A stretch of 64,000 nucleotides of DNA from Candidatus Bathyarchaeota archaeon. Lineage in GTDB: Archaea; Thermoproteota; Bathyarchaeia; 40CM-2-53-6; RBG-13-38-9. This document shows positions 1 through 64,000 of this stretch, piece by piece (within the stretch, counting starts at the first letter, position 1; each line of letters begins with the position of its first letter). The stretch spans positions 832,001 through 896,000 of the forward strand of contig CAWECG010000003.1 of the NCBI GenBank assembly GCA_963807605.1. The letters run 5' to 3'. The notes under the pieces were generated by a model. That model did no database searches. It saw only the letters and a program-made list of their open reading frames with translations, and had not been told where the DNA came from. A program made the translations under genes and the position numbers.

Positions 1-3
1 ATC

Positions 4-288
4 TTGTCAGCTCCTGACAGCTCGGTTCACAAAGGTCTTTCAGAAATAAGCCACTACTACGCAGAATTATTCGTCGGTTACGAGGGAGCAGAAATCAGAA
101 CTACAATATTAGAGATTGAGATCCGCGGCAAAGATGCACACGCCAGCTACAATGTTGGACTGAGGACATGGCATTTCGGTGCGACTGAGCCCCCACAATT
201 CTTCTATAAAGACAGTTTTGATCTAAGAAAGACGGGGGATACGTGGAAAATAACTGCTTTGCTGACAGAGACGAGCCAACCTAGATAG
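4..288 (+). CDS. NTF2/SnoaL-like domain protein, probably 5'-truncated by the window edge
   Basis: C-terminal FYKDSFDLRKTGDTWKIT pattern typical of NTF2-like folds; clear paralog of 11514..12065. Confidence 0.6.
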   Translation: MSAPDSSVHKGLSEISHYYAELFVGYEGAEIRTTILEIEIRGKDAHASYNVGLRTWHFGATEPPQFFYKDSFDLRKTGDTWKITALLTETSQPR

Positions 289-473
289 GCACTCCAGTCA
301 CCGCACCTAGCAGGCATCTAATCTCAATAATTGCTTAGCAGTTTAAGTATTCTAAGCTTCATCATTTTGTGTGCATGTTATTGTTCGATACACACCAGAC
401 GCATCCCTAATGCAGGCGTGTATCAGAACAACTACAAGAACCGGAAGATCTTATATAAAGACATTAGTTCTTC

Positions 474-1691
474 TTGGGTGAGGTTTCAAGATTGCCTAAC
501 CCAAAATATTCAAAGTTTCTGGAAGAAAGGGCCACTGAGCTAAAGCAGATTGGCTTCGCACCTCATATTCGGGTTCTGTCAGGTCCAAACTCCACCAAAG
601 CTAATCTCGACGGAAAAGAGGTCTTGGTTCTTTGTGCAAACAACTACCTCGGATTAGCAAACCATCCAGAGATGATGAAAGCCGCCAAAGAGGCCATCGA
701 CAAATATGGAGCCGGAATGGGTACGGGCCGGATGATAATGACCTATGACATTCAGAACGAACTGGAGGAGAAGCTTGCAGGATTCAAGTCTTCAAAGGCC
801 TCACTATGTTTCCCGACAGGCTACGTTGCGAATTTAGGAGGCATATGGCCACTGATGGCTGAGGGTGACACGATCATAAGTGAAGAACTCAACCATGCCA
901 GTATAATTGATGGGTGTAGAATGTCCAGAAATGTGAACCGTCTTGTGTACAAACATTTAGACATGATAGATTTGGAAGAGAAACTTAAGACCAGTATGAA
1001 AGACCGCTCCAAAGGCAAGAGCATGATAATCTCAGACGCAGTCTTTAGTATGGACGGTGACATATGCAAGCTACCAGAGATGGTTGAACTCGCCGAGAAA
1101 TATGACGCGTTCGTCTTCATCGACGAAGCACACGCTTCAGGAGTTCTCGGAAAGACAGGAAAAGGTACTGTCGAACACTTCAATCTTTACGGAAGGGTTG
1201 AGGTCCAGATGGGAACGCTTTCAAAAGCAATAGCAACTGTTGGAGGATATGTTGCTGGAAGCGAGGACTTGGTCTACTATCTGAGGCGTGCATCTAGACC
1301 CTTTGTCTTTTCAACAGGATTCCTAGACCCAGCAACATGTGGCGCAACGATGAAGGCCCTTGAGATAATAGAGAGGGAGCCGCAACGCGTGCAGAAACTC
1401 TGGGATAACACTAGATACTTTAAGAAAGGATTGGAGGACTTAGGGTTCAATACAGGAGTCAGCCAGACACCCATTACCCCCGTCATAGTCGGTCCAACGG
1501 AGAAGGCCCGCGATCTGAGCAAGTATCTGTACGAAGAAGAAAGTATCTACGTCCAAGCCTTCAGCTACCCAGTCGTACCGAAGGAAACGGCGCGAGTAAG
1601 AACCATAGTCAACGCACATCATACACGTGAACAGTTGGATTCTGCGCTGGGTGCCTTCGAAAGAGTGGGAAAGAAATTAGACTTACTCTGA
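474..1691 (+). CDS. Glycine C-acetyltransferase / 8-amino-7-oxononanoate synthase family PLP enzyme
   Basis: ANNYLGLA, SEELNHASIIDG, FSMDGD, DEAHA and GTLSKA (PLP lysine) motifs. Confidence 0.9.
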   Translation: MGEVSRLPNPKYSKFLEERATELKQIGFAPHIRVLSGPNSTKANLDGKEVLVLCANNYLGLANHPEMMKAAKEAIDKYGAGMGTGRMIMTYDIQNELEEKLAGFKSSKASLCFPTGYVANLGGIWPLMAEGDTIISEELNHASIIDGCRMSRNVNRLVYKHLDMIDLEEKLKTSMKDRSKGKSMIISDAVFSMDGDICKLPEMVELAEKYDAFVFIDEAHASGVLGKTGKGTVEHFNLYGRVEVQMGTLSKAIATVGGYVAGSEDLVYYLRRASRPFVFSTGFLDPATCGATMKALEIIEREPQRVQKLWDNTRYFKKGLEDLGFNTGVSQTPITPVIVGPTEKARDLSKYLYEEESIYVQAFSYPVVPKETARVRTIVNAHHTREQLDSALGAFERVGKKLDLL

Positions 1692-1746
1692 AGGCATTCG
1701 ACGAATTAAGATTCTTCAGAGTAAGATTTCCTTTTTCTTACGATCG

Positions 1747-2628
1747 TTAAACGCTTTCATAGATTTCTTTTAGAATCTTGATGTTTTCCTTCAAGGTCTT
1801 GACGGGATCTTGGAGGTTTAGTAATTCAAGAGAGTAGTAACCGTCGTATTTCTTCTGTTTCAGGGCTTTAATGAATTTTACAAGGTCGCTCTTGGGCATC
1901 GTGCCGACATCTAGAGGTGTATGAATGTCATTCTTTCCATCGTTGTTGTCAAAGTGGATATGATAGAGCTTATCGGTCTTCATGATGGTCTCCATAGGAT
2001 CCTCCTTGGTCATATTCAAGTGTCCAATGTCTATCAAGGCGCCGAAGTTCTCTATTTTGAATTCCTTTATGAGTTGGTTAAGATAATCTGCTTTATCCAC
2101 AATCTTTCCAGGAGAATGTTCAATACACATTTTGACTCCTGCCGCTTTTGCATAATCACATGACTCAACTAGAGATTCGCGTAGCAATTCCACAACTTTG
2201 CCGATATCGGGCACATCACTTCTGTTAGTTGGAGTGACCAAGTAGATATTATCCGCTCCGAAGTCATTAGCCCAGTCGACGCAATCTTTGACATACTGAA
2301 TAGTTCTCTCCCTCACGGTTCTGTCAGGGCTCTCCAAACAGAATCGTCCCCCACCCAAGGCTATTGGAGGCCCAGTCGCGACCATCATGCCTTCCAAGCC
2401 GAGTCTACTCAAGATATTCTTTGTTTCTCTTCGCCTTTCTGGTGTAAGCTCCTCAGGATATGCTAGGATCTCTACCCCTTCGAAACCGGCCTCCTTACTG
2501 AGCTCCAGCCTTTTCTCAGGTTTCTCCTTCAGGAAAGTGACAGTGTTTATTCCAATCTTCAATGTGGATCCGCTCAGATTCTGACTAGCATCCAAAAACA
2601 ATATATGCTTTTCACAACTTGTCATCAA
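1747..2628 (-). CDS. Sugar phosphate isomerase/epimerase (AP endonuclease 2 TIM barrel); true start may be TTG ~2562
   Basis: AGFEGVEI, IEH, DIGHLN, HIHFDNN and SLE metal-binding pattern. Confidence 0.8.
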   Translation of the reverse strand: MMTSCEKHILFLDASQNLSGSTLKIGINTVTFLKEKPEKRLELSKEAGFEGVEILAYPEELTPERRRETKNILSRLGLEGMMVATGPPIALGGGRFCLESPDRTVRERTIQYVKDCVDWANDFGADNIYLVTPTNRSDVPDIGKVVELLRESLVESCDYAKAAGVKMCIEHSPGKIVDKADYLNQLIKEFKIENFGALIDIGHLNMTKEDPMETIMKTDKLYHIHFDNNDGKNDIHTPLDVGTMPKSDLVKFIKALKQKKYDGYYSLELLNLQDPVKTLKENIKILKEIYESV

Positions 2629-2950
2629 AAAATTCTGCTAGACTAGTCTATAGTTCACGTAATCTTTGGAAGCGCAAGCGCGACACAGAGGGAATGAATT
2701 ATGTGTGTGTCCTAGCTGGTGAGGGAATCAGAATTCGGACTGTTAGCTTTGCGTGCGCTTGCCAGTTATGACGTACACAAGAGGATATCAACAACCCTAG
2801 GTACGCGCGCGCCTAATCTTGATTTACGAGATCTCGAACTACATGCAGGTAGATAGATCCTATAGGAACAGTAACAACAGTTTATGTGAGAATTGCTATC
2901 GCTGATGCCAATCCGTTCAACAAAAAAGAAAAAGGAGGGGATTTTGTGGT

Positions 2951-4336
2951 CTAGAGCGTAGACCACTTTGCCATTGGATATCTCAGCGGCGCCTTCGCGA
3001 CCTTGTCTGGCCAGACGCAGACTGGTTTACCATCCTGCCACTGCAATGCTGACATCTGATGGCCTGTCTGCCAGCCAGTCACTGGATCTATTTGAAAATC
3101 TCCGTAGAAACCGGTGAAACTTACTCCGCCGATAGCTGCTCTGACTGCATCAGAGTCCAGTGGGTTACTACATTTCTCCATAGCTGCCTGCAAGACAAGG
3201 CCCTGAGTGAAACCTATTCCTGCTGGGTAGCCAGGCGCTACGTTGTAGTCATTCTTGAATTGTGAAACGAACCAGTCTTCCGTTGGTCCATAGTTGGAGG
3301 GGTAATTCTCTCCCGGAACCCACTGGGTGATGGAAATTAAGTTTTCGCCGTATTTGGGGCCCAGACCGTCGTAGAATGCTTGGTATACTGCTCCTGTGCC
3401 GCAGTACAGTAGTGCCAGATCCAACCCGATCTGCTGAACACCCTTTGCAACTAGGGGTGCTTTAGCGCCGGCTTCGAATAGGAGTACCTTTGGGTTGGCT
3501 GCTTTGACCCTTGTGAGTACCGGGGTAAAATCTGTTGCATCGAAAGATACCTTCTCATAGTAGACTATGTTCAGCTGAGACTGTTGCTTTGCCCATTGAT
3601 AGCCCCATGTCCCAGCTATGATTCCAAATGCGTCATCCGTGTGAACTATCGCTATGTCCTTTGCAGTTGGATCGTTGGGTAGAACCTTGTTAATGATCAT
3701 CTCATTCAAGGTATTCAGATAGTTGCTTCCGTTAGTGCAGACCATCACAACATATTTCCAGTTTTTCCACTGCGCTGGGTCAAAGGTAGCGGTCCCATAC
3801 AAATTCAGTTTATGATATTTCTCCACTGCAGCAACCGTCGCTTGACCTAAGGGTGCCCATACCGGGCCCATCAGGAAGTCGACTTTATCCTCGCTGATCA
3901 GTTTCTCATAGAATCTGCTGACATTCTCAGGCTTTGACTCATCATTGTAGATATCCAAATCGACCATGTACGTGTTTCCGTCTCCAGCCTTTATTCCGCC
4001 TTGGTCGTTGACCCACTTATTCGCCCAGATTGTCAACCCACGATCTTCATCTATACCGAGTAGACCCACAACGCCGGTTAGAGGCTTGGTTCCACCAACT
4101 TTTACTGTCAGTTTCTGGCCGCCAGTGCTTGTCATAGTTGGAGTTGCAGATGAATTCATACTTGGGGACACAGGCTTGCCGTAAAACTGGTAAGCTCCGT
4201 ATCCAGCAGCAGCTATCACACCCACAGCAACAATGCCGCCAGCGTACTTCAGATAAGCACGTCTAGTAATCTTCTTCTTCTCTTCAGTCGCCTTCGCTTC
4301 AATCTTCTTTTCTTCGCTAGGTTTTTCATCACTCAA
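2951..4336 (-). CDS. Branched-chain amino acid (LivJ-type) ABC substrate-binding protein with twin-arginine signal
   Basis: TRRAYLK followed by a hydrophobic segment; YNDESKP, VDFLMGP, DFTPVLTRVK, FTGFYGDFQID. Confidence 0.85.
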   Translation of the reverse strand: MSDEKPSEEKKIEAKATEEKKKITRRAYLKYAGGIVAVGVIAAAGYGAYQFYGKPVSPSMNSSATPTMTSTGGQKLTVKVGGTKPLTGVVGLLGIDEDRGLTIWANKWVNDQGGIKAGDGNTYMVDLDIYNDESKPENVSRFYEKLISEDKVDFLMGPVWAPLGQATVAAVEKYHKLNLYGTATFDPAQWKNWKYVVMVCTNGSNYLNTLNEMIINKVLPNDPTAKDIAIVHTDDAFGIIAGTWGYQWAKQQSQLNIVYYEKVSFDATDFTPVLTRVKAANPKVLLFEAGAKAPLVAKGVQQIGLDLALLYCGTGAVYQAFYDGLGPKYGENLISITQWVPGENYPSNYGPTEDWFVSQFKNDYNVAPGYPAGIGFTQGLVLQAAMEKCSNPLDSDAVRAAIGGVSFTGFYGDFQIDPVTGWQTGHQMSALQWQDGKPVCVWPDKVAKAPLRYPMAKWSTL

Positions 4337-4435
4337 TCGAAAGAACCTCTATTTTAGGGTCAACAAAGGCGTGCTTATATGAATTGCGGCTCAAGGGTGC
4401 TGTCAAGTTGTCGGTTGATACGATTCTAGCGCGCG

Positions 4436-4765
4436 CTACCTGACTTCAATTCTTACAGTTGGTGATATCATTTTCTCATGATCCATATCTCCAGGCCACA
4501 ATGCCCTCAACAGATAGGATCCAGAGGCTGTTGGCTTCCAGAGATAGGAGTAATTGCCGTCTTGAGTGGCAACCATATTGAGGTTATCCCAAGTCGATCC
4601 TTCATCCTTGCTTATTTGAATGAAAACTAGGGCCAAGTGAACTGGCCATATATTCCCAGATATGCGCACAAAGGAATCTCGATCGGCCGACTGCTCTGAT
4701 AGCTCACATGTGATCACACTCTTGGCTTTAGGAAAGTAAGGAATATCCATCCATCGTCCCAGCAA
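4436..4765 (-). CDS. Small Ig-like beta-sandwich protein
   Basis: GNYSYLWKPTASGSYLLRALWPGD resembles archaeal Ig-like repeats. Confidence 0.55.
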   Translation of the reverse strand: MLGRWMDIPYFPKAKSVITCELSEQSADRDSFVRISGNIWPVHLALVFIQISKDEGSTWDNLNMVATQDGNYSYLWKPTASGSYLLRALWPGDMDHEKMISPTVRIEVR

Positions 4766-4812
4766 TAGGCTTGAAGTACCTTAACCTAGCTATTTAAAAT
4801 TCGAGTAAGATC

Positions 4813-5778
4813 TCAGAAAAGATGCTTATCGATAATTCGTGGTTTATCGCCGACCTTACTTACAATTATATTATTGAAACCGACCTTCTTGATTCTAGAA
4901 GCTATCTCGGCAAGATTATGGGTATGTGAGTTGACGAAAACTGATGGGCCGGTATCTATTGAGTACCATGCGGAAATCTGGTCGGCCCGCATGGCTACAA
5001 CTTCCTTTATGATCTTCAATGTTTCGGGTTCCCACAAAACCATATGATACTTTCCCGTCATCGTAGTAGCGTGGAGATTTAGTGTATCCTCCTCCGCAAG
5101 TCTTGCAACCGAAGCTGCATCTTTTAGATATATTGCTCTCTTCATGGTCTCAACCATTTCCCTTATCCGTTTGAGTCTGATGTCAAATAAGGGTGAACCC
5201 AATACTTCTTCGTGTGCTTCATCTGTTCTGACTTCTGAAGGAACTGGAACAATCACCATCCCAAGATCCAGAGCATCTGGTGGGGCAAGTTGCTCTGCGT
5301 ACGACCTCCCATTCTTGTTTGCATACCACAAAGCATACCCACCAGCTAGACTTCTTGTTGCTGAGCCTGCTCCCAGTCTTACCGTCTCCGACAGTTTCAC
5401 ATAATCAAGCGAGATTCCTAGGGCCTTCGATACAGCAACACCTAGGGCCGCGAATCCAGAAGCTGAGAAGCCAAGCCCCTTGCCCCGTAAAACACTATTC
5501 TCTGAAACTACTCTAATCTTGTCTTGAACACGGGCTGCACGCCTTAATTCGTTCAGGACCACCAGAACTCTATCCTTCGCTTTTCCATCGAGATTGATAC
5601 CATTGACGGTAATCTCATCTTCAGTTAGATGGCTGTCTGTTTCTACAGTGGTGGTTGTCTTCATAGCTTCTGCACATATCGAAATGCTATCGTGGAAAGG
5701 GATCCTTCTTATGGGATCGACTAAGCCGTGATACTTGATCAGCCCTTGGATGGGGTGAGCTTCAGCAGTGACCTTCAT
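4813..5778 (-). CDS. mvaD: Phosphomevalonate/diphosphomevalonate decarboxylase (haloarchaeal MvaD type, GHMP family)
   Basis: Start at ATG 5778; N-terminus MKVTAEAHPIQGLIKYHG..RIPFHDSIS; GKGLGFSASGFAAL, GAGSATRS, YSIDTGPSV. Confidence 0.85.
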   Translation of the reverse strand: MKVTAEAHPIQGLIKYHGLVDPIRRIPFHDSISICAEAMKTTTTVETDSHLTEDEITVNGINLDGKAKDRVLVVLNELRRAARVQDKIRVVSENSVLRGKGLGFSASGFAALGVAVSKALGISLDYVKLSETVRLGAGSATRSLAGGYALWYANKNGRSYAEQLAPPDALDLGMVIVPVPSEVRTDEAHEEVLGSPLFDIRLKRIREMVETMKRAIYLKDAASVARLAEEDTLNLHATTMTGKYHMVLWEPETLKIIKEVVAMRADQISAWYSIDTGPSVFVNSHTHNLAEIASRIKKVGFNNIIVSKVGDKPRIIDKHLF

Positions 5779-5899
5779 GGGCAATCGAAGTCGAAGGTTT
5801 TTGCAGCTATATTTAAGCACATAGGAAAGCTCGAAAGCACGCGCCGACACGATCAAAAGGTTGATAACTTCTAACTGAACATCTTTTGTCTGAAGTCGC

Positions 5900-6556
5900 A
5901 TGTCCAAGCCAAATCGCAGGAAGTTCCTTGCTGCTGGAGCAGGATGTGCACTCGCTATTGGTGCTGCATACCTGCTAAAGGACGAGCTCTATTCGCTCGT
6001 GGGAAGCACCGTTTCACGTGAGACTGTGATCAATTCGGCGCCTACATCCGATGTTACACCAGCGCCGAGCCCCACTTCATCACCAGCTTCAACGGAATCC
6101 TCAACAAAAGGCCAGACGCCTGCCAAACCGGCTCCAGACTTCACATTGCCTGTTGTGGGACCTAGCGGCCTTACTGGAAAGACAGTCTCCTTATCATCAT
6201 ATCGTGAGAAGGTTGTGCTTCTGGAGTTCATGGCTCCTTGGTGTGTGCACTGCCAGAATATGGCGCCCATTCTTGTGAATCTCTACAATAAATATGGTGG
6301 TGACCGGATCGACTTTCTATCGGTCTCAGGCTCTTGGCGCGGGGCAACGGCCGATGATGTGGCAAAGTTCATCCGAGATTACAAGTCAAGTTGGACGTAT
6401 GCATATGATTCATCAAACAAAGCTCCAAACTTGTACGGTGTATCTGCAACACCAACCTTCTTCACCATTGGAAAGGACGGCTCGATTGCGGATAACTACA
6501 CCGGCGAGGTTTCTTTCGAGACCTTGGCAGGAGACTTGAACCGTTTAACTGCCTGA
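5900..6556 (+). CDS. TlpA/ResA-like thioredoxin-fold protein with Tat signal
   Basis: NRRKFL plus hydrophobic segment; APDFTL, WCVHC (CxxC), ATPTF. Confidence 0.85.
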   Translation: MSKPNRRKFLAAGAGCALAIGAAYLLKDELYSLVGSTVSRETVINSAPTSDVTPAPSPTSSPASTESSTKGQTPAKPAPDFTLPVVGPSGLTGKTVSLSSYREKVVLLEFMAPWCVHCQNMAPILVNLYNKYGGDRIDFLSVSGSWRGATADDVAKFIRDYKSSWTYAYDSSNKAPNLYGVSATPTFFTIGKDGSIADNYTGEVSFETLAGDLNRLTA

Positions 6557-6564
6557 GGGATGCA

Positions 6565-6993
6565 TTGTTGCGAGAGAGATTATCTTGGACGATTGTTAGT
6601 CTGGCCATCATTGGTGCTGCGATTTCTGTCTACCTCACGATATATAGTGTTGATCTACAGTCAGGAGCTTGTACACTGAGTGACTACTTCTCGTGCTCAG
6701 CTGTCCTCTCAAGTTCCTACTCAAAATTTGGAGGGATTCCAACAGCATCATTCGGGATCATCTGGTTTGTAACCACTGCAGTAATGTGCGTATGGGCATC
6801 AAAGAATGAAGCTTTACAGAAGTACTTGTTAGGATGGTCGCTAGTGGGATTACTCAGCGTCTTCATTCTTGTCTATACCGAGATATTCTTGGTGGGAGCT
6901 ATATGTCCTCTATGTACAGCAGTCCACATATTGGTTATCACTATTCTAGTCTTGACTATATGCCTCCGGAGGAGTAGGCCTAGGGACAGGTAG
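6565..6993 (+). CDS. Vitamin K epoxide reductase (VKOR) family membrane protein
   Basis: C..SCSAVLSSSYS..GIP loop and CPLC active site; four hydrophobic segments. Confidence 0.9.
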   Translation: MLRERLSWTIVSLAIIGAAISVYLTIYSVDLQSGACTLSDYFSCSAVLSSSYSKFGGIPTASFGIIWFVTTAVMCVWASKNEALQKYLLGWSLVGLLSVFILVYTEIFLVGAICPLCTAVHILVITILVLTICLRRSRPRDR

Positions 6994-7259
6994 CAAAAGA
7001 GTCTACTTAGCTGAACATCTGCGCCTTTTACGCGCGCGTGTCCGGTTGGACAGATGTTGTCCCAGTCTTAACTTGTGAGTAGTAGAATATTGTGCCAATA
7101 ATTGATAAGATGAGCAATGCTGCGACAGTAGTCTTAGCTACATCTAGGTCAAACTTGACCGTTACAACTTTCCCCGACACCCACGGGCTTCAGTTGAACC
7201 AACTAATTAGCACTTAAATTAATGTTCAATCTAGGGTTCCAAATGTTTTACTGAATCTC

Positions 7260-7787
7260 CTAGTTTCCGGCTTTCAGCACATATGGTGATTGTTGCTCCA
7301 AGTTGTCCCTGTCCTCAAGAACTAATCTGAACTTTTGGAGTCCCTTGCCAGCCCAATTTTTGAACTCCATTTCAAGATAGTCTATGTAGTTGAAAAGGTT
7401 CATTTTGAAGCCATAATTTGAGGATATAATCTCTGGAATCAGTTTTGGATCTTCAGTCAGCTGCATCTTTTCAATTAACTCTAGCGTTCTAGAGGTCAGT
7501 CCACGTAGTTCCTCAATGGCTTCAGGAATATGTACACTTCTTGGAGGGTTAACTTCAACAATATCTTGGATAAGCTTCTTCTGAAGGCTAAGTTCGTCCT
7601 CTAATCCATGAAAGATGTCTATTTGATACGCCATTTCTTTCTGTATTTCTAGGACGAATCGCAACCATCGCTCGCGGTTCTCCCTAACAATGTCTGTCTG
7701 TCGAGCCAGAGTATCTATAATTTCGTTCAGTTTATCTGTTGTTTCGGAAATCGGTCCCTTGCTTTCAGTCTCAGCCTCAGGTGGCAA
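7260..7787 (-). CDS. Hypothetical helical/coiled-coil protein
   Basis: 175-aa ORF, charged and helical; no recognised motif. Confidence 0.5.
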   Translation of the reverse strand: MPPEAETESKGPISETTDKLNEIIDTLARQTDIVRENRERWLRFVLEIQKEMAYQIDIFHGLEDELSLQKKLIQDIVEVNPPRSVHIPEAIEELRGLTSRTLELIEKMQLTEDPKLIPEIISSNYGFKMNLFNYIDYLEMEFKNWAGKGLQKFRLVLEDRDNLEQQSPYVLKAGN

Positions 7788-7955
7788 ATGCTGAACCCTG
7801 CGCTTCGTAGTAGATCTTACCTTATTTCAATCTTGTTGCAGTGTTTGTGCGCTAGGATCCAAGATGACCAGACATTATCAACTTGAGAAGTGCCTTTGTC
7901 ATTCTCTTCATAAACTCTAAATCTTGCTGTTCCAATACGTCCAGACGATAATCAG

Positions 7956-8372
7956 TTGCCACCAATAAAGTACCTAACAAGATCTCCGGGTTTAGGATTG
8001 CCGCACGGCCTATACGACTTCACTGAGGAAGTCCTTGAGAGCAAAATACTGCCAAATAGGGCTGGAAACTACGCTATCGGGTACATCGCTCCTATAGGGG
8101 GATTCGCGCCGAAGATCATTGGAGGCTCAGATAGTGATCTGCTACAAGAAATGCTGAGAAAGCTTGACACAGCAAAAGAAAGAGGTTATGACAAGTTCTG
8201 TTTCAAATATGCTAATTCTCCAGAGGACCGCTTTGAACAGGAATGTCTGAATTATCATTCTTTCCGGAGGCAATTAGACAATAAGAAGCATCCCTGCTCT
8301 CCTGAAGGAACCAAACTAAGTTGTCCGGACAAAGTTTGTGCTCAGTTCTTCCAATACGCTAAAGATACATAA
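7956..8372 (+). CDS. Hypothetical protein, possibly distant GIY-YIG-like
   Basis: GNYAIG..G.SD.DL..FKYA.S..FE.EC.NYH.F..LDN..HP..P....CP pattern recalled from a conserved hypothetical family. Confidence 0.5.
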   Translation: MPPIKYLTRSPGLGLPHGLYDFTEEVLESKILPNRAGNYAIGYIAPIGGFAPKIIGGSDSDLLQEMLRKLDTAKERGYDKFCFKYANSPEDRFEQECLNYHSFRRQLDNKKHPCSPEGTKLSCPDKVCAQFFQYAKDT

Positions 8373-8419
8373 CAGATGACTGGACTTAGCTTTCCAGACG
8401 ATTTGGAGTTAGTTTAAGG

Positions 8420-9463
8420 ATGCGTATGACGCCACGAGAGAGATGGATGACTGCCGTAAGACATGAAGAGCCAGATATGGTCCCAGTCGGTTTTTTACGC
8501 TCCACATACGACGCCACAAGGCTGAACCTTGATGTGAAAGAGTACCTCCTTGATCCAAAGACTAAGCTTAACGCCCAGATAGAGTTACACAAGCGCTTTC
8601 CCGATTGCGCCTTCATCCCAAGCATATATCCCGATTTCGGTATGGTACCAGAACTCTCAGCGCTAGGTGCTGAAATACGACTCTACAGTAACCAGCCTCC
8701 TAAGGCTGTAGCGTTCATCAAGACACCAGAGCAAATTGACAGTCTAGAAGTTCCGGACCCGTATAATGATGGACTTATCCCCAAAGTCCTTGAGGCTTAC
8801 AAGTACATGCAAGCAAATGCACCTAAGGAATACACGGTCGATCCTCCATTTGTCACGGGTCCACTTTGCTTGGCCAGCGAACTTAGAGGCTTGGGGGGAA
8901 TATTCTCTGATATGTTCAGGAATCCTTCTTCACTGCATAAGCTCTTAGAGACATGCACCAAGACTGTTATCGAATACGTCAGAGCACTAGACGAAGTCTC
9001 AGGTGAATCCCAGTTCCTGTTCTTGGCGGATGATATTGTTGGTTTGGTGTCTGCGAAATTCGCCGACGAATATGGTTTCAGGTATATGAAAAGAATCTAT
9101 GACTCATTCAGCGGAAGAATGAGAGTTTACCATAACGACGCCAAGACGATGCATCTCCTAGAACGGATACGTGATGTGGGTGTTCAGCTCTTCAATTTCA
9201 GTTTCCAGAATGATATTAAAGAGACGAAAGAAAGGATCGGTGACCATGTCTGCCTCTGGGGTAATGTCGAACCGATAGGCATTTTCCGCACGGGTAGCCC
9301 CGAGGAGATTGAAGAAATTTGTCGGCAGAAGATAGAAGTAGCTGCCCCTGAGGGTCGGTATGTTCTTTCCACAGGAGCCGCTGTATACGGTCCAGATAGA
9401 AGCATAGATGCAATGATAAACGCGAGTAAGAAATATGGCAAATACCCCATCCATAGGTCTTAG
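8420..9463 (+). CDS. Uroporphyrinogen decarboxylase / MtaA-CmuA methyltransferase family protein (paralog 1)
   Basis: MTPRER..PDMVPV, GP...A..LRG, LWGNVEP, G.PEEI; close paralog of 21209..22246. Confidence 0.85.
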   Translation: MRMTPRERWMTAVRHEEPDMVPVGFLRSTYDATRLNLDVKEYLLDPKTKLNAQIELHKRFPDCAFIPSIYPDFGMVPELSALGAEIRLYSNQPPKAVAFIKTPEQIDSLEVPDPYNDGLIPKVLEAYKYMQANAPKEYTVDPPFVTGPLCLASELRGLGGIFSDMFRNPSSLHKLLETCTKTVIEYVRALDEVSGESQFLFLADDIVGLVSAKFADEYGFRYMKRIYDSFSGRMRVYHNDAKTMHLLERIRDVGVQLFNFSFQNDIKETKERIGDHVCLWGNVEPIGIFRTGSPEEIEEICRQKIEVAAPEGRYVLSTGAAVYGPDRSIDAMINASKKYGKYPIHRS

Positions 9464-9523
9464 CATCAACTCTCTGACGACATTGGACAACCGCTTGGGC
9501 ATCACTTACTTCCGAATAAATCA

Positions 9524-9631
9524 ATAGAGGCTTTTGAGTCCGGTCTTCTAGATGTGAAGGATTTCTACTTCTTAGGTGATGATCATCGCTACCATTTTGA
9601 AGGAGAAGCGAAAAGAAGATTCTCTACCTAG
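9524..9631 (+). pseudogene. Possible C-terminal remnant of a solo/casposon-type Cas1
   Basis: Reads IEAFESGLLDVKDFYFLGDDHRYHFEGEAKRRF, recalled as resembling the C-terminus of archaeal solo Cas1; no start codon. Confidence 0.3.
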
Positions 9632-9715
9632 TAAAGAGTATGCTCTTACCTCTGCGAGAGAAACGAGCAGTAGTAATTTGTGTGCTAACTGTCTGCAGTG
9701 GACTTCTTTCAAGGT

Positions 9716-10144
9716 CTAGCGAGTGTCATTTTCTTCTAGAAATTTAGGGCTTGATATAGACACCTTAATTTTTGGAGGATTCATCAGAGTATTGTGAACA
9801 GTGCAATGCTTGACCATTCTGATGATAGCCTGCTCCAGATCGGAATTGACGTCTTGCTTCAAGTCAATCCTTGCTTTGACCTCATCAATCCTTGAGGGGT
9901 TTTTGGCCATTTGCCACTCCAAATCTATTTTCATATTCTCAGATAGAATCTTGTGGCGATCACAGAAGATTTTGGCGTAGACTCCTATGCAGCAGCCTAG
10001 CGAAGAAACGAATAATTCAACAGGAGTCATCCCGGTGTCCTCACCTTCCTCCTCTATAGGCTGGTCTGAGACTATTTTGTGTCCTCTACATTTTGCATTA
10101 AACTTCCATTGCCCGATGTTGGATATCTCTACGCGCATATTCAC
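9716..10144 (-). CDS. OsmC/YhfA family protein
   Basis: SDQP...GEDTGMTPVELF..SLGCC and HCTVHNTL motifs. Confidence 0.9.
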   Translation of the reverse strand: MNMRVEISNIGQWKFNAKCRGHKIVSDQPIEEEGEDTGMTPVELFVSSLGCCIGVYAKIFCDRHKILSENMKIDLEWQMAKNPSRIDEVKARIDLKQDVNSDLEQAIIRMVKHCTVHNTLMNPPKIKVSISSPKFLEENDTR

Positions 10145-10266
10145 ACCTCTATCTACGTAAGCTCCTTATCTATGGCCAAAGCATTTTCCCGTGTTCATTA
10201 CCCGTTAATGCATATAATTGGTAGGCAAAGGTGTAACCAAGTCCGTCTCGGCAAATGTATGTGTTG

Positions 10267-10645
10267 CTACACTTCATTCAGAAGGAGTTCGACAGCCCAC
10301 TTTGCAGAGGATGCTTCCGTATTCTTCTATGAATTTGTCGTGGAGCTTTTTGGAAAGGGTCATACATTTCTCTCTCTGTCTAAGGTTTGGGAATTCTTCA
10401 CGACCATATCTGCGACTTATCGCCGCCACACCGCCTGAAAGAGCACCGCACGTCCCGTTTCCTGTGCGATCTAACCCTCCAGCCAGTCCATAGATTGCTT
10501 TGAAGATCTCATCGTTTCTTTTTCCTAGAACTTCGCTGACAGCTGCAAATACACATTGAGGGCAACTGCCATATTCTCTCCCAAAAATGAAACCTAGCTC
10601 ATAGACACGTTTCATAAAGTCTTCTTTGTTTGATTTACCAAACAT
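10267..10645 (-). pseudogene. C-GCAxxG-C-C redox protein with internal deletion and frameshift
   Basis: CPQCV, AGG, TCGALSGG, YGSILC; the expected C-terminal helix AKWAVELLLNEV* follows directly in another frame. Confidence 0.65.
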
Positions 10646-10718
10646 TTCACCATAGGTTGCGTGGGCGGCAGTAGCATGCTTGGTAAGCGCGCGATTTAAT
10701 AAAACTAGGTGAAGTTAG

Positions 10719-10890
10719 ATGAAAACTGAATGCGAGGGAGAATGTGATTCTTGCGAAGAACCGGATAATTGTGATGCTAATAGAAAATGTATATACGATG
10801 AGTAAAAGATGCTTAAGATCAGAATGGGAAAGGTGAAGCATAAGATAGCCGTAATCTGCAGCAAGGGTGGAGTTGGAAGAGCACGCGCTA
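10719..10890 (+). pseudogene. N-terminal remnant of Mrp/NBP35 (ApbC) Fe-S carrier ATPase
   Basis: CEGECDSC..C ferredoxin-like N-terminus, in-frame TAA at 10803, then VKHKIAVICSKGGVG truncated in the Walker A motif. Confidence 0.75.
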
Positions 10891-10939
10891 GTTTGTAGCT
10901 GAAGTACATGTTCCTTAGTGTCATGAGGAGGAAAATGAT

Positions 10940-11404
10940 GTGCACGCGAAACTCACGCCACCAGAGATAAGGAGCATACAACGGGTATTTTCTTTAGTCC
11001 TCCTTATCGCGATTATTCTCGTAGTTTCTTCCAGTCTGTGGTCTGAAGTCAGATTTGCAACGCCAAATCAGCAGGGCGCCACCAAGCTGATAATTGTCCT
11101 TGAGCGTGTCCATGTAGGAGTTGGCGATTCCAAAGAAATGACTATAAAAGCAGTTGACCAAGCTGGAGTCGTCGACAGAAGCCGAAATGACTTGGTGCAA
11201 CTGAACCTAATCTCGTTGAGCCGTGAAAACACCATTACCAAGCTGAGTGTCAATGAGCTTAGACTGGAAAATGGCTCAGCTAACGTGTATATTACAGGTC
11301 CCATAGCAGACCTAGTGAAGGTAACTGTAACTTGGAAGGAGGGAAGATCAAAACTTGAGCCTGGAGAGACCCTCATTCAAATTGGGAGTTTCGAAGGAAC
11401 ATGA
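10940..11404 (+). CDS. Membrane-anchored small Ig-like protein (family copy 1)
   Basis: N-terminal TM segment; AVD..G.VD..RND.V.L and L.NG.A motif shared with 14170..14634 and 22276..22635. Confidence 0.65.
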   Translation: MHAKLTPPEIRSIQRVFSLVLLIAIILVVSSSLWSEVRFATPNQQGATKLIIVLERVHVGVGDSKEMTIKAVDQAGVVDRSRNDLVQLNLISLSRENTITKLSVNELRLENGSANVYITGPIADLVKVTVTWKEGRSKLEPGETLIQIGSFEGT

Positions 11405-11513
11405 TCTACACGCACGCTTCGGCGTAGCTGGTTAGTCATTTCATATGGTTAACCAACTGGGGATAGAGTTGAGGAAGGATTCGCGCCACAGCCCTGCGAT
11501 GTAGTGAAACATA

Positions 11514-12065
11514 ATGGTATCCAAAGTTTTTGCGAAGAGAAAGGGTGACATTCTAAAAAGCCGACCACGTATCCTCGGACTTGCTATAGTAATCCTAGTT
11601 CTTGCTGGTGGAGTACTTTATTTCTTTTCGATTCAAGAGCGCCCGCGGGTTAGTTCACCCAAGTCTGTTTCTCTGACAAAAGAGCAGAAAGAGATTGATA
11701 ATTTTCTAAAGGAGTACTATCTTGCCTATGGTAATGCATCGATTACCAGGCTCATTGTGCTCTTTGACAATGATGCTATCTTGTCTGCTCCTAACGGTGC
11801 AGTATACAAAGGACTCTACGCTATAAGATCCTATTATGTAGAAGATATCGATAGCTTCTGGAACTTTACCATCGATAAAACGGCATCGACAATTGAGGTT
11901 CGAGGCAACGAAGCGTATGCAACATATAATATCAGAGTTGGACCTTGGTACATAGGTGTGACTGAGAGTGTAAAATTCTACTACAAAGATACTTTTGAAT
12001 TGAAGAGAGAAGGGGATACTTGGAAGATCACCGCATTGACGATAGAACAAACCTCAGCCAGATAA
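11514..12065 (+). CDS. Membrane-anchored NTF2/SnoaL-like protein
   Basis: TM segment, then LFDNDAILSAP..KG..AIRSYY and FELKREGDTWKIT. Confidence 0.75.
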   Translation: MVSKVFAKRKGDILKSRPRILGLAIVILVLAGGVLYFFSIQERPRVSSPKSVSLTKEQKEIDNFLKEYYLAYGNASITRLIVLFDNDAILSAPNGAVYKGLYAIRSYYVEDIDSFWNFTIDKTASTIEVRGNEAYATYNIRVGPWYIGVTESVKFYYKDTFELKREGDTWKITALTIEQTSAR

Positions 12066-12201
12066 TCGAGTTTCGTTGTCGACTCACGAATAGAACCACA
12101 CATACAAATTCGTCACTAGGAAAAGGAACTTGGTCTGAGATTCAGTTCCAAGACATACGCGCGCGAAACGTTAAGTAAGCATCAGGAGCACGTTTCTAGA
12201 G

Positions 12202-12387
12202 GTGATGAGCTTAGTGATTACTTTGAAATGTCCTATTGGCGAGTGTATCTTTGAGATAGATGCTCACACCTTTGAAGAAGCAATTAGGAAGGCTAGAGAT
12301 CACGCGAAGGCACAACACAAAATGACTGATCTCCCTCCACACATTATAGAAAAAATTGCACAAGCGTTTAAGCCCACAATATGGTGA
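12202..12387 (+). CDS. DUF1059-like small metal-binding protein
   Basis: C...C.FEI.A...EE......HA...H pattern. Confidence 0.75.
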   Translation: MMSLVITLKCPIGECIFEIDAHTFEEAIRKARDHAKAQHKMTDLPPHIIEKIAQAFKPTIW

Positions 12388-12488
12388 GCTCGCAACTCGC
12401 GTTTGTCAGTTTTCTAAAAGAAACAGTTAAGAACACTCGGTCCTCTGGTCCTGTACCGCCCACAGAATGAAGACGAGAGATACAACCC

Positions 12489-13913
12489 TTGTTAGACAGC
12501 CCCCCATTTGTGATCGCCGGCAGGCTCGGTTGTCTTATTAGGAGAAAGCAGTCAAGCTTCGCAACTTTAGAATCTCAATTGATACCTTCTGATAAAATTC
12601 TGGAAGCTCAGAATTCGTTTCGTTCACTTATAGGTGTGCGGGAAATAGAAAAGCCCACGTATGATGTTCGAAGTGATTATGTACGATACAACCAAAAGTA
12701 TAACTTGACTACAGGCAGACCATCATGGGATCCTACTCTTTGCGAGAAGCTTAAGCAAACTGAAGAACAAAATATGCATGTTCTTGCCCAAGAAAACGTA
12801 GCTGGCTACACACTCCTCGACTATGCCTTGGCAGATGCCGCATACACTGTTGCTAGCACTCTAGGCACCGATATCAACTATCCGAACTCTGGCTTCCTCT
12901 CGTGGTCTCCTCTTAGAAGACCAACTTGGGAAGATATCGGAGTAAACAAAATGCAATTTATCGACGAAGAAAAGACAGCAAGGCTAGTCAAGAAGCTAGC
13001 TATCTGGTTTGGAGCCTCTCTTGTCCGAGTGACATCACTTGACAGACGATGGGTCTATTCCCACTGGTATGATAACAGGTCAACCCCCCATAGAAACCCT
13101 CGAATAGTCTTCTCTGATGAGGCAGGCTTTGAGCAATATACTATGCCGACACAGCTTGTGGATGGAACTCAGATAATTCCCAAAGACATGAAGTATGTAA
13201 TTTCATTAGGCTTTGAGATGGATTATGACTCAATGAAGACTGCACCCACAGCGGTCGCATTTGCCGGTACTCTGATGCATGGTTATAGAACGATAATTCA
13301 GACTGCCGCTTCACTTTCAGAGTTCATTCGTGGACTCGGCTTTAACGCTATTCCTAGTTCGAACGACACAGCACTAAACGTTCCCTTAGCTATAGATGCA
13401 GGTATCGGAGAAGATGCAAGACATGGAGGATGTCTCATGTCCCCGGAATATGGTCCTAGGTTAAGGCTAGCGAAAGTGATCACAGATCTTCCGCTAGCTG
13501 TCGATAAGCCGATAACATTCGGTGTCCACGACTTCTGTGAGCAATGCGGCAAATGTGCAAGGTTATGCCCAGCCAAAGCTATTCCGCACGGTCCGAGGAC
13601 TTATGGTGAAGAGAAAAATGACGTAGATGCTCCAAACATCTCAGAGAGCAAAGGTCCTTTGCGATGGATAAATAATCAGGAGCGATGTCGAGCATATTTT
13701 GCTATAGGAGGTACAAACTGTGGTGTGTGTATTAGAGTGTGCCCTTGGAACAAACCTAGTGGGGTTTTGTACTCCCTCGCAAAATGGTTTGCGATAAATG
13801 CTGGACCCCGAACCAAGCGGATGCTCGTTGGGTTGGACGACTTATTCGGTTATGGTAGGCAGATGAGTCCTAACGAGTGGTGGGGCGAAAATCCAGTAGC
13901 CTATGGTAAGTGA
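12489..13913 (+). CDS. Reductive dehalogenase (RdhA)-like cobalamin/[4Fe-4S] protein
   Basis: K..A.WFGASLV, LDRRWVYSH, FIRGLGFNAIP, VPLAIDAGIGE, PEYGPRLRL.KV.TDLPL..DKPI.FG, FCEQCGKCARLCP and CGVCIRVCPWNK. Confidence 0.85.
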   Translation: MLDSPPFVIAGRLGCLIRRKQSSFATLESQLIPSDKILEAQNSFRSLIGVREIEKPTYDVRSDYVRYNQKYNLTTGRPSWDPTLCEKLKQTEEQNMHVLAQENVAGYTLLDYALADAAYTVASTLGTDINYPNSGFLSWSPLRRPTWEDIGVNKMQFIDEEKTARLVKKLAIWFGASLVRVTSLDRRWVYSHWYDNRSTPHRNPRIVFSDEAGFEQYTMPTQLVDGTQIIPKDMKYVISLGFEMDYDSMKTAPTAVAFAGTLMHGYRTIIQTAASLSEFIRGLGFNAIPSSNDTALNVPLAIDAGIGEDARHGGCLMSPEYGPRLRLAKVITDLPLAVDKPITFGVHDFCEQCGKCARLCPAKAIPHGPRTYGEEKNDVDAPNISESKGPLRWINNQERCRAYFAIGGTNCGVCIRVCPWNKPSGVLYSLAKWFAINAGPRTKRMLVGLDDLFGYGRQMSPNEWWGENPVAYGK

Positions 13914-14169
13914 GAATAAGATGTCAAACATGCTTGAATCTCATAGATCAATCTGATGCTAAGATCAGTATTTTTTTAGCTCAATTATTCACATGAACGT
14001 TGGCACCATTTCACTGGGAACAAATTGTGGCTAAGTTGGTGGTTAAAGGAGTACCTCAACTAACATTCACAGTCGATCAGAAGGTCGGTGCCCATGAATG
14101 TGCCTAGTGGGCGCTAACCGGAAGAGGACTCGACTAAACGCCGTATCTTCCAGTCTGCAAATCTTACTC

Positions 14170-14634
14170 TTAGTAATTCCACATCAACGGAGAGACCAGT
14201 ACCGTTGTATCTTTTAGAGGTGTTGGGCCGTCCACCCACTTCGCGGTTAAGAATGAACTTTGCTGAGAATGTACCTTTATTCCGATACTTACCTGCCCAT
14301 TCCTGAGTGTGACCCTTGACTGTTCTAGCTGTGCGGTTGTCGTGCCTTCGAAGTGCAGCTCGACTACATCGTTCCTCGTAGTATCTACTTTTCCAGACTC
14401 GTCAACAGCTGATACTATGACAGATATCTCAACTTCGCTTACAGGATTTATGACAATGCTGAGTTTGACGGCTGTAGTTTTAGCTTTTGGTGGTGTTGGC
14501 CACGAGTAGTATACAGACGTTGACACCAAAAGTATCAGAATGGTTGCTGCAACGACCGTCTGACTGATCCTGACCTTTTTCCATCTTGGAATACTTCTCA
14601 TAGTATTAGCTGGAGTGAGAAAATGTTTCCACAT
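14170..14634 (-). CDS. Membrane-anchored small Ig-like protein (family copy 2)
   Basis: TM segment plus AVDESGKVDTTRNDVVEL..LRNG. Confidence 0.65.
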   Translation of the reverse strand: MWKHFLTPANTMRSIPRWKKVRISQTVVAATILILLVSTSVYYSWPTPPKAKTTAVKLSIVINPVSEVEISVIVSAVDESGKVDTTRNDVVELHFEGTTTAQLEQSRVTLRNGQVSIGIKVHSQQSSFLTAKWVDGPTPLKDTTVLVSPLMWNY

Positions 14635-14689
14635 TCTGTTTCATCAATTCAACTGTAATTACTCAAAAAGTTCCTACCTGATGTTGATA

Positions 14690-14882
14690 TACTCCCGTCA
14701 TTCTCCACCAATACCAACATGTATTGTTATCATTCCCGGCTTAAGCTCTTATTCCTTGGGAGTTGGGACTTGGACTCGACCTCAGAACTCAGCCTAGGAG
14801 CTATAGCTGCAACAAAGATTATCAGAAATATGACTGAGAATAGTTTTTGTGCTTTCCTAACATGCATGGAATTGAGTTTCAT
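14690..14882 (-). pseudogene. Degenerate remnant of the same Ig-like membrane protein family
   Basis: MKLNSMHVRKAQKLFSVIFLII..LSSEV (stop at 14730) and a downstream IHVGIG align with the N-terminus of 10940..11404. Confidence 0.45.
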
Positions 14883-14940
14883 AGGTTCTAACCGAACTGT
14901 CTTCACAGTCGCTGTAGCTTTTGCTAGCTAGTTAACACTA

Positions 14941-16122
14941 TTAAATATGAAACACCTGTGGAGCTATCTTAACTATCGATAGTATGAACCAGATATACCA
15001 TATCATACCAGCGGACACAGCTAATGGAATAAACCACGTTCTGACTTTCTTCGATGTTCCGGTCAAATATAGGTCGATTGCCTTCTCTGGACATTGATCA
15101 ATGCAGGCTCCACATTTTATGCAATCAATGTTGGGTGCATACATTTCATCGATTGTCTGTCTTGTCATAGCGAACATTGGGCATACATATGTGCAGGAGT
15201 AGTCTTTGGTACATTTGTGTGGATCGATCTTTATGTTGAATGGAGTTATGCGTTCAATAAGGTTCAACAAGGCTCCAACTGGACATAAGATTGCGCACCA
15301 AGTTCTCTTTCCTGTCATGAAAGGCAGGATTACAGCAAACACGGCGAATACTAATATTGCACCGACCCCCCACCATAAGTACTGGACAAGCCAAGTCCAA
15401 CATAGGATGCATACGACGGGAACCGCAAATCCTACTCCCAGTAGCAGAAGGCCCATGGCTACACCGTATTTTATGTCTTTGATATCCTCTCTGAGCCCGT
15501 CTAGGGCTGGATCTTTTTCCCCGATTTCTTGATAATACCTTCTAAAGTTAGTGAGAATCCATCGTGGCTTTCCAGCCTTCCTAAACGTGTCGACGGTTCC
15601 GCCAAAATAGCAAACCCAGCCACAGAAGCCTCTGCCAAGAATTACAGCTGTCGCAAGGTAAGGAACTATTACAAGGATTGAGAGATAGAAGAAAGACGAG
15701 GGCCAAACTACGGGTATCCCTCCAACTGTTTGCATTCCCGTCTCAGCACCCCAAATAGGAATGCTAACGGTTACACTTGGGAGGTTGAAGTTGCAAGGGA
15801 CAAGAGCACTCCCTACGGTGGGCATCCCCCCATAGTAATAGACCCGCAGGTGCCCCGCAACCCATTTTGACAGTGACGTAACTCCTATAAAAGAGAAGAT
15901 TGTGATGGTTCCAATCCATGTTACGCTGGCATAATATATAACGAGTAATCTTCTAAGACGTTGAATCTTCTCGCTACGGAGAAGTGCGAAAGATGCGAGC
16001 CCTGAAAAAATTCCTAGAAAGACTCCAAGCCAAAGGTAAGACCTATAATAGATTTCAAAAATGAACAGACAGACTAGCAGACTTGCTGTGAGAGCTACTC
16101 CTCTTGTGCTTGCTGTATTCAA
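14941..16122 (-). CDS. NapH/MauN-like membrane polyferredoxin (4Fe-4S binding)
   Basis: Multiple TM helices; GRGFCGWVC and RTWCAILCPVG motifs; CTKDYSCTYVCP and CIKCGACIDQCP. Confidence 0.8.
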   Translation of the reverse strand: MNTASTRGVALTASLLVCLFIFEIYYRSYLWLGVFLGIFSGLASFALLRSEKIQRLRRLLVIYYASVTWIGTITIFSFIGVTSLSKWVAGHLRVYYYGGMPTVGSALVPCNFNLPSVTVSIPIWGAETGMQTVGGIPVVWPSSFFYLSILVIVPYLATAVILGRGFCGWVCYFGGTVDTFRKAGKPRWILTNFRRYYQEIGEKDPALDGLREDIKDIKYGVAMGLLLLGVGFAVPVVCILCWTWLVQYLWWGVGAILVFAVFAVILPFMTGKRTWCAILCPVGALLNLIERITPFNIKIDPHKCTKDYSCTYVCPMFAMTRQTIDEMYAPNIDCIKCGACIDQCPEKAIDLYLTGTSKKVRTWFIPLAVSAGMIWYIWFILSIVKIAPQVFHI

Positions 16123-16243
16123 GCCACCTACTCCTTGTTCAGCACGTTACTGATATGGCTATAACAGTTCTGATTCTTCCGAAATGTGAAGAAGCGATAT
16201 AAAACTTAGTTTTCAATAAAAAAAGGGAAATTGATGGCGTATT

Positions 16244-17140
16244 CTACGCCATCGCATAACTTAGAAGGGCTTTCGCTATCTGTATCTTGTACTTGTTCAT
16301 GCTCAGTGGTGTTGCGTTATTCAGGGCTGTCGTTACTTCGTCTGGGGTTCCGCTAACAACTACTGGAGCCACACCGCCCAATGCTGCGATTGTTCCTTTA
16401 GAGGTCGTAGCCACCGCGGCGCTGGCAAGTGCAAAGTCCCAAGACTGCCTCACTTTAGACTTCTGGAAGCTGGCCTTCGATGGTGCCTCAGGTATTGTTA
16501 CCCACGTGACGATTTCGCCTGGATTCAATACGTTCCCTAAGGTAACGTAGAAGTCCTTCATGGCTACATCCCTTGACCCACTTGGTCCCTCGATAGTCAG
16601 TGTAGCGTTTAGGGCTGTGAAAACTGTTGCTAGGTCGCTTGTGGTGATCGCGTTGCAGACCTTCTGTTCCATTATTGCAGCATATCTGTTGTCTCCGCCA
16701 GGTTGGTAACAGACTGGTCCTCCTTTCCGGTAGCAGAAGAACTCCGCCTTTCTATAGTACCAACATCTTACTTGCTGGCAGAGGTTGCCTCCTACTGTGC
16801 CCATGTTACGGAGTTGTGGTGTTGATATCTTTGCGACTGTGTCAGCGATTACTTGGTATGTGCCCTTTATTACGCTGGATTCTGCGAGGTCAGTTAGTGT
16901 TGTGAGGGCTCCTATCTTTAGGACTCCCCCGCTTGCTGTTATCTGGTCCAGTCCAGGTATGGTCTTCAGGTTTACGACTACGTCGGGTACTGGTAGGTAT
17001 TTTCTCTTCAATACGTCCAGCAGTGCTGTTCCGCCTGCAATGGGTTTTGCCTTGTCGCCGTACTTGCTCAGTAGTGATGTAGCCTCTTGGACAGTCTTGG
17101 CATCGTAGTGTGAGAATTGACTCATGAATACTAGAGACAT
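16244..17140 (-). CDS. Xanthine dehydrogenase family FAD subunit with 4Fe-4S insert (PaoB/HcrB-like)
   Basis: IAGGT.LL, IGALTTL, PQLRNMGTVGGNLCQ, RCWYYR..C.RKGG..C...C insert. Confidence 0.9.
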   Translation of the reverse strand: MSLVFMSQFSHYDAKTVQEATSLLSKYGDKAKPIAGGTALLDVLKRKYLPVPDVVVNLKTIPGLDQITASGGVLKIGALTTLTDLAESSVIKGTYQVIADTVAKISTPQLRNMGTVGGNLCQQVRCWYYRKAEFFCYRKGGPVCYQPGGDNRYAAIMEQKVCNAITTSDLATVFTALNATLTIEGPSGSRDVAMKDFYVTLGNVLNPGEIVTWVTIPEAPSKASFQKSKVRQSWDFALASAAVATTSKGTIAALGGVAPVVVSGTPDEVTTALNNATPLSMNKYKIQIAKALLSYAMA

Positions 17141-17154
17141 TCTTTCTTCATCTC

Positions 17155-19566
17155 CTATGCTTTTCCTAAGGCTTCCAGTATCTTACGTGGTTCAATGGGT
17201 ACATCGTAGAATCTCACTCCAAGAGCGTCGGCGAGGGCGTTAGCTATGACACTTTGGCAATTCACAATGGTTGCCTCCGATATTCCTTTCCCTCCACCCC
17301 AAACACCCCAAAGGTCTGGCATAGGCTTCACGATACCGAACGGGGAGATAGGTCCTGTCGATGGAGCGTGGTCAACTATCACATTGCTTGGTCCTGGAAC
17401 ATCGAGTGCTGATGGCCACTTATTCTCAAGGTGTGTTGTGGACAAGTATACGCCGTTTCCTTGGTCTTGCACCATTTGTGTGTAGAGTCCGCATCCCAAG
17501 TATTCGTTTGCCATCTCCATTTGTTGGTCGCAAGCCCAGACATTGAGAGGTCGTGTATCTGAGACGTTAACGAATTTCTCTATGACTACCTGTCCTGTGT
17601 CAGTGTTGACTAGAAGTTCAACTGCAGTACCTGCGTACATGTATAGCAGATTGAGTCGATGCCACGTTATCTTTCCACTTGGATCCACTTCTATTGGACA
17701 TGCATATCCTATACACTTCATTGTGGCTATGTCCTCTGAGTCCAGTGGGAACCAAGGTTGACCCATGCCTATGATGAATGGTTGAGTTCCTTGCATGAAA
17801 TTTGCCCATGGCAGTGCGTTCTCAGGCTTGCCCTTCACGAAGATCATTCCGTCTTTCGTGTCCAGATCCGCTGGCTTTGCCTTGAATGCTGGAGCTGCTG
17901 CAGCGTATAACTTGCTTAGGGCATCTTGACACGCAAACATTATAGCGGTTCCAGCGACGAAGGCTTGCTGGTTTGCGTAAGCTGAGCCAGTGAAGTCGAC
18001 ATAGTCAGTATCACACGCTGTGACTATGCAGTTTTCGGGAGATATATGCAATGTTTCAGCTGCTACCATTGCACCGGTTGTATTGATCTGTTGTCCTAGA
18101 TCGTGAAGACTTGCAAATATCTCGCAACCCGGGTTAGCATTCACTCTAACGTGGGCGAGTGGTTTGTCCACAAGTGGGTTTATGTAGACGTTGCCTGCGT
18201 CGATTGCTCTTCCTCTCTTCCAAGGTGCGCTTGCTGAAGCCTTTGGACTTGTCCAGTTTATGTATTGTGCGGCCTTATCGAGTGCTCCAACAGCACCGCT
18301 ACGTACTATCTCGTCTGCAATGTTTGTTTCATCGTTTACAAGGAGGTTCATTCTCTTGAACTGGTACTTGTCCATCCCTATTTTTTCAGCTAGCATGTCC
18401 ATGGCTGAGTTTACAGCGAAACATATTTCTTGGTGTGCGAATGTGTGCATGTTCTGCATCGGTGTCTCATTTGTGTAGACTGCGAAGCTGTCGTATCGGA
18501 AGTTCGGGAATCGCCAGGTGCCGGTAAACTGGAAATATGCATTTCTTACGACGCTAGCACCGAATCTTCCCCACGCTCCGTTTGCATCGTATACTGTACA
18601 CTGACCTGAGGTTAGTGTTCCATCTTTCTTGGCTCCGACTTTGAAGTAGAATATCCAACGTGGCCTACAGGTTATTTGTGTAGCTTCGTCTCTGGTAAAC
18701 TGCATTTTAACTGGTCTTCCTGTTTTTAGTGTAAGCCAGCCTCCACGAGATGACACGTGAACATAGCTTCTGTTACCGTATGCCCCAGCGACCTTTCTGG
18801 GAACGTGCGCTCTACACTTGCTCATAGGCATGTTCATGGCGCCTGCGAATACTGGGTAGAGGTTTTGCCAGATAGACTGACTTTCCTCAAGCGTGTTTAG
18901 TCTACCGTCTCCTGGATCTATCCATGTGATTGCGCAGTTTGGTCCGGGTACTGTGTGATTGACTCTGGCGACATTCCACGTCCCTTCCACAATCGCATCT
19001 GCATCTGCAAATCCTTTGTCAGCATCTCCAGCGATGCCTATTGTTGCGTTTATCAGGTTCGGTCTCTCGTCGTAGAACCTTGACTTTACCAGTTTAGGCG
19101 TGTGCAGTACAACAGGTGGATTGGCGCTTGCTTGCGCTTCGACGTCGAGACCTAATGGGAGTTCATCATATTCTACCTTTATCGCATCTACAGCTGCCTG
19201 AGCAATCTCAGGTGTCTCCGCCGCAACGAGGGCAATCGGTTCCATGTAATAGTTGACTTCTCCTCTCCCGATAATTGGTTCATCCCCAAACATTCTCACA
19301 TCAGGAATATCATCTGCTGTGAGGACTGCTGCTACGCCTGGCATGGCTTTCGCCGCGCTGGTGTCTAGGGTTCTGATCTTGGCGTGTGCTACTGTTGCGG
19401 TCTTAATTCTTCCGTAGAGCATCTGAGGCATCATCATGTCTTGAATGTATTCCATGGTTCCTGTTACTATGCCGACTGCATCAGAATTCCATGTAGTTCG
19501 AACTCCCATGTACTTCTGTCCGTCGGGTTTACCTTCCCAAGTATATGTGTTAATTTCTGGTGCCAT
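17155..19566 (-). CDS. Xanthine dehydrogenase family molybdopterin-binding large subunit
   Basis: AHAKI..LDTSAAKAMPGV.AVLTA.D, VAAET..A..A, K.G.KKDG.L, DLGQ, GKGISE, NALADALGVR. Confidence 0.9.
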   Translation of the reverse strand: MAPEINTYTWEGKPDGQKYMGVRTTWNSDAVGIVTGTMEYIQDMMMPQMLYGRIKTATVAHAKIRTLDTSAAKAMPGVAAVLTADDIPDVRMFGDEPIIGRGEVNYYMEPIALVAAETPEIAQAAVDAIKVEYDELPLGLDVEAQASANPPVVLHTPKLVKSRFYDERPNLINATIGIAGDADKGFADADAIVEGTWNVARVNHTVPGPNCAITWIDPGDGRLNTLEESQSIWQNLYPVFAGAMNMPMSKCRAHVPRKVAGAYGNRSYVHVSSRGGWLTLKTGRPVKMQFTRDEATQITCRPRWIFYFKVGAKKDGTLTSGQCTVYDANGAWGRFGASVVRNAYFQFTGTWRFPNFRYDSFAVYTNETPMQNMHTFAHQEICFAVNSAMDMLAEKIGMDKYQFKRMNLLVNDETNIADEIVRSGAVGALDKAAQYINWTSPKASASAPWKRGRAIDAGNVYINPLVDKPLAHVRVNANPGCEIFASLHDLGQQINTTGAMVAAETLHISPENCIVTACDTDYVDFTGSAYANQQAFVAGTAIMFACQDALSKLYAAAAPAFKAKPADLDTKDGMIFVKGKPENALPWANFMQGTQPFIIGMGQPWFPLDSEDIATMKCIGYACPIEVDPSGKITWHRLNLLYMYAGTAVELLVNTDTGQVVIEKFVNVSDTRPLNVWACDQQMEMANEYLGCGLYTQMVQDQGNGVYLSTTHLENKWPSALDVPGPSNVIVDHAPSTGPISPFGIVKPMPDLWGVWGGGKGISEATIVNCQSVIANALADALGVRFYDVPIEPRKILEALGKA

Positions 19567-19582
19567 TTTTTCTCATACCTCC

Positions 19583-20248
19583 TTACATCTTAGCTGCTGC
19601 CATTATCGACCTTATAGGGCCGACATATCCTGTACATCTGCAAAGATTTCCTGAAATCCCCATTCTGACATCATCCTCGGTAGGGTTGGGATTCTTGTCA
19701 AGCAAGGCTTTTGCTGACATTATCATTCCCGGTGTGCAGAAGCCGCATGAGTACCCATAATTATCTATGAACGCCTGCTGTATCTTGTGGAGTTTGCCAC
19801 CCTGTGAAAGACCTTCAATTGTTAGAATATCATTTCCATCATTCTCTACTGCCAGAGTCATGCATGCGAGAGCGCTTCTACCATTAATTATGACTGTGCA
19901 CGCTCCACACTCGCCGTAGTCGCAGCTATTCTTTGTACCTGTTAGTCGAAGCTTATCCTTTAACACGTAGAGTAGTGTCCAGTTTGACTGCACATATATC
20001 GATGTGAGAACACCGTTGACTGTGAACGATACAGTCTTTCCTAAAGCCGCTTCTTCTGCGGTGGGTGTTACTGGTGGTGCTGTGGGAACTGTAAGTTGGC
20101 TTACTCCGTACCCTATCGCTCCGCCGACGACTAGTCCTGCAACTGTGCCTCCAATGAAAGTCCTTCTTGATACTCCTCCGCTAGGCTTAGTTTCCTTTGC
20201 TTCCTCTGCTTCCTTTGTTTCTTTCGCTTCTTTCTTTTCTTCACTCAA
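19583..20248 (-). CDS. Xanthine dehydrogenase family 2x[2Fe-2S] small subunit with twin-arginine N-terminal anchor (PaoA-like)
   Basis: SRRTFI plus hydrophobic segment; GTKNSCDYGECGACTV, CGFCTPG, GNLCRCTGY. Confidence 0.92.
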   Translation of the reverse strand: MSEEKKEAKETKEAEEAKETKPSGGVSRRTFIGGTVAGLVVGGAIGYGVSQLTVPTAPPVTPTAEEAALGKTVSFTVNGVLTSIYVQSNWTLLYVLKDKLRLTGTKNSCDYGECGACTVIINGRSALACMTLAVENDGNDILTIEGLSQGGKLHKIQQAFIDNYGYSCGFCTPGMIMSAKALLDKNPNPTEDDVRMGISGNLCRCTGYVGPIRSIMAAAKM

Positions 20249-20535
20249 TTTTTCTTTTCTCCTAATTATTGCCTGTTAAGGCAAGATCTTGCGTTTTACG
20301 CTGAGTGTATATAACGGTTGTCGTAATATCACGAACTTTTATGATGCAAGAAAATCTTTGCGCTAGGAGTGAAAGCAAAGATAGCTACGTCGAACTCTAA
20401 AGTAAGCTGATTAGCTTACTTCGAATAGATCTATCAATGCACTAAACTTTGTAGTACTACTCTCACCAAAATCACGCTAACCTTAGAAAGCCTTTTTTAG
20501 GCAATCGCAAACTATTCCCAGAGAGGTCTGCTTCC

Positions 20536-21183
20536 TTGCAAGACGCAAAGCTCATCGCAGATCTTAGGGACGCTTTCGTCAATATCGATTCGAATCGAGT
20601 GAGTGAGCTGCTCAAGAAAGCGGTCGAAGAAAACATTTCACCCAAAGAAATAATCGAGAAGGCCATTCGTCAAGGTGCCGACGAAGTTGGCAGAAAGTAT
20701 GAAGCTTGCGAATACTTTCTCCCAGAACTGGTGATGTCTGGTGAAATGATGAAAGAAGCTATCGAATTACTAAAGCCTCGAATGAGGGCTGAAGGAATCT
20801 CGACAAGCGGAAACATAGTCTTCGGCACCGTCAAGGGAGACCTCCACGATGTTGGGAAGAACATAGTTATATCAATGTTAAGCGTTGCAGGTTTTGACAT
20901 AACCGACCTTGGTGTTGATGTCCCTGCTGAACGTTTTCTCTCTGAAGTAACAGAAAAGAAGCCAGACATTATCTGTCTGTCCTCGCTCCTCACACATACG
21001 ATGACAGAACTTGGCATCGTGATTGAACAGCTGAAAAAAAAGGGACTGCGAGATAAAGTGAAAGTAATGGTGGGCGGCCGTCCAGTTACCAAGGAGTACG
21101 CCGACAATATCGGGGCAGACTCCTATGGGAGAGACGCTTACGAGGCTGTGGAAGAAGCTCGAAAGCTAATGAAAACCAGATAA
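20536..21183 (+). CDS. Corrinoid (cobalamin-binding) methyltransferase cognate protein, MtbC/MttC-like
   Basis: EYFLPEL cap domain, GTVKGDLHDVGKNIV (DxHxxG), DLGVDVP, VMVGG, IGAD.Y. Confidence 0.92.
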   Translation: MQDAKLIADLRDAFVNIDSNRVSELLKKAVEENISPKEIIEKAIRQGADEVGRKYEACEYFLPELVMSGEMMKEAIELLKPRMRAEGISTSGNIVFGTVKGDLHDVGKNIVISMLSVAGFDITDLGVDVPAERFLSEVTEKKPDIICLSSLLTHTMTELGIVIEQLKKKGLRDKVKVMVGGRPVTKEYADNIGADSYGRDAYEAVEEARKLMKTR

Positions 21184-21208
21184 GAACGACCCCCTAAGGC
21201 GCTTCAAA

Positions 21209-22246
21209 ATGACCCCGCGCGAAAGGTTCATGGCTGCCACAAGACTCAAGGAACCTGACCAAGTTCCCGTAGGCTTCATGCGTAGTTCATATGATGCTAC
21301 AAGGATTGGTCTGAATGTCAAAGATTACATCCTTAATTATAAGAAGAAGTTGAGTGCTCAAATCAAACTTCATGAAAGATTTTTGGGATGTGCCTTCGTA
21401 CCTAGCATAAATCCTGACTTCGGGATAGTGTCGGAGGCTTCAGCATTTGGGGCGGAGGTAATCTATTACGAAAAGGAGCCACCAATGTGCACCCCTGCAA
21501 TAAGAAGCACCGAGGAGATTGACTCTATCAAGATTCCCGACCCTTACAAAGATGGCTTACTTCCTAAGGTACTTGAAGCTTACAAATACCTCATAGAGAA
21601 TACCCCCTCAAAATATGAAGTCGATCCACCGGCAATACGGGGGCCGCTTGACCTCGCTACCGAGATAAGAGGTGTTGGTCCCCTCCTCTCGGATATGTAC
21701 CGAAATCCAGAATATGTGCACAAATTGGTGGCTATTGCAACACAAACACAAATAGACTTTCTTAAAGCCTTAGATGAGGTCTCAGGTGGAAACAAATTCG
21801 TTTTTATCTGTGATGATATTCCTGGTCTGATATCTCCAAAATTCTTCGATGAATTCGGGTTCCCATATATGAAAAAGATCTTCCAGACGTTCAACACAAA
21901 GCTGAAGATCTACCATAATTGTAAGAGTTCAATGCACATACTGGAGAAACTGGCTGATACCGGCTTCCAAGTCTTCAACTTCAGCTTCGAAAATAATCTG
22001 CAGCAGACTAAGGGAAGAATCGGCAAGAAAGTATGCCTATGGGGAAATGTTGAGCCAATAGGCATATTCTTGAAAGGCTCAAAACAGGAAATAGAACGAG
22101 TCTGCAAAGAACAAATTAGGTCAGCCGGACCGGATGGTGGCTTCATTCTATCCGTGGGGGGTGGCTGTTACGGACCTGACGAAAGTATGGATGTAATGAT
22201 AGATGCGGCAAATAAATATGGCCGCTATCCTATAACCGTAGACTAA
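21209..22246 (+). CDS. MtaA/CmuA (UroD-family) methylcobamide methyltransferase (paralog 2)
   Basis: Directly follows the corrinoid gene; YHNC and GGGC give an H-x-C...C zinc-ligand pattern; LWGNVEP. Confidence 0.85.
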   Translation: MTPRERFMAATRLKEPDQVPVGFMRSSYDATRIGLNVKDYILNYKKKLSAQIKLHERFLGCAFVPSINPDFGIVSEASAFGAEVIYYEKEPPMCTPAIRSTEEIDSIKIPDPYKDGLLPKVLEAYKYLIENTPSKYEVDPPAIRGPLDLATEIRGVGPLLSDMYRNPEYVHKLVAIATQTQIDFLKALDEVSGGNKFVFICDDIPGLISPKFFDEFGFPYMKKIFQTFNTKLKIYHNCKSSMHILEKLADTGFQVFNFSFENNLQQTKGRIGKKVCLWGNVEPIGIFLKGSKQEIERVCKEQIRSAGPDGGFILSVGGGCYGPDESMDVMIDAANKYGRYPITVD

Positions 22247-22275
22247 TAGCACTTACGAAACGGAGGAATCCAATT

Positions 22276-22635
22276 CTGGAAGATTCTCAAAAGACCGAGA
22301 AAGGCGCAACCAAACTCGTTGTTCGAGTTCCTTCATATGTCCACCATGGTGTAAAGGAAACAATAACAATCATGGCTGTGAACTCTGACGGCCAAGTTGA
22401 CAAGACTAGAAATGATGAGATAGAACTAATGTTAACTCCACTCTACAGGCTTGATGACTCTAAAGTCAGACTCCAAAGTAACCTTGTTAAACTCGTAAAC
22501 GGTGAAGCAACGGTAGAGATAACTTCTCAAGAATCTGATTTTGTGAAGATAGCAGCGTCCTGTAAGGATAAGAACGCCGGTTTGGAACCATACTCAGTCC
22601 TTCTAGCAACCGGCGGCTTTCCCTTCCACCAATGA
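22276..22635 (+). CDS. Small Ig-like protein (family copy 3, no TM segment); start CTG 22276 or ATG 22372
   Basis: GATKLVV upstream of ATG 22372 is in frame and homologous to copy 1; AVNSDGQVDKTRNDEIEL..LVNG; GGAGG at 22262. Confidence 0.55.
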   Translation: MEDSQKTEKGATKLVVRVPSYVHHGVKETITIMAVNSDGQVDKTRNDEIELMLTPLYRLDDSKVRLQSNLVKLVNGEATVEITSQESDFVKIAASCKDKNAGLEPYSVLLATGGFPFHQ

Positions 22636-22695
22636 TATATCTCAACAGTGTGTATGCGAGAGCATCTGTAGTCAAAACGACTTGTCGGGTGACAT

Positions 22696-24927
22696 CTAGC
22701 CTTCAGTCGTTAGACAATCCTTCCGGTTATCCTTCAACTCAGGAAGTGTGGGCAGTGTAGACACTGCGACTATTGTGTCTTCTCGTCTACGTCTGATCTG
22801 CAAGACCTGATTCTCTCTGCTTAAGTCCCGATAGATAGTTACACCCTTGCACCCAAGCTGATAGGCTAACATATATACAGTCTCAACATCCTCTGGCGTA
22901 GCGTCGTGCGGAAAATTCACAGTCTTGGATACGGCGTTGTCGGTATGGTTCTGGAAGGCAGCTTGGATTCTAATGTGCCATTCTGGAGAGACATCGTGGG
23001 CGGTGACGAAGACTCTCTTGACATCTTCGGGGATTTCTAGAAAGTCTTGTATCGACCCTACGTCACCGATTGTTCTCATCAACTCCTCGCTGTAGAATCC
23101 TCTTTCATAAGCAATTTTTTCGAATAAGGGGTTAACCTCAACTAACTCTGTGTTGTCCATGACATTGCGAACGTAGCAGATAGCAAATATCGGTTCGATT
23201 CCACTTGAGCAGCCTGCTATAATGCTGAGTGTTCCGGTCGGCGCAATTGTGGTTGTTGTTGCATTTCGTCTCGGCAACTGACCAGCAACATCATATACGC
23301 TACCCTTAAAGTTCGGGAAGGGCTCTCTCTCTTTTGCTAGTTCCTGAGAGGCTTTGTCGGCTTCTTCAGATATGAATGACATTATCTCTTCTGCTACTTT
23401 GATGGCCTTGTCGGAGTTGTAGGGAATCCGCAGTTGGATCAGTATATCTGCAAAGCCCATGACGCCCAGACCAATCTTCCTGTTGCCTCTGGTCATTTCC
23501 TCTATTTCTTTGAGTGGATACTTGTTTACATCTATTACATTGTCTAGGAAGTGAACGGCTGTTTCGACAGTCTTTGATAGTCTCTTGTAATCTATCGTAC
23601 TATTAGTTACCATTTTTGACAAGTTTATTGAGCCCAGATTACATGATTCGTAGGGTAGTAGGGGTTGTTCCCCGCAAGGATTGGTACTCTCTATTTTTCC
23701 CAGCTCTGGAGTTGGATTATCACGATTCAGTCTGTCTAGGAAGACTATTCCGGGCTCACCATTCTTCCAAGCTTGATTGACTATTAGTGTGAAAACATTA
23801 CGAGCGGAGAGTTTCTCCACAGCCTCCTTAGTTCGAGGATTAACAAGGTCATATTCAGTTCCACGGATGACCGCTCTCATGAAATCTTCAGTCAACCCTA
23901 CTGAGATGTTGAAGTTGTTCAGGCACTGATTCTCGTCCTTAGCTGATATGAATTCCAGAATGTCGGGATGGTCTACCCGAAGAATGGCCATGTTTGCGCC
24001 CCGACGCTTTCCCCCTTGCTTGATCACTTCTGTGGCAGCGTCGAAGACTCGCATAAACGAAACTGGACCAGAAGCAACCCCTCCTGTAGTCCTAACAAAA
24101 TCGTTCTTGGGTCGCAACCTTGAGAATGAGAATCCTGTTCCTCCACCAGACTTGTGAATAAGGGCCGTCTGCTTCACGGCGTCAAAAATATTCTCCATAG
24201 AATCATCAACAGGCAATACAAAGCAGGCAGACAGCTGGCCAAGTGACGTTCCAGCATTCATGAGCGTCGGAGAGTTGGGTAGAAACTCGAGATTTGTCAT
24301 TAATTTGTAGAATTCTTCGCGCGTTTTTTTCAGATCTGCCTTTGGGTTGTAAGGAGTATCTGCTTCCGCCACCGCCTCCGCTACCCGTCGGAAAAGAGCT
24401 GTAGGTGTCTCTGCAAGGCGGCCCTTCTCATCTCTCTTCAAGTATCGCCTTTCTAAGACGCTGATCGCATTCGGAGAGAGTTTACTGTCAAATTCGGAAT
24501 CAAGAAGCATTGTTCTTGCTTCGCGGATATCTCTTCGCTTCTGTCTATGTAGGATGTAAGATTTCGCCGTCTTCGCATGCCCGCTCTCGATAAGAACCTT
24601 CTCAACAATATCTTGAACTTCTTCAACGGTAGGAATATGTTGGCTGTCGAACTTCTCTCCGAGATCTTTTACGACCGTGTCGGAGAGTTGTTGTGCAAGC
24701 TCTCTGTCCCGACCTCCGACAGATTCTGCTGCCTTGTATATTGCGACCGTTATCTTCTCTTGGTCAAAGTCAACTATTCTTCCGTCACGCTTACGAATCT
24801 TCGAGGGAGTCACAACAAGCGATGAGTTGGTTTCACCTCCTCGAAGACGAGGATCCTTATTCGATGTTGGATTCGCCGCATCAGATGCCAAAAGTTCAGC
24901 CCCTAGAAGCAAGAGCCCATTTGTCAC
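22696..24927 (-). CDS. nrdJ: Class II (B12-dependent) ribonucleotide reductase with N-terminal ATP cone
   Basis: IRKRDGR ATP cone; [51 protein letters not shown]. Confidence 0.95.
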
Positions 24928-25105
24928 GACCTCTGCCAGATTAAGAGTTTAGACAGCTACATATAAAATCCTGCAGTGATTCCTACCCTAGATGTTTATG
25001 TTGAGTGAATCTTTGGTCAACATGCCTTCTGTTAGCGTGTTCTCTGGTCGGAAACCTTTACTTAAGTTAGCCGAACACTCTCTGTGATGGGAGAGTAGAA
25101 GCTCG

Positions 25106-25492
25106 ATGATAATCGAGGTTGTCTGTCCTCTTGACTTGTTCAGGAGATTCATGATCCTAAGCACGTGCAGCTCCTTCATGCCAAACGACTTTCTTGAGGA
25201 TGAGAGTGTCTTTCCTGAGAGACCAGTGGAGAATGGGACAATGTATGTCGAGGCAGAGGATAAGGAGACCTTGCAGAAAATAAGGGACATTCAGTTTACA
25301 AGAGTCTCAAACGTGTTGGGCGTCATCTACAATTCTAAGAGCGGCTTGACTAAGCTGAAGTGGCGACATACCAAAGAAACATTGGGCAAACTCAACGGCG
25401 AGGCTAGCGGTAATTCAGTAGTGAATCTGTTTGAGGCAGAAATACTAGACGAAGTCTACATCAGAAAGATGCAGAAAAAGGAGAGGCGTTGA
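25106..25492 (+). CDS. Hypothetical protein
   Basis: 128-aa ORF with typical composition, divergent from nrdJ. Confidence 0.6.
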   Translation: MIIEVVCPLDLFRRFMILSTCSSFMPNDFLEDESVFPERPVENGTMYVEAEDKETLQKIRDIQFTRVSNVLGVIYNSKSGLTKLKWRHTKETLGKLNGEASGNSVVNLFEAEILDEVYIRKMQKKERR

Positions 25493-25503
25493 GGTGCCAT
25501 CTA

Positions 25504-26145
25504 TTAGAAACCTAGTTCTTCACCTACCAAGATCACAGTCGTATCGGTCTTTGTAGGACGTTTCTCCAGTATAGTGATTGCATGGCAATGCCTGCTTGGA
25601 GGTTCACAGGCTTCCAAGTCGCAGACGTCCACAACACATGGAGTAGTTCCACCCGCTCGCTTCACATTCATAGGAGTTGCCACATTTCTGATCCTCTCAA
25701 TACCTTGGTGAACGTCCTTCACTATTTTGTTGAAGCCAGCAATAATTATGACCTTTGGAGGTCCGAAGATCATTGCGGCAACCCTGTTGCCTGTTCCATC
25801 AGCGTTGACAAGCTTACCGTCTTCGGTGACAGCATTGCTACTGCTCACAAAGATGTCACAAGTCAGGTGCGCTTTTCTTATGGTGAGATCCTCCTCCGGA
25901 GTAATCTTCTTCCATGTCTCAAGAACGTTTACACCTCTCTTGCGGAGTTCCTCAACGAGACCGATCTCACGTGCTGTGACTGATCCTCCAATGCCAACAT
26001 TGACTTTTGGAGGAATCAGTTTCAGAGTTTCATTTAGTGCATCGTTTTTTGTTGGGGCATAGACAGTCTTGAAGCCGTTGCTCTCCAATGCTTTTGAGGT
26101 TCTATTAATTTGACGTTCAATAAACCACTTTTTTTCTTCTCTCAT
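25504..26145 (-). CDS. LUD domain / lactate utilization protein C-like
   Basis: GIGGSVT, SSSNAVTEDGKLVNADGTGNRVAAMIFGP, GFNKIV, TPC. Confidence 0.85.
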   Translation of the reverse strand: MREEKKWFIERQINRTSKALESNGFKTVYAPTKNDALNETLKLIPPKVNVGIGGSVTAREIGLVEELRKRGVNVLETWKKITPEEDLTIRKAHLTCDIFVSSSNAVTEDGKLVNADGTGNRVAAMIFGPPKVIIIAGFNKIVKDVHQGIERIRNVATPMNVKRAGGTTPCVVDVCDLEACEPPSRHCHAITILEKRPTKTDTTVILVGEELGF

Positions 26146-26320
26146 GACAGTCACAGAGCTAGTGATTTCTGTGGTAATGTATTTAGACCTTTCAGCTCTA
26201 GTAGCGTCATTGACATCACTCAAGATAATTTTTTTCCTTTGCAGATGGAAGATTTATCTAGGGTCGGCATCTAGTCAGGATAATATCAAAACAAGGAAGG
26301 CATCTAGAGAGTGTTGAGAT

Positions 26321-26971
26321 CTGCTAGTTGAGGTTGCTGCTGGAATAACGCTTGGCCTTGGCTTGGGCGTCTCATGTGTAGCTCAATGTGCGCCTATATT
26401 AGCCCCTCATATTGCAGCAGAACATCCTGAAGCTAAGAAGGGGCTTGTAGCTTCAATGTATTTCAGTGTGGGCAGACTTTTATCGTATCTTGCCCTTGGC
26501 TTATTCGTTGGTTACTTTGGAAGAATTCTCTTCAATCCATATGTTGCTGCGGCAGTGGTGATCCCTTTGGGGATTCTCTTAATGGTGTACGGCTTCTTGA
26601 TCTCTTTCGGCACTAGAATGAAGTACGCGTCAAGCATTTGCTGCCATTTTGGAAGAGTCAAATCAACTTTTGTCTTGGGAATCGTACTGGGTCTTAGACC
26701 ATGTATCCCGCTCATAGCGGCCTTGACTTACAGCGCCACTATGTTGAGCTTGCCCCAAGCCTTGCTCTTTATGGCTTCCTTCTGGGTGGGATCCACTGCC
26801 TACGTTCTCATTCTAGGCATTCTTGCCGGCACTGTAACCCATTTTGCAGTTGTTCATTCGAATATGGGAAGGATCAGGAGAATAAGTGGGATAGCCCTGG
26901 TGGTTGTTGGTTTTATCTTTGCTAATCAAGGTGTTGCGTACATGTTATCGCCCGAGGCGACTCGTCTGTGA
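26321..26971 (+). CDS. Sulfite exporter TauE / DsbD_2-like membrane protein; start CTG 26321 or TTG 26363
   Basis: SCVAQCAP, GRLLSYL.LG, G..LGLRPC; six to seven TM segments. Confidence 0.75.
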   Translation: MLVEVAAGITLGLGLGVSCVAQCAPILAPHIAAEHPEAKKGLVASMYFSVGRLLSYLALGLFVGYFGRILFNPYVAAAVVIPLGILLMVYGFLISFGTRMKYASSICCHFGRVKSTFVLGIVLGLRPCIPLIAALTYSATMLSLPQALLFMASFWVGSTAYVLILGILAGTVTHFAVVHSNMGRIRRISGIALVVVGFIFANQGVAYMLSPEATRL

Positions 26972-27276
26972 TTGACCCATTATTAGAGTTACTGAAGGAA
27001 TGACCTGAATCTTTAAAGTGCAGCAAAGAGCACGGTGCAAAGATCGTAGGCTGCTTCTGTGCCTACATACCAGAAGAATTAATCACCGCCGCTGATATGA
27101 TTCCACTCAGATTAGTGAGTGAATGCACTTCCGAAGCAATGCAAGCTGGAGAATAGTATCTTAAGTCATACAGTTGGCCATACGTACGCATCTGCATTGG
27201 AAACAAGGTTAAGAACAATCCATACTTTGAGCTCCTAGACGCCATCTGTATAGCGGGCACCTGCGACGGCATGAAA
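26968..27276 (+). pseudogene. N-terminal remnant of a 2-hydroxyacyl-CoA dehydratase (HgdAB/FldBC family) subunit
   Basis: GAKIVGCFCAYIPEELITAADMIPLR...TCDGMK in one frame with stops at 27001 (TGA) and 27154 (TAG); truncated. Confidence 0.75.
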
Positions 27277-27433
27277 ATTGTCGTTGTAGCTACTACGCTG
27301 ATTGGGACGAAATCGACTTCATTCTTGAACCTGCTCTTCATGAGGGCTTGTTTGTGGCGTGTCAGGGATTGTGACTGAAGTTATTATCTTATGTCAAGTT
27401 GCCTAAGGTTAGCAATACTTGTTGCAATTCACT

Positions 27434-27820
27434 TTACAAGAGATTATATGCTAATGCATGCTTGATGACTGAGGTCTGAGTGACAAGTCCGATCAACTTG
27501 TCTTCATCATTAACTACAGGTATCCTCTGTATTCCAGTCTTGACCATTATATCAACAATTTCCTTGAGAGTCGTCCTTTCATTCCCTTTCAGGAGTTTTG
27601 TAGTCATCAGATCCTCAACTGATAGATTTGAGACATCAGAGCCAGATAGATCTATATCCCTTTGAGTTATCATCCCCAGCAGAACGCCTTTTTCATCAAT
27701 AACGGGTAACCCTCCAACGCCATGCCTCATCATGTTTATTCTTGCCAAAGCGACTTTGCTGCCGGCCTTAATGGTGTAAACATCCTTGATCATTATGTCC
27801 TTTGCCAAGTAATCTTTCAT
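27434..27820 (-). CDS. CBS domain pair protein
   Basis: AKDIM..V, GLPVID..G.L.GMIT..D and RIPVV..KLIGLVT repeats. Confidence 0.92.
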   Translation of the reverse strand: MKDYLAKDIMIKDVYTIKAGSKVALARINMMRHGVGGLPVIDEKGVLLGMITQRDIDLSGSDVSNLSVEDLMTTKLLKGNERTTLKEIVDIMVKTGIQRIPVVNDEDKLIGLVTQTSVIKHALAYNLL

Positions 27821-27903
27821 CTAGCCAGACCACAATTAGGTAGTGAGACCTGTCTAAAAAATCTGATTAATACTGCATCTATCAACATGAATTTGCACAT
27901 GAT

Positions 27904-29232
27904 CTAAAGACCGCTTCTGAACTCTTTCAACGCGCCCTCTAGAATGTTCAGACCGATATCAACAAGGTCTCGCGTTATAATCAGAGGAGGTGTAAGTATG
28001 ATGGTGGATCCTGAGATTCTTAGCGCAACTCCTCGCTTAAACGCATTCAGAACAATATCTCTCGCCTCATTTATGGCAGGAATCTTGCTCTTTTTATCCT
28101 TCACCAACTCCACACCCACCATCAACCCCTTCCCCCTTACATCCCCTATCAATTCATACTTCTCCATCATCTCTCTTAGTCTACGCAGAATGTAGTTACC
28201 TTGTCTAGTTGAATTTTCAAGAAGATCATCCTTGGCAATCACCTCAAAAACTGCCAGTGCCGCTGCGCAACTTAATGGATTGCCACCAAAAATGCTCGAA
28301 TGAACCTCAGGCTCCCAATCCATAATCTCAGCCCCACACAAAGTAGCTCCCAGCGGCAGACCCGAAGAAATTCCTCCTGCAATGCAGATGATATCCGGGA
28401 TTACTTGCCAATGTTCGATGCCAAACCACTTCCCTGTACGACCTACGCCCGTCTCGGTTTCATCGTCTACCAAAGCGATCTTGAATTCATCCGCAAGCTT
28501 ACGAAGCCTATAAAAATAATCCGGAGCAGGCGTTATGCATCCTTCCGCTTGAATTGACTCGAAGAATATTGCCGCAACATCTTCCGGAGCAACTACCCTC
28601 TGCAGAATATACTCGTCAATGAAATCTATGCATTTATAGTTGCATTCAGGACATGAAAGATCAAACGGGCACCTATAACAATAAGGATAAGGCACGTGAA
28701 CCACACTCGACATCACAGGTGATAGATATCGCCTCTGAGCAAGCTTACAAGCCGACAGGCTCATAGATCCAAAAGTCTCACCATGTGAAGCGTTGGTGTA
28801 TGCTAGGAGACTCGTCCTTCTGAAATGCCACCGAACAATCTTGATCGCGGCTTCAATAGCCTCCGTTCCAGAATTGCTGAAGAATACGCGCTTCTCAAAA
28901 CTTCCTGGTGTAACATCACAGAGTTTCTGGGCAAGCTTCACCGTAACCTCACAATAGAAGCTTTTCTGCGAGTAATGTGTAAATTTATCGAGTTGTTCTT
29001 TCACAGAATTAATGACAGCTGGATGAGAATTCCCAACGTTCAAACATGATAAACCAGAGCTAAAGTCGACGAATTCGTTGCCATCAACATCTCGAACTAT
29101 GCATTCATTGCCAGACTGTACAACTAGTGGATACAGTCTACGCAGAGACGGTGACAGAAGCCTCTCATCACTTCTCAAGAGTTCTCGAGCTTTAGGACCA
29201 GGAGGAGTAACCACTATCTTGGGGTGGCTCAT
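27904..29232 (-). CDS. Class III aminotransferase family protein lacking the PLP-binding lysine
   Basis: DVDGNEFVDF, FSNSGTEAIEAA, GRTGKWF, FGGNPL, GDVRGKGLM; PDIICIAGG in place of PDI...AKG. Confidence 0.85.
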   Translation of the reverse strand: MSHPKIVVTPPGPKARELLRSDERLLSPSLRRLYPLVVQSGNECIVRDVDGNEFVDFSSGLSCLNVGNSHPAVINSVKEQLDKFTHYSQKSFYCEVTVKLAQKLCDVTPGSFEKRVFFSNSGTEAIEAAIKIVRWHFRRTSLLAYTNASHGETFGSMSLSACKLAQRRYLSPVMSSVVHVPYPYCYRCPFDLSCPECNYKCIDFIDEYILQRVVAPEDVAAIFFESIQAEGCITPAPDYFYRLRKLADEFKIALVDDETETGVGRTGKWFGIEHWQVIPDIICIAGGISSGLPLGATLCGAEIMDWEPEVHSSIFGGNPLSCAAALAVFEVIAKDDLLENSTRQGNYILRRLREMMEKYELIGDVRGKGLMVGVELVKDKKSKIPAINEARDIVLNAFKRGVALRISGSTIILTPPLIITRDLVDIGLNILEGALKEFRSGL

Positions 29233-29271
29233 GTCTTCCTCTAGAAGCTAAAGAAGGATATAATGAATTGG

Positions 29272-29589
29272 TTAGATTGGAGTTGCTTTCTGCATTGCTT
29301 CCTCTTTTCTGGTCAGAGTTATTTCAATTGTTGAGACGCTGGTTCCGCGGCCGTCGTAGCGCGTGATATCCTCAGATCCAATGTCAACCGATTTAATCAT
29401 AAGCTCCTTGAAGAAAGACCTCTTCAACATCCCTACGGTGTCTATGGCTTTGGGAATAGCTCTACCCCTAGCTCTCACCATGATCTCTCTTTTTCCAGAG
29501 TTAAAGAGCGTGACGCAGGCGACGACGTAGCTGATAAGCGGCTTTTTGCCTATCCGAACCATATCACCTTGATGTATAATCATCGCCAT
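29272..29589 (-). CDS. albA: DNA/RNA-binding chromatin protein Alba
   Basis: IGKKP..YV, ARGRAI.KAID, VDIGSE, VSTIEI. Confidence 0.9.
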   Translation of the reverse strand: MAMIIHQGDMVRIGKKPLISYVVACVTLFNSGKREIMVRARGRAIPKAIDTVGMLKRSFFKELMIKSVDIGSEDITRYDGRGTSVSTIEITLTRKEEAMQKATPI

Positions 29590-29745
29590 CGATCCGATGG
29601 GGCCGTTATCACGCTTGTTAGTACAAAATTCTAACAAGATTAAGTTTCCGGCTAGCTTTACATGAACACCCAACAGTCAATAAAGAAGGAAAGTGGCTTA
29701 TTTGCGACGGATCACAATCAAAGAACTGCTGGGCGTTGCTTAACC

Positions 29746-30738
29746 ATGACTGAGCTTGGTTGGTGCGGAGGGTTCGTCATCAGAACTCGTGAGAACCAGC
29801 TGGTCTTCGATCCAAGCTCAACAGGCAACTTAAGACAGGATTCTTCAATCTTCATATCTCATGCTCATGCAGACCATTCTACAGGTTTGAGGAGCAAGTT
29901 CCTAAAGTACTCTTCCCAAGAGACCAGAAAGATCTTTGAGAATCTCTCAGGCAGATCTGTCGTCAACTTTCACGATACTAATTTAGGACGCTCTATAAAG
30001 CTCGGAGATGTCGAGGTAACCCCGATAAATGCAGGTCATATGCTGGGCTCAACACAGTTCCTAGTAACTTTGCCAGATACTACAATTCTATACACTGGTG
30101 ATATCAACTACATAGATACACTAACAACGAAAAGAGCTGAGAAAGTACAGTGTGACATTCTTGTCACAGAGGCAACATATGGGGATCCATTATATGTTTT
30201 CCCAGATAGGGAGGAGATCTACGCAAACATCGTCAAGTGGACTTTGGACCAGATCAACAAGGGGCTAGTGCCTACATTTCAAGTCTATGCAGCTGGAAAA
30301 GCACAAGAGCTTGTAAGGCTCTTTAACCTCTACACAAACCTTGATGTGACAACTAACCAAAAAATAGCAAAGGTCAATGCAATATACTCAAACAGCGGGT
30401 TGAACCTTAACTGTAATGAAGTTAACTCTGAAGTGGATAGTAAGAGTTGTGTTTGCATCACGACAAGATCGAATCCAATGAATACAAGGAATTACGCTCG
30501 GGCTGTCACAACCGGCTGGGCTTTAAAGATGCATTCAAGTAGAGCTGGCGCTTTTCCTCTTAGTAGTCACGCTGATTTTAGTCAACTCCTACAATTTGTT
30601 AAAGATTCTGGAGCTAAGATGGTATATGGCTTCACAGGTTACACTGACATCTTTGCAACCGAGATCAGAAGGAACCTTGGTATATCGAGTAGGCCATTAC
30701 CACACTTTGCGCAAAAGACATTACAATGCTTTAGCTAG
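29746..30738 (+). CDS. MBL-fold beta-CASP family nuclease (mRNA 3'-end processing exonuclease-like)
   Basis: ISHAHADH, NAGHMLGS, YTGD, EATYG.P, GKAQEL, LSSHADF. Confidence 0.88.
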   Translation: MTELGWCGGFVIRTRENQLVFDPSSTGNLRQDSSIFISHAHADHSTGLRSKFLKYSSQETRKIFENLSGRSVVNFHDTNLGRSIKLGDVEVTPINAGHMLGSTQFLVTLPDTTILYTGDINYIDTLTTKRAEKVQCDILVTEATYGDPLYVFPDREEIYANIVKWTLDQINKGLVPTFQVYAAGKAQELVRLFNLYTNLDVTTNQKIAKVNAIYSNSGLNLNCNEVNSEVDSKSCVCITTRSNPMNTRNYARAVTTGWALKMHSSRAGAFPLSSHADFSQLLQFVKDSGAKMVYGFTGYTDIFATEIRRNLGISSRPLPHFAQKTLQCFS

Positions 30739-30745
30739 CTACTCT

Positions 30746-30922
30746 TTATTTGAAAGATGCGTATGCTACCAAGCTGACGGCTATTAATGCGATACCCATC
30801 GCTATAATAAATTCTGGTCTCAATTTTATGCCAGCTGTCTCTTCTTCAAAGAAACGCAACAACCCGGCACTAGCCGCTGGCATAGGAGCTTCTCGGCGTC
30901 TCTTCTTCTCGCGTCCACTCAA
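30746..30922 (-). CDS. secG: Preprotein translocase subunit Sec61-beta (archaeal SecG); absent from the ORF track
   Basis: Own translation MSGREKKRRREAPMPAASAGLLRFFEEETAGIKLRPEFIIAMGIALIAVSLVAYASFK; AGLLRFFEE..IK..P plus C-terminal TM. Confidence 0.9.
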   Translation of the reverse strand: MSGREKKRRREAPMPAASAGLLRFFEEETAGIKLRPEFIIAMGIALIAVSLVAYASFK

Positions 30923-31050
30923 TTATCTCGCCACGAAATGGAATTGGGATCTCGCTTACTTTTAAACCTAGATCGTTAAATGGAGATTAACCGATAGATT
31001 AACGTAGTCTTATTCACGATTACTGCCGAAGACATCAGACAGGAAGGATC

Positions 31051-32139
31051 TTGATGATACTCTCAACAAAGATCATCACAATGGAAGGGGACCCAAAAGA
31101 GAGGGGCTTTCAGTACGGTTCCTCAGCCAAATCTCTGATCCAGACAAATGTGGAGACGTACCAGAGGCAGTTTAAGAGATTTACTAAACTGGACTGGGGA
31201 CAGATTAAAGCGAACGCCTCAGGTTGGATCCCTATAATAAGAGAATATGATAGCGAGATAATGGAAGAGATTGAGGGTATAGCATCCGGAGCTGAGAGAA
31301 CAGTCGAAGAGATTGTTGCCCTCAATGCAAGATATGAGCTTGCTATTACGCCTCTTTCAGGAAGATTTGATCGAGAATGCACCTCGTTCGCAGCTACCCC
31401 GGATGCGCCCTCCTCGACCACAGTCATCCTAGGCGAAAACTGGGATTTTAGAAGTAAGTTCAAGGAAACGTGTGTGCTTCTTAACATAAAGCAGACTGGA
31501 AAACCCAATATTCTCACCCATGTTGAAGCTGGGACAGTGGCTCACAAGGGTCTTAACTCATCCGGTCTCGGTCTTTGTATCAATGCGTTACTCTCTAACA
31601 AGGACAGTGTAAATCCTGGAGTTCCACTTGTGTCAGTAGTAGCGCGCAGAGTATTGAACTCTGAGACCATTAGGGATGCTATACACTCTGTGGCAAAAGC
31701 GAAGAGATCAGCCTCAATAAATTACATGATTGCACATGCTGGAGGCGAAGCTATAGACCTTGAAGTAACACCGAATGACATCACAATTCTACATCCAGAG
31801 GAGGGTATTTTGACACACTCAAATAACTTTCTTACTCCAAATATCGATCTAAAGGACTTAGGCAAGACTGTTTTCCCAGACTCGCCCATAAGATGGAACA
31901 GAATGAGACGACTCTTAAGACAGAAGAAGAGGCTCGATATCAAATCCATAAAGTCCGCAACAAGTGATCATTTTGATTATCCAAGCTCAATTTGCAGGCA
32001 CCCCGACCCGAGACTCCACCCTGACAATCAATTCGAAACCATAACATCCGTAGTGATGAACCTTAAGCAGGGGAGACTCTATATGACCGAGGGAAACCCT
32101 TGTAAAAATCAATACAAGTCCGTCCCTGTTGAATTGTGA
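31051..32139 (+). CDS. Peptidase C45 family (acyl-CoA:6-APA acyltransferase-like Ntn hydrolase)
   Basis: RGFQYG, LNARYE, ECTSF (autocleavage Cys), GENWDF, GLNSSG, THSNNF, SICRH. Confidence 0.88.
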   Translation: MMILSTKIITMEGDPKERGFQYGSSAKSLIQTNVETYQRQFKRFTKLDWGQIKANASGWIPIIREYDSEIMEEIEGIASGAERTVEEIVALNARYELAITPLSGRFDRECTSFAATPDAPSSTTVILGENWDFRSKFKETCVLLNIKQTGKPNILTHVEAGTVAHKGLNSSGLGLCINALLSNKDSVNPGVPLVSVVARRVLNSETIRDAIHSVAKAKRSASINYMIAHAGGEAIDLEVTPNDITILHPEEGILTHSNNFLTPNIDLKDLGKTVFPDSPIRWNRMRRLLRQKKRLDIKSIKSATSDHFDYPSSICRHPDPRLHPDNQFETITSVVMNLKQGRLYMTEGNPCKNQYKSVPVEL

Positions 32140-32287
32140 CAATGACATAAAAATGGTAAGATACAGGCGTAAAGGGTCCTCTTAAGAGCGTGAATATACA
32201 TAAAAGTGGTAAAGAACTTATCTTGCATACTGATGTCTAATTTCTTCTTTATATAGATTTTAGCATGAAAAGTTCAATATCTGCAAT

Positions 32288-32581
32288 CTAGGTCAATCGT
32301 TGTTGACCTACGTTGGTTAGTCTCCAAACCAAGGAACGCCCCACTTTGGTAGGTTTCACGATTGCCTCCTTCCTCAAGATTCTTAGATGGTAAAGTATAG
32401 AACGATAAGATAGACCCGTTTCCTTGGAGATCTTCTTGGCTTGGCTAGGCTGCCCTTCAATATATTCTATTATTCTTGTTCGGGCTCGCAAGCCTGCAAG
32501 TACATTTCTCTTGGTCGTAAGGTATGCTTTGGGATGGAATGGGAAAACTGGCATGATAGTGTCACTACATGAAGTCTGCAA
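32288..32581 (-). CDS. Small winged-HTH (ArsR-like) protein downstream of PolD large subunit; start may be ~32554
   Basis: FHPKAYL..RNV..GL.AR; ISKETGLSYRSILYHL HTH. Confidence 0.75.
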   Translation of the reverse strand: MQTSCSDTIMPVFPFHPKAYLTTKRNVLAGLRARTRIIEYIEGQPSQAKKISKETGLSYRSILYHLRILRKEAIVKPTKVGRSLVWRLTNVGQQRLT

Positions 32582-35500
32582 GCTCAGGCTGTTTCTTCAT
32601 GTGTTTTCCTTGAAATAGGGACTCTATCTCGTCTGAGATTAGTTCCAGCCATTGTTGATAGTAGAGTCCTATTTTATAGTTCTTTACTAGATTCTGAGCG
32701 ACATCCAGATATTTTTCGATAGCGCCTCGATGTACAGTCAGGGAGATCTTTCCGCCGCACCGAGAACAGATTCCACGTAGTGGTATTCTTCTGAACTTGG
32801 AATTGCACCTTGAGCATCTGAATCTCTGAGATGAGAAGGCCTTCAGATTCCCTACTACGTCTCGCATCAAGTGAGTTGAAAGAACTTTCTTCGCGACTTC
32901 CTGCGATCCAACCGCTCTCACTATGTCAGCCAGTCGTAATTGCTCTTCGATCTTGGCTAACATGGATGGGAGGCGCTTATATGAACTCTCCAGATTCCCT
33001 TCGTTGATATCATTCGTGTTGTGAGTAAAGCCTACAGGCGCATAGACATTCTCGCTATCCAGTCGGTTGCCTATTGTGGTGACAATACTGGTTGTGCTTT
33101 TTGAGTCAGCATGTTTGCCTGTTTCATAGAAGAACTGCAGTGGAAACCTGTCTACGACTTCTATGTTGAAGGCTTGTCTTGCTATCTCGTTAGGATTGAC
33201 GATTAGGGAAAGGAGAAGCGGCGCGTCCATTAATCCTCCAATTCGGCTTGGTAGGAATGATTTGGAGAAATTAAGGAGAACGTCAACTAATAGGATAACT
33301 GCATCTTCATCGCCGTCACAATCACGTCTTTTGGCAGCATGCCAGAATGGATGTGCAAGGCACACACTAGCTTTTGTGAATCCAATTATTCTGCCAATAA
33401 CGCCGACTGATGTGTGAGGGGATAGGCCTACAACTAGGTGGCCTATGAAATCTTCCCTTTTCTTGACATTGTAATAGGGTGAAAGGTTGTAAAGCCTCTT
33501 TAGCAACTCGTCTATGAACAATGCGGCCTTAACAAAGTAGTCGCCGCAACTCTCTGGGATAATGATATCTTGTATTCCTAGTGAGAATAGTTGCTCTGGT
33601 CTATATGCCTGTTCACCATGTATATCGTGAGCATAACCAAGTTCGAGCAACTTGTCGTGAGGCAAGCCAATTTCTAGTGGTTTGAAATGTGTCAGCGGAG
33701 CGTTAGTGGCATCAAATCTGACTGTTCCATCCTTGAACACTGAAAGATCGTATTTGGCTCTTAACAACCCCTTTTCTAGAGGTTCAGGCTTCTTGGCGTC
33801 GCTCATCATACCCCGCACGCATTTGACAAGCTCTGGAGGGGTTACCATTCCGAGCCTTCTTGCGGCGAGTTCCAAGAACATTCTGATGTTTACGGGTAGT
33901 TTTTCATGGGTAACGGCTTCAACTTTGCACACGGGGCACTGTCTACTTTCACAATTCCTGCCGCACTTAGGACAGGTTCGTTGTATAACTGTTGGAGAAC
34001 CGCATTTTAGGCATAAATTCGTATGTGTAAATTCATGACATTTAGGACATAATCTTTTCTCTATGTCTACTGACACAAATGTGTTAATTTTCGCTGCTTC
34101 AACAATGTTTCTCCTAGCTCCGCCGGCTAAGCCTATTGGGAAAAGCCCATGAACCATAGGCTTCATTTGCCTAGGATTTGCTTTCTCAGGTCTTCCCATC
34201 CTAGCCCCTATGAAAGTAGGAGCCTTTTCTTGAATAGGTATTCCAGATGCCTTCGTGATATATTCTATAGTTGATGAAAACTCCTTAGGTGGATTCCAAA
34301 ATCCCCCGAGACCTAAGCATTCATTCAGTATTTTACCTTCTGGGAGTATTACTTGTGTACCCTCAACTTCGTGAGGCACACATAACTTCTCAAGTGAAGT
34401 CTTGACTGCGCTATCCAGTTCTGTAAGGATCATCTGTTGTGAAGTGTCGACTTTGTTCAGGGAGTTAAGTAGTTCCTCTCTTAACTGGAGTATCTCGTTC
34501 GTGTTTAGACTATTCCAGAAATAAGTATACCTTGGATGTAGAGGTATCGCAAGAACCTTTGAGAGAATTAACGCTTCATGTGGGGATGGAATGTATTCTA
34601 GTGGAGCAGTCAAAAGTAAGCTAAGTCTTTCATTGTTGATTCCTAATTTATCACTTGCGGTTGCTATGGAATCATATTTGTTGTGGATCTCCTGACTGAG
34701 AAGTTCATTCCACCACTCTTCGACGAGACCAGATGGGGCTAGGGGTTTGTTATTTTCAACGAATTCACCAAATGAGACGAGAATGTCTCCCAGAAAAAGT
34801 ATATCGGTCACAGAACTCGCTATTTTTTTCGCTAGTTGAGGATCGTCAACTCTTTTGACCGAGCCGTTTACAAGTTTTACTATAGGTGGTTCGATGGAAT
34901 CTACGGGTGCAGCAACTCCCGCCTTGCCAGGCTTCTCTATTCGAAGTTGTGTACCGGCAGCAATGAAATCATGCAGAACATGCATGGTTGAAGGGTGTAT
35001 TCCAAGGGCGGTTAATCCTGTATTTCTTGATCTTCCATATCGTAGTCTGAAGCCGCCTGCAGTTGCTGGCATAGAGAAGATTGGTCTCCCGCCGACAACA
35101 TCCTCAAGATACATAAAATCACGGCTTTCTTCGACTTCTGATGTGCGTGGTCTAAAGTCTTTCAACCAGTTCCATCCGCTGATACCCAGCTTTTCAACTA
35201 TTTTCATGACTTTCTGAGTGCGACCTATCAGGCCGTCATTGATAACTCGGAGGGCTCCACCACGAACGCCATTGGTCTCGATCCTCGGCAGATTCCTGAA
35301 AGATGCCACTTCAATGGGGTCTGTCTGTACACCGTTGACTTCCACAGGAAGATTCATTACAACATTTGATAACTCCTCGTCGGATACTTTATACTGGAAT
35401 CGAGATACCTCTCTTTCGTAGAGTCTGAGTTCCTCTACAAACCTGCGGGCCTCGACCTCTGTCGCTCTATATCTATTCAGACCCATTAGATGTTGAATAT

Positions 35501-35987
35501 AGTCCGCAATAACAAGGATCAATGCCATATCAGTTCCGCCTGCAGAGCGTATGGGACCGGCAAAATATACCGCTAGATATCTGCTGCGGTCAGGGTTTGT
35601 CTTCACCCTGATGCTTGAGATTCCCTGTATGGGCGCTATTGTGACTCCCTCGCCCAGCATCGCCAGAGCAGTCCTGATAGCCTGATCTGCAGCTGATTCT
35701 TCACCGATTTTGCTGAAAGTTTGGGCTATCTCCTCGGCTATCTTGAAAGCCACCTCTTCTCTAGGCATGTTCTTGGTTAGTTCCCTAATCCTAGTTGCTA
35801 TACCAAGTGGTCCGACGGATTTCTCCACCCGCTCAGCTAGATCAACTGCAACAATGGACTCTGGCTCGGGTGAAGGATCGTAACCAAGGGAACGTGCTTT
35901 CTGAGCGATCGAGAAACCTTCTTTAAATCGTACCTCTAGCTGTTCCGTGTAACGTCGATACCAATCTGGAATGGAGCTCAAGAGCAC
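32565..35987 (-). CDS. polC: DNA polymerase II (PolD) large subunit DP2
   Basis: FAGPIRSAGGT, GGFRLRYGRSRNTG, FIGARMGRPEKA, KDGTVRFD, HAAKRRDCDGDED, zinc fingers; no intein evident. Confidence 0.98.
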   Translation of the reverse strand: MLLSSIPDWYRRYTEQLEVRFKEGFSIAQKARSLGYDPSPEPESIVAVDLAERVEKSVGPLGIATRIRELTKNMPREEVAFKIAEEIAQTFSKIGEESAADQAIRTALAMLGEGVTIAPIQGISSIRVKTNPDRSRYLAVYFAGPIRSAGGTDMALILVIADYIQHLMGLNRYRATEVEARRFVEELRLYEREVSRFQYKVSDEELSNVVMNLPVEVNGVQTDPIEVASFRNLPRIETNGVRGGALRVINDGLIGRTQKVMKIVEKLGISGWNWLKDFRPRTSEVEESRDFMYLEDVVGGRPIFSMPATAGGFRLRYGRSRNTGLTALGIHPSTMHVLHDFIAAGTQLRIEKPGKAGVAAPVDSIEPPIVKLVNGSVKRVDDPQLAKKIASSVTDILFLGDILVSFGEFVENNKPLAPSGLVEEWWNELLSQEIHNKYDSIATASDKLGINNERLSLLLTAPLEYIPSPHEALILSKVLAIPLHPRYTYFWNSLNTNEILQLREELLNSLNKVDTSQQMILTELDSAVKTSLEKLCVPHEVEGTQVILPEGKILNECLGLGGFWNPPKEFSSTIEYITKASGIPIQEKAPTFIGARMGRPEKANPRQMKPMVHGLFPIGLAGGARRNIVEAAKINTFVSVDIEKRLCPKCHEFTHTNLCLKCGSPTVIQRTCPKCGRNCESRQCPVCKVEAVTHEKLPVNIRMFLELAARRLGMVTPPELVKCVRGMMSDAKKPEPLEKGLLRAKYDLSVFKDGTVRFDATNAPLTHFKPLEIGLPHDKLLELGYAHDIHGEQAYRPEQLFSLGIQDIIIPESCGDYFVKAALFIDELLKRLYNLSPYYNVKKREDFIGHLVVGLSPHTSVGVIGRIIGFTKASVCLAHPFWHAAKRRDCDGDEDAVILLVDVLLNFSKSFLPSRIGGLMDAPLLLSLIVNPNEIARQAFNIEVVDRFPLQFFYETGKHADSKSTTSIVTTIGNRLDSENVYAPVGFTHNTNDINEGNLESSYKRLPSMLAKIEEQLRLADIVRAVGSQEVAKKVLSTHLMRDVVGNLKAFSSQRFRCSRCNSKFRRIPLRGICSRCGGKISLTVHRGAIEKYLDVAQNLVKNYKIGLYYQQWLELISDEIESLFQGKHMKKQPELADFM

Positions 35988-36114
35988 TAGCTCCTAGTCT
36001 GAGTATGTAAGGCGTCCCATCTACCTAAGCTTAACCTCGAACGGTTGCACTGTGCACCGACAGTATTTTGGTGTGAACAGTTTGAGAAGTTACGAAGCTG
36101 CATCCAAATTACCC

Positions 36115-37086
36115 ATGATAAGTTTGGGTGACATCCAGATTCCACGATTGATTCTGGGATACCTCCCTTTTGTGGGAGAGTCATACCAAGGACCAGCTAA
36201 GAACGCTGAATATTCTAGAAGATTCTCTAACATCGAAAATACGGTAGCTATCTTGACCAAAGCTGTGAAAGACTATGGCATAACTGTTATTGGTGCTCCA
36301 ACCCCAATTGAGGGTGATTCGGCAAGAAGATTTGTAAAAGCAATTGAGCAGACTTCTCACAATCTAGAGATAGATGTGGCGCTGATTACATGCCTACGAA
36401 TCCCTCTGCGCATAGGAGGCAATAAGATAGATGATTACAGGCGGTGGTTGACCTACTACAAAGTTGAGAGGAACCACGGTGGAAAAGATCTCTTAAGCAG
36501 ATACCTCGGTGATCCGGTGCTCCAAGCAAGAGAAAAGTGGAAGTCTAGATTTCTTGAGAATCTGAAGAATTCGCGTCCGTATTGTGGAGAGCTAGGAAGC
36601 CTTGAAATTGATTATGATTCGGTCAACAGAGCACTAACTGAATTAAATAATCTAAATGTCCTCTTTGTTGATCTTGGTTCAGAGACAGACCTCCTTGCCA
36701 TGGGTGAACGTACGGATCTGCTAGCCGATTTAGTTGATTGTATTTCTGACAACTATGGATATAGATGTCTCTTGAGTTGTCATCATGCAGGGTCAACCTT
36801 ACCGATCTTGGAATCCTCAAAAGTTGACTTCTATGGTTACTTGACTCCACTAAATAAGTTGGGGGTAATGATGTTTCCAACCCAGAGAGCAAGCGAAGAC
36901 GCTGTGAAAAACTCAAAGCAACCTGTAATAGCGATAAAGCCTTTTGCAGGCGGCAGACTACATCCTAAAGTAGCTCTTGAGTATGTCTACAACGAGCTTG
37001 ACATTCCAAGTTGCATGATTGGCGTAGCTTCATTAAAAGAGCTCGAACAAGACGCCTCAACGGCCTTACAAATTCTCTCTAGGTAA
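36115..37086 (+). CDS. Conserved hypothetical protein with aldo/keto-reductase-like TIM barrel
   Basis: IPRLILG..PF.G, PLNKLG..M, PVIAIKPFAGGRL.P..AL.Y. Confidence 0.65.
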   Translation: MISLGDIQIPRLILGYLPFVGESYQGPAKNAEYSRRFSNIENTVAILTKAVKDYGITVIGAPTPIEGDSARRFVKAIEQTSHNLEIDVALITCLRIPLRIGGNKIDDYRRWLTYYKVERNHGGKDLLSRYLGDPVLQAREKWKSRFLENLKNSRPYCGELGSLEIDYDSVNRALTELNNLNVLFVDLGSETDLLAMGERTDLLADLVDCISDNYGYRCLLSCHHAGSTLPILESSKVDFYGYLTPLNKLGVMMFPTQRASEDAVKNSKQPVIAIKPFAGGRLHPKVALEYVYNELDIPSCMIGVASLKELEQDASTALQILSR

Positions 37087-37091
37087 GCCAT

Positions 37092-37829
37092 ATGAGACTC
37101 ATTGATACACATGTTCACATAGAGGAGCTTGCTGCCATTAAGGGGGTTCTTGAAAGAGCTAAGGCTACAGAACTTGTAGCCATAGTGGCAGTTGGCTCAA
37201 GCCTAACATCAAATATGATGATACTCGAATTGACGAAGGAATATAGCGACTTCATCTATCCAGCTATCGGTATACATCCGCTAGAGGCGGGAACAAATTT
37301 GCAAGAGGCTGTCAGACTGATCGATGATAATGTACATAGATGCGTTGCAATTGGTGAGATCGGACTGGATTATAGCTATAAGGTAAATGGCACTCGCCAG
37401 AAAGAGGTCTTTGAGAGTATGTTAGAACTAGCGAAAAGGCATCGGAAACCAGTCTCGTTGCATTCTCGTGGTGCATGGGATGATGTTCTTTCTTATGTCG
37501 AAAAGCATGGCATCCGTGAAGGTGTCTTTCATTGGTACAGTGGATCCACTGAGACTCTGAGGAGGATCCTTGACAGCGGTTTCTATATCTCCGCAACGCC
37601 GGCTGTTGAATATAGTATAAAGCACAGGGAGGCTATCCAAAGGACACCGGTTGAACGCATTTTATTGGAAACTGATACACCCGTAAGATATCGTGGTGTA
37701 TCGAGTGAACCGAGTGATGTCGTTAAGGTCTTAAATACCGTCGCTAAGATCAAGGATCTTGCAGTCAGCCGTTTGGCCGATATCACGACATGTAATGCTA
37801 GTAATCTCTTCAATATACCAATTGACTAA
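37092..37829 (+). CDS. tatD: TatD family deoxyribonuclease
   Basis: IDTHVH, GIHP, AIGEIGLDY, LHSR, FHWYSG, LLETDTP. Confidence 0.95.
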   Translation: MRLIDTHVHIEELAAIKGVLERAKATELVAIVAVGSSLTSNMMILELTKEYSDFIYPAIGIHPLEAGTNLQEAVRLIDDNVHRCVAIGEIGLDYSYKVNGTRQKEVFESMLELAKRHRKPVSLHSRGAWDDVLSYVEKHGIREGVFHWYSGSTETLRRILDSGFYISATPAVEYSIKHREAIQRTPVERILLETDTPVRYRGVSSEPSDVVKVLNTVAKIKDLAVSRLADITTCNASNLFNIPID

Positions 37830-37841
37830 ATGTGACTTCCC

Positions 37842-38183
37842 ATGGCCCGTATAGGCTTATTTGAGTTCGCATTCGCACTCAGTGTTGTTGGAGCATTAAC
37901 CCTGATCATATTTAGCCTGTTTCGGCTTTTTGGAATAGCCGATGTTATTATTCCCTACTACTGGCTGATACCTTCTAGGTACCTCTTTCCTGTGGTGGGG
38001 GGGCTAACCGGAGATATCATCATAAACATTGTATGTGGTGTAATTGCACTCATCAGTTCTGGAAAAATTCACAGCCTTGCACGGACAGTTGTTCTAATTG
38101 TTGTTGGCGTCATTGCTGGCGGTGTAGGAGGTACACTGGTCCTGTTAGGTGGTATCTTAGGGCTGATCGGGAAGCTTACTTGA
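37842..38183 (+). CDS. Small membrane protein
   Basis: Hydrophobic, Gly-rich GG.GG.LV..GG.LGL C-terminus. Confidence 0.65.
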   Translation: MARIGLFEFAFALSVVGALTLIIFSLFRLFGIADVIIPYYWLIPSRYLFPVVGGLTGDIIINIVCGVIALISSGKIHSLARTVVLIVVGVIAGGVGGTLVLLGGILGLIGKLT

Positions 38184-38189
38184 TGTACA

Positions 38190-38864
38190 TCATAGGGTCG
38201 TAACAGTCACTAGCATTTTTCTAAGGACGTCAAGAATTATCGGGGCTACAAAGACTATTATGATTAGGTATGTTGCCAGCAAGCTTAATGTGATCAAAAG
38301 GTTACGAACCCATCTTGGACTCCAAGCCATCCCGAACGGGATGCCGATGAGAAAGCCAATTACATGGGAGACATAAGCCACGCCTCCCGAGAGACCGCTG
38401 TATACAGCAAAGACATTGTATAGAAAATAGATTATTGCTACCAGACCAACTGGAAGAAAAAGAAAGAGCCAAGAAAATTTAAGTGGTTTTACAAGCATGG
38501 CCGTTGCTGCCAATGTGAATATAGCAGCAGAGGCTCCTACAAGCGGGATGTTGGGTGGGTAGAAAGGTATTCCAAAGATTAACGTCGTGACACCTCCTAT
38601 AAAGAATGCTACTAGTGTATTCCTTCCACCTACAATGTTCTCTAAAGTGTTGCCGAACACATAGAGGAATAACATATTGCCCAGCAAATGAATCAGATTT
38701 GCATGTACAAAGAGGGTTGTGATTAGGGTCCAGATTCTCCCTGCTTCGAGGTTTGTTGTGCTGAAGGAAAGCAGGTTAGTTGTCTGCGGGTTTGCTGCCC
38801 AAACAAACAAACTGACTAACACGCATATTAGAATCAAGTTATTTGTCTGACTCGTCTTAATCAC
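38190..38864 (-). CDS. Rhomboid family intramembrane serine protease
   Basis: WTLIT.LFVH..LIHLLGNM, VGASAAI, VAYVSHVIG. Confidence 0.92.
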   Translation of the reverse strand: MIKTSQTNNLILICVLVSLFVWAANPQTTNLLSFSTTNLEAGRIWTLITTLFVHANLIHLLGNMLFLYVFGNTLENIVGGRNTLVAFFIGGVTTLIFGIPFYPPNIPLVGASAAIFTLAATAMLVKPLKFSWLFLFLPVGLVAIIYFLYNVFAVYSGLSGGVAYVSHVIGFLIGIPFGMAWSPRWVRNLLITLSLLATYLIIIVFVAPIILDVLRKMLVTVTTL

Positions 38865-38973
38865 CTGCGCGTCGAGTATATCACTACAACAAAGACTGCT
38901 ACAAAAGCTCTCGATAGGCGAGAGGCTAAGGGAAGCGGCCTAATTTGGATTGTCTCAAACTGATCATCTTGGC

Positions 38974-39360
38974 TCAGCTTGCTTGTACCTCCTCCTTTCG
39001 CTCACTAGCAACAAAGGCTCTGGGGATAGCCCTTACACTTGAATCTCCGGTCTTGGAAAGCGGTGATTCTGCAGGGGCTGTCGGACTTATTGGAGGTTGC
39101 CCGAAGCTGACGGGCGCTTGACCCTGTGTCTGTTGCATCACCTGAGCCATCTCGGGAGTCCATTGGACGATTTTACGTTCTTGAGGTAGCTGGAGCTGGA
39201 TCCGCTCGACACCCTTTTCGAGTACGCCCAGTCCCTTCTCGACAAGTTTGATGACGCCCTTGCCTTGAGAGGAGTCGCCCAAGAGGCCAGCCTCTTTGAT
39301 TGCTTGGACGGTCTCGGTTAGGGTTTGGACTTGGGTCTTGAGTTGGCCGATTGGATCGGG
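38974..39360 (-). pseudogene. Fragment of a Gln/Pro-rich protein, possibly of mobile-element origin
   Basis: Coding-like reading PDPIGQLKTQVQTL..QQTQGQAP in an apparently GC-richer segment; coding-like part starts abruptly at a CG palindrome. Confidence 0.35.
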
Positions 39361-39422
39361 TACACGTGCGCGCGTGCTAAGGCTTTTTCGTTCCAATATA
39401 TCAGCGCTCGGGCGAAAATGAA

Positions 39423-39629
39423 ATGCTAAGCTGGGTATGCACCAAGTGTGGTAAGACGGTAGCCACAACGCCGACGCTTTTGGATACGATGGATAAACTT
39501 GCAGGGAAAGTCAAGCCTGCTATTAGATGGCACGCTTTTGGGGCAAATTTCTATATAGTATTCGAGCGCACGAAAACCCCTCTAGCCATGCTCTATCTTC
39601 TTCCAGAGTTCAGGATACTTACTCGCTAG
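39423..39629 (+). CDS. Small CxxC-containing protein
   Basis: WVCTKCGK motif; 3' end overlaps the convergent gene. Confidence 0.35.
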   Translation: MLSWVCTKCGKTVATTPTLLDTMDKLAGKVKPAIRWHAFGANFYIVFERTKTPLAMLYLLPEFRILTR

Positions 39630-39872
39630 GCTGTCCTCGATGAGCGAGGCCGAGACTTTACTGATATTGAATTCCGGTTGTGTCTTACGTAGGTAGAGAA
39701 GGAGAGCTTTCGCCTTTGGGCTGACTAGGGTTATGCGTGGCTCTGCTTGTGCTAGCGTTTGGGCGTCCTTCCATGCGTCGGTGGTTGCTGCTTCAGGCTT
39801 CTCTTGGCTCTTGGTAGGTGGAGGCCCGAAGATTGTTTCAAGACCTCTTCCTAGACATGGCTTCTTACTCAC
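39582..39872 (-). CDS. Putative ParA partner: ParB-type N-terminal LGRGL peptide plus probable ribbon-helix-helix domain
   Basis: MSKKPCLGRGLETIF; C-terminal strand-helix-helix; overlaps the parA stop codon. Confidence 0.7.
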   Translation of the reverse strand: MSKKPCLGRGLETIFGPPPTKSQEKPEAATTDAWKDAQTLAQAEPRITLVSPKAKALLLYLRKTQPEFNISKVSASLIEDSLASKYPELWKKIEHG

Positions 39873-40625
39873 TTGCCTACCACCTCCCGCGCTAGTTGTC
39901 GGTAGGCTTCGCAGCCTGCGGAGTGAGGCGCGTATACTGTGATAGGCTTCAAGAAGGACGGCGCCTCTGCAAGCTTGACGCTTCTGGGAATCATCGTCTT
40001 GAAGACGTGTCCTGAGAAGTGCTTCCTAACCTGAGCTATGACCTCGCTGTCTAGGCGTCTGCGCTGGTCTACCATGGTGAGGAGAACCCCCCTAAGATTC
40101 ACAGTCTTGCCCAGCCTGATCTTGACCGTCTCAATGGTCTGGCATCAGTTTAGGCATGGCCTCAAGTCCGCCCCAATACTCGGTCTGACAGGGTATGATT
40201 ATCGAGTCAGCAGCGACTAGGCTGTTTACAGTGAGCAAGCCTAAGGATGGAGGCGAGTCTATGAGTATGAAGTCAAATCGGTCTTTGATGGGTGCTAGGC
40301 TCTCAGCTAGAATCTTCTCCCTACCGATGACACCAGCCAGTTCAACCTCTAAGGCTGCCGCGTTGATGTGTGAGGGTAAGAGCCAGACGTTTGGAACCGC
40401 CTCAATTTGGACTATTGCACTTGACGTGGGAGTTTTTTCAGACATGACGTCATAGATGGTTGAGCTTCCAGCGTTCCCGAAGCCGTTGGTTAAGGTCGCT
40501 TGTGGGTCAAAGTCTACGGCAAGGACTTTCTTTCCCAGCTCACCCAATGCAGGCGTTAGGTTGTAAACAGTGGTTGTCTTGGAGCATCCACCCTTCTGCA
40601 TGAGTATGCTTATGACTTCGCCCAT
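39869..40625 (-). pseudogene. parA: ParA/Soj partition ATPase split by a 1-nt insertion near 40141
   Basis: KGGCSKTT deviant Walker A, VDFDPQA, LIDSPPSLG; removing one C from atg-c-cag joins LM-QTIETVK to TMVD.R and IPRSVKLAEAPS. Confidence 0.85.
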
Positions 40626-40630
40626 AATTA

Positions 40631-40680
40631 TCGTATACAGTATACCATATAACTACCATATATGATATATAGTATACACC
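40631..40680. promoter_or_regulatory. AT-rich repeated boxes upstream of parA (operator/parS candidate)
   Basis: GTATAC at 40633, 40640 and 40672; TACCATATA at 40643 and 40654. Confidence 0.4.
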
Positions 40681-40722
40681 TAGGGTTTTCGTCCGGACGA
40701 ACAAATATAAATTCTTTGGTTT

Positions 40723-40998
40723 CTACCTTGTCAGAATAATTATCTCTCTTCCGCACCTGTCGCAATACCTCGCTTGTAGATCCTCAAGTTGAGATCCGCA
40801 TGAGTCACAAAACTTCGACGGGGCCTTCTCAATCAATGGAAGTCTCTCAAAGTCTATCCTAGGCGTTTGGTATCCGGCTAGACCTCGCCACGCAAGACGT
40901 GAGATCATCTCCGAGAAACTAGGGATCGGTCTTTCTCGACCTCTCACCTCATCAATCTTGAAAGCCAGCTTCTCGTCCATGTAGATGGTTCTTCTCAA
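40723..40998 (-). CDS. Ribbon-helix-helix plus zinc-ribbon protein; start TTG 40998 or ATG 40980
   Basis: RRTIYMDEKL..SFSEMISRL RHH pattern; FCDSCG..YCDRCG. Confidence 0.7.
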   Translation of the reverse strand: MRRTIYMDEKLAFKIDEVRGRERPIPSFSEMISRLAWRGLAGYQTPRIDFERLPLIEKAPSKFCDSCGSQLEDLQARYCDRCGREIIILTR

Positions 40999-41014
40999 GC
41001 CTATTCGCTCTGAG

Positions 41015-41098
41015 GTATGAAGGTATGAGCTTATCACACTTCGTATGAAGGTATGAGGAAGTCACACAAAGTATGAAAGTATGAAAAGCACAAATACT
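41015..41098. repeat. Three tandem 28-bp units, each with two GTATGA boxes
   Basis: GTATGA at 41015/41023, 41043/41051 and 41071/41079; TCACAC at 41034 and 41062. Confidence 0.8.
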
Positions 41099-41424
41099 GA
41101 CGCAGCAATCATGATCATCAGCGTGAAAATGAGTCGTGACAAGATAACTACTGTAAACAGTAACACCGCTATTATTCCGTACAATTTCAAGCGGTGAGGT
41201 GGCTTTCTTCAGCCTTCGATCGAACTCAGGTAAGATTAATGCAATCGTCATAATAGTGATCAGTACAAGCTCTCCGATACCTAGGAGCATGTTACTAGCC
41301 TAGGAATTTCATACTGAGGACTGCCCTCAATTTGCCGCATACTGGTCTTTTTAACACAAACCAGTTAAGAATCCCGTATCAGAGGGGAACTATTTTCATC
41401 CAACAAGCTGATTCGTGTAAAATA

Positions 41425-41685
41425 CTACGCTTCTTGGGGTTGTTCTGAGGGAGTTTTTACACCGTAATACTTGTCAGTAAATTTGCAGTAGACATCGACC
41501 ATACTTGATGGTGGTATAACAGGAAATTCTTCCTTGATTTTGCAGGATCCGCATTGAACAAGCGCTTTGTCAGATCCCTTCTTCATAATAACCTTCACAG
41601 ATTCTTCACCGCATGCTGGACATGTAAAGATCGTTGGAAGTTTCTTCTTTACAATTTTAACTACTCTTCGTTTCCTTCGACCCAT
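41425..41685 (-). CDS. elf1: Transcription elongation factor Elf1
   Basis: MGRRKRR..LP..FTCPACG..VQCGSC..VDVYCKF.D. Confidence 0.92.
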   Translation of the reverse strand: MGRRKRRVVKIVKKKLPTIFTCPACGEESVKVIMKKGSDKALVQCGSCKIKEEFPVIPPSSMVDVYCKFTDKYYGVKTPSEQPQEA

Positions 41686-41709
41686 CTCTTTTTTTCACCT
41701 AAATCTTAT

Positions 41710-42507
41710 TCACATTCTGCCTCTTCCAATGGCCAAGTTCTTGCCTGTCCCGCCCCGTCTGTGTTTAATCACTTCTGCTATTATGCTTGTGGCAATCTCC
41801 GCTGGCGTCTCAGCACCTATATCGAGTCCGATAGGTGCGTAGACCCGTTTAAGGCTATCTTCAGGTATACCCTCTTTCATCAACGTGTTAAATGCCATCT
41901 CTACCCTGTTCTTGCTTCCGACCATTCCTATGTAAGTTGCTTCTGAATTGATGACTTCTCGTAGGGCAGGTTCATCGTACTGATGCCTAGTCACTATAAC
42001 TATGTACGTCTGTGGAGTGATTTTAAGCCCGGCAACTCCTGCATCTACGGGTTTGGCTACTACGGTTTCGGCATCCGGGAACTCTTCTTTCTTGGCAAAG
42101 GGGTCAAGCACAACGACTTTAAAGTCTACCAATTTACCAAGAGTCGATAACGCTATTGCGATGTGACCGCTTCCGATGATTAAAAACACTGGTTTTGGCT
42201 GGAGTACCTCGATAGATAATTCAAGCTTACCTCCACATCTCATGCCCACCCCACCTTTCTCTTCCTCCTCCAAGGCATAGTCTACGATTCGAGACTTTGC
42301 TTCCTTTAGTGCTTCGAGAGCCGATGTCACTACTGCTGCTTCAACACAACCGCCACCGATGGTTCCGTAGATCGTTTGATCGTTCATGATAATCATCTTT
42401 GTGCCAACGCCCCTCGGAGTAGAACCCTCAGCTCTGATTATGCTAGCGACAGCAAACGTCTCTCCACTTTGCAGAAGTTCTGTAATCTTTTGGTATATGT
42501 CCAGCAA
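41710..42507 (-). CDS. xdhC: XdhC/CoxI molybdenum cofactor insertion chaperone
   Basis: GSTPR..G.KM, GTIGGGC.E, GM.CGG, GSGHIA, YIGMVGS, APIGLDIGAETPAEIA. Confidence 0.92.
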   Translation of the reverse strand: MLDIYQKITELLQSGETFAVASIIRAEGSTPRGVGTKMIIMNDQTIYGTIGGGCVEAAVVTSALEALKEAKSRIVDYALEEEEKGGVGMRCGGKLELSIEVLQPKPVFLIIGSGHIAIALSTLGKLVDFKVVVLDPFAKKEEFPDAETVVAKPVDAGVAGLKITPQTYIVIVTRHQYDEPALREVINSEATYIGMVGSKNRVEMAFNTLMKEGIPEDSLKRVYAPIGLDIGAETPAEIATSIIAEVIKHRRGGTGKNLAIGRGRM

Positions 42508-42658
42508 CCTAATCGCTTCAGTCGGAATCTTTTGTGGTATACTTTCAGTTCCATTCTATTAAGATATCTTCAGCTCCCCAGTGATTGTCTATCGCACGTA
42601 TTGCTACCTAATGCTTAATTTGGTTACTCTGAAGGTGTATATTGGTGATCGAATAGCC

Positions 42659-43536
42659 ATGCGTTTGACGACAGAACTTTTGAGATTGGATAATCCAGAT
42701 GGAGCTATCGAGCGTATCGTCAGCTTTCTCAGAGACTATGTTAAGGGGGCCTCGGCTGATGGTTTTGTTATTGGTATGTCTGGAGGACTCGACTCAAGCG
42801 TTACAGCTGCTCTCTGTTCAAGAGCTCTCAACGACCGTAACAAGATCCTTGGTTTGTCTATGGCTGAGGAGGAAACCTACAATGAAAAGAATATAGCTGA
42901 TGCCGAACGTGTAGCACACATCTTTAACATACAATTCAAGAAGGTCGACATAACTTCAATTATCAAAGACTTTCATAAGAACATGAAACTCTTCGATCCG
43001 AGGGATCGAATTGCTAATGGTAATGTTAAAGCGAGGATCCGCGCGGTAACTCTCTTCTACCACTCTAATGTTCTCAATCGCCTCGTCATCGGAACTACCG
43101 ATAAGAGTGAAATGATGCTCGGATAGGATAAGTCCTTCATGAATTTATCCCCGAAGATTTCACAAAGTTTGGCGACGGGGCATGCGACATAGAGCCTCTG
43201 GCAGATCTCTTTAAGACAACCGTTAGACAACTTGCAACCACCTTGGGAGTTCCTACAGAAATAGTAGCGAAGCGGCCATCACCCGATCTTTGGCCGGATC
43301 AACAAGCAAGCCAAGAACTAGGAGCGGATTATGACGTACTTGATCTTGTACTATGGGGAATTGAGCACTGGTGGTCGATAGACAAGATCGCAAGTGAACT
43401 ACAGCTCCCCGAGAAGTTTGTTAAGAATGTAGTGGAGAAGTGGAAATTAGCGGAGCATAAGAGGCGCACACCACTTATCCCCAAACTCTTCTTTAGAACT
43501 GTGGGTCATGATTTCCGTCTACCCTACATGCCTTAG
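42659..43536 (+). CDS. nadE: NAD+ synthetase, intron-containing: join(42659..43124,43157..43536), 281 aa
   Basis: SGGLDSS, GNVKARIR, GTTDKSEMMLG | YFTKFGDGACDI, PLADLFKT, PSPDLW, EHKR; the two ORF halves are out of frame until the 32-nt intron is removed. Confidence 0.92.
43125..43156 (+). other. 32-nt archaeal BHB-type intron in nadE mRNA
   Basis: Central helix TCGG/CCGA, 3-nt bulges ATA and AGA, intron stem GGATAAGT/ATTTATCC; splicing yields GGA-TAT-TTC. Confidence 0.88.
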
Positions 43537-43674
43537 CATTCTTCTCGTGTTAAAGAATATGTTAATATCTACAACAAATCTGGTCTTATATGCACATGAA
43601 AGTAGTTTGATTCTTCTAAATTCAATTTTGTCCACATCTTCATAAATTTCGTTGAATACTAATGTTGGATAACA

Positions 43675-44502
43675 ATGAAGCAAATCAAGGTAGGCCTTGC
43701 CCAGACTTCCATCAAAAATGGTGATAAGTCTCACAACCTCCAAGTAATGAGGAGGACTTTAGACGAGGCCAGAAAGAAAGAAGCTAACTTACTTATCTTT
43801 CCTGAGTTATCTCTCACAGGATATGTTTGTCGCGACTTTTTCTATGAGCTCGCGGAGACTATTGATGGACCCTCTATAAAACTTGTATGCCAATTTACAA
43901 GAGAGAATGGATTGACAACGATTTTTGGAATGCCTTTGGAAGAGAATGTCAAAGGCGTAATTTACAATTCGTCGGTCATGATCGATGAAGACGGTGATGT
44001 TGTTAGCTACAACAAGTTGTATTTGCCTACCCACTCGGTCTTCGATGAAAAGAGATATTTCCGCTCTGGCAACGAGACAAAATGTTTTCAAACCAAGAAA
44101 TGCAGGATTGGGCTGACAATTTGTTATGATGTTTATTTCCCAGAGATATACCGGATCCTCGCACTTGAGGGAGCTGAGCTCGTGACTTGCATCTCTGCAT
44201 CTCCTTCTACACGTCAAGAATATTTCCAAACTTTGACTAAAGCTAGGGCAATTGAGAATGGAGTTTTTCTTGCTTTCGTCAATCGTGTTGGAATTGAGGA
44301 TGGACTACAGTTTTGGGGAGGAAGCAACGTCGTGAGCCCAAACGGTGACATTCTGGCGAAGGCCCGATATTATGAAGAGGACTTAACCTTCGTTACATTA
44401 GACTTGGAGGATCTAAGGAGAGTTAGACCGTTTGTCCCAACCATTAAGGACCTCAGAATGGAGATCTTGGACAGATTGGTACTGCGAGCCCACGAGATAT
44501 GA
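43675..44502 (+). CDS. Carbon-nitrogen hydrolase (nitrilase superfamily); candidate glutaminase partner of NadE
   Basis: FPELSLTGY, YNKLYLP, GLTICYD (E-K-C triad), ARAIENG, VNRVG. Confidence 0.9.
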   Translation: MKQIKVGLAQTSIKNGDKSHNLQVMRRTLDEARKKEANLLIFPELSLTGYVCRDFFYELAETIDGPSIKLVCQFTRENGLTTIFGMPLEENVKGVIYNSSVMIDEDGDVVSYNKLYLPTHSVFDEKRYFRSGNETKCFQTKKCRIGLTICYDVYFPEIYRILALEGAELVTCISASPSTRQEYFQTLTKARAIENGVFLAFVNRVGIEDGLQFWGGSNVVSPNGDILAKARYYEEDLTFVTLDLEDLRRVRPFVPTIKDLRMEILDRLVLRAHEI

Positions 44503-44661
44503 GATCGAATACTTAGTATATACATTTTTTCGCAAATTCACGTAAGTAATCGAATCAGGGATATGCATGTTTCAGTGAAGGCTTTGCAGCGACGGTTAAT
44601 TCCTTTCCTTGATCAGATTGTCTCAGTATGACTTAATAGTTCTGCATACAATGTTGTATGC

Positions 44662-45171
44662 ATGAACGGGGGGAGCCGTAGTAACGACACACCGTCACTC
44701 AAATTGGCTAGAAAATCAGTAATGGAGACTTTTCAAGACGAAATATTGAAGATTCTGCTTAAGAACAGCAATTTGACCAGAAAACAGTTCGAAACCTTGC
44801 TAATAGACACCTTGGCTGGTGATCTCCTTGAAGAGGAAGCTACGTCAAGGGCAAGACCAAAGCTACGAACCGATAGAAGCTCACTCAGCCGTGGATCGTT
44901 CGATAGAACTCTGATTCAAGGCAGGAGGAACATAATTGAAGCCGTCTATACGATTCTGCTCTTAGGCTACACTGGACTCTTTGAGACTGCTCAATTGGAA
45001 CCTTTCTTAGAAGTTGGAAGTCGTCTAAAGGTCTACGTTGAGTCTAGAGGGAAACAGAATGTTGACCAAGACAGGGAGATGAGAAGCACTCTGTCGAAGG
45101 AGTTAACCGAGATTCTGGAAGGACTGGTAAGGGGTAGAAGAAAAGAGTCAGATGAGACGCTGAATAAGTAG
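44662..45171 (+). CDS. Conserved hypothetical protein flanking the putative origin
   Basis: SNLT.KQ.E.L, SRGSF.RTL.QGRRNI..A.YT..LL.Y.G; HTH-like. Confidence 0.7.
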   Translation: MNGGSRSNDTPSLKLARKSVMETFQDEILKILLKNSNLTRKQFETLLIDTLAGDLLEEEATSRARPKLRTDRSSLSRGSFDRTLIQGRRNIIEAVYTILLLGYTGLFETAQLEPFLEVGSRLKVYVESRGKQNVDQDREMRSTLSKELTEILEGLVRGRRKESDETLNK

Positions 45172-45600
45172 TTATTTTAAAGGATCGGCGATAGAATTGC
45201 TATCTGCAGGGTTGACTGACTTAACAGAATATCTCCACTCGAAAGTAGAACCAGACCGCGTAAGGACACCTCTCTCTACAAGTCTAGAGAGATATGTTGA
45301 AATTGTGCTTAGAGGAACGTCTTCGCTGTAGACCGAATTGTATGTTCGCTGCAGATCTTTAGACAAAAAAGTCTTGTCAGAAAAATGTGAAAACACAAGA
45401 GAAAGAGTCTTCTCAAAACGATTGTTGAGCGATCTTTGAATGAGCCTGGTGGTTGGATAGCTCCCATCAACTCCACCCATTAGTTCGACGTAGTCGAGAA
45501 CTTTTCCCACTTTTTCTCGAGTCACACGACCTTCGATTGCCATGGTATGTTTTATCCCTTCCTTGTCATAGAACTCTATCTTGACTCGATGTGCCGGCAA
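45172..45600 (-). CDS. Winged-helix protein flanking the putative origin
   Basis: LSTISTYLSRLVERG.L.RSG C-terminal wHTH pattern. Confidence 0.75.
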   Translation of the reverse strand: MPAHRVKIEFYDKEGIKHTMAIEGRVTREKVGKVLDYVELMGGVDGSYPTTRLIQRSLNNRFEKTLSLVFSHFSDKTFLSKDLQRTYNSVYSEDVPLSTISTYLSRLVERGVLTRSGSTFEWRYSVKSVNPADSNSIADPLK

Positions 45601-45614
45601 TCAAAGCACCGATG

Positions 45615-46056
45615 TTAAGTTTGCTGTTCACAGGTAAATGAAGTATTAGTGAACACTCTTATTTGTTTTGCCATAGAAGCTGAGTTATGTGAACGAGAGT
45701 CTTTCGTTTCCACTTGAAAAGACGCGCCTGCAGAGGAAATGGGGGGGTTATGGTTTATTTCACAGAAAGTGAAGCCGTAATGGGTTCTAATATTATTGAT
45801 AGTTTTTTTTTCACAACAATAAAGAGGTGTTGACAATCGTTCACTCACACATACACCATCGTTTCCACTGGACAAAAGATGAATAAAAGGAGTAACAAAG
45901 ACTACTATATTGAACATTTCAGTATTGTTTTCTTATGTATAACATAATTATACAATAGAAAGGCATTACCATTCGAGGTATATTTCATTACTTAAACTAC
46001 TCAACATATAAAAGGTATATTCTTCTCCACAGGAAATGAAGGGGTGGCTGGCACCT
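45615..46056. other. Probable chromosomal replication origin (oriC) with ORB-like boxes and AT-rich unwinding element
   Basis: Non-coding and AT-rich; CTCCACAGGAAATGAAGGGGT (46025), CTGCAGAGGAAATGGGGGGG (45728), GTTTCCACTTGAAAAG (45706), GTTTCCACTGGACAAAAG (45861), GTTCACAGGTAAATGAAG (45626); cdc6 ~2.8 kb away. Confidence 0.75.
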
Positions 46057-48693
46057 CTAAATATCATATGTCTTAACCATTTCTTGGGCCGCAGCCAATC
46101 TTGCTATTGGAACTCTGTAGATTGAACAGGATACATAATTCACACCAATGAGGCTACAGAACCTTATCGATTCTGGATCCCCTCCATGTTCACCACAGAT
46201 GCCCACTTTTAGGTTAGGTCTAACCTTTCTACCATCCTCAATAGCTATTTGCATTAACCTACCAACCCCGCCTTTATCTAACGTTTCGAACGGATTGTAT
46301 GTTAATATTCCCTGTTCAAGATATCGAGGCAGAAACTTGTTCTCAGCATCTTCTCTTGAGAATGAGAAGGTACCCTGTGTTAGATCGTTAGTTCCGAATG
46401 AAAAAAATTCCGCAAAGTTGGCTATCTCACCGGCTGTCAAGCAACTTCGTACAACCTCTATCATTGTTCCGAAGCTATACTTTACTTGAACCCCAGTTCT
46501 TGTCATAACTTCTTGGGCAACCCTATCTAGCCTCTGTTTAACACTATATAACTCGGAGGCCATGGAAACTTGGGGAATCATAATCTCCGGTTTAACATGG
46601 TAACCCTGCTTAGTCAGCTCAGCCACAGCCTCAATTATGGCTTGCGTCTGCATTTCATATATCTCCGGGTTTGTTATTCCTAACCGGACTCCCCTGTGAC
46701 CCATCATAGGATTGACTTCAGCCAGAGCCTTTGCTTTCCTATAGATTTCTTCCTTCTCCTTGGTGTCAACATTCTTAGACTTCATATTCATTATCTCATG
46801 AAGCAGAACCTCTAATGACGGTAGAAATTCATGGAGTGGAGGATCAAGAAGTCGCACCGTCACTGGTAGACCATTCATTACCCTGAAAATTTCTTTAAAG
46901 TCGTTTCTCTGAATTGGTAACAAGGCTGAAAGGTGTTTCTCCCTTTCCTCATAGTTTTCTGCTAGGATCATCTTCTGAACTATCGGCAGCCGATCTACTG
47001 CATTGAACATTCTCTCAGTCCTGCATAAACCGATACCTTCCGCACCGAATTCCCTCGCTTTCCTTGAATCTTCTGGGGAATCGGCATTGGCTCTCACACC
47101 AATTCTTCTTTTTTCATCGGCCCAACCGAGTACCTGTCCAAACTCCTTTGGAAGCTCAGGTTCGATTGTAGGAACATCGCCAACATATACCGAACCCGTA
47201 CTCCCATCGATCGTAATGATCTCCCCCTCCTTAACAACTCGTTTTTCTATAAGGAAGAGTTTGAGCAGACTATCGATCTTTATCTGTTCACAACCCGAGA
47301 CACAAGGTTTACCCATTCCCCTCGCGACAACCGCGGCGTGTGAGGTCTTTCCTCCTCTTGAAGTTAGAACTCCTTGAGCAGCGAAGAAACCGTGGATATC
47401 CTCAGGTTTTGTTTCCTCCCTGACGAGGATCACCTTCTCCCCTTTTGCGCCAAGCTGAGCCGCGGTGTCAGCGTCGAAGACTACTTTGCCCGAAGCTGCA
47501 CCTGGCGAAGCAGCCAAGCCTGAGGCAACAGGCTTTGTCAGAGACTCGGGATCGATGGTCTTGTGGAGAAGTTGTTCAACCTGTTCTGGTCTAACTCTAA
47601 TGAGTGCTTCGTCTTTAGTAAGTATGCCTTCATTATACATTTCTACTGATGTCTTAACTGTTGCGAGGGCATTCATTTTGCCGTTTCTTGTTTGTAAAAT
47701 ATAGAGCTTGCCTTTCTCGATCGTAAATTCGAAGTCTTGAACCTCTTTGTAATGTTTTTCTAGGATTTCACGCACTTTACATAATTCTTCGTAACTCTTT
47801 GGTAGCTCTTTTCTCATTTCAGTTATTGGTTTAGGCGTTCTGATTCCCGCAACAACATCTTCTCCTTGAGCGTTGGTCAGGTATTCACCATAGAAAATGT
47901 TTTGGCCAGTAGCTGGATCTCTTGTGAAAGCAACGCCAGTAGCGGAATCTGAACCTCTATTCCCAAAAACCATGGTTTGAACATTGACTGCCGTTCCGTT
48001 GGCCATGTCAGGGGTTATCTTGTTGAATTTTCGATAGTCTACAGCCCTCTTTCCCATCCAAGAACGGAAGACTGCTTCAATGGCCATCTCTAGTTGCTTG
48101 TGGGGGTCGTCGGGAAACTGTCGGCTAGTTTCATCTTTGCATATTCTCTTGAAGTCCTCAACGATCTGTTTTAGTGCCTCCGACGGTAGATCCGTATCAT
48201 ACTTTGCGTTGCACTTTTTCTTCGATTCCTCAAACTCCTTGTCAAATCTTTCTCCGTTAGCTTGCATCGCTATCTTCGAAAATAACTGTATGAAACGCCT
48301 GTAGCAATCATATGCGAATCTTTCGTCTCCCGTTTGTTTAGCAAGTCCAATTACGGTTTCATCATTAAGTCCCAAGTTTAAGATAGTGTCCATCATCCCA
48401 GGCATCGAAAGGGCAGCTCCAGAACGCACAGAGACGAGCAGCGAATTCTTAGGGTCGCCAAACCTTTTCCCAGTCTTCTCTTCTAGGGTGACCATATACT
48501 CTTTTACTTCACCTAACAACCCGCTTGGTAACTTACCACCATTCTGGTTATACTCAATACAAACCTCTGTTGTAATTACAAAGCCTGGAGGGACTGTTAG
48601 ACCTATTCTGGTCATCTCGCACAGTCCGGCACCTTTTCCACCCAGTAACTTCTTATTCTTCCCATCACCTTGCTCAAAGTCGTAGATTCTCAT
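46057..48693 (-). CDS. ppdK: Pyruvate, phosphate dikinase
   Basis: LLGGKGAGL, VSVRSGA..SMPGMMDTILNLG, GGKTSHAAVVARG (phospho-His), GLCRTE, SFGTNDLTQ, GICGEHGGDP. Confidence 0.98.
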   Translation of the reverse strand: MRIYDFEQGDGKNKKLLGGKGAGLCEMTRIGLTVPPGFVITTEVCIEYNQNGGKLPSGLLGEVKEYMVTLEEKTGKRFGDPKNSLLVSVRSGAALSMPGMMDTILNLGLNDETVIGLAKQTGDERFAYDCYRRFIQLFSKIAMQANGERFDKEFEESKKKCNAKYDTDLPSEALKQIVEDFKRICKDETSRQFPDDPHKQLEMAIEAVFRSWMGKRAVDYRKFNKITPDMANGTAVNVQTMVFGNRGSDSATGVAFTRDPATGQNIFYGEYLTNAQGEDVVAGIRTPKPITEMRKELPKSYEELCKVREILEKHYKEVQDFEFTIEKGKLYILQTRNGKMNALATVKTSVEMYNEGILTKDEALIRVRPEQVEQLLHKTIDPESLTKPVASGLAASPGAASGKVVFDADTAAQLGAKGEKVILVREETKPEDIHGFFAAQGVLTSRGGKTSHAAVVARGMGKPCVSGCEQIKIDSLLKLFLIEKRVVKEGEIITIDGSTGSVYVGDVPTIEPELPKEFGQVLGWADEKRRIGVRANADSPEDSRKAREFGAEGIGLCRTERMFNAVDRLPIVQKMILAENYEEREKHLSALLPIQRNDFKEIFRVMNGLPVTVRLLDPPLHEFLPSLEVLLHEIMNMKSKNVDTKEKEEIYRKAKALAEVNPMMGHRGVRLGITNPEIYEMQTQAIIEAVAELTKQGYHVKPEIMIPQVSMASELYSVKQRLDRVAQEVMTRTGVQVKYSFGTMIEVVRSCLTAGEIANFAEFFSFGTNDLTQGTFSFSREDAENKFLPRYLEQGILTYNPFETLDKGGVGRLMQIAIEDGRKVRPNLKVGICGEHGGDPESIRFCSLIGVNYVSCSIYRVPIARLAAAQEMVKTYDI

Positions 48694-48900
48694 GAGAAAC
48701 CCCTGTTGGTCATTGGCGGATCGAATTTGGCGTAGCCTAAATGATCGAGTTGTATTTAATCAGTTCCCCTGTGGACAGATAATCTGCTAGTGACACCACT
48801 GGCGTAGATTGAATTTTTCGCTGTTCTTTATCGGGTTTGATGTACAGAAATTCTTAATATTAGTGCAGGGCAGTTGCGCTCAGTTATCGGTGGACACGTT

Positions 48901-50154
48901 TTGCCTAGCTCTGAGACTCTCGAAGGCATCTTTGAAAAGTTCTTGTCGGGTAGCAAGATCTTCTCAAACCGAGAGGTTCTCAGACACGATTATATACCTA
49001 AAGATCTTCCCCACCGCCACCAAGAAATCGATCGACTGGGAAGGATGCTAGCCCCAGCCCTTACGCTCTCTAAAATCTCAAACCTCTTCATCTATGGTAA
49101 AACAGGTACTGGCAAGACAGCCGTCGTTAGGCATGTAATTGATGGTTTAGGTAAGAAAGCTGATGAGTTAGGTGTCAGACTGAGGCTGTCGTATGTTAAC
49201 TGTAGACTTTCTGGAACCAATTACAGAGTCTTAGCAGAGATTTGCCGTTCTGTTGGGATCCAAGTTCCCTTCACAGGATTAGCTGTTGGTGAGCTTTTTG
49301 ACAGATTCAGAAATGGTATCAACAAGGCAAAGTTTTGTCTTCTGATAGTTCTGGACGAGGTTGATACCCTAGTCAAGCGGAACGAAGAAAATAGTCTGCT
49401 GTATGAACTAACAAGAATAAACGAAAGCCTACGCGGTGGCTGGGTAGGCCTTGTGGGAGTATCCAATGATCTCCACTTCAAGGAGTTTCTTGATCCACGA
49501 ATTCTAAGTTGCCTGGGAGAGGAAGAGGTTATCTTCAAGCCCTACCTGGCTGACGAGCTATGTAACATCCTACAGGCGAGAGCCAGCATGGCCTTTCACG
49601 AAGGATCTCTAAAAGAGTCCGCAATTAGGCTCTGTGCTGCGCTAGCTGCTGGTGAGCATGGAGATGCTCGAAGAGCGCTAGATCTTCTTCGTATTGCAGG
49701 GGAATTGGCTGAACGAAGCGGAATTAATCAAGTTACCGAAGATCATGTTACGGCTGCGCAGAGAAAGGTGGAGCATGATCGAATAAGTGAGATTCTAACC
49801 TCTCTTCCTTTACATTCAAAACTTGTCTTGTTGAGTGTATTTCTGTTCCGGAATCATTCATCGAATGATGCCGTAACAGGCGACATTTACACTATCTACC
49901 AAGAGTTGTGTAAGGAGATCAGAGTTGATGTACTGACTCAAAGGCGGGTAAGTGGTCTGATAAGTGAGCTCGACATAATGGGAATACTTAGCGCGAGAGT
50001 CGTGAACTTTGGAAGATACGGAAGGACTAAGAAGATACGTTTAGGGATCCAAGAGAAGTCGATCATTGAAGCGTTATCTGAAGATGGTTTAGTCAATCCT
50101 CTCTTTCGTTATGTGCCTCGAACGCTTAGAAGACCGATTAGTTTGACGAGATAG
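48901..50154 (+). CDS. cdc6: Orc1/Cdc6 replication initiator
   Basis: IYGKTGTGKT Walker A, IVLDEVD Walker B, GDARRALDLLR, TQRRVSGLISEL, GRYGRTK. Confidence 0.97.
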   Translation: MPSSETLEGIFEKFLSGSKIFSNREVLRHDYIPKDLPHRHQEIDRLGRMLAPALTLSKISNLFIYGKTGTGKTAVVRHVIDGLGKKADELGVRLRLSYVNCRLSGTNYRVLAEICRSVGIQVPFTGLAVGELFDRFRNGINKAKFCLLIVLDEVDTLVKRNEENSLLYELTRINESLRGGWVGLVGVSNDLHFKEFLDPRILSCLGEEEVIFKPYLADELCNILQARASMAFHEGSLKESAIRLCAALAAGEHGDARRALDLLRIAGELAERSGINQVTEDHVTAAQRKVEHDRISEILTSLPLHSKLVLLSVFLFRNHSSNDAVTGDIYTIYQELCKEIRVDVLTQRRVSGLISELDIMGILSARVVNFGRYGRTKKIRLGIQEKSIIEALSEDGLVNPLFRYVPRTLRRPISLTR

Positions 50155-51706
50155 TATCTTCACTATACCTGAAATTCATCATACTCAAATTCATCGTTTG
50201 CAGGTTTAGAATGGGCATAACCCCAGGCGTTGGTTCGATTCCCATCCTTTTCTGATACTCCGTTTGATCTTGCCAAGCTCCGCAGTTTACTATGACTGTA
50301 CCTCGATATACCGAGTTTTTGGCGACATGAATGTGTCCAGCTTGGAAAACATCTGGGGGTTGAGCAATAACTAAGCGGTCTGTACTCTCAGGTGCCAAAG
50401 AGGTTCTTGCACCATATTCAGGCGCTAAGTGTCTACATCTCAAAAGGTACTCCATTGCTTTCTCTGGCGTTCTGAGACTAAGGTTCGGAACCCTAGCTAT
50501 AACATCATCCAAACTCCTTCCATGGTATAACAAAAAATGGAGTCCATGAACTCTGATCTCAGACGGATTTCCCAAGCTCGTAATGTTTCTAGCTTCGTAA
50601 ACCGGTTCTGCAAACTCCTTGGGAATTGCAGGTTGAGGAAGTGCCTGTCTGACAGCGTCGTGGTTACCAGGAATAATTACAACCTCTATGTAATCTGGTA
50701 TCTGCTCAATGTATTGGGCTACCATTTTGTACTGTTGGTGGATGTCAGTGATAGACAAATCCTCTTCCTGACGGGGATAGACACCTATGCCATCTACGAG
50801 GTCGCCTGCTATTATCACATATTTGGTTTTCGAGGCTGCATCTATCTGTCTCGGGTTTCCAACTTTGCCATTTAGCCACATAATGAATCGTTCGAAGGCA
50901 TCTACACAGAATGTCTTGCTACCAAGATGAATGTCCGATAGAAGCGCAGCGTTGATTGGCTGGTCAGTACCGATAGGTCTCTTATCGGGAATATCGGGCA
51001 AGACAATTTGTTCTGCTATCAAAAGGTCGTTCTTACCGCGTAACGCTTCTATTCCGACGACTTGGTCCAAGAGGATCCTCCGTGCGGTTTCAAAGAGTTC
51101 TCGACTCTTGTTTGACAGTACCATTAGCGTCGCGGCATTTTCTTCATCTTCGATCTCGAGAAAGAGCTGATTGCCGTACTCGCGTTTACTCATGACAATA
51201 GCTATAATTCTGATTCTTTCGCCATATTTAGCCTCAAGAGCTTTGGTAACGTCACCTGCATCTCTGAAATCTAGTCTCTCACGAAGGATTCTTGCGAGTC
51301 TCTCGAATCTGTCTCTAAAGTATTGGTTAAAGTCACTTATGTCTCCGCTTGACTCCGCTTCCTCACTTCCATTTTTGAGGATCTCCATGTCACTGCTAAT
51401 TTCTTTGGCGAGAGGAATGGATGACCTTAACTCCACTCTCTTTAGTGTGGCTTCTTTTGGATGTGTTACCTTAGTGAGCGCCTTCTCTATGATTTCACGT
51501 GTGATCACCATTGGTTTTGGAGTGCGTCGTTCAACCTCATTTATCGATTCGTTAATGAGAGAACTGAAATGTTCCTCGCTCTGTAATACTTTAAGGAGTT
51601 CAAAGGCTGTCGGGTCCAGTTGGTAACCTGCAAGTGTTATGTTTCCAAGTGCTTCTTTGACATTTCTGGAAAAGTTAAGTCGACTTTTTGGCATGTTGGA
51701 TATCAA
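50138..51706 (-). CDS. polB: DNA polymerase II (PolD) small subunit DP1
   Basis: OB fold plus phosphoesterase motifs SDIHLGS, AGDLVDGIG.YP.Q, PGNHD, YHGRSLDD, RHLAP, GHIH. Confidence 0.96.
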   Translation of the reverse strand: MISNMPKSRLNFSRNVKEALGNITLAGYQLDPTAFELLKVLQSEEHFSSLINESINEVERRTPKPMVITREIIEKALTKVTHPKEATLKRVELRSSIPLAKEISSDMEILKNGSEEAESSGDISDFNQYFRDRFERLARILRERLDFRDAGDVTKALEAKYGERIRIIAIVMSKREYGNQLFLEIEDEENAATLMVLSNKSRELFETARRILLDQVVGIEALRGKNDLLIAEQIVLPDIPDKRPIGTDQPINAALLSDIHLGSKTFCVDAFERFIMWLNGKVGNPRQIDAASKTKYVIIAGDLVDGIGVYPRQEEDLSITDIHQQYKMVAQYIEQIPDYIEVVIIPGNHDAVRQALPQPAIPKEFAEPVYEARNITSLGNPSEIRVHGLHFLLYHGRSLDDVIARVPNLSLRTPEKAMEYLLRCRHLAPEYGARTSLAPESTDRLVIAQPPDVFQAGHIHVAKNSVYRGTVIVNCGAWQDQTEYQKRMGIEPTPGVMPILNLQTMNLSMMNFRYSEDTISSN

Positions 51707-51950
51707 GAGAGTCTAGCATTCCATTGATTGCTGCCTTAGTATAGCTTAGTTACTTATCTTTGTTCTTAGGAATAGATTTAGTGTATACTCCCGCTTTCAC
51801 CGAAGTATCTTGAATAGACACATTACATAAAATTTTCCCTGTTTAGTGCAAAGCTTAGACATATAATATTTAACATATTCTTGTCAATGTCTTCGAATAA
51901 GAATAACAATAGATTCCACATATACAATCTTCTATGTCCTCCTTAGAGGT

Positions 51951-53381
51951 TTGAAATTGGAAGATATTGCAGAATTTGCTGTCAACTATGCTGGAAGCTT
52001 GGGCTCATCGTATGCTGAAGCTAGGGTCCGGAAGGAGATAAGTAACACAAGTATCATCAAAAATGGGACCCCCCAATTCTCTGGTTTCATGAGAGAACTG
52101 GGAATTGGCATCAGATTGATCATTAATGGTGGACTTGGTTTTGCTTCAACAAATGAACTTAGCCACAGTAGCATCACTGAGACCATTTTGTCAGCGGCCA
52201 CTATGGCTCGAGTTTGTACAGATACACTGAGAACCCCGGTTCTATTGTCTAAGGTGGAAGTTAATCGGGATAGCTGGGAGGTCGGTCAGAAACAGAAATT
52301 TGGATCCGTTAGTACAGAAGATGAGCTTAGACTTCTTCTGGAGGTGGACAAGTCCTTCAAGGCTCAGAAGGATGTCAAGTTTCCCTCAAGAATTCTCTCC
52401 TTAAACAAAACTATTACAGAGCAGAGGTTCCTGAACACTGAAGGTACATCAATACTGTCAAAGATTCCTAGAATCGCCTTTTTTTACGTAACAACAGCAT
52501 ACAGCCCAAGCAAAGGTACAGTCCAACGGTTCAACCAGATAGGAGAAAGTGGCGGTTGGGAGGCAGTCTCATCTTGGAGACTAACTGAATTTGTTTCAAA
52601 AGAAGCCAAAATTCTGGCCTCAATCTTAACCAAGGGAAAACGTCCTCCCAAAGGTCACCTTGATGTAATCCTAGGCAGTGAAGTAGTAGGAATAGTATGT
52701 CATGAATCATGTGGCCACCCGTTCGAAGCTGATCGCATTCTTGGAAGAGAAGCAGCTGCCGCTGGCGAGTCATTTGTGAATATAGACACGTTAGGAAAGA
52801 GGATTGGTAGTCCCAAAGTAACTGTAATTGACGATCCTACAGTACCAAGATCCTATGGTTACTATCTTTATGACGATGAAGGTGTCAGGGCTTCACGCCG
52901 TGAACTGATAAAGGATGGGATAGTGAATAATTTCTTACACAACAGAGAGACCGCTGCAGAACTAGGGATCAAGAGCAATGGAGCAGCTCGATCAGTCTCT
53001 TACAGTCGAGAGCCATTAATCAGAATGTCAAACACCTACATGGAAAGAGGTGACTATAGTCTTCAAGAACTCATGGAAGATGTCTCGAAAGGAATTTACA
53101 TCAAGAGCTTTATGGAGTGGAATATAGACGATCGAAGATTCCGTCAACGTTATGTCGGTTTGGAAGCTTATTCAATAAACAAAGGCGAGTGCACACAACT
53201 AATACGCAATCCAGTTCTTGAGATGACTACGCCTGCTCTCTTTAGAAGTGTTAATGCAGTCGGGAAGGATGTGTCTTTCAGCGCTGCGACATGTGGAAAA
53301 GGAGATCCGCAGCAAGGAGCACCTGTCTGGACGGGTGGACCTGACATTAGGTTGAGAAAAATAATGTTACGAGGTTCCTAA
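51951..53381 (+). CDS. tldD: TldD family metalloprotease
   Basis: HESCGHPFEADR (HExxxH), DDEGV, RMSNTY, CGKG. Confidence 0.93.
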   Translation: MKLEDIAEFAVNYAGSLGSSYAEARVRKEISNTSIIKNGTPQFSGFMRELGIGIRLIINGGLGFASTNELSHSSITETILSAATMARVCTDTLRTPVLLSKVEVNRDSWEVGQKQKFGSVSTEDELRLLLEVDKSFKAQKDVKFPSRILSLNKTITEQRFLNTEGTSILSKIPRIAFFYVTTAYSPSKGTVQRFNQIGESGGWEAVSSWRLTEFVSKEAKILASILTKGKRPPKGHLDVILGSEVVGIVCHESCGHPFEADRILGREAAAAGESFVNIDTLGKRIGSPKVTVIDDPTVPRSYGYYLYDDEGVRASRRELIKDGIVNNFLHNRETAAELGIKSNGAARSVSYSREPLIRMSNTYMERGDYSLQELMEDVSKGIYIKSFMEWNIDDRRFRQRYVGLEAYSINKGECTQLIRNPVLEMTTPALFRSVNAVGKDVSFSAATCGKGDPQQGAPVWTGGPDIRLRKIMLRGS

Positions 53382-53382
53382 T

Positions 53383-54708
53383 ATGCGACCAACAGACTTC
53401 GCTTCATTGGCAGTCAAAGAAGGAAGAAGAGGCGGAGCAGATGATGTAGCAGCTACGTGCGTCAGGGAAGACGTGAAGATGATAAGGTTCTCAAATAACC
53501 AAGTCACAGTTAACCAAGCTTGGCATTCATGTATAACGAATGTCATGGTTGCAGTAAGAAAAAGAGTTGGAATAGGAAGTATAGAAGATCTTTCTAGAGG
53601 TTCCATCAAGCACTCTGTAGCAGAGCTACTCAAGTTGGCCAACGCAAGTAGACCAAACAAGGATTATGCTCGTCTTCCTCGAGGGCCATTCAAGTACACA
53701 CCCTTCCAAGTCAGTCTCGGTTCCATAAAGAGTTCTGATCTGATCGCGTATGTCAAAGCTGCTATTTCAGGTGCCATTTCAAATGGTGCAGAGAGAGTCG
53801 CAGGTGCACTAATACTCAGAAAGATGGATACTGAAATAGAAACATCTGCCGCTGTATCAGGCCACGATTCCTTATCATCTCTTGAGATATCTGTTAGGGC
53901 ATTTTCTGATAATGAAGCGTCAGGTCAAGCCAACTCATGTTCAAGGATAGAGAAAGACTTTCTTCCCGAACAGGCAGGTCAAGCAGCAGCCGAAGTAGCC
54001 AAGAAAGCAATCAGTCCGGTAGAAGGCAAACCGGGAACGTATCACGTGATTCTGGGGCCAAACGTCGTCGCGAGCTTAATGAACGAGGTGATGAGTGCAG
54101 CATCTGCATTCAATATCGACGCAGGCCTTTCATTCATGACTGATATGCTGGAGAAACGAGTGGCTTCCAATAATCTTACACTCATCGACGATGGAACACT
54201 TCCTGATGGAGTGAATTCAAGAGCGTTTGATGATGAAGGCATCCCAACCAGAAGAACCGCAGTCGTCAAGAAGGGTATCCTGAAAAGTTATCTCCATAAC
54301 TCTTTGACTGCCAAGAAGTTCAACAGTTCAACTACTGGAAATGCCGGCTGGATTTTTCCTCAGCCTTGGAACATAATAGTCGATGGCAGTCAACTTAGTG
54401 AAGAGAAGTTGTTTCAGAGTTTGGATGAGGGCATATACATTACTAACAATTGGTATACACGATTTCAGAATTACAGAACGGGAGACTTCTCAACTGTTTG
54501 TAGGGATGGCTTGTTCATGATCAGACACGGGCAAGTAGTTCAGTCTCTAAAAGGGCTGAGGATCAGTGACAGTCTTCCAAAGATCCTGCGAAAAATTGTA
54601 GATGTATCAGACAAACAGTATTGGGTGAAGTGGTGGGAGGTTGAGGTGCCAACTCTAGCTCCTCATATGCTAATTAGAGACGTAAATCTAACAAAGTCGG
54701 TCAGCTAA
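53383..54708 (+). CDS. TldE/PmbA family protein
   Basis: IRFSNN, FDDEG.PT, STTGNAG; lacks HExxH; directly downstream of tldD. Confidence 0.9.
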   Translation: MRPTDFASLAVKEGRRGGADDVAATCVREDVKMIRFSNNQVTVNQAWHSCITNVMVAVRKRVGIGSIEDLSRGSIKHSVAELLKLANASRPNKDYARLPRGPFKYTPFQVSLGSIKSSDLIAYVKAAISGAISNGAERVAGALILRKMDTEIETSAAVSGHDSLSSLEISVRAFSDNEASGQANSCSRIEKDFLPEQAGQAAAEVAKKAISPVEGKPGTYHVILGPNVVASLMNEVMSAASAFNIDAGLSFMTDMLEKRVASNNLTLIDDGTLPDGVNSRAFDDEGIPTRRTAVVKKGILKSYLHNSLTAKKFNSSTTGNAGWIFPQPWNIIVDGSQLSEEKLFQSLDEGIYITNNWYTRFQNYRTGDFSTVCRDGLFMIRHGQVVQSLKGLRISDSLPKILRKIVDVSDKQYWVKWWEVEVPTLAPHMLIRDVNLTKSVS

Positions 54709-54730
54709 GCATTCGGGATAGTTCCTCAGG

Positions 54731-54847
54731 CGCCGGGGAGGGGACTTGAACCCCTGCTCTCCTAGTGGAGAACCGGATGTGTTGACTTTTCGTTCTCGAG
54801 TCCGGCGCATTGGCCCACTTTATGTTTTGCCACTCTGCCACCCCGGC
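54731..54847 (-). tRNA. tRNA-Ser(CGA) with two introns (D-loop ~54813-54828; canonical 37/38 at 54779-54794)
   Basis: Acceptor stem GCCGGGG/CCCCGGC, discriminator G, T-arm AGGGG-TTCAAGT-CCCCT, long variable arm, anticodon stem CCGGA/TCCGG around CT-CGA-GA; CCA not encoded. Confidence 0.88.
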
Positions 54848-54902
54848 CAAACAATACCTAGCGTTGCGGCATTAAATTACTTTTCAGTCGTCCTACTCAC
54901 TG

Positions 54903-55355
54903 TTACTGGCTGATCTTTACGACCATACCATTATCCAGTTTTATGATATCTTGGATCCGCAATTCTAGTAGTCTATTACGAGATCCTCCACCGCAGTATA
55001 CAGTTTCGTAATCGAGCAGCTTACTATCTATGATAGTTCTCATTCGTGTTTTGTGGCCAACCGATGGGGTGCCCCCAGGTGCATAGCCACTTATTCGCTC
55101 CGCTTTCTCGAAACGAACTAGTTCTACTTTCTTTGCACCGATAGCCTTGGCGGCCTCGTTTAGGTTAACCTTCCTATCTCCTGGCACGATGAGTAAGATA
55201 TACTCGCCGGCTTCGGTTACTGAGACAAGATTCTTTGTCACTCTGTTAAGCGCTATTCCCGTAGCCTTAGCTGCGTCAGCTGTATGTATTGTCTCAACTT
55301 TCTCTACGAAACGGTACCATACGTTATTCTCCGAGAGGTACTGTTCTAGGCTCAA
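54903..55355 (-). CDS. YbaK/EbsC aminoacyl-tRNA editing domain protein
   Basis: TADAAKA.G, TKNLV, VPGDRKV, SGY.PGG.P.VG, CGGG. Confidence 0.9.
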   Translation of the reverse strand: MSLEQYLSENNVWYRFVEKVETIHTADAAKATGIALNRVTKNLVSVTEAGEYILLIVPGDRKVNLNEAAKAIGAKKVELVRFEKAERISGYAPGGTPSVGHKTRMRTIIDSKLLDYETVYCGGGSRNRLLELRIQDIIKLDNGMVVKISQ

Positions 55356-55771
55356 TTCAACATCACAATCATGTACTTTATCATATATGTGTAAAAAATC
55401 GTTGCAGTCACATACCTTTAGGGAGTCTTACTTTAGTCAAAACTGTAAAAACCGCACATATTTACTAGGGACCTGTCTAATACAAATCTCTGTCAATTCA
55501 GACCAGTATTCAACCTATAGATAGACACATTATATTAAGAAGATTGTTTTCTTCTTCATCGTTTGCAAAGGCTATGCCAATATCATATCTTTTCATTGGA
55601 TATCACACCATGCCCTATCGACTAATAGGATGGGAATAAATGGCTTGTGATGACAATGATTCCTTAACTTAGTGTCTTAACGAGTCAATACCTGCTTAGC
55701 CTTTTCTTGGTGGCTGGAGGCAAAGAGAAGACTTCAATACTTCTTTTGATATCATTAGTGTTGATGCAGTC

Positions 55772-56188
55772 ATGATGAAGAAGCTTCTGGTACCGATTGA
55801 CGGTTCCAAAAGTGCCGACGAAGCAATAAGATATGCATGCACTATCGCTAAGAAGTTCAATTCAGAGATGACATTACTTTGTGTCATTCCTCCACCAATA
55901 ATACTAGGCGTTGAGGCGGGAATCATTGACTACAGACCACTTGAAGAATCAGGGCGCAAAGTACTTGAAAATACGAAGAAGATGGTCGATTCTGCAGAAT
56001 TAAGAGCTTCAACGAGACTCGAGACTGGGCAAGTTGCCGACACAATAATTAATGTCGCCAAAGAAGAAGGAAGTGATTTAATCGTTATCGGTAGTCGCGG
56101 CTTAAGTGGAGCGAAGCGATTTCTTCTTGGCAGTATTAGCAATAGTGTAAGTCATCATGCACCGTGTCCAGTTCTCATAGTGCGGTAA
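55772..56188 (+). CDS. Universal stress protein (UspA family)
   Basis: LLVPIDGS, DLIVIGSRG, LLGSIS..V.HHAPCPVLIVR. Confidence 0.95.
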   Translation: MMKKLLVPIDGSKSADEAIRYACTIAKKFNSEMTLLCVIPPPIILGVEAGIIDYRPLEESGRKVLENTKKMVDSAELRASTRLETGQVADTIINVAKEEGSDLIVIGSRGLSGAKRFLLGSISNSVSHHAPCPVLIVR

Positions 56189-56352
56189 GTCAAGAGTTCC
56201 TCAAGAGAAGTGTACGCGCGTCAAACGTTGGAATGCGAGAACACCGCCTATGTAATCAAAGATTTCGAATGAGGTGCCTAAATCACCTAAAATTCACATC
56301 TTTATGTTCAGATAGGGAGGATCAATAACCGCACGGCATTGGAGATTAATGC

Positions 56353-59205
56353 ATGACTGAGAGCATATTTCAACTCTTGCAAGAGCCTGTCAGGCGCCAG
56401 ATTGAAAGGCAGGGGATAACAGAGGCCAGCGGCATTCAGAAGCTTGCAATTCCGCCGATATTGAAAGGACACAATGTCCTTCTGATCGCTCCTACCGGAA
56501 CAGGAAAGACTCTAGCTGCCGTACTTCCAATACTCGATCTCTACATCTCTTCCAGAAGAACACAACAATCCAAAGGAATAAAAATACTATACATCACGCC
56601 TCTCAGAGCCCTCAACCGTGACCTTCTAAGAAGACTTCTGGAAAGCGGAAAGGATCTTGGAATCGACATACAAGTTAGACATGGGGATACACCAAGAAAT
56701 GTAAGAACAAAACAGGCAAGAACTCCACCAGACATGCTAATAACGACCCCTGAGACTCTCCAAGCGATTCTCCCAGGAAAAAGGATGAGAGAGCACCTCA
56801 AGCATGTAAGATGGCTGATAATAGACGAGATTCACGAGCTAGCGACCGACAAAAGGGGTGCCCAGCTCTCAATAGGCCTAGAAAGACTAAGAAGGCTCGC
56901 TGGTCGAGAATTCCAGCGTGTAGGACTCTCGGCAACAGTAGGTGAGACTGAAAAGATAGCCAAGTTTCTTGCTGGATCAGCAGACAATGTTAACGTAATC
57001 AAATCGACTGACCTGAGAGGCCTAGATGCCACAGTTGAGTCTGTCAATCTGACTAAGAAGGATTATGAAGAGGCTAGGAGACTGGGCATTCCACCAGCAG
57101 CTGTAAGTCGGGCCAGAAGAATATGCGAACTTCTTTCTGAACAACGATCCACCCTTGTATTCACAAATACACGGGAACATGCCGAAGCCTTGGGCTCACA
57201 GATAAATGCAATTGGGTGTAAGAATTCGGTTAAGGTTCACCACGGATCACTTTCCAGAGAGATAAGAGAAGAGGTTGAGGCTGAATTCCAAGCGGGCACT
57301 GTAAAAGGTGTCATATGTACTTCATCTCTTGAACTCGGAATAGACATTGGGACAGTCGATCTGGTAATCCAGTATATGTCACCCAGAGAAGCCACAAGGC
57401 TCATCCAGAGAATAGGGAGAAGTGGGCACCAGATCAAATCGTTACCTCATGGTCGGATAATAGCAGCGTGGACCGATGATATACTTGAGTCAGCCGTACT
57501 GTTGAAACACGCCAAGGATGAGCAACTTGAGAAGGTCAAGATTCATGAGAATGCTTTGGATGTGCTTGCTCACCAAGTGGTAGGTATACTCTTAGACGCA
57601 AGGAAAGTAGTTCTTGAAGAAGCCTACCAGATCATAAGGGGGGCTTATCCCTACAGGAATATCGATCCTGAAACTTTCCATAGTGTCATCAAGCAACTCC
57701 AACAACAGCGAATATTGAACTTAAAAGAAGAAATGTTATTTCCCAGGTTTCCTAGCGCACATAGATACTATTACGAGAATCTCTCAGTAATTCCAGATGT
57801 TAAGAAGTATACCGTATTTGACTTCACATTAAAGAGACGCCTTGGAACGCTTGATCAGGAGTTTGTGGCGAGGCGATGTCGTGCAGGCACCGAATTCATT
57901 ATGCATGGCAACACTTGGCGAATAATAAGCGTTGATGATGAGAAGCTGATTGTAGAGGTTGAAGCTGCGGCTGCGAGTCTTAAAGCGATACCTAGCTGGG
58001 AAGGGGAGATAATTCCAGTAGAGTACGATGTCGCTTTCGAGGTAGGGCGTCTAAGAGAAACCTTCTCACAAACAACAACGGGAAGTCAAGAATTATTGAG
58101 TCTTTCGCAAACACTGCATATTGATTATATAGCGGCTACAAAGATTCTGGAAACTGTTGAAACGCACCTCCGGGATTATCCTTTACCAACAAATACTCAA
58201 ATGGTTGTGGAGCGTTTCGAGAATTGTATTATAATTCATGCATGCTTTGGTAACTTGGTTAATGAAACCCTTGCCCTGATTCTGGCCACATTACTGCAGG
58301 CGAAGTTTGGAATAAACATCGTCACCCAAGTAGACTCCTACAGGATTGCACTAGTGACACCACTTAAAATGAATCCCAAAACCGTTGGGGATGAACTATC
58401 AAAACTGAGACCTGACGAGATTACTACAATAGTAAGAAGTGCCGTTGAGAACACAGAGTTCTTCGCTTGGAGACACTGGCACATCGCGAAGAGATTCGGA
58501 GCAGTTGAGGCAAAGGCAGATTACAAGTTGCGAAGAGCAAAACTTCTTGTGGAGATATTCCGTGGGACTCCACTGAGTGAGGAGACTCTACGTGAGATAT
58601 GCCTAGAGAAGATGGATGTCGGAAATGCAGTTAAGGTTATTCAAAAGCTCATCTCTGGAGATATAAAGATCGAGTTGGTAGAACAGAAAGGAATGAGTTG
58701 TTCACCTTTTGCTTTACCGATAGTCGACAAGATTGTTCCCCATAACCTCTTGAGACCCGCGGTACCTACTCAATCTCTAGCAGACATAATAAAAGAGAGG
58801 CTCATGTCAACCAACGTAAGGTTGGTGTGCATCTTCAATGCCGATTGGGAAAGCGTAAGAGGTGTAAAAACTCTACCTGAGACTATAAGTTGTCCAAAGT
58901 GTAGGTCAACACTGATAGCAGCCGTATACCAAGGAGATCAAGAATTACTGCCCATAGCTATCAAAAAGAAGAATCATGTCATATTAACCCACGAAGAAGA
59001 GGAGCGTTGGAGAAGAGCTTGGAGATCTGCTAGTTTAGTTCAAACCGCCGGAAGAAAGGCTGTTGTGACTATGGCTGCGAGGGGGGTTGGGCCTATGACA
59101 GCTGCGCGTATACTAAGACATTACGTGCGAAGTGAAGTTGAGTTCTATTCAGAGATTCTTAAGGCTGAGAGAGAATACCAACGTACTAGGCTTTTCTGGG
59201 ACTAA
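56353..59205 (+). CDS. lhr: Lhr-like ATP-dependent DEAD/H helicase
   Basis: APTGTGKT, TPLRALNRD, RHGDT, TTPET, DEIHE, GLSAT, HHGSLS, TSSLELGIDIG, QRIGRSGH; C-terminal CPKC. Confidence 0.93.
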   Translation: MTESIFQLLQEPVRRQIERQGITEASGIQKLAIPPILKGHNVLLIAPTGTGKTLAAVLPILDLYISSRRTQQSKGIKILYITPLRALNRDLLRRLLESGKDLGIDIQVRHGDTPRNVRTKQARTPPDMLITTPETLQAILPGKRMREHLKHVRWLIIDEIHELATDKRGAQLSIGLERLRRLAGREFQRVGLSATVGETEKIAKFLAGSADNVNVIKSTDLRGLDATVESVNLTKKDYEEARRLGIPPAAVSRARRICELLSEQRSTLVFTNTREHAEALGSQINAIGCKNSVKVHHGSLSREIREEVEAEFQAGTVKGVICTSSLELGIDIGTVDLVIQYMSPREATRLIQRIGRSGHQIKSLPHGRIIAAWTDDILESAVLLKHAKDEQLEKVKIHENALDVLAHQVVGILLDARKVVLEEAYQIIRGAYPYRNIDPETFHSVIKQLQQQRILNLKEEMLFPRFPSAHRYYYENLSVIPDVKKYTVFDFTLKRRLGTLDQEFVARRCRAGTEFIMHGNTWRIISVDDEKLIVEVEAAAASLKAIPSWEGEIIPVEYDVAFEVGRLRETFSQTTTGSQELLSLSQTLHIDYIAATKILETVETHLRDYPLPTNTQMVVERFENCIIIHACFGNLVNETLALILATLLQAKFGINIVTQVDSYRIALVTPLKMNPKTVGDELSKLRPDEITTIVRSAVENTEFFAWRHWHIAKRFGAVEAKADYKLRRAKLLVEIFRGTPLSEETLREICLEKMDVGNAVKVIQKLISGDIKIELVEQKGMSCSPFALPIVDKIVPHNLLRPAVPTQSLADIIKERLMSTNVRLVCIFNADWESVRGVKTLPETISCPKCRSTLIAAVYQGDQELLPIAIKKKNHVILTHEEEERWRRAWRSASLVQTAGRKAVVTMAARGVGPMTAARILRHYVRSEVEFYSEILKAEREYQRTRLFWD

Positions 59206-59451
59206 TCAACTCACTTTCATAATGATAACATTACATGGGACTTAGATCTTGTCCATAACGAGTTTGATGTATCATCCAGATTATGTCAAGCACGAACTAG
59301 GATAAGATCAGCCAAGAAAGCCAGAAAGAGTCAGCAAAACTATTGAACACGTCAAAAGGAACCAAGAAGTTGAAGAACAAATTAAGAAATCTGAATCCGT
59401 TCTCAGTGACTATTGGCAAATTTTCAAGATGCCCATCGTGGAATCGGTATT

Positions 59452-61002
59452 ATGAACCTTGAGAGTATAATAAAGAGGATGTTGGAGCACAGGAAAGACC
59501 TCAGAAGGGAGAAATTACTAGAGCTAATAGAAAAAAAGAAGGTCGAAGCGCAAGGCTTACTTTCTGATGAGGGAGCCGCGAGACTCGTAGCTCAAGATTT
59601 ACTGATTAAGTTAAATGGGAGAAGCTTCAGCGAAGTCAAGATAGCAGACCTTGTAACTAACTTGAATGATGTAACACTAACCAGTAGAGTGATCGCACAA
59701 TGGCCTCTTCAGGAGTTCCAAAAGAAGGACGGAACTCTTGGGAAGCTACTCAGAGTAGTCCTAGCGGACAAAACTGGCACAATAAAATGCGCGTTATGGA
59801 ATAGCAGGGCTGAGCAGATCGCAACCGTAGGTGAGCTTCAAGGGAGAATAGTTCGGATAGCACACGGATACACCCGTGAGGGTCTACTTGGTGCACCTGA
59901 ACTCAATGGAGGAGATAGGTGCGATATCACGATAATGCCCTCAGATTCAGAGGAAGATTACCCTGACGTTTCTGGATTCTTCAGAGGTCTTCATGATATA
60001 AAGTTGGGCGACGGAGACATTAACGTTGTTGGAGTAGTCGATCTGCCCCCTAAGATAACGACATTCCGAAGGAATGAACAGGAAGGAAGTGTGCTTAGGA
60101 CAGTCCTCAAAGATGAGGCTGGAACAATCAATGTGGTTGCTTGGAATGACCAAGTGCAAAGCTTGGTCAAACTCAAAAAAGGCGACATCCTTCAGATCGT
60201 AAGTGGTCGGGTAAAGGCGGGTTTGTCCGGATCCCCAGAAGTACACTTAAGGAATGGAAGCGTAGTAAATGTATTGAAAGAGAAACCGCCATTTCTCAAA
60301 GTGAAACCGGTAAGATACTGCAAGACCTCGGATCTAAAGCCAAACAGAGATTTATCGCTGCTCGTCAGAGTCCTAAATTTGGGTAAGGTTAGGGAGTTCG
60401 CAAAGACAGATGGTGGAATGAGCCGTTACGGGAGTCTGCTTGTAGGAGACGAGACAGGACTTGTTAGGCTTTTTCTCTGGGATGATAAAACGAAACTCAT
60501 AAGCATGGTACGTATGGGTACTATCCTTCTTGTGGAGGGAGGGCAGGCAAAGGAGAAAGGGGGAGAGATATTTGTCGCCGTTGGTAATTCTGGAAGTCTA
60601 ACGATCGATCCACAGCTGGATGACGCAAGGACACTCAGCTATCCAAAGCAAGTAGCCCTCGGCCAAGCAGACAATTTCTCGAGACCTATCATTATTAAGG
60701 GCACTATTTCCCAAGATGTGGAGCTAAGGAATGTTCAGATTGCAAGCGGTGAAAACATTGAGGTCGCAACTTTGATACTGAGTGATGGTAGTGGTAGGGC
60801 TAGGGTCTCTCTGTGGAGGGAACTTGCTCAAAAGGCCAGCAACTTAAAAACGGGTATGGAGATAAAAATCATTGGCGTACAACCAAGGTCCAGTTTGTCA
60901 GGCGAAGTAATAATGACCTCAAACGATTTGACCTTACTCGAAATCGTTGATCGTGATCATCGGAGCCTAGGCGATGACGGATTGATCAGCCACTACACCT
61001 AG
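59452..61002 (+). CDS. rpa: Replication protein A (multi-OB-fold ssDNA-binding protein)
   Basis: Four D.TG/SG...(L)W OB repeats after an N-terminal GLLSDEGAARLVA domain. Confidence 0.88.
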   Translation: MNLESIIKRMLEHRKDLRREKLLELIEKKKVEAQGLLSDEGAARLVAQDLLIKLNGRSFSEVKIADLVTNLNDVTLTSRVIAQWPLQEFQKKDGTLGKLLRVVLADKTGTIKCALWNSRAEQIATVGELQGRIVRIAHGYTREGLLGAPELNGGDRCDITIMPSDSEEDYPDVSGFFRGLHDIKLGDGDINVVGVVDLPPKITTFRRNEQEGSVLRTVLKDEAGTINVVAWNDQVQSLVKLKKGDILQIVSGRVKAGLSGSPEVHLRNGSVVNVLKEKPPFLKVKPVRYCKTSDLKPNRDLSLLVRVLNLGKVREFAKTDGGMSRYGSLLVGDETGLVRLFLWDDKTKLISMVRMGTILLVEGGQAKEKGGEIFVAVGNSGSLTIDPQLDDARTLSYPKQVALGQADNFSRPIIIKGTISQDVELRNVQIASGENIEVATLILSDGSGRARVSLWRELAQKASNLKTGMEIKIIGVQPRSSLSGEVIMTSNDLTLLEIVDRDHRSLGDDGLISHYT

Positions 61003-61732
61003 CGTTGACCTCTAACCTACCATACACCTCATCATTGCTCCAATATATCTCTCCGGCTCTGCGATGACTCTGATACCAATTACAGCAATGTCCCAGCAGG
61101 CATACTAAACATCGGGGTCTGATAGGTCGACAGACTCTCTGACCGAATTTCACAAACTCTTCGTTCAGGTCCAGCCAGAATCGTTTCTCAACACTTTTAC
61201 GTAGCTCAAATTCGGTCTGTTCAGCGGTCTTTGTCTTAACTATAGCTAGCCGGTTCGCTATTCTGTGTACATGAGTGTCTACTGCAATTGCTGCGATACG
61301 GAAGCCGTAGGTCAGGACACAGTTGGCTGTCTTACGACCAACTGACGGAAGTTCAAGCAACTCGTTAGGATCCCTTGGCACGATGCCTCCGTGTTCCTTC
61401 AAGAGTACCTTCGCAACGGATATTATTGACTTAGCTTTCATATGGTAGAACCCTGAAGAGTGAATTAACTTCTCTACGTGCTTTGCATCTGCATTCGCCA
61501 GACTCTCAACGTCAGGGTAATGGAAAAAGAGTTGATCTGAAGCCCTTCGTGTATTCTCATCCTTTGTTCGTTGTGACAGTATAGTTGTTATCAGAACCTT
61601 GAATGGATCTGCGTCTGATTCTGAAGATACCTCCTGCAGAACCGTGGTTTGCTTCGGCTCTGTCAGGCGATTCATCTTCTGTAGGAGTCTGAAGATTTCC
61701 GAAAAGCTACACCGCAATATGTGGATGCTCAC
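60986..61732 (-). CDS. nth: Endonuclease III
   Basis: DPFKVLI.TILSQRT.D, HhH LPSVGRKTA, AVDTHVHRI.NR, C.P..P.C..C.....C. Confidence 0.95.
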   Translation of the reverse strand: MSIHILRCSFSEIFRLLQKMNRLTEPKQTTVLQEVSSESDADPFKVLITTILSQRTKDENTRRASDQLFFHYPDVESLANADAKHVEKLIHSSGFYHMKAKSIISVAKVLLKEHGGIVPRDPNELLELPSVGRKTANCVLTYGFRIAAIAVDTHVHRIANRLAIVKTKTAEQTEFELRKSVEKRFWLDLNEEFVKFGQRVCRPIRPRCLVCLLGHCCNWYQSHRRAGEIYWSNDEVYGRLEVNARCSG

Positions 61733-62805
61733 CGTTTTAGTTTATAGTCACTTCGAAGCTTCGCAAGAAGATTTGGTCTCTGTGGATACAATCGCTTCAA
61801 CCGTTTCTCCTTTCTTGTTGAGATGATGTACCCAAACAGAATTGGAGCTGCAATAGTTGCATCTGCATAAACAACCACATTATTACTGGATTCATGCGGA
61901 TTGACTTTTCCCCACGATATTGCCTCTTGGAAGGTTGCGCCTGAAAGACCGCCCCACTGCGGAGAAGATGTGGTTATTTGAATTAGAAAGTCTTGACCCC
62001 CTCCCCCAACATCCAAGATCTGCGATAATTGAGGTTGTGTCTGAAGGTAGAAATTCTTGGGTGAACCCCCTCCTATCTCTACACCACCGTTCTTTCTACT
62101 TCCATATACTATTGCAGTCATCTCCATCACATCTAGGTCTGGATCCACTGTGACTGTACCTCCACTCATTTTTGCTGCGCTTAGGTTCATACCTATTGAA
62201 GAATCCCCAGGGGAAGATGTGTAAATTGGAACATCATATTTCACCGCTTGGGCGACTATAGATCTCTGTGGATGTCTTGCTTTATCAATAGCAGTTTCAC
62301 CGATCATTCGGTGGAGTTCTGCTGTTGATAATGGCTTGCTCGGTTTTGATGAGAGGAAAACGTCTCTAAGGAACTTGTCGGTCTCGAGCAGGGCTTCCTC
62401 TGGAATAAATATATCGTAAATTCTTACAATCCCCCTTTCTCTGAGTTGGACATCATTAGCTCTGAAATCTCCTTGGTATACGGGAAGATCAAGTGCGAAA
62501 TGCAAGTTGTGATAGAGATTGGCTCCAGTCGATACTATGAAGTCAATAAAGCCGTACTCCATGAGTTTGATTATCGGGCCACCCATGCCAGCTGGTGCCA
62601 TGGCACCAGCTAACGTTAGCGCGATTGTGGCATCCTCATCGAGCATCTTCTCATACAGTTTACATGCCTCATAGAGTCTACCTGCATTGTAGGCACGGGA
62701 ATCTCCAAACATATTGACTAACTCATCTATCGTCATGTGTGGCGTCAAGTTAAGTGGGAATATTTGTTTGCCTAACATAGAACACCGCCTGATGGTCTTC
62801 TTCAC
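61729..62805 (-). CDS. Deoxyhypusine synthase / homospermidine synthase-like protein
   Basis: LAGAM.PAGM, STGANLYH, RIYD, DSSIG, IGGGSPKNF, GGLSGAT..EAISWGKV, DATIA. Confidence 0.9.
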   Translation of the reverse strand: MKKTIRRCSMLGKQIFPLNLTPHMTIDELVNMFGDSRAYNAGRLYEACKLYEKMLDEDATIALTLAGAMAPAGMGGPIIKLMEYGFIDFIVSTGANLYHNLHFALDLPVYQGDFRANDVQLRERGIVRIYDIFIPEEALLETDKFLRDVFLSSKPSKPLSTAELHRMIGETAIDKARHPQRSIVAQAVKYDVPIYTSSPGDSSIGMNLSAAKMSGGTVTVDPDLDVMEMTAIVYGSRKNGGVEIGGGSPKNFYLQTQPQLSQILDVGGGGQDFLIQITTSSPQWGGLSGATFQEAISWGKVNPHESSNNVVVYADATIAAPILFGYIISTRKEKRLKRLYPQRPNLLAKLRSDYKLKR

Positions 62806-63033
62806 TATTCAACTACACCTTTACTATAAATATCTGAAAGGTTGTCTCTTGTCTGCCCGATCCAAACAATGAGGTGGACCAATTTCTGAAGCTCGAACTT
62901 GGAGGGGTGTTATGACGCCAGAGATCTTGTGTCAATTTTGAAAAGAATTCAATGGACCTCATGCAACTCGATGGGAGATTGGAAACAATTAAGTTAGACC
63001 ATCCTCAATGGCCTTAATGGGATGGTGAGAAAG

Positions 63034-63198
63034 ATGGCGTCCAAAACCACGAAGGTTGAGATAAAGGTCGATGGGAGGGCAATATCGGTGAATAGGTTTG
63101 TGCAAAAGATAATCTGGAACATTCTTGTTGGAATGTTAGATTCACTTCGAGAAGTCGACAACTGGAAAGAGGTCACGATCTCATTAAGAAGGTCTTAG
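63034..63198 (+). CDS. 54-aa protein resembling the C-terminal domain of archaeal MobB; absent from the ORF track
   Basis: MASKTTKVEIKVDGRAISVNRFVQKIIWNILVGMLDSLREVDNWKEVTISLRRS; GGTGA upstream. Confidence 0.6.
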   Translation: MASKTTKVEIKVDGRAISVNRFVQKIIWNILVGMLDSLREVDNWKEVTISLRRS

Positions 63199-63206
63199 AG
63201 GTGGGG

Positions 63207-63456
63207 GTACACGTACCTAATATCAAACTAGTCGGCATGTTCAAGACTAGAGTCAGAAAAGGTTAGAAAAACAGCTAGCAAGATTCAGGTTCCTATATGT
63301 CATTCAAGAAAACGCGGTGGAAATTTAGGCTGGTTCGGACATGGTCAGATGATGAAGGAATTTGAGAAAGCCACTTTTGGTTTAGAGAAAGGACAAGTGA
63401 CAGAGGAGCCTATCAAGACGCAGTTTGGTTATCATATAATCAAGAGGCTTAAATGA
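63207..63456 (+). pseudogene. Parvulin-type peptidyl-prolyl isomerase with degraded 5' half
   Basis: Intact [38 protein letters not shown]; upstream part frameshifted. Confidence 0.75.
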
Positions 63457-63617
63457 AGCCAAAGATGGGGTCTACTTTCTAGCGGGCTCGACAAGCAGCA
63501 AGATGTTCATGAGACCTCTTTTATGTAAGAATAGTTTCTTCTGCGTAATTTCCGTATGGTGAAAGACTTCCATGGTAGCAAATCAAGTTTCACTACCTGA
63601 GGTGAGGCAGACCAACA

Positions 63618-64000
63618 TTGCGTGACGGAATCTTGGTCAAGTGTGGCGTGCACATTTCTATAGCCGGAGCAGTTGATAGGGCAGTCGATCGGGCCAAAGA
63701 GAAGACATGTGACACATTTCAGGTGTTCACACGTAATCCTCGCAGTTGGAAATCTAAGAAACTCAAGCCTCATGAGGTGAATCTATTCAAAGAGAAACTG
63801 AAGGACTCTGGAATTCGGCCGGTAGTTGCACATATGCCGTATTTGGCTAATCTCTCATGTCCCAAACAGACTACCTACAGGAAGTCCGTTAAGACGTTGA
63901 TAGAGGAACTTGATAGGTGCAACGCACTTGGTATTCCATATATTGTGACTCATCTAGGAAGTCACCTTGGGAAAGGTCGAAAGGTTGGGCTTGAGCGGCT
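63618..64000 (+). CDS. nfo: Endonuclease IV, runs off the window end
   Basis: GVHISIAG, FQVFTRNPRSW, VAHMPYLANL, THLGSHLG. Confidence 0.93.
   Translation, partial: MRDGILVKCGVHISIAGAVDRAVDRAKEKTCDTFQVFTRNPRSWKSKKLKPHEVNLFKEKLKDSGIRPVVAHMPYLANLSCPKQTTYRKSVKTLIEELDRCNALGIPYIVTHLGSHLGKGRKVGLER

What the first reader, a model, noticed from the sequence alone, without database searches (positions are those of the whole stretch)
43107..43163. Bulge-helix-bulge-type intron inside the NAD synthetase (nadE) coding sequence
Seen in sequence: nadE stops at TAG 43124-43126 right after ...KSEMMLG and resumes in another frame with FTKFGDGACD. The interval can fold as central helix TCGG(43119-22)/CCGA(43151-54), 3-nt bulges ATA(43123-25) and AGA(43155-57), intron stem GGATAAGT/ATTTATCC, and an offset exon-exon stem GTGAAA(43107-12)/TTTCAC(43158-63). 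Established: archaeal tRNA splicing endonuclease cuts after the second nucleotide of each bulge. Applying that rule removes exactly 43125-43156 (32 nt) and creates GGA-TAT-TTC, restoring the NadE motif G-Y-F-T-K-x-G-D and a 281-aa protein. Archaeal mRNA introns are rare; cbf5 is the classic case. Inference: an essential metabolic gene here depends on EndA/RtcB splicing, which could couple NAD synthesis to RNA-processing capacity. Automated pipelines would call it a pseudogene.
Basis: partly seen in the sequence, partly recalled or inferred. Interest (0 to 1): 0.95.

Follow-up and report, generated by a model that had tools for sequence, protein, structure and literature searches.

The report
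tRNA-type intron splitting Bathyarchaeia nadE
The only NAD synthetase gene of this soil archaeon (class Bathyarchaeia) is interrupted by a 32-base hairpin insert of the kind archaea cut out of tRNAs. The same insert sits at the same codon in a whole clade of relatives, so the messenger RNA almost certainly has to be cut and rejoined before the enzyme can be made; in the papers I could search this is established for only one archaeal coding sequence, cbf5.

Summary
nadE (42659-43536, +) stops at TAG 43124-26 and resumes in another frame. Removing 43125-43156 (32 nt) restores G-Y-F-T-K-F-G-D-G and a 281-aa protein covering the whole Pfam NAD_synthase profile.

The insert is not an artefact or a pseudogene:
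- Independent soil and marsh DNA contigs carry it.
- It sits at the same codon in 8 species of 5 genera of one Bathyarchaeia family, and in 24 further public contigs.
- It varies in length (30, 31, 32 or 34 nt) but always restores G-Y-[F/Y]-T-K.
- Both exons are under purifying selection (dN/dS about 0.06-0.27, synonymous sites saturated).
- The inner stem shows compensatory changes.
- Carriers form one clade (100/99).

The motif is a relaxed BHB, not the canonical form. The central 4-bp helix, the 5' AUA bulge and the inner stem are conserved. The exon-exon helix is offset and not conserved.

The genome encodes a crenarchaeal-type (alpha-beta)2 EndA with the specificity loop lysine, and RtcB. 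I checked four other genes in this genome (EF-2, aIF5B, RNase HII, argF), and each carries a comparable intron.

No RNA data were obtainable, so splicing itself is inferred. The proposed coupling of NAD synthesis to RNA processing has no support.

This scan had already noted such mRNA introns in Bathyarchaeia, including in this genome. This is a new member of a known kind.

The parts
42659..43124 (+). nadE exon 1: ATG 42659 to the first base (T 43124) of the split Tyr codon. It encodes 155 aa including the PP-loop motif SGGLDSS.
   Evidence: Translation. Pfam PF02540 positions 2-136, E 6e-37. Relatives align from the same start.
43125..43156 (+). 32-nt intron in phase 1, inside the Tyr codon of G-Y-F-T-K. 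The cut could equally be drawn one base to the right, because A43125 = A43157.
   Evidence: Removal restores the frame and the motif. Homologous inserts of 30-34 nt occur at the same codon in 32 loci. Independent DNA contigs contain it.
43157..43536 (+). nadE exon 2: AT of the Tyr codon, then 125 codons and the stop at 43534-36.
   Evidence: Translation. Pfam PF02540 positions 138-242, E 3e-29. There is no ATG/GTG/TTG in this frame before 43243, so it cannot be expressed alone with its motif.
43119..43122 (+). Central 4-bp helix, 5' strand (UCGG; codons CTC GGA), pairing with 43151-43154.
   Evidence: MFE fold. Paired in all 21 distinct sequences: UA 18 and UG 3 at the first pair, the rest invariant. 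CTC GGA is frozen in carriers but variable in intron-less homologues.
43123..43125 (+). 5' three-nucleotide bulge AUA; predicted cut after the second base (43124|43125).
   Evidence: Unpaired in the MFE and consensus structures. Invariant in all loci.
43126..43150 (+). Intron hairpin: 8-bp stem GGAUAAGU/AUUUAUCC (43126-33 with 43143-50) and a 9-nt loop.
   Evidence: MFE fold. Three pairs carry compensatory double changes, 99.6% of cells are paired, and 0 of 500 shuffles reach the observed covariation score.
43151..43154 (+). Central helix, 3' strand (CCGA).
43155..43157 (+). 3' splice-site loop AGA (AAA in some relatives); predicted cut 43156|43157. It lies opposite 5-6 unpaired bases (43113/14-43118), so it is an internal loop, not a clean bulge.
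43107..43113 (+). Offset exon-exon helix, 5' strand (GUGAAA(U)), pairing with 43157/58-43163. It is present here and in most relatives as GUGAA/UUCAC. It is weak or absent in the Y-Y-T-K-Y subgroup.
   Evidence: It is not part of the RNAalifold consensus.
43675..44502 (+). Intact carbon-nitrogen hydrolase gene 138 nt downstream on the same strand. It is probably the glutaminase partner of NadE, which is an inference.
   Evidence: Pfam CN_hydrolase, E 7e-60, full length.

Best explanation
The 32 nt at 43125-43156 are an archaeal endonuclease-type (bulge-helix-bulge class) intron in the nadE pre-mRNA of a Bathyarchaeia archaeon.

Proposed mechanism:
1. The transcript folds so that UCGG (the end of exon 1) pairs with CCGA (the end of the intron). 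This helix is flanked by a 3-nt AUA bulge, an 8-bp intron hairpin, and an AGA loop at the 3' site.
2. The genome's heterotetrameric (alpha-beta)2 splicing endonuclease cuts after the second base of each bulge.
3. RtcB joins the exons. This rebuilds a TAT (Tyr) codon and an mRNA for a 281-aa NAD synthetase.

Unspliced RNA can only give a 155-aa fragment ending at TAG.

Shown:
- the anatomy of the insert
- exact restoration of the frame and the motif
- presence in DNA from independent samples
- conservation at the same codon across a clade, with covariation and purifying selection
- presence of the enzymes

Inferred: the cleavage and ligation themselves, and the exact cut register.
For: - Sequence and frame. 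The Pfam profile is split 2-136 | 138-242.
- Fold.
- The same split occurs in 8 of the 12 nadE-bearing species of the family (5 genera), found by protein profile independently of the intron sequence. It occurs nowhere else among 105 species genomes of the order.
- A further 24 public contigs carry the insert.
- In all 32 loci, excision by the bulge rule gives G-Y-[F/Y]-T-K. Insert lengths are 30, 31, 32 or 34 nt.
- All 24 intron-less homologues read G-[Y/F]-x-T-[K/L] (K in 22 of 24) there, without a gap.
- Structure: 99.6% of cells are paired and three pairs carry compensatory changes. No shuffle reached the observed covariation score (0 of 500), and slid registers collapse.
- Carriers form one clade (100/99), sister to intron-less orthologues.
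- dN/dS is about 0.06-0.27 in both exons, with synonymous sites saturated.
- The Leu-Gly codons are fixed as CTC GGA only in carriers.
- Independent soil and marsh DNA contigs contain the insert. One shows A>G at 43147, which keeps a U-G pair.
- There is only one nadE in a 94%-complete genome.
- EndA alpha and beta genes are present. Alpha aligns over its full length to Sulfolobus and Aeropyrum alpha subunits, including the specificity-loop lysine. RtcB is present.
- Published biochemistry: this enzyme type cleaves relaxed and BHL motifs (PMC3241643) and splices cbf5 mRNA at relaxed BHBs, cutting between bulge bases 2 and 3 (PMC2738675).
- Four more genes in the same genome have analogous inserts that restore universal motifs.
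Against: - There is no transcript evidence. The single metatranscriptome run that shared words with the locus gave no cover.
- The motif is not the canonical hBHBh'. The 3' cut site lies in an asymmetric internal loop, and the outer exon-exon helix is offset and not conserved. Cleavage at that site therefore rests on the known breadth of (alpha-beta)2 enzymes, not on a test of this enzyme.
- The metagenome loci were found with a DNA pattern that fixed the boundary bases. Their invariance there is partly ascertainment. Only the 8 genome loci are free of that bias.
Confidence: 0.85

Rival explanations
1. Translational bypassing (hopping), as in phage T4 gene 60. The ribosome takes off at GGA before the UAG stop and the hairpin, skips the insert, and resumes downstream without any RNA splicing.
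For: The take-off context GGA-UAG followed directly by a stable hairpin resembles gene 60 (own knowledge). It is invariant in all loci.
Against: A matching GGA landing codon exists only in the CCGGAG variants, which are a minority of loci. Most have CCGAAG or CCGAAA. Resuming in the exon-2 frame would insert Asp or Asn (GAT, GAC or AAC) where 23 of 24 intron-less homologues have Tyr and one has Phe. Splicing always rebuilds TAT or TAC. Bypassing does not explain the conserved 4-bp exon-intron helix or the frozen CTC GGA codons. I know of no report of it in Archaea (own knowledge).
Confidence: 0.03
2. The insert is real and is removed from the RNA, but by something other than EndA/RtcB, for example another nuclease or a self-cleaving structure.
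For: The 3' site departs from the canonical bulge. No enzymology was done.
Against: Thirty to 34 nt is far too small for group I or II self-splicing. The conserved parts are exactly the 4-bp helix, the 3-nt bulge and the flanking stem that EndA recognises. The same geometry recurs in four other genes of the genome, one of them (infB) with a canonical hBHBh'. Rfam finds no ribozyme in the window.
Confidence: 0.05
3. nadE is a pseudogene or a dispensable remnant, and the insert is a fixed disruptive insertion.
For: An in-frame TAG and a frameshift in the DNA. Gene callers split it into two ORFs.
Against: Both halves stay open and are under purifying selection across lineages whose synonymous sites are saturated. 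Insert length changes, yet the excised product is always in frame. It is the only nadE in the genome, and the downstream partner gene is intact.
Confidence: 0.03
4. A two-piece enzyme: the halves are translated separately and assemble. A variant of this rival is a programmed ribosomal frameshift through the insert.
For: Two ORFs lie adjacent on one strand.
Against: The exon-2 frame has no ATG/GTG/TTG until 43243, which is 28 codons past the FTKFGDG motif. All three frames hit stops inside the insert: TAG 43124-26, TGA 43140-42 and TAA 43129-31. No frameshift path therefore exists. The break falls inside a codon of the most conserved motif.
Confidence: 0.02
5. Assembly or sequencing artefact.
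For: None beyond the unusual look of the locus.
Against: A 4.6-kb contig from an independent soil run, and a marsh contig at about 94% identity, both span the insert. It is present in 31 other assemblies.
Confidence: 0.005

Closest known systems
cbf5 pre-mRNA intron of Crenarchaeota (Desulfurococcales and Sulfolobales; Watanabe 2002, Yoshinari 2006, Yokobori 2009 = PMC2738675)
   Same: - A short intron in a protein-coding sequence, with a relaxed or unconventional BHB.
- Cut between bulge bases 2 and 3.
- Phase 1, inside the codon of a key residue of a conserved motif: the catalytic Asp in cbf5, the Tyr of GYFTK here.
- The host has a heterotetrameric (alpha-beta)2 EndA with the Crenarchaea-specific loop.
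- Clade-restricted distribution.
   Different: - A different gene: central metabolism rather than an RNA-modifying enzyme.
- A different class (Bathyarchaeia).
- Splicing of cbf5 is shown by cDNA and in vitro cleavage; here it is inferred.
- cbf5 of this genome appears uninterrupted.
BHB/BHL introns of archaeal pre-tRNAs (Marck and Grosjean 2003; Hirata 2011 = PMC3241643)
   Same: A 4-bp central helix, a 3-nt bulge, an intron hairpin and a size of 30-34 nt. The same enzymes are presumed. This genome's tRNA genes are heavily interrupted.
   Different: The substrate is an mRNA, so there is no tRNA body to help recognition. The outer helix is replaced by an offset, non-conserved exon-exon pairing.
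HVO_1309 mRNA of Haloferax volcanii (Schwarz 2020 = PMC7714728; discussed in PMC10485636)
   Same: An archaeal mRNA that is a substrate of the tRNA splicing endonuclease.
   Different: By my recollection that site lies in the 5' untranslated region; the review I read says only that the alpha2 enzyme cleaves this mRNA and that RNA-seq shows a spliced product. Here the coding frame itself depends on excision.
HAC1/XBP1 unconventional mRNA splicing in eukaryotes
   Same: A protein-only cut-and-ligate splicing event that changes the reading frame of an mRNA. Ligation is by RtcB in metazoa.
   Different: The endonuclease there is IRE1, and the event is regulated by stress. No regulation is indicated here.

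Membership tests
Archaeal endonuclease-type (BHB) intron | Central 4-bp helix between the two cleavage sites | tested here: met
   UCGG/CCGA appears in the MFE fold. It is paired in 21 of 21 distinct sequences, with a U-A to U-G change in 3.
Archaeal endonuclease-type (BHB) intron | Two 3-nt bulges on opposite strands, each 3' of the central helix on its own strand | tested here: inconclusive
   The 5' bulge AUA is canonical and invariant. The 3' site AGA/AAA faces 5-6 unpaired bases, which makes an internal loop (BHL/HBh'-like). This meets the relaxed definition but not the strict hBHBh'.
Archaeal endonuclease-type (BHB) intron | Flanking helices h (exon-exon) and h' (intron) | tested here: inconclusive
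   h' is met, with compensatory changes. h is present but offset in this genome (6-7 bp), and it is absent from the consensus.
Archaeal endonuclease-type (BHB) intron | Excision after the second bulge base yields a functional, colinear product | tested here: met
   Excision restores G-Y-[F/Y]-T-K in 32 of 32 loci despite four different lengths. The product aligns without a gap to 24 intron-less homologues.
Archaeal endonuclease-type (BHB) intron | Host encodes a splicing endonuclease able to cut relaxed motifs, and an RNA ligase | tested here: met
   Alpha (93 bits) and beta (57 bits) subunits are present. Alpha aligns to 2cv8 and 3p1z including the loop lysine. RtcB scores 575 bits.
Archaeal endonuclease-type (BHB) intron | Spliced RNA and/or a circular intron observed | not testable with these tools
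   The only RNA run gave no cover. No full-length ORF above 51% identity to exon 1 is on record, which could otherwise have come from a spliced transcript.
NAD synthetase NadE (Pfam PF02540) | Full-length match to the family profile, including the PP-loop SGGxDS and the G-Y-x-T-K-x-G-D motif | tested here: met
   Profile positions 2-136 plus 138-242 are covered. SGGLDSS lies in exon 1. The motif is rebuilt at the junction.

The most novel reading that the evidence does not exclude
nadE is one of a set of at least five or six endonuclease-dependent mRNA introns in this one genome. The others are EF-2, aIF5B, RNase HII, argF and probably a PRMT-like methyltransferase. Each sits inside the most conserved motif of its protein. 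In Bathyarchaeia the tRNA-splicing enzymes would then act as a general mRNA-splicing system, needed to express core translation and metabolic genes. That would be a prokaryotic mRNA-splicing regime, not a one-gene curiosity.
Probability: 0.55. Interest if true: 0.85.

Novelty: new member of a known kind. Interest (0 to 1): 0.66.

Why it matters
In the papers I could search, archaeal splicing of a coding sequence is established only for cbf5. A 2023 review counts "at least two" archaeal mRNAs as endonuclease substrates and expects more (PMC10485636).

A conserved intron in a central-metabolism gene of an abundant soil and sediment lineage extends this beyond RNA-modification genes and beyond the classical Crenarchaeota.

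In practice, gene callers split nadE into two fragments. Metabolic reconstructions of these Bathyarchaeia will therefore wrongly report a broken last step of NAD synthesis.

Together with the other interrupted genes in this genome, it gives a defined substrate set for testing how (alpha-beta)2 endonucleases recognise relaxed motifs outside a tRNA body.

Tried and rejected
- **Protein-based locus search in genome contigs** with exon 1 found nothing.
- **A first DNA pattern was too loose for 596 Gb.** It returned about 120 mostly chance matches, and only L061, L088 and L117 were nadE. Hits in Methanothrix and other archaea were chance, with coding on the other strand.
- **RNA evidence.** One metatranscriptome run (X20) shared 5% of words, but no contig could be laid on the locus. 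This gives no verdict on splicing either way.
- **RNA annotation of the window.** Default ARAGORN and Rfam find nothing.
- **Homology-free genome scan for BHB motifs joining open frames.** It is noisy: 1425 raw hits, 319 after a coding-score filter, and 21 after stricter rules.
  - It recovers nadE, infB and rnhB, but misses EF-2 and argF because their stems are imperfect.
  - It yields false positives at gene boundaries, for example an ABC permease/ATPase pair, and a wrong 62-nt call in ThrRS.
  - It is not a census.
- **Second copy.** blastn-short finds no second copy of the intron in the genome, so there is no sign of recent transposition.
- **Intron-less close relatives or transcript-derived ORFs.** The best full-length protein in the large collection is only about 50% identical to exon 1.
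- **The proposed regulatory coupling to NAD** was considered and set aside for lack of any evidence.

Full report
**Observation**

The sequence is as described. nadE starts at ATG 42659, encodes 155 residues ending KSEMMLG, and meets TAG at 43124-26. A second frame reads FTKFGDGACD... to a stop at 43534-36.

Pfam NAD_synthase covers profile positions 2-136 in the first piece and 138-242 in the second, so one residue is missing. Removing 43125-43156 joins T with AT to make a Tyr codon and gives a 281-aa protein.

- central helix UCGG/CCGA
- unpaired AUA
- an 8-bp hairpin
- an outer helix GUGAAAU/AUUUCAC

The energy is -20.9 kcal/mol with z = -2.56. That z-score alone would not be convincing.

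**Organism**

The window is C3:832001-896000 of a 2.65-Mb, 5-contig, 94%-complete genome. Two of its relatives are public records titled Candidatus Bathyarchaeia archaeon.

ARAGORN in intron mode finds only 31 tRNA genes, most of them interrupted and often at non-canonical places.

**Not an artefact, not a pseudogene**

A 4.6-kb contig from an independent soil run (about 98% identical) and a marsh contig (about 94% identical) both span the insert. One carries A>G at 43147, which turns a U-A pair into U-G. The other has a 1-nt deletion at 43144, in the 3' arm of the intron hairpin.

A profile search of relatives shows the same break (136|138) in 8 of the 12 nadE-bearing species of the family, across five genera. 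It appears in none of the other families among 105 species genomes of the order.

Exon proteins are 59-74% identical between these genomes. A DNA pattern search added one mis-binned contig and 23 metagenome contigs.

In all 32 loci the insert is 30, 31, 32 or 34 nt. Cutting by the bulge rule always gives G-Y-[F/Y]-T-K and a full-length open frame.

All 24 intron-less homologues read G-[Y/F]-x-T-[K/L] at that place, with no gap. Tyr is present in 23 of 24, and the last residue is Lys in 22 of 24.

Between genera the synonymous sites are saturated, while dN is 0.13-0.34. Where it can be computed, dN/dS is 0.06-0.27, and it is alike in both exons.

Carriers form one clade (100/99) next to intron-less orthologues of the neighbouring family. 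The metagenome members were chosen by the intron, so only the eight genome sequences are an unbiased sample.

No full-length protein more than about 51% identical to exon 1 exists in the 5.8-billion-protein collection. No intron-less allele of this clade is therefore on record.

**Structure conservation**

The RNAalifold consensus of 21 distinct sequences keeps the 4-bp helix, the 3-nt bulge and a 7-bp inner stem.

Measured on that structure:
- 99.6% of cells pair.
- Three pairs show compensatory double changes: A-U, G-C, U-A and C-G at one position.
- No shuffle reached the observed covariation score (0 of 500).
- Pairing collapses when partners are slid by one to three columns.

The 5' half of the central helix is coding. 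Carriers always use CTC GGA for Leu-Gly, whereas intron-less homologues use many synonymous codons.

The outer exon-exon helix is not in the consensus. It is usually GUGAA/UUCAC at an offset. It is weak or missing in the Y-Y-T-K-Y subgroup, and it is replaced by a different distal pairing in two genera.

So the motif is a relaxed BHB, of the BHL or HBh' kind, not the strict form.

**Machinery**

The genome has two endonuclease genes:
- One matches the catalytic repeat. It aligns end to end with the alpha subunits of Sulfolobus tokodaii (2cv8) and Aeropyrum pernix (3p1z), including the Crenarchaea-specific loop with its lysine.
- The other matches the structural repeat and the beta-subunit models.

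RtcB is present.

That loop is what lets the Aeropyrum enzyme cut non-canonical and BHL motifs (PMC3241643). The same enzyme class splices cbf5 mRNA at unconventional BHBs, cutting between the second and third bulge base (PMC2738675).

**Context in the genome**

Following leads from earlier notes of this scan, I read four more loci myself. Each has a 4-bp helix, A-initial 3-nt bulges and an inner hairpin, and each sits inside the protein's most conserved motif:

| Gene | Insert | Motif restored |
|---|---|---|
| infB | 37 nt, canonical hBHBh' | VLGH\|VDHGKT |
| rnhB | 26 nt | DEAGR\|GPLLGP |
| EF-2 | 31 nt | QIRN\|IGIIAHVDHGKTT |
| argF | 31 nt | STRT\|RASFE |

My own scan also points to a PRMT-like methyltransferase.

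The nadE intron has no second copy in the genome.

**Rivals**

- *Separate translation of exon 2* would lose the motif, because the first start codon is 28 codons downstream.
- *Gene-60-type bypassing* is suggested by GGA-UAG plus a hairpin. However, most loci lack a landing GGA, and the product would carry Asp or Asn instead of the conserved Tyr.
- *Pseudogene and artefact* are excluded as described above.

**What is missing**

There is no RNA evidence. Cleavage at the non-canonical 3' site is an inference from related enzymes.

**Comparison and novelty**

This works like the cbf5 intron and meets the relaxed definition of an endonuclease-type intron. It fails the strict hBHBh' definition at the 3' site.

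I found no paper describing an intron in nadE. A 2023 review lists cbf5 and HVO_1309 as the archaeal mRNA substrates.

This scan had already recorded such introns in Bathyarchaeia and in this genome. I rate it a new member of a known kind, well supported by comparison and awaiting RNA proof.

Noticed in passing
G000:C1:147990-148068 (-), outside the window: aIF5B (infB) carries a 37-nt insert with a canonical hBHBh' (GGCC aua ... GGCU aug, long exon-exon helix). Excision restores VLGH|VDHGKTTLLD.
   Followed up: partly
G000:C4:128214-128245 (+); G000:C1 about 210680-210720 (+); G000:C1 about 88000-88050 (-): RNase HII (26 nt, UGGG aga ... CCCA aga), EF-2 (31 nt, UCCG aaa ... CGGA aua) and argF (31 nt, CCGA aca ... 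UCGG aga) each carry a BHB-type insert. Removing it restores DEAGR|GPLLGP, QIRN|IGIIAHVDHGKTT and STRT|RASFE respectively. All five introns sit in the most conserved motif of their protein and have bulges that begin with A.
   Followed up: partly
L187 and L188 (G000:C4:671168-672146, minus strand; insert 671713-671752): Candidate 34-nt intron in a PRMT-like methyltransferase. Exon 1 matches methyltransferase profile positions 1-82 of 145, and exon 2 carries a weak PRMT_C match. Conservation in relatives was not checked.
   Followed up: partly
G000:C4 about 162230-162340 (upstream of L192): The ThrRS editing domain begins RVLFIHSSHFEYEVK, with no ATG/GTG/TTG in frame after the upstream stop. 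An ATG lies 49 nt upstream in another frame. This is either an unusual start codon or another small intron right after the start codon; it is unexplained.
   Followed up: partly
window 54729-54847 (-): ARAGORN in intron mode calls a tRNA-Asn(GUU)-like gene with good acceptor and T arms but a poor D arm and a 39-nt insert. Default ARAGORN and Rfam miss it. It is probably a tRNA with non-canonical or multiple introns.
   Followed up: partly
L117 (JBARPA010000406.1, 2673 bp): An intron-bearing bathyarchaeal nadE contig is filed in a MAG labelled Candidatus Zixiibacteriota. This is most likely a binning error.
   Followed up: no
G006:C18:1428-2186 and G085:C26:2425-3126: nadE paralogues in related genomes with one in-frame TAG and one in-frame TGA respectively, inside otherwise full-length profile matches. 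They were not examined.
   Followed up: no
window 43675-44502 (+) and 41710-42507 (-): An intact carbon-nitrogen hydrolase follows nadE by 138 nt on the same strand and is a possible glutaminase partner. An XdhC-family gene lies upstream on the other strand.
   Followed up: no
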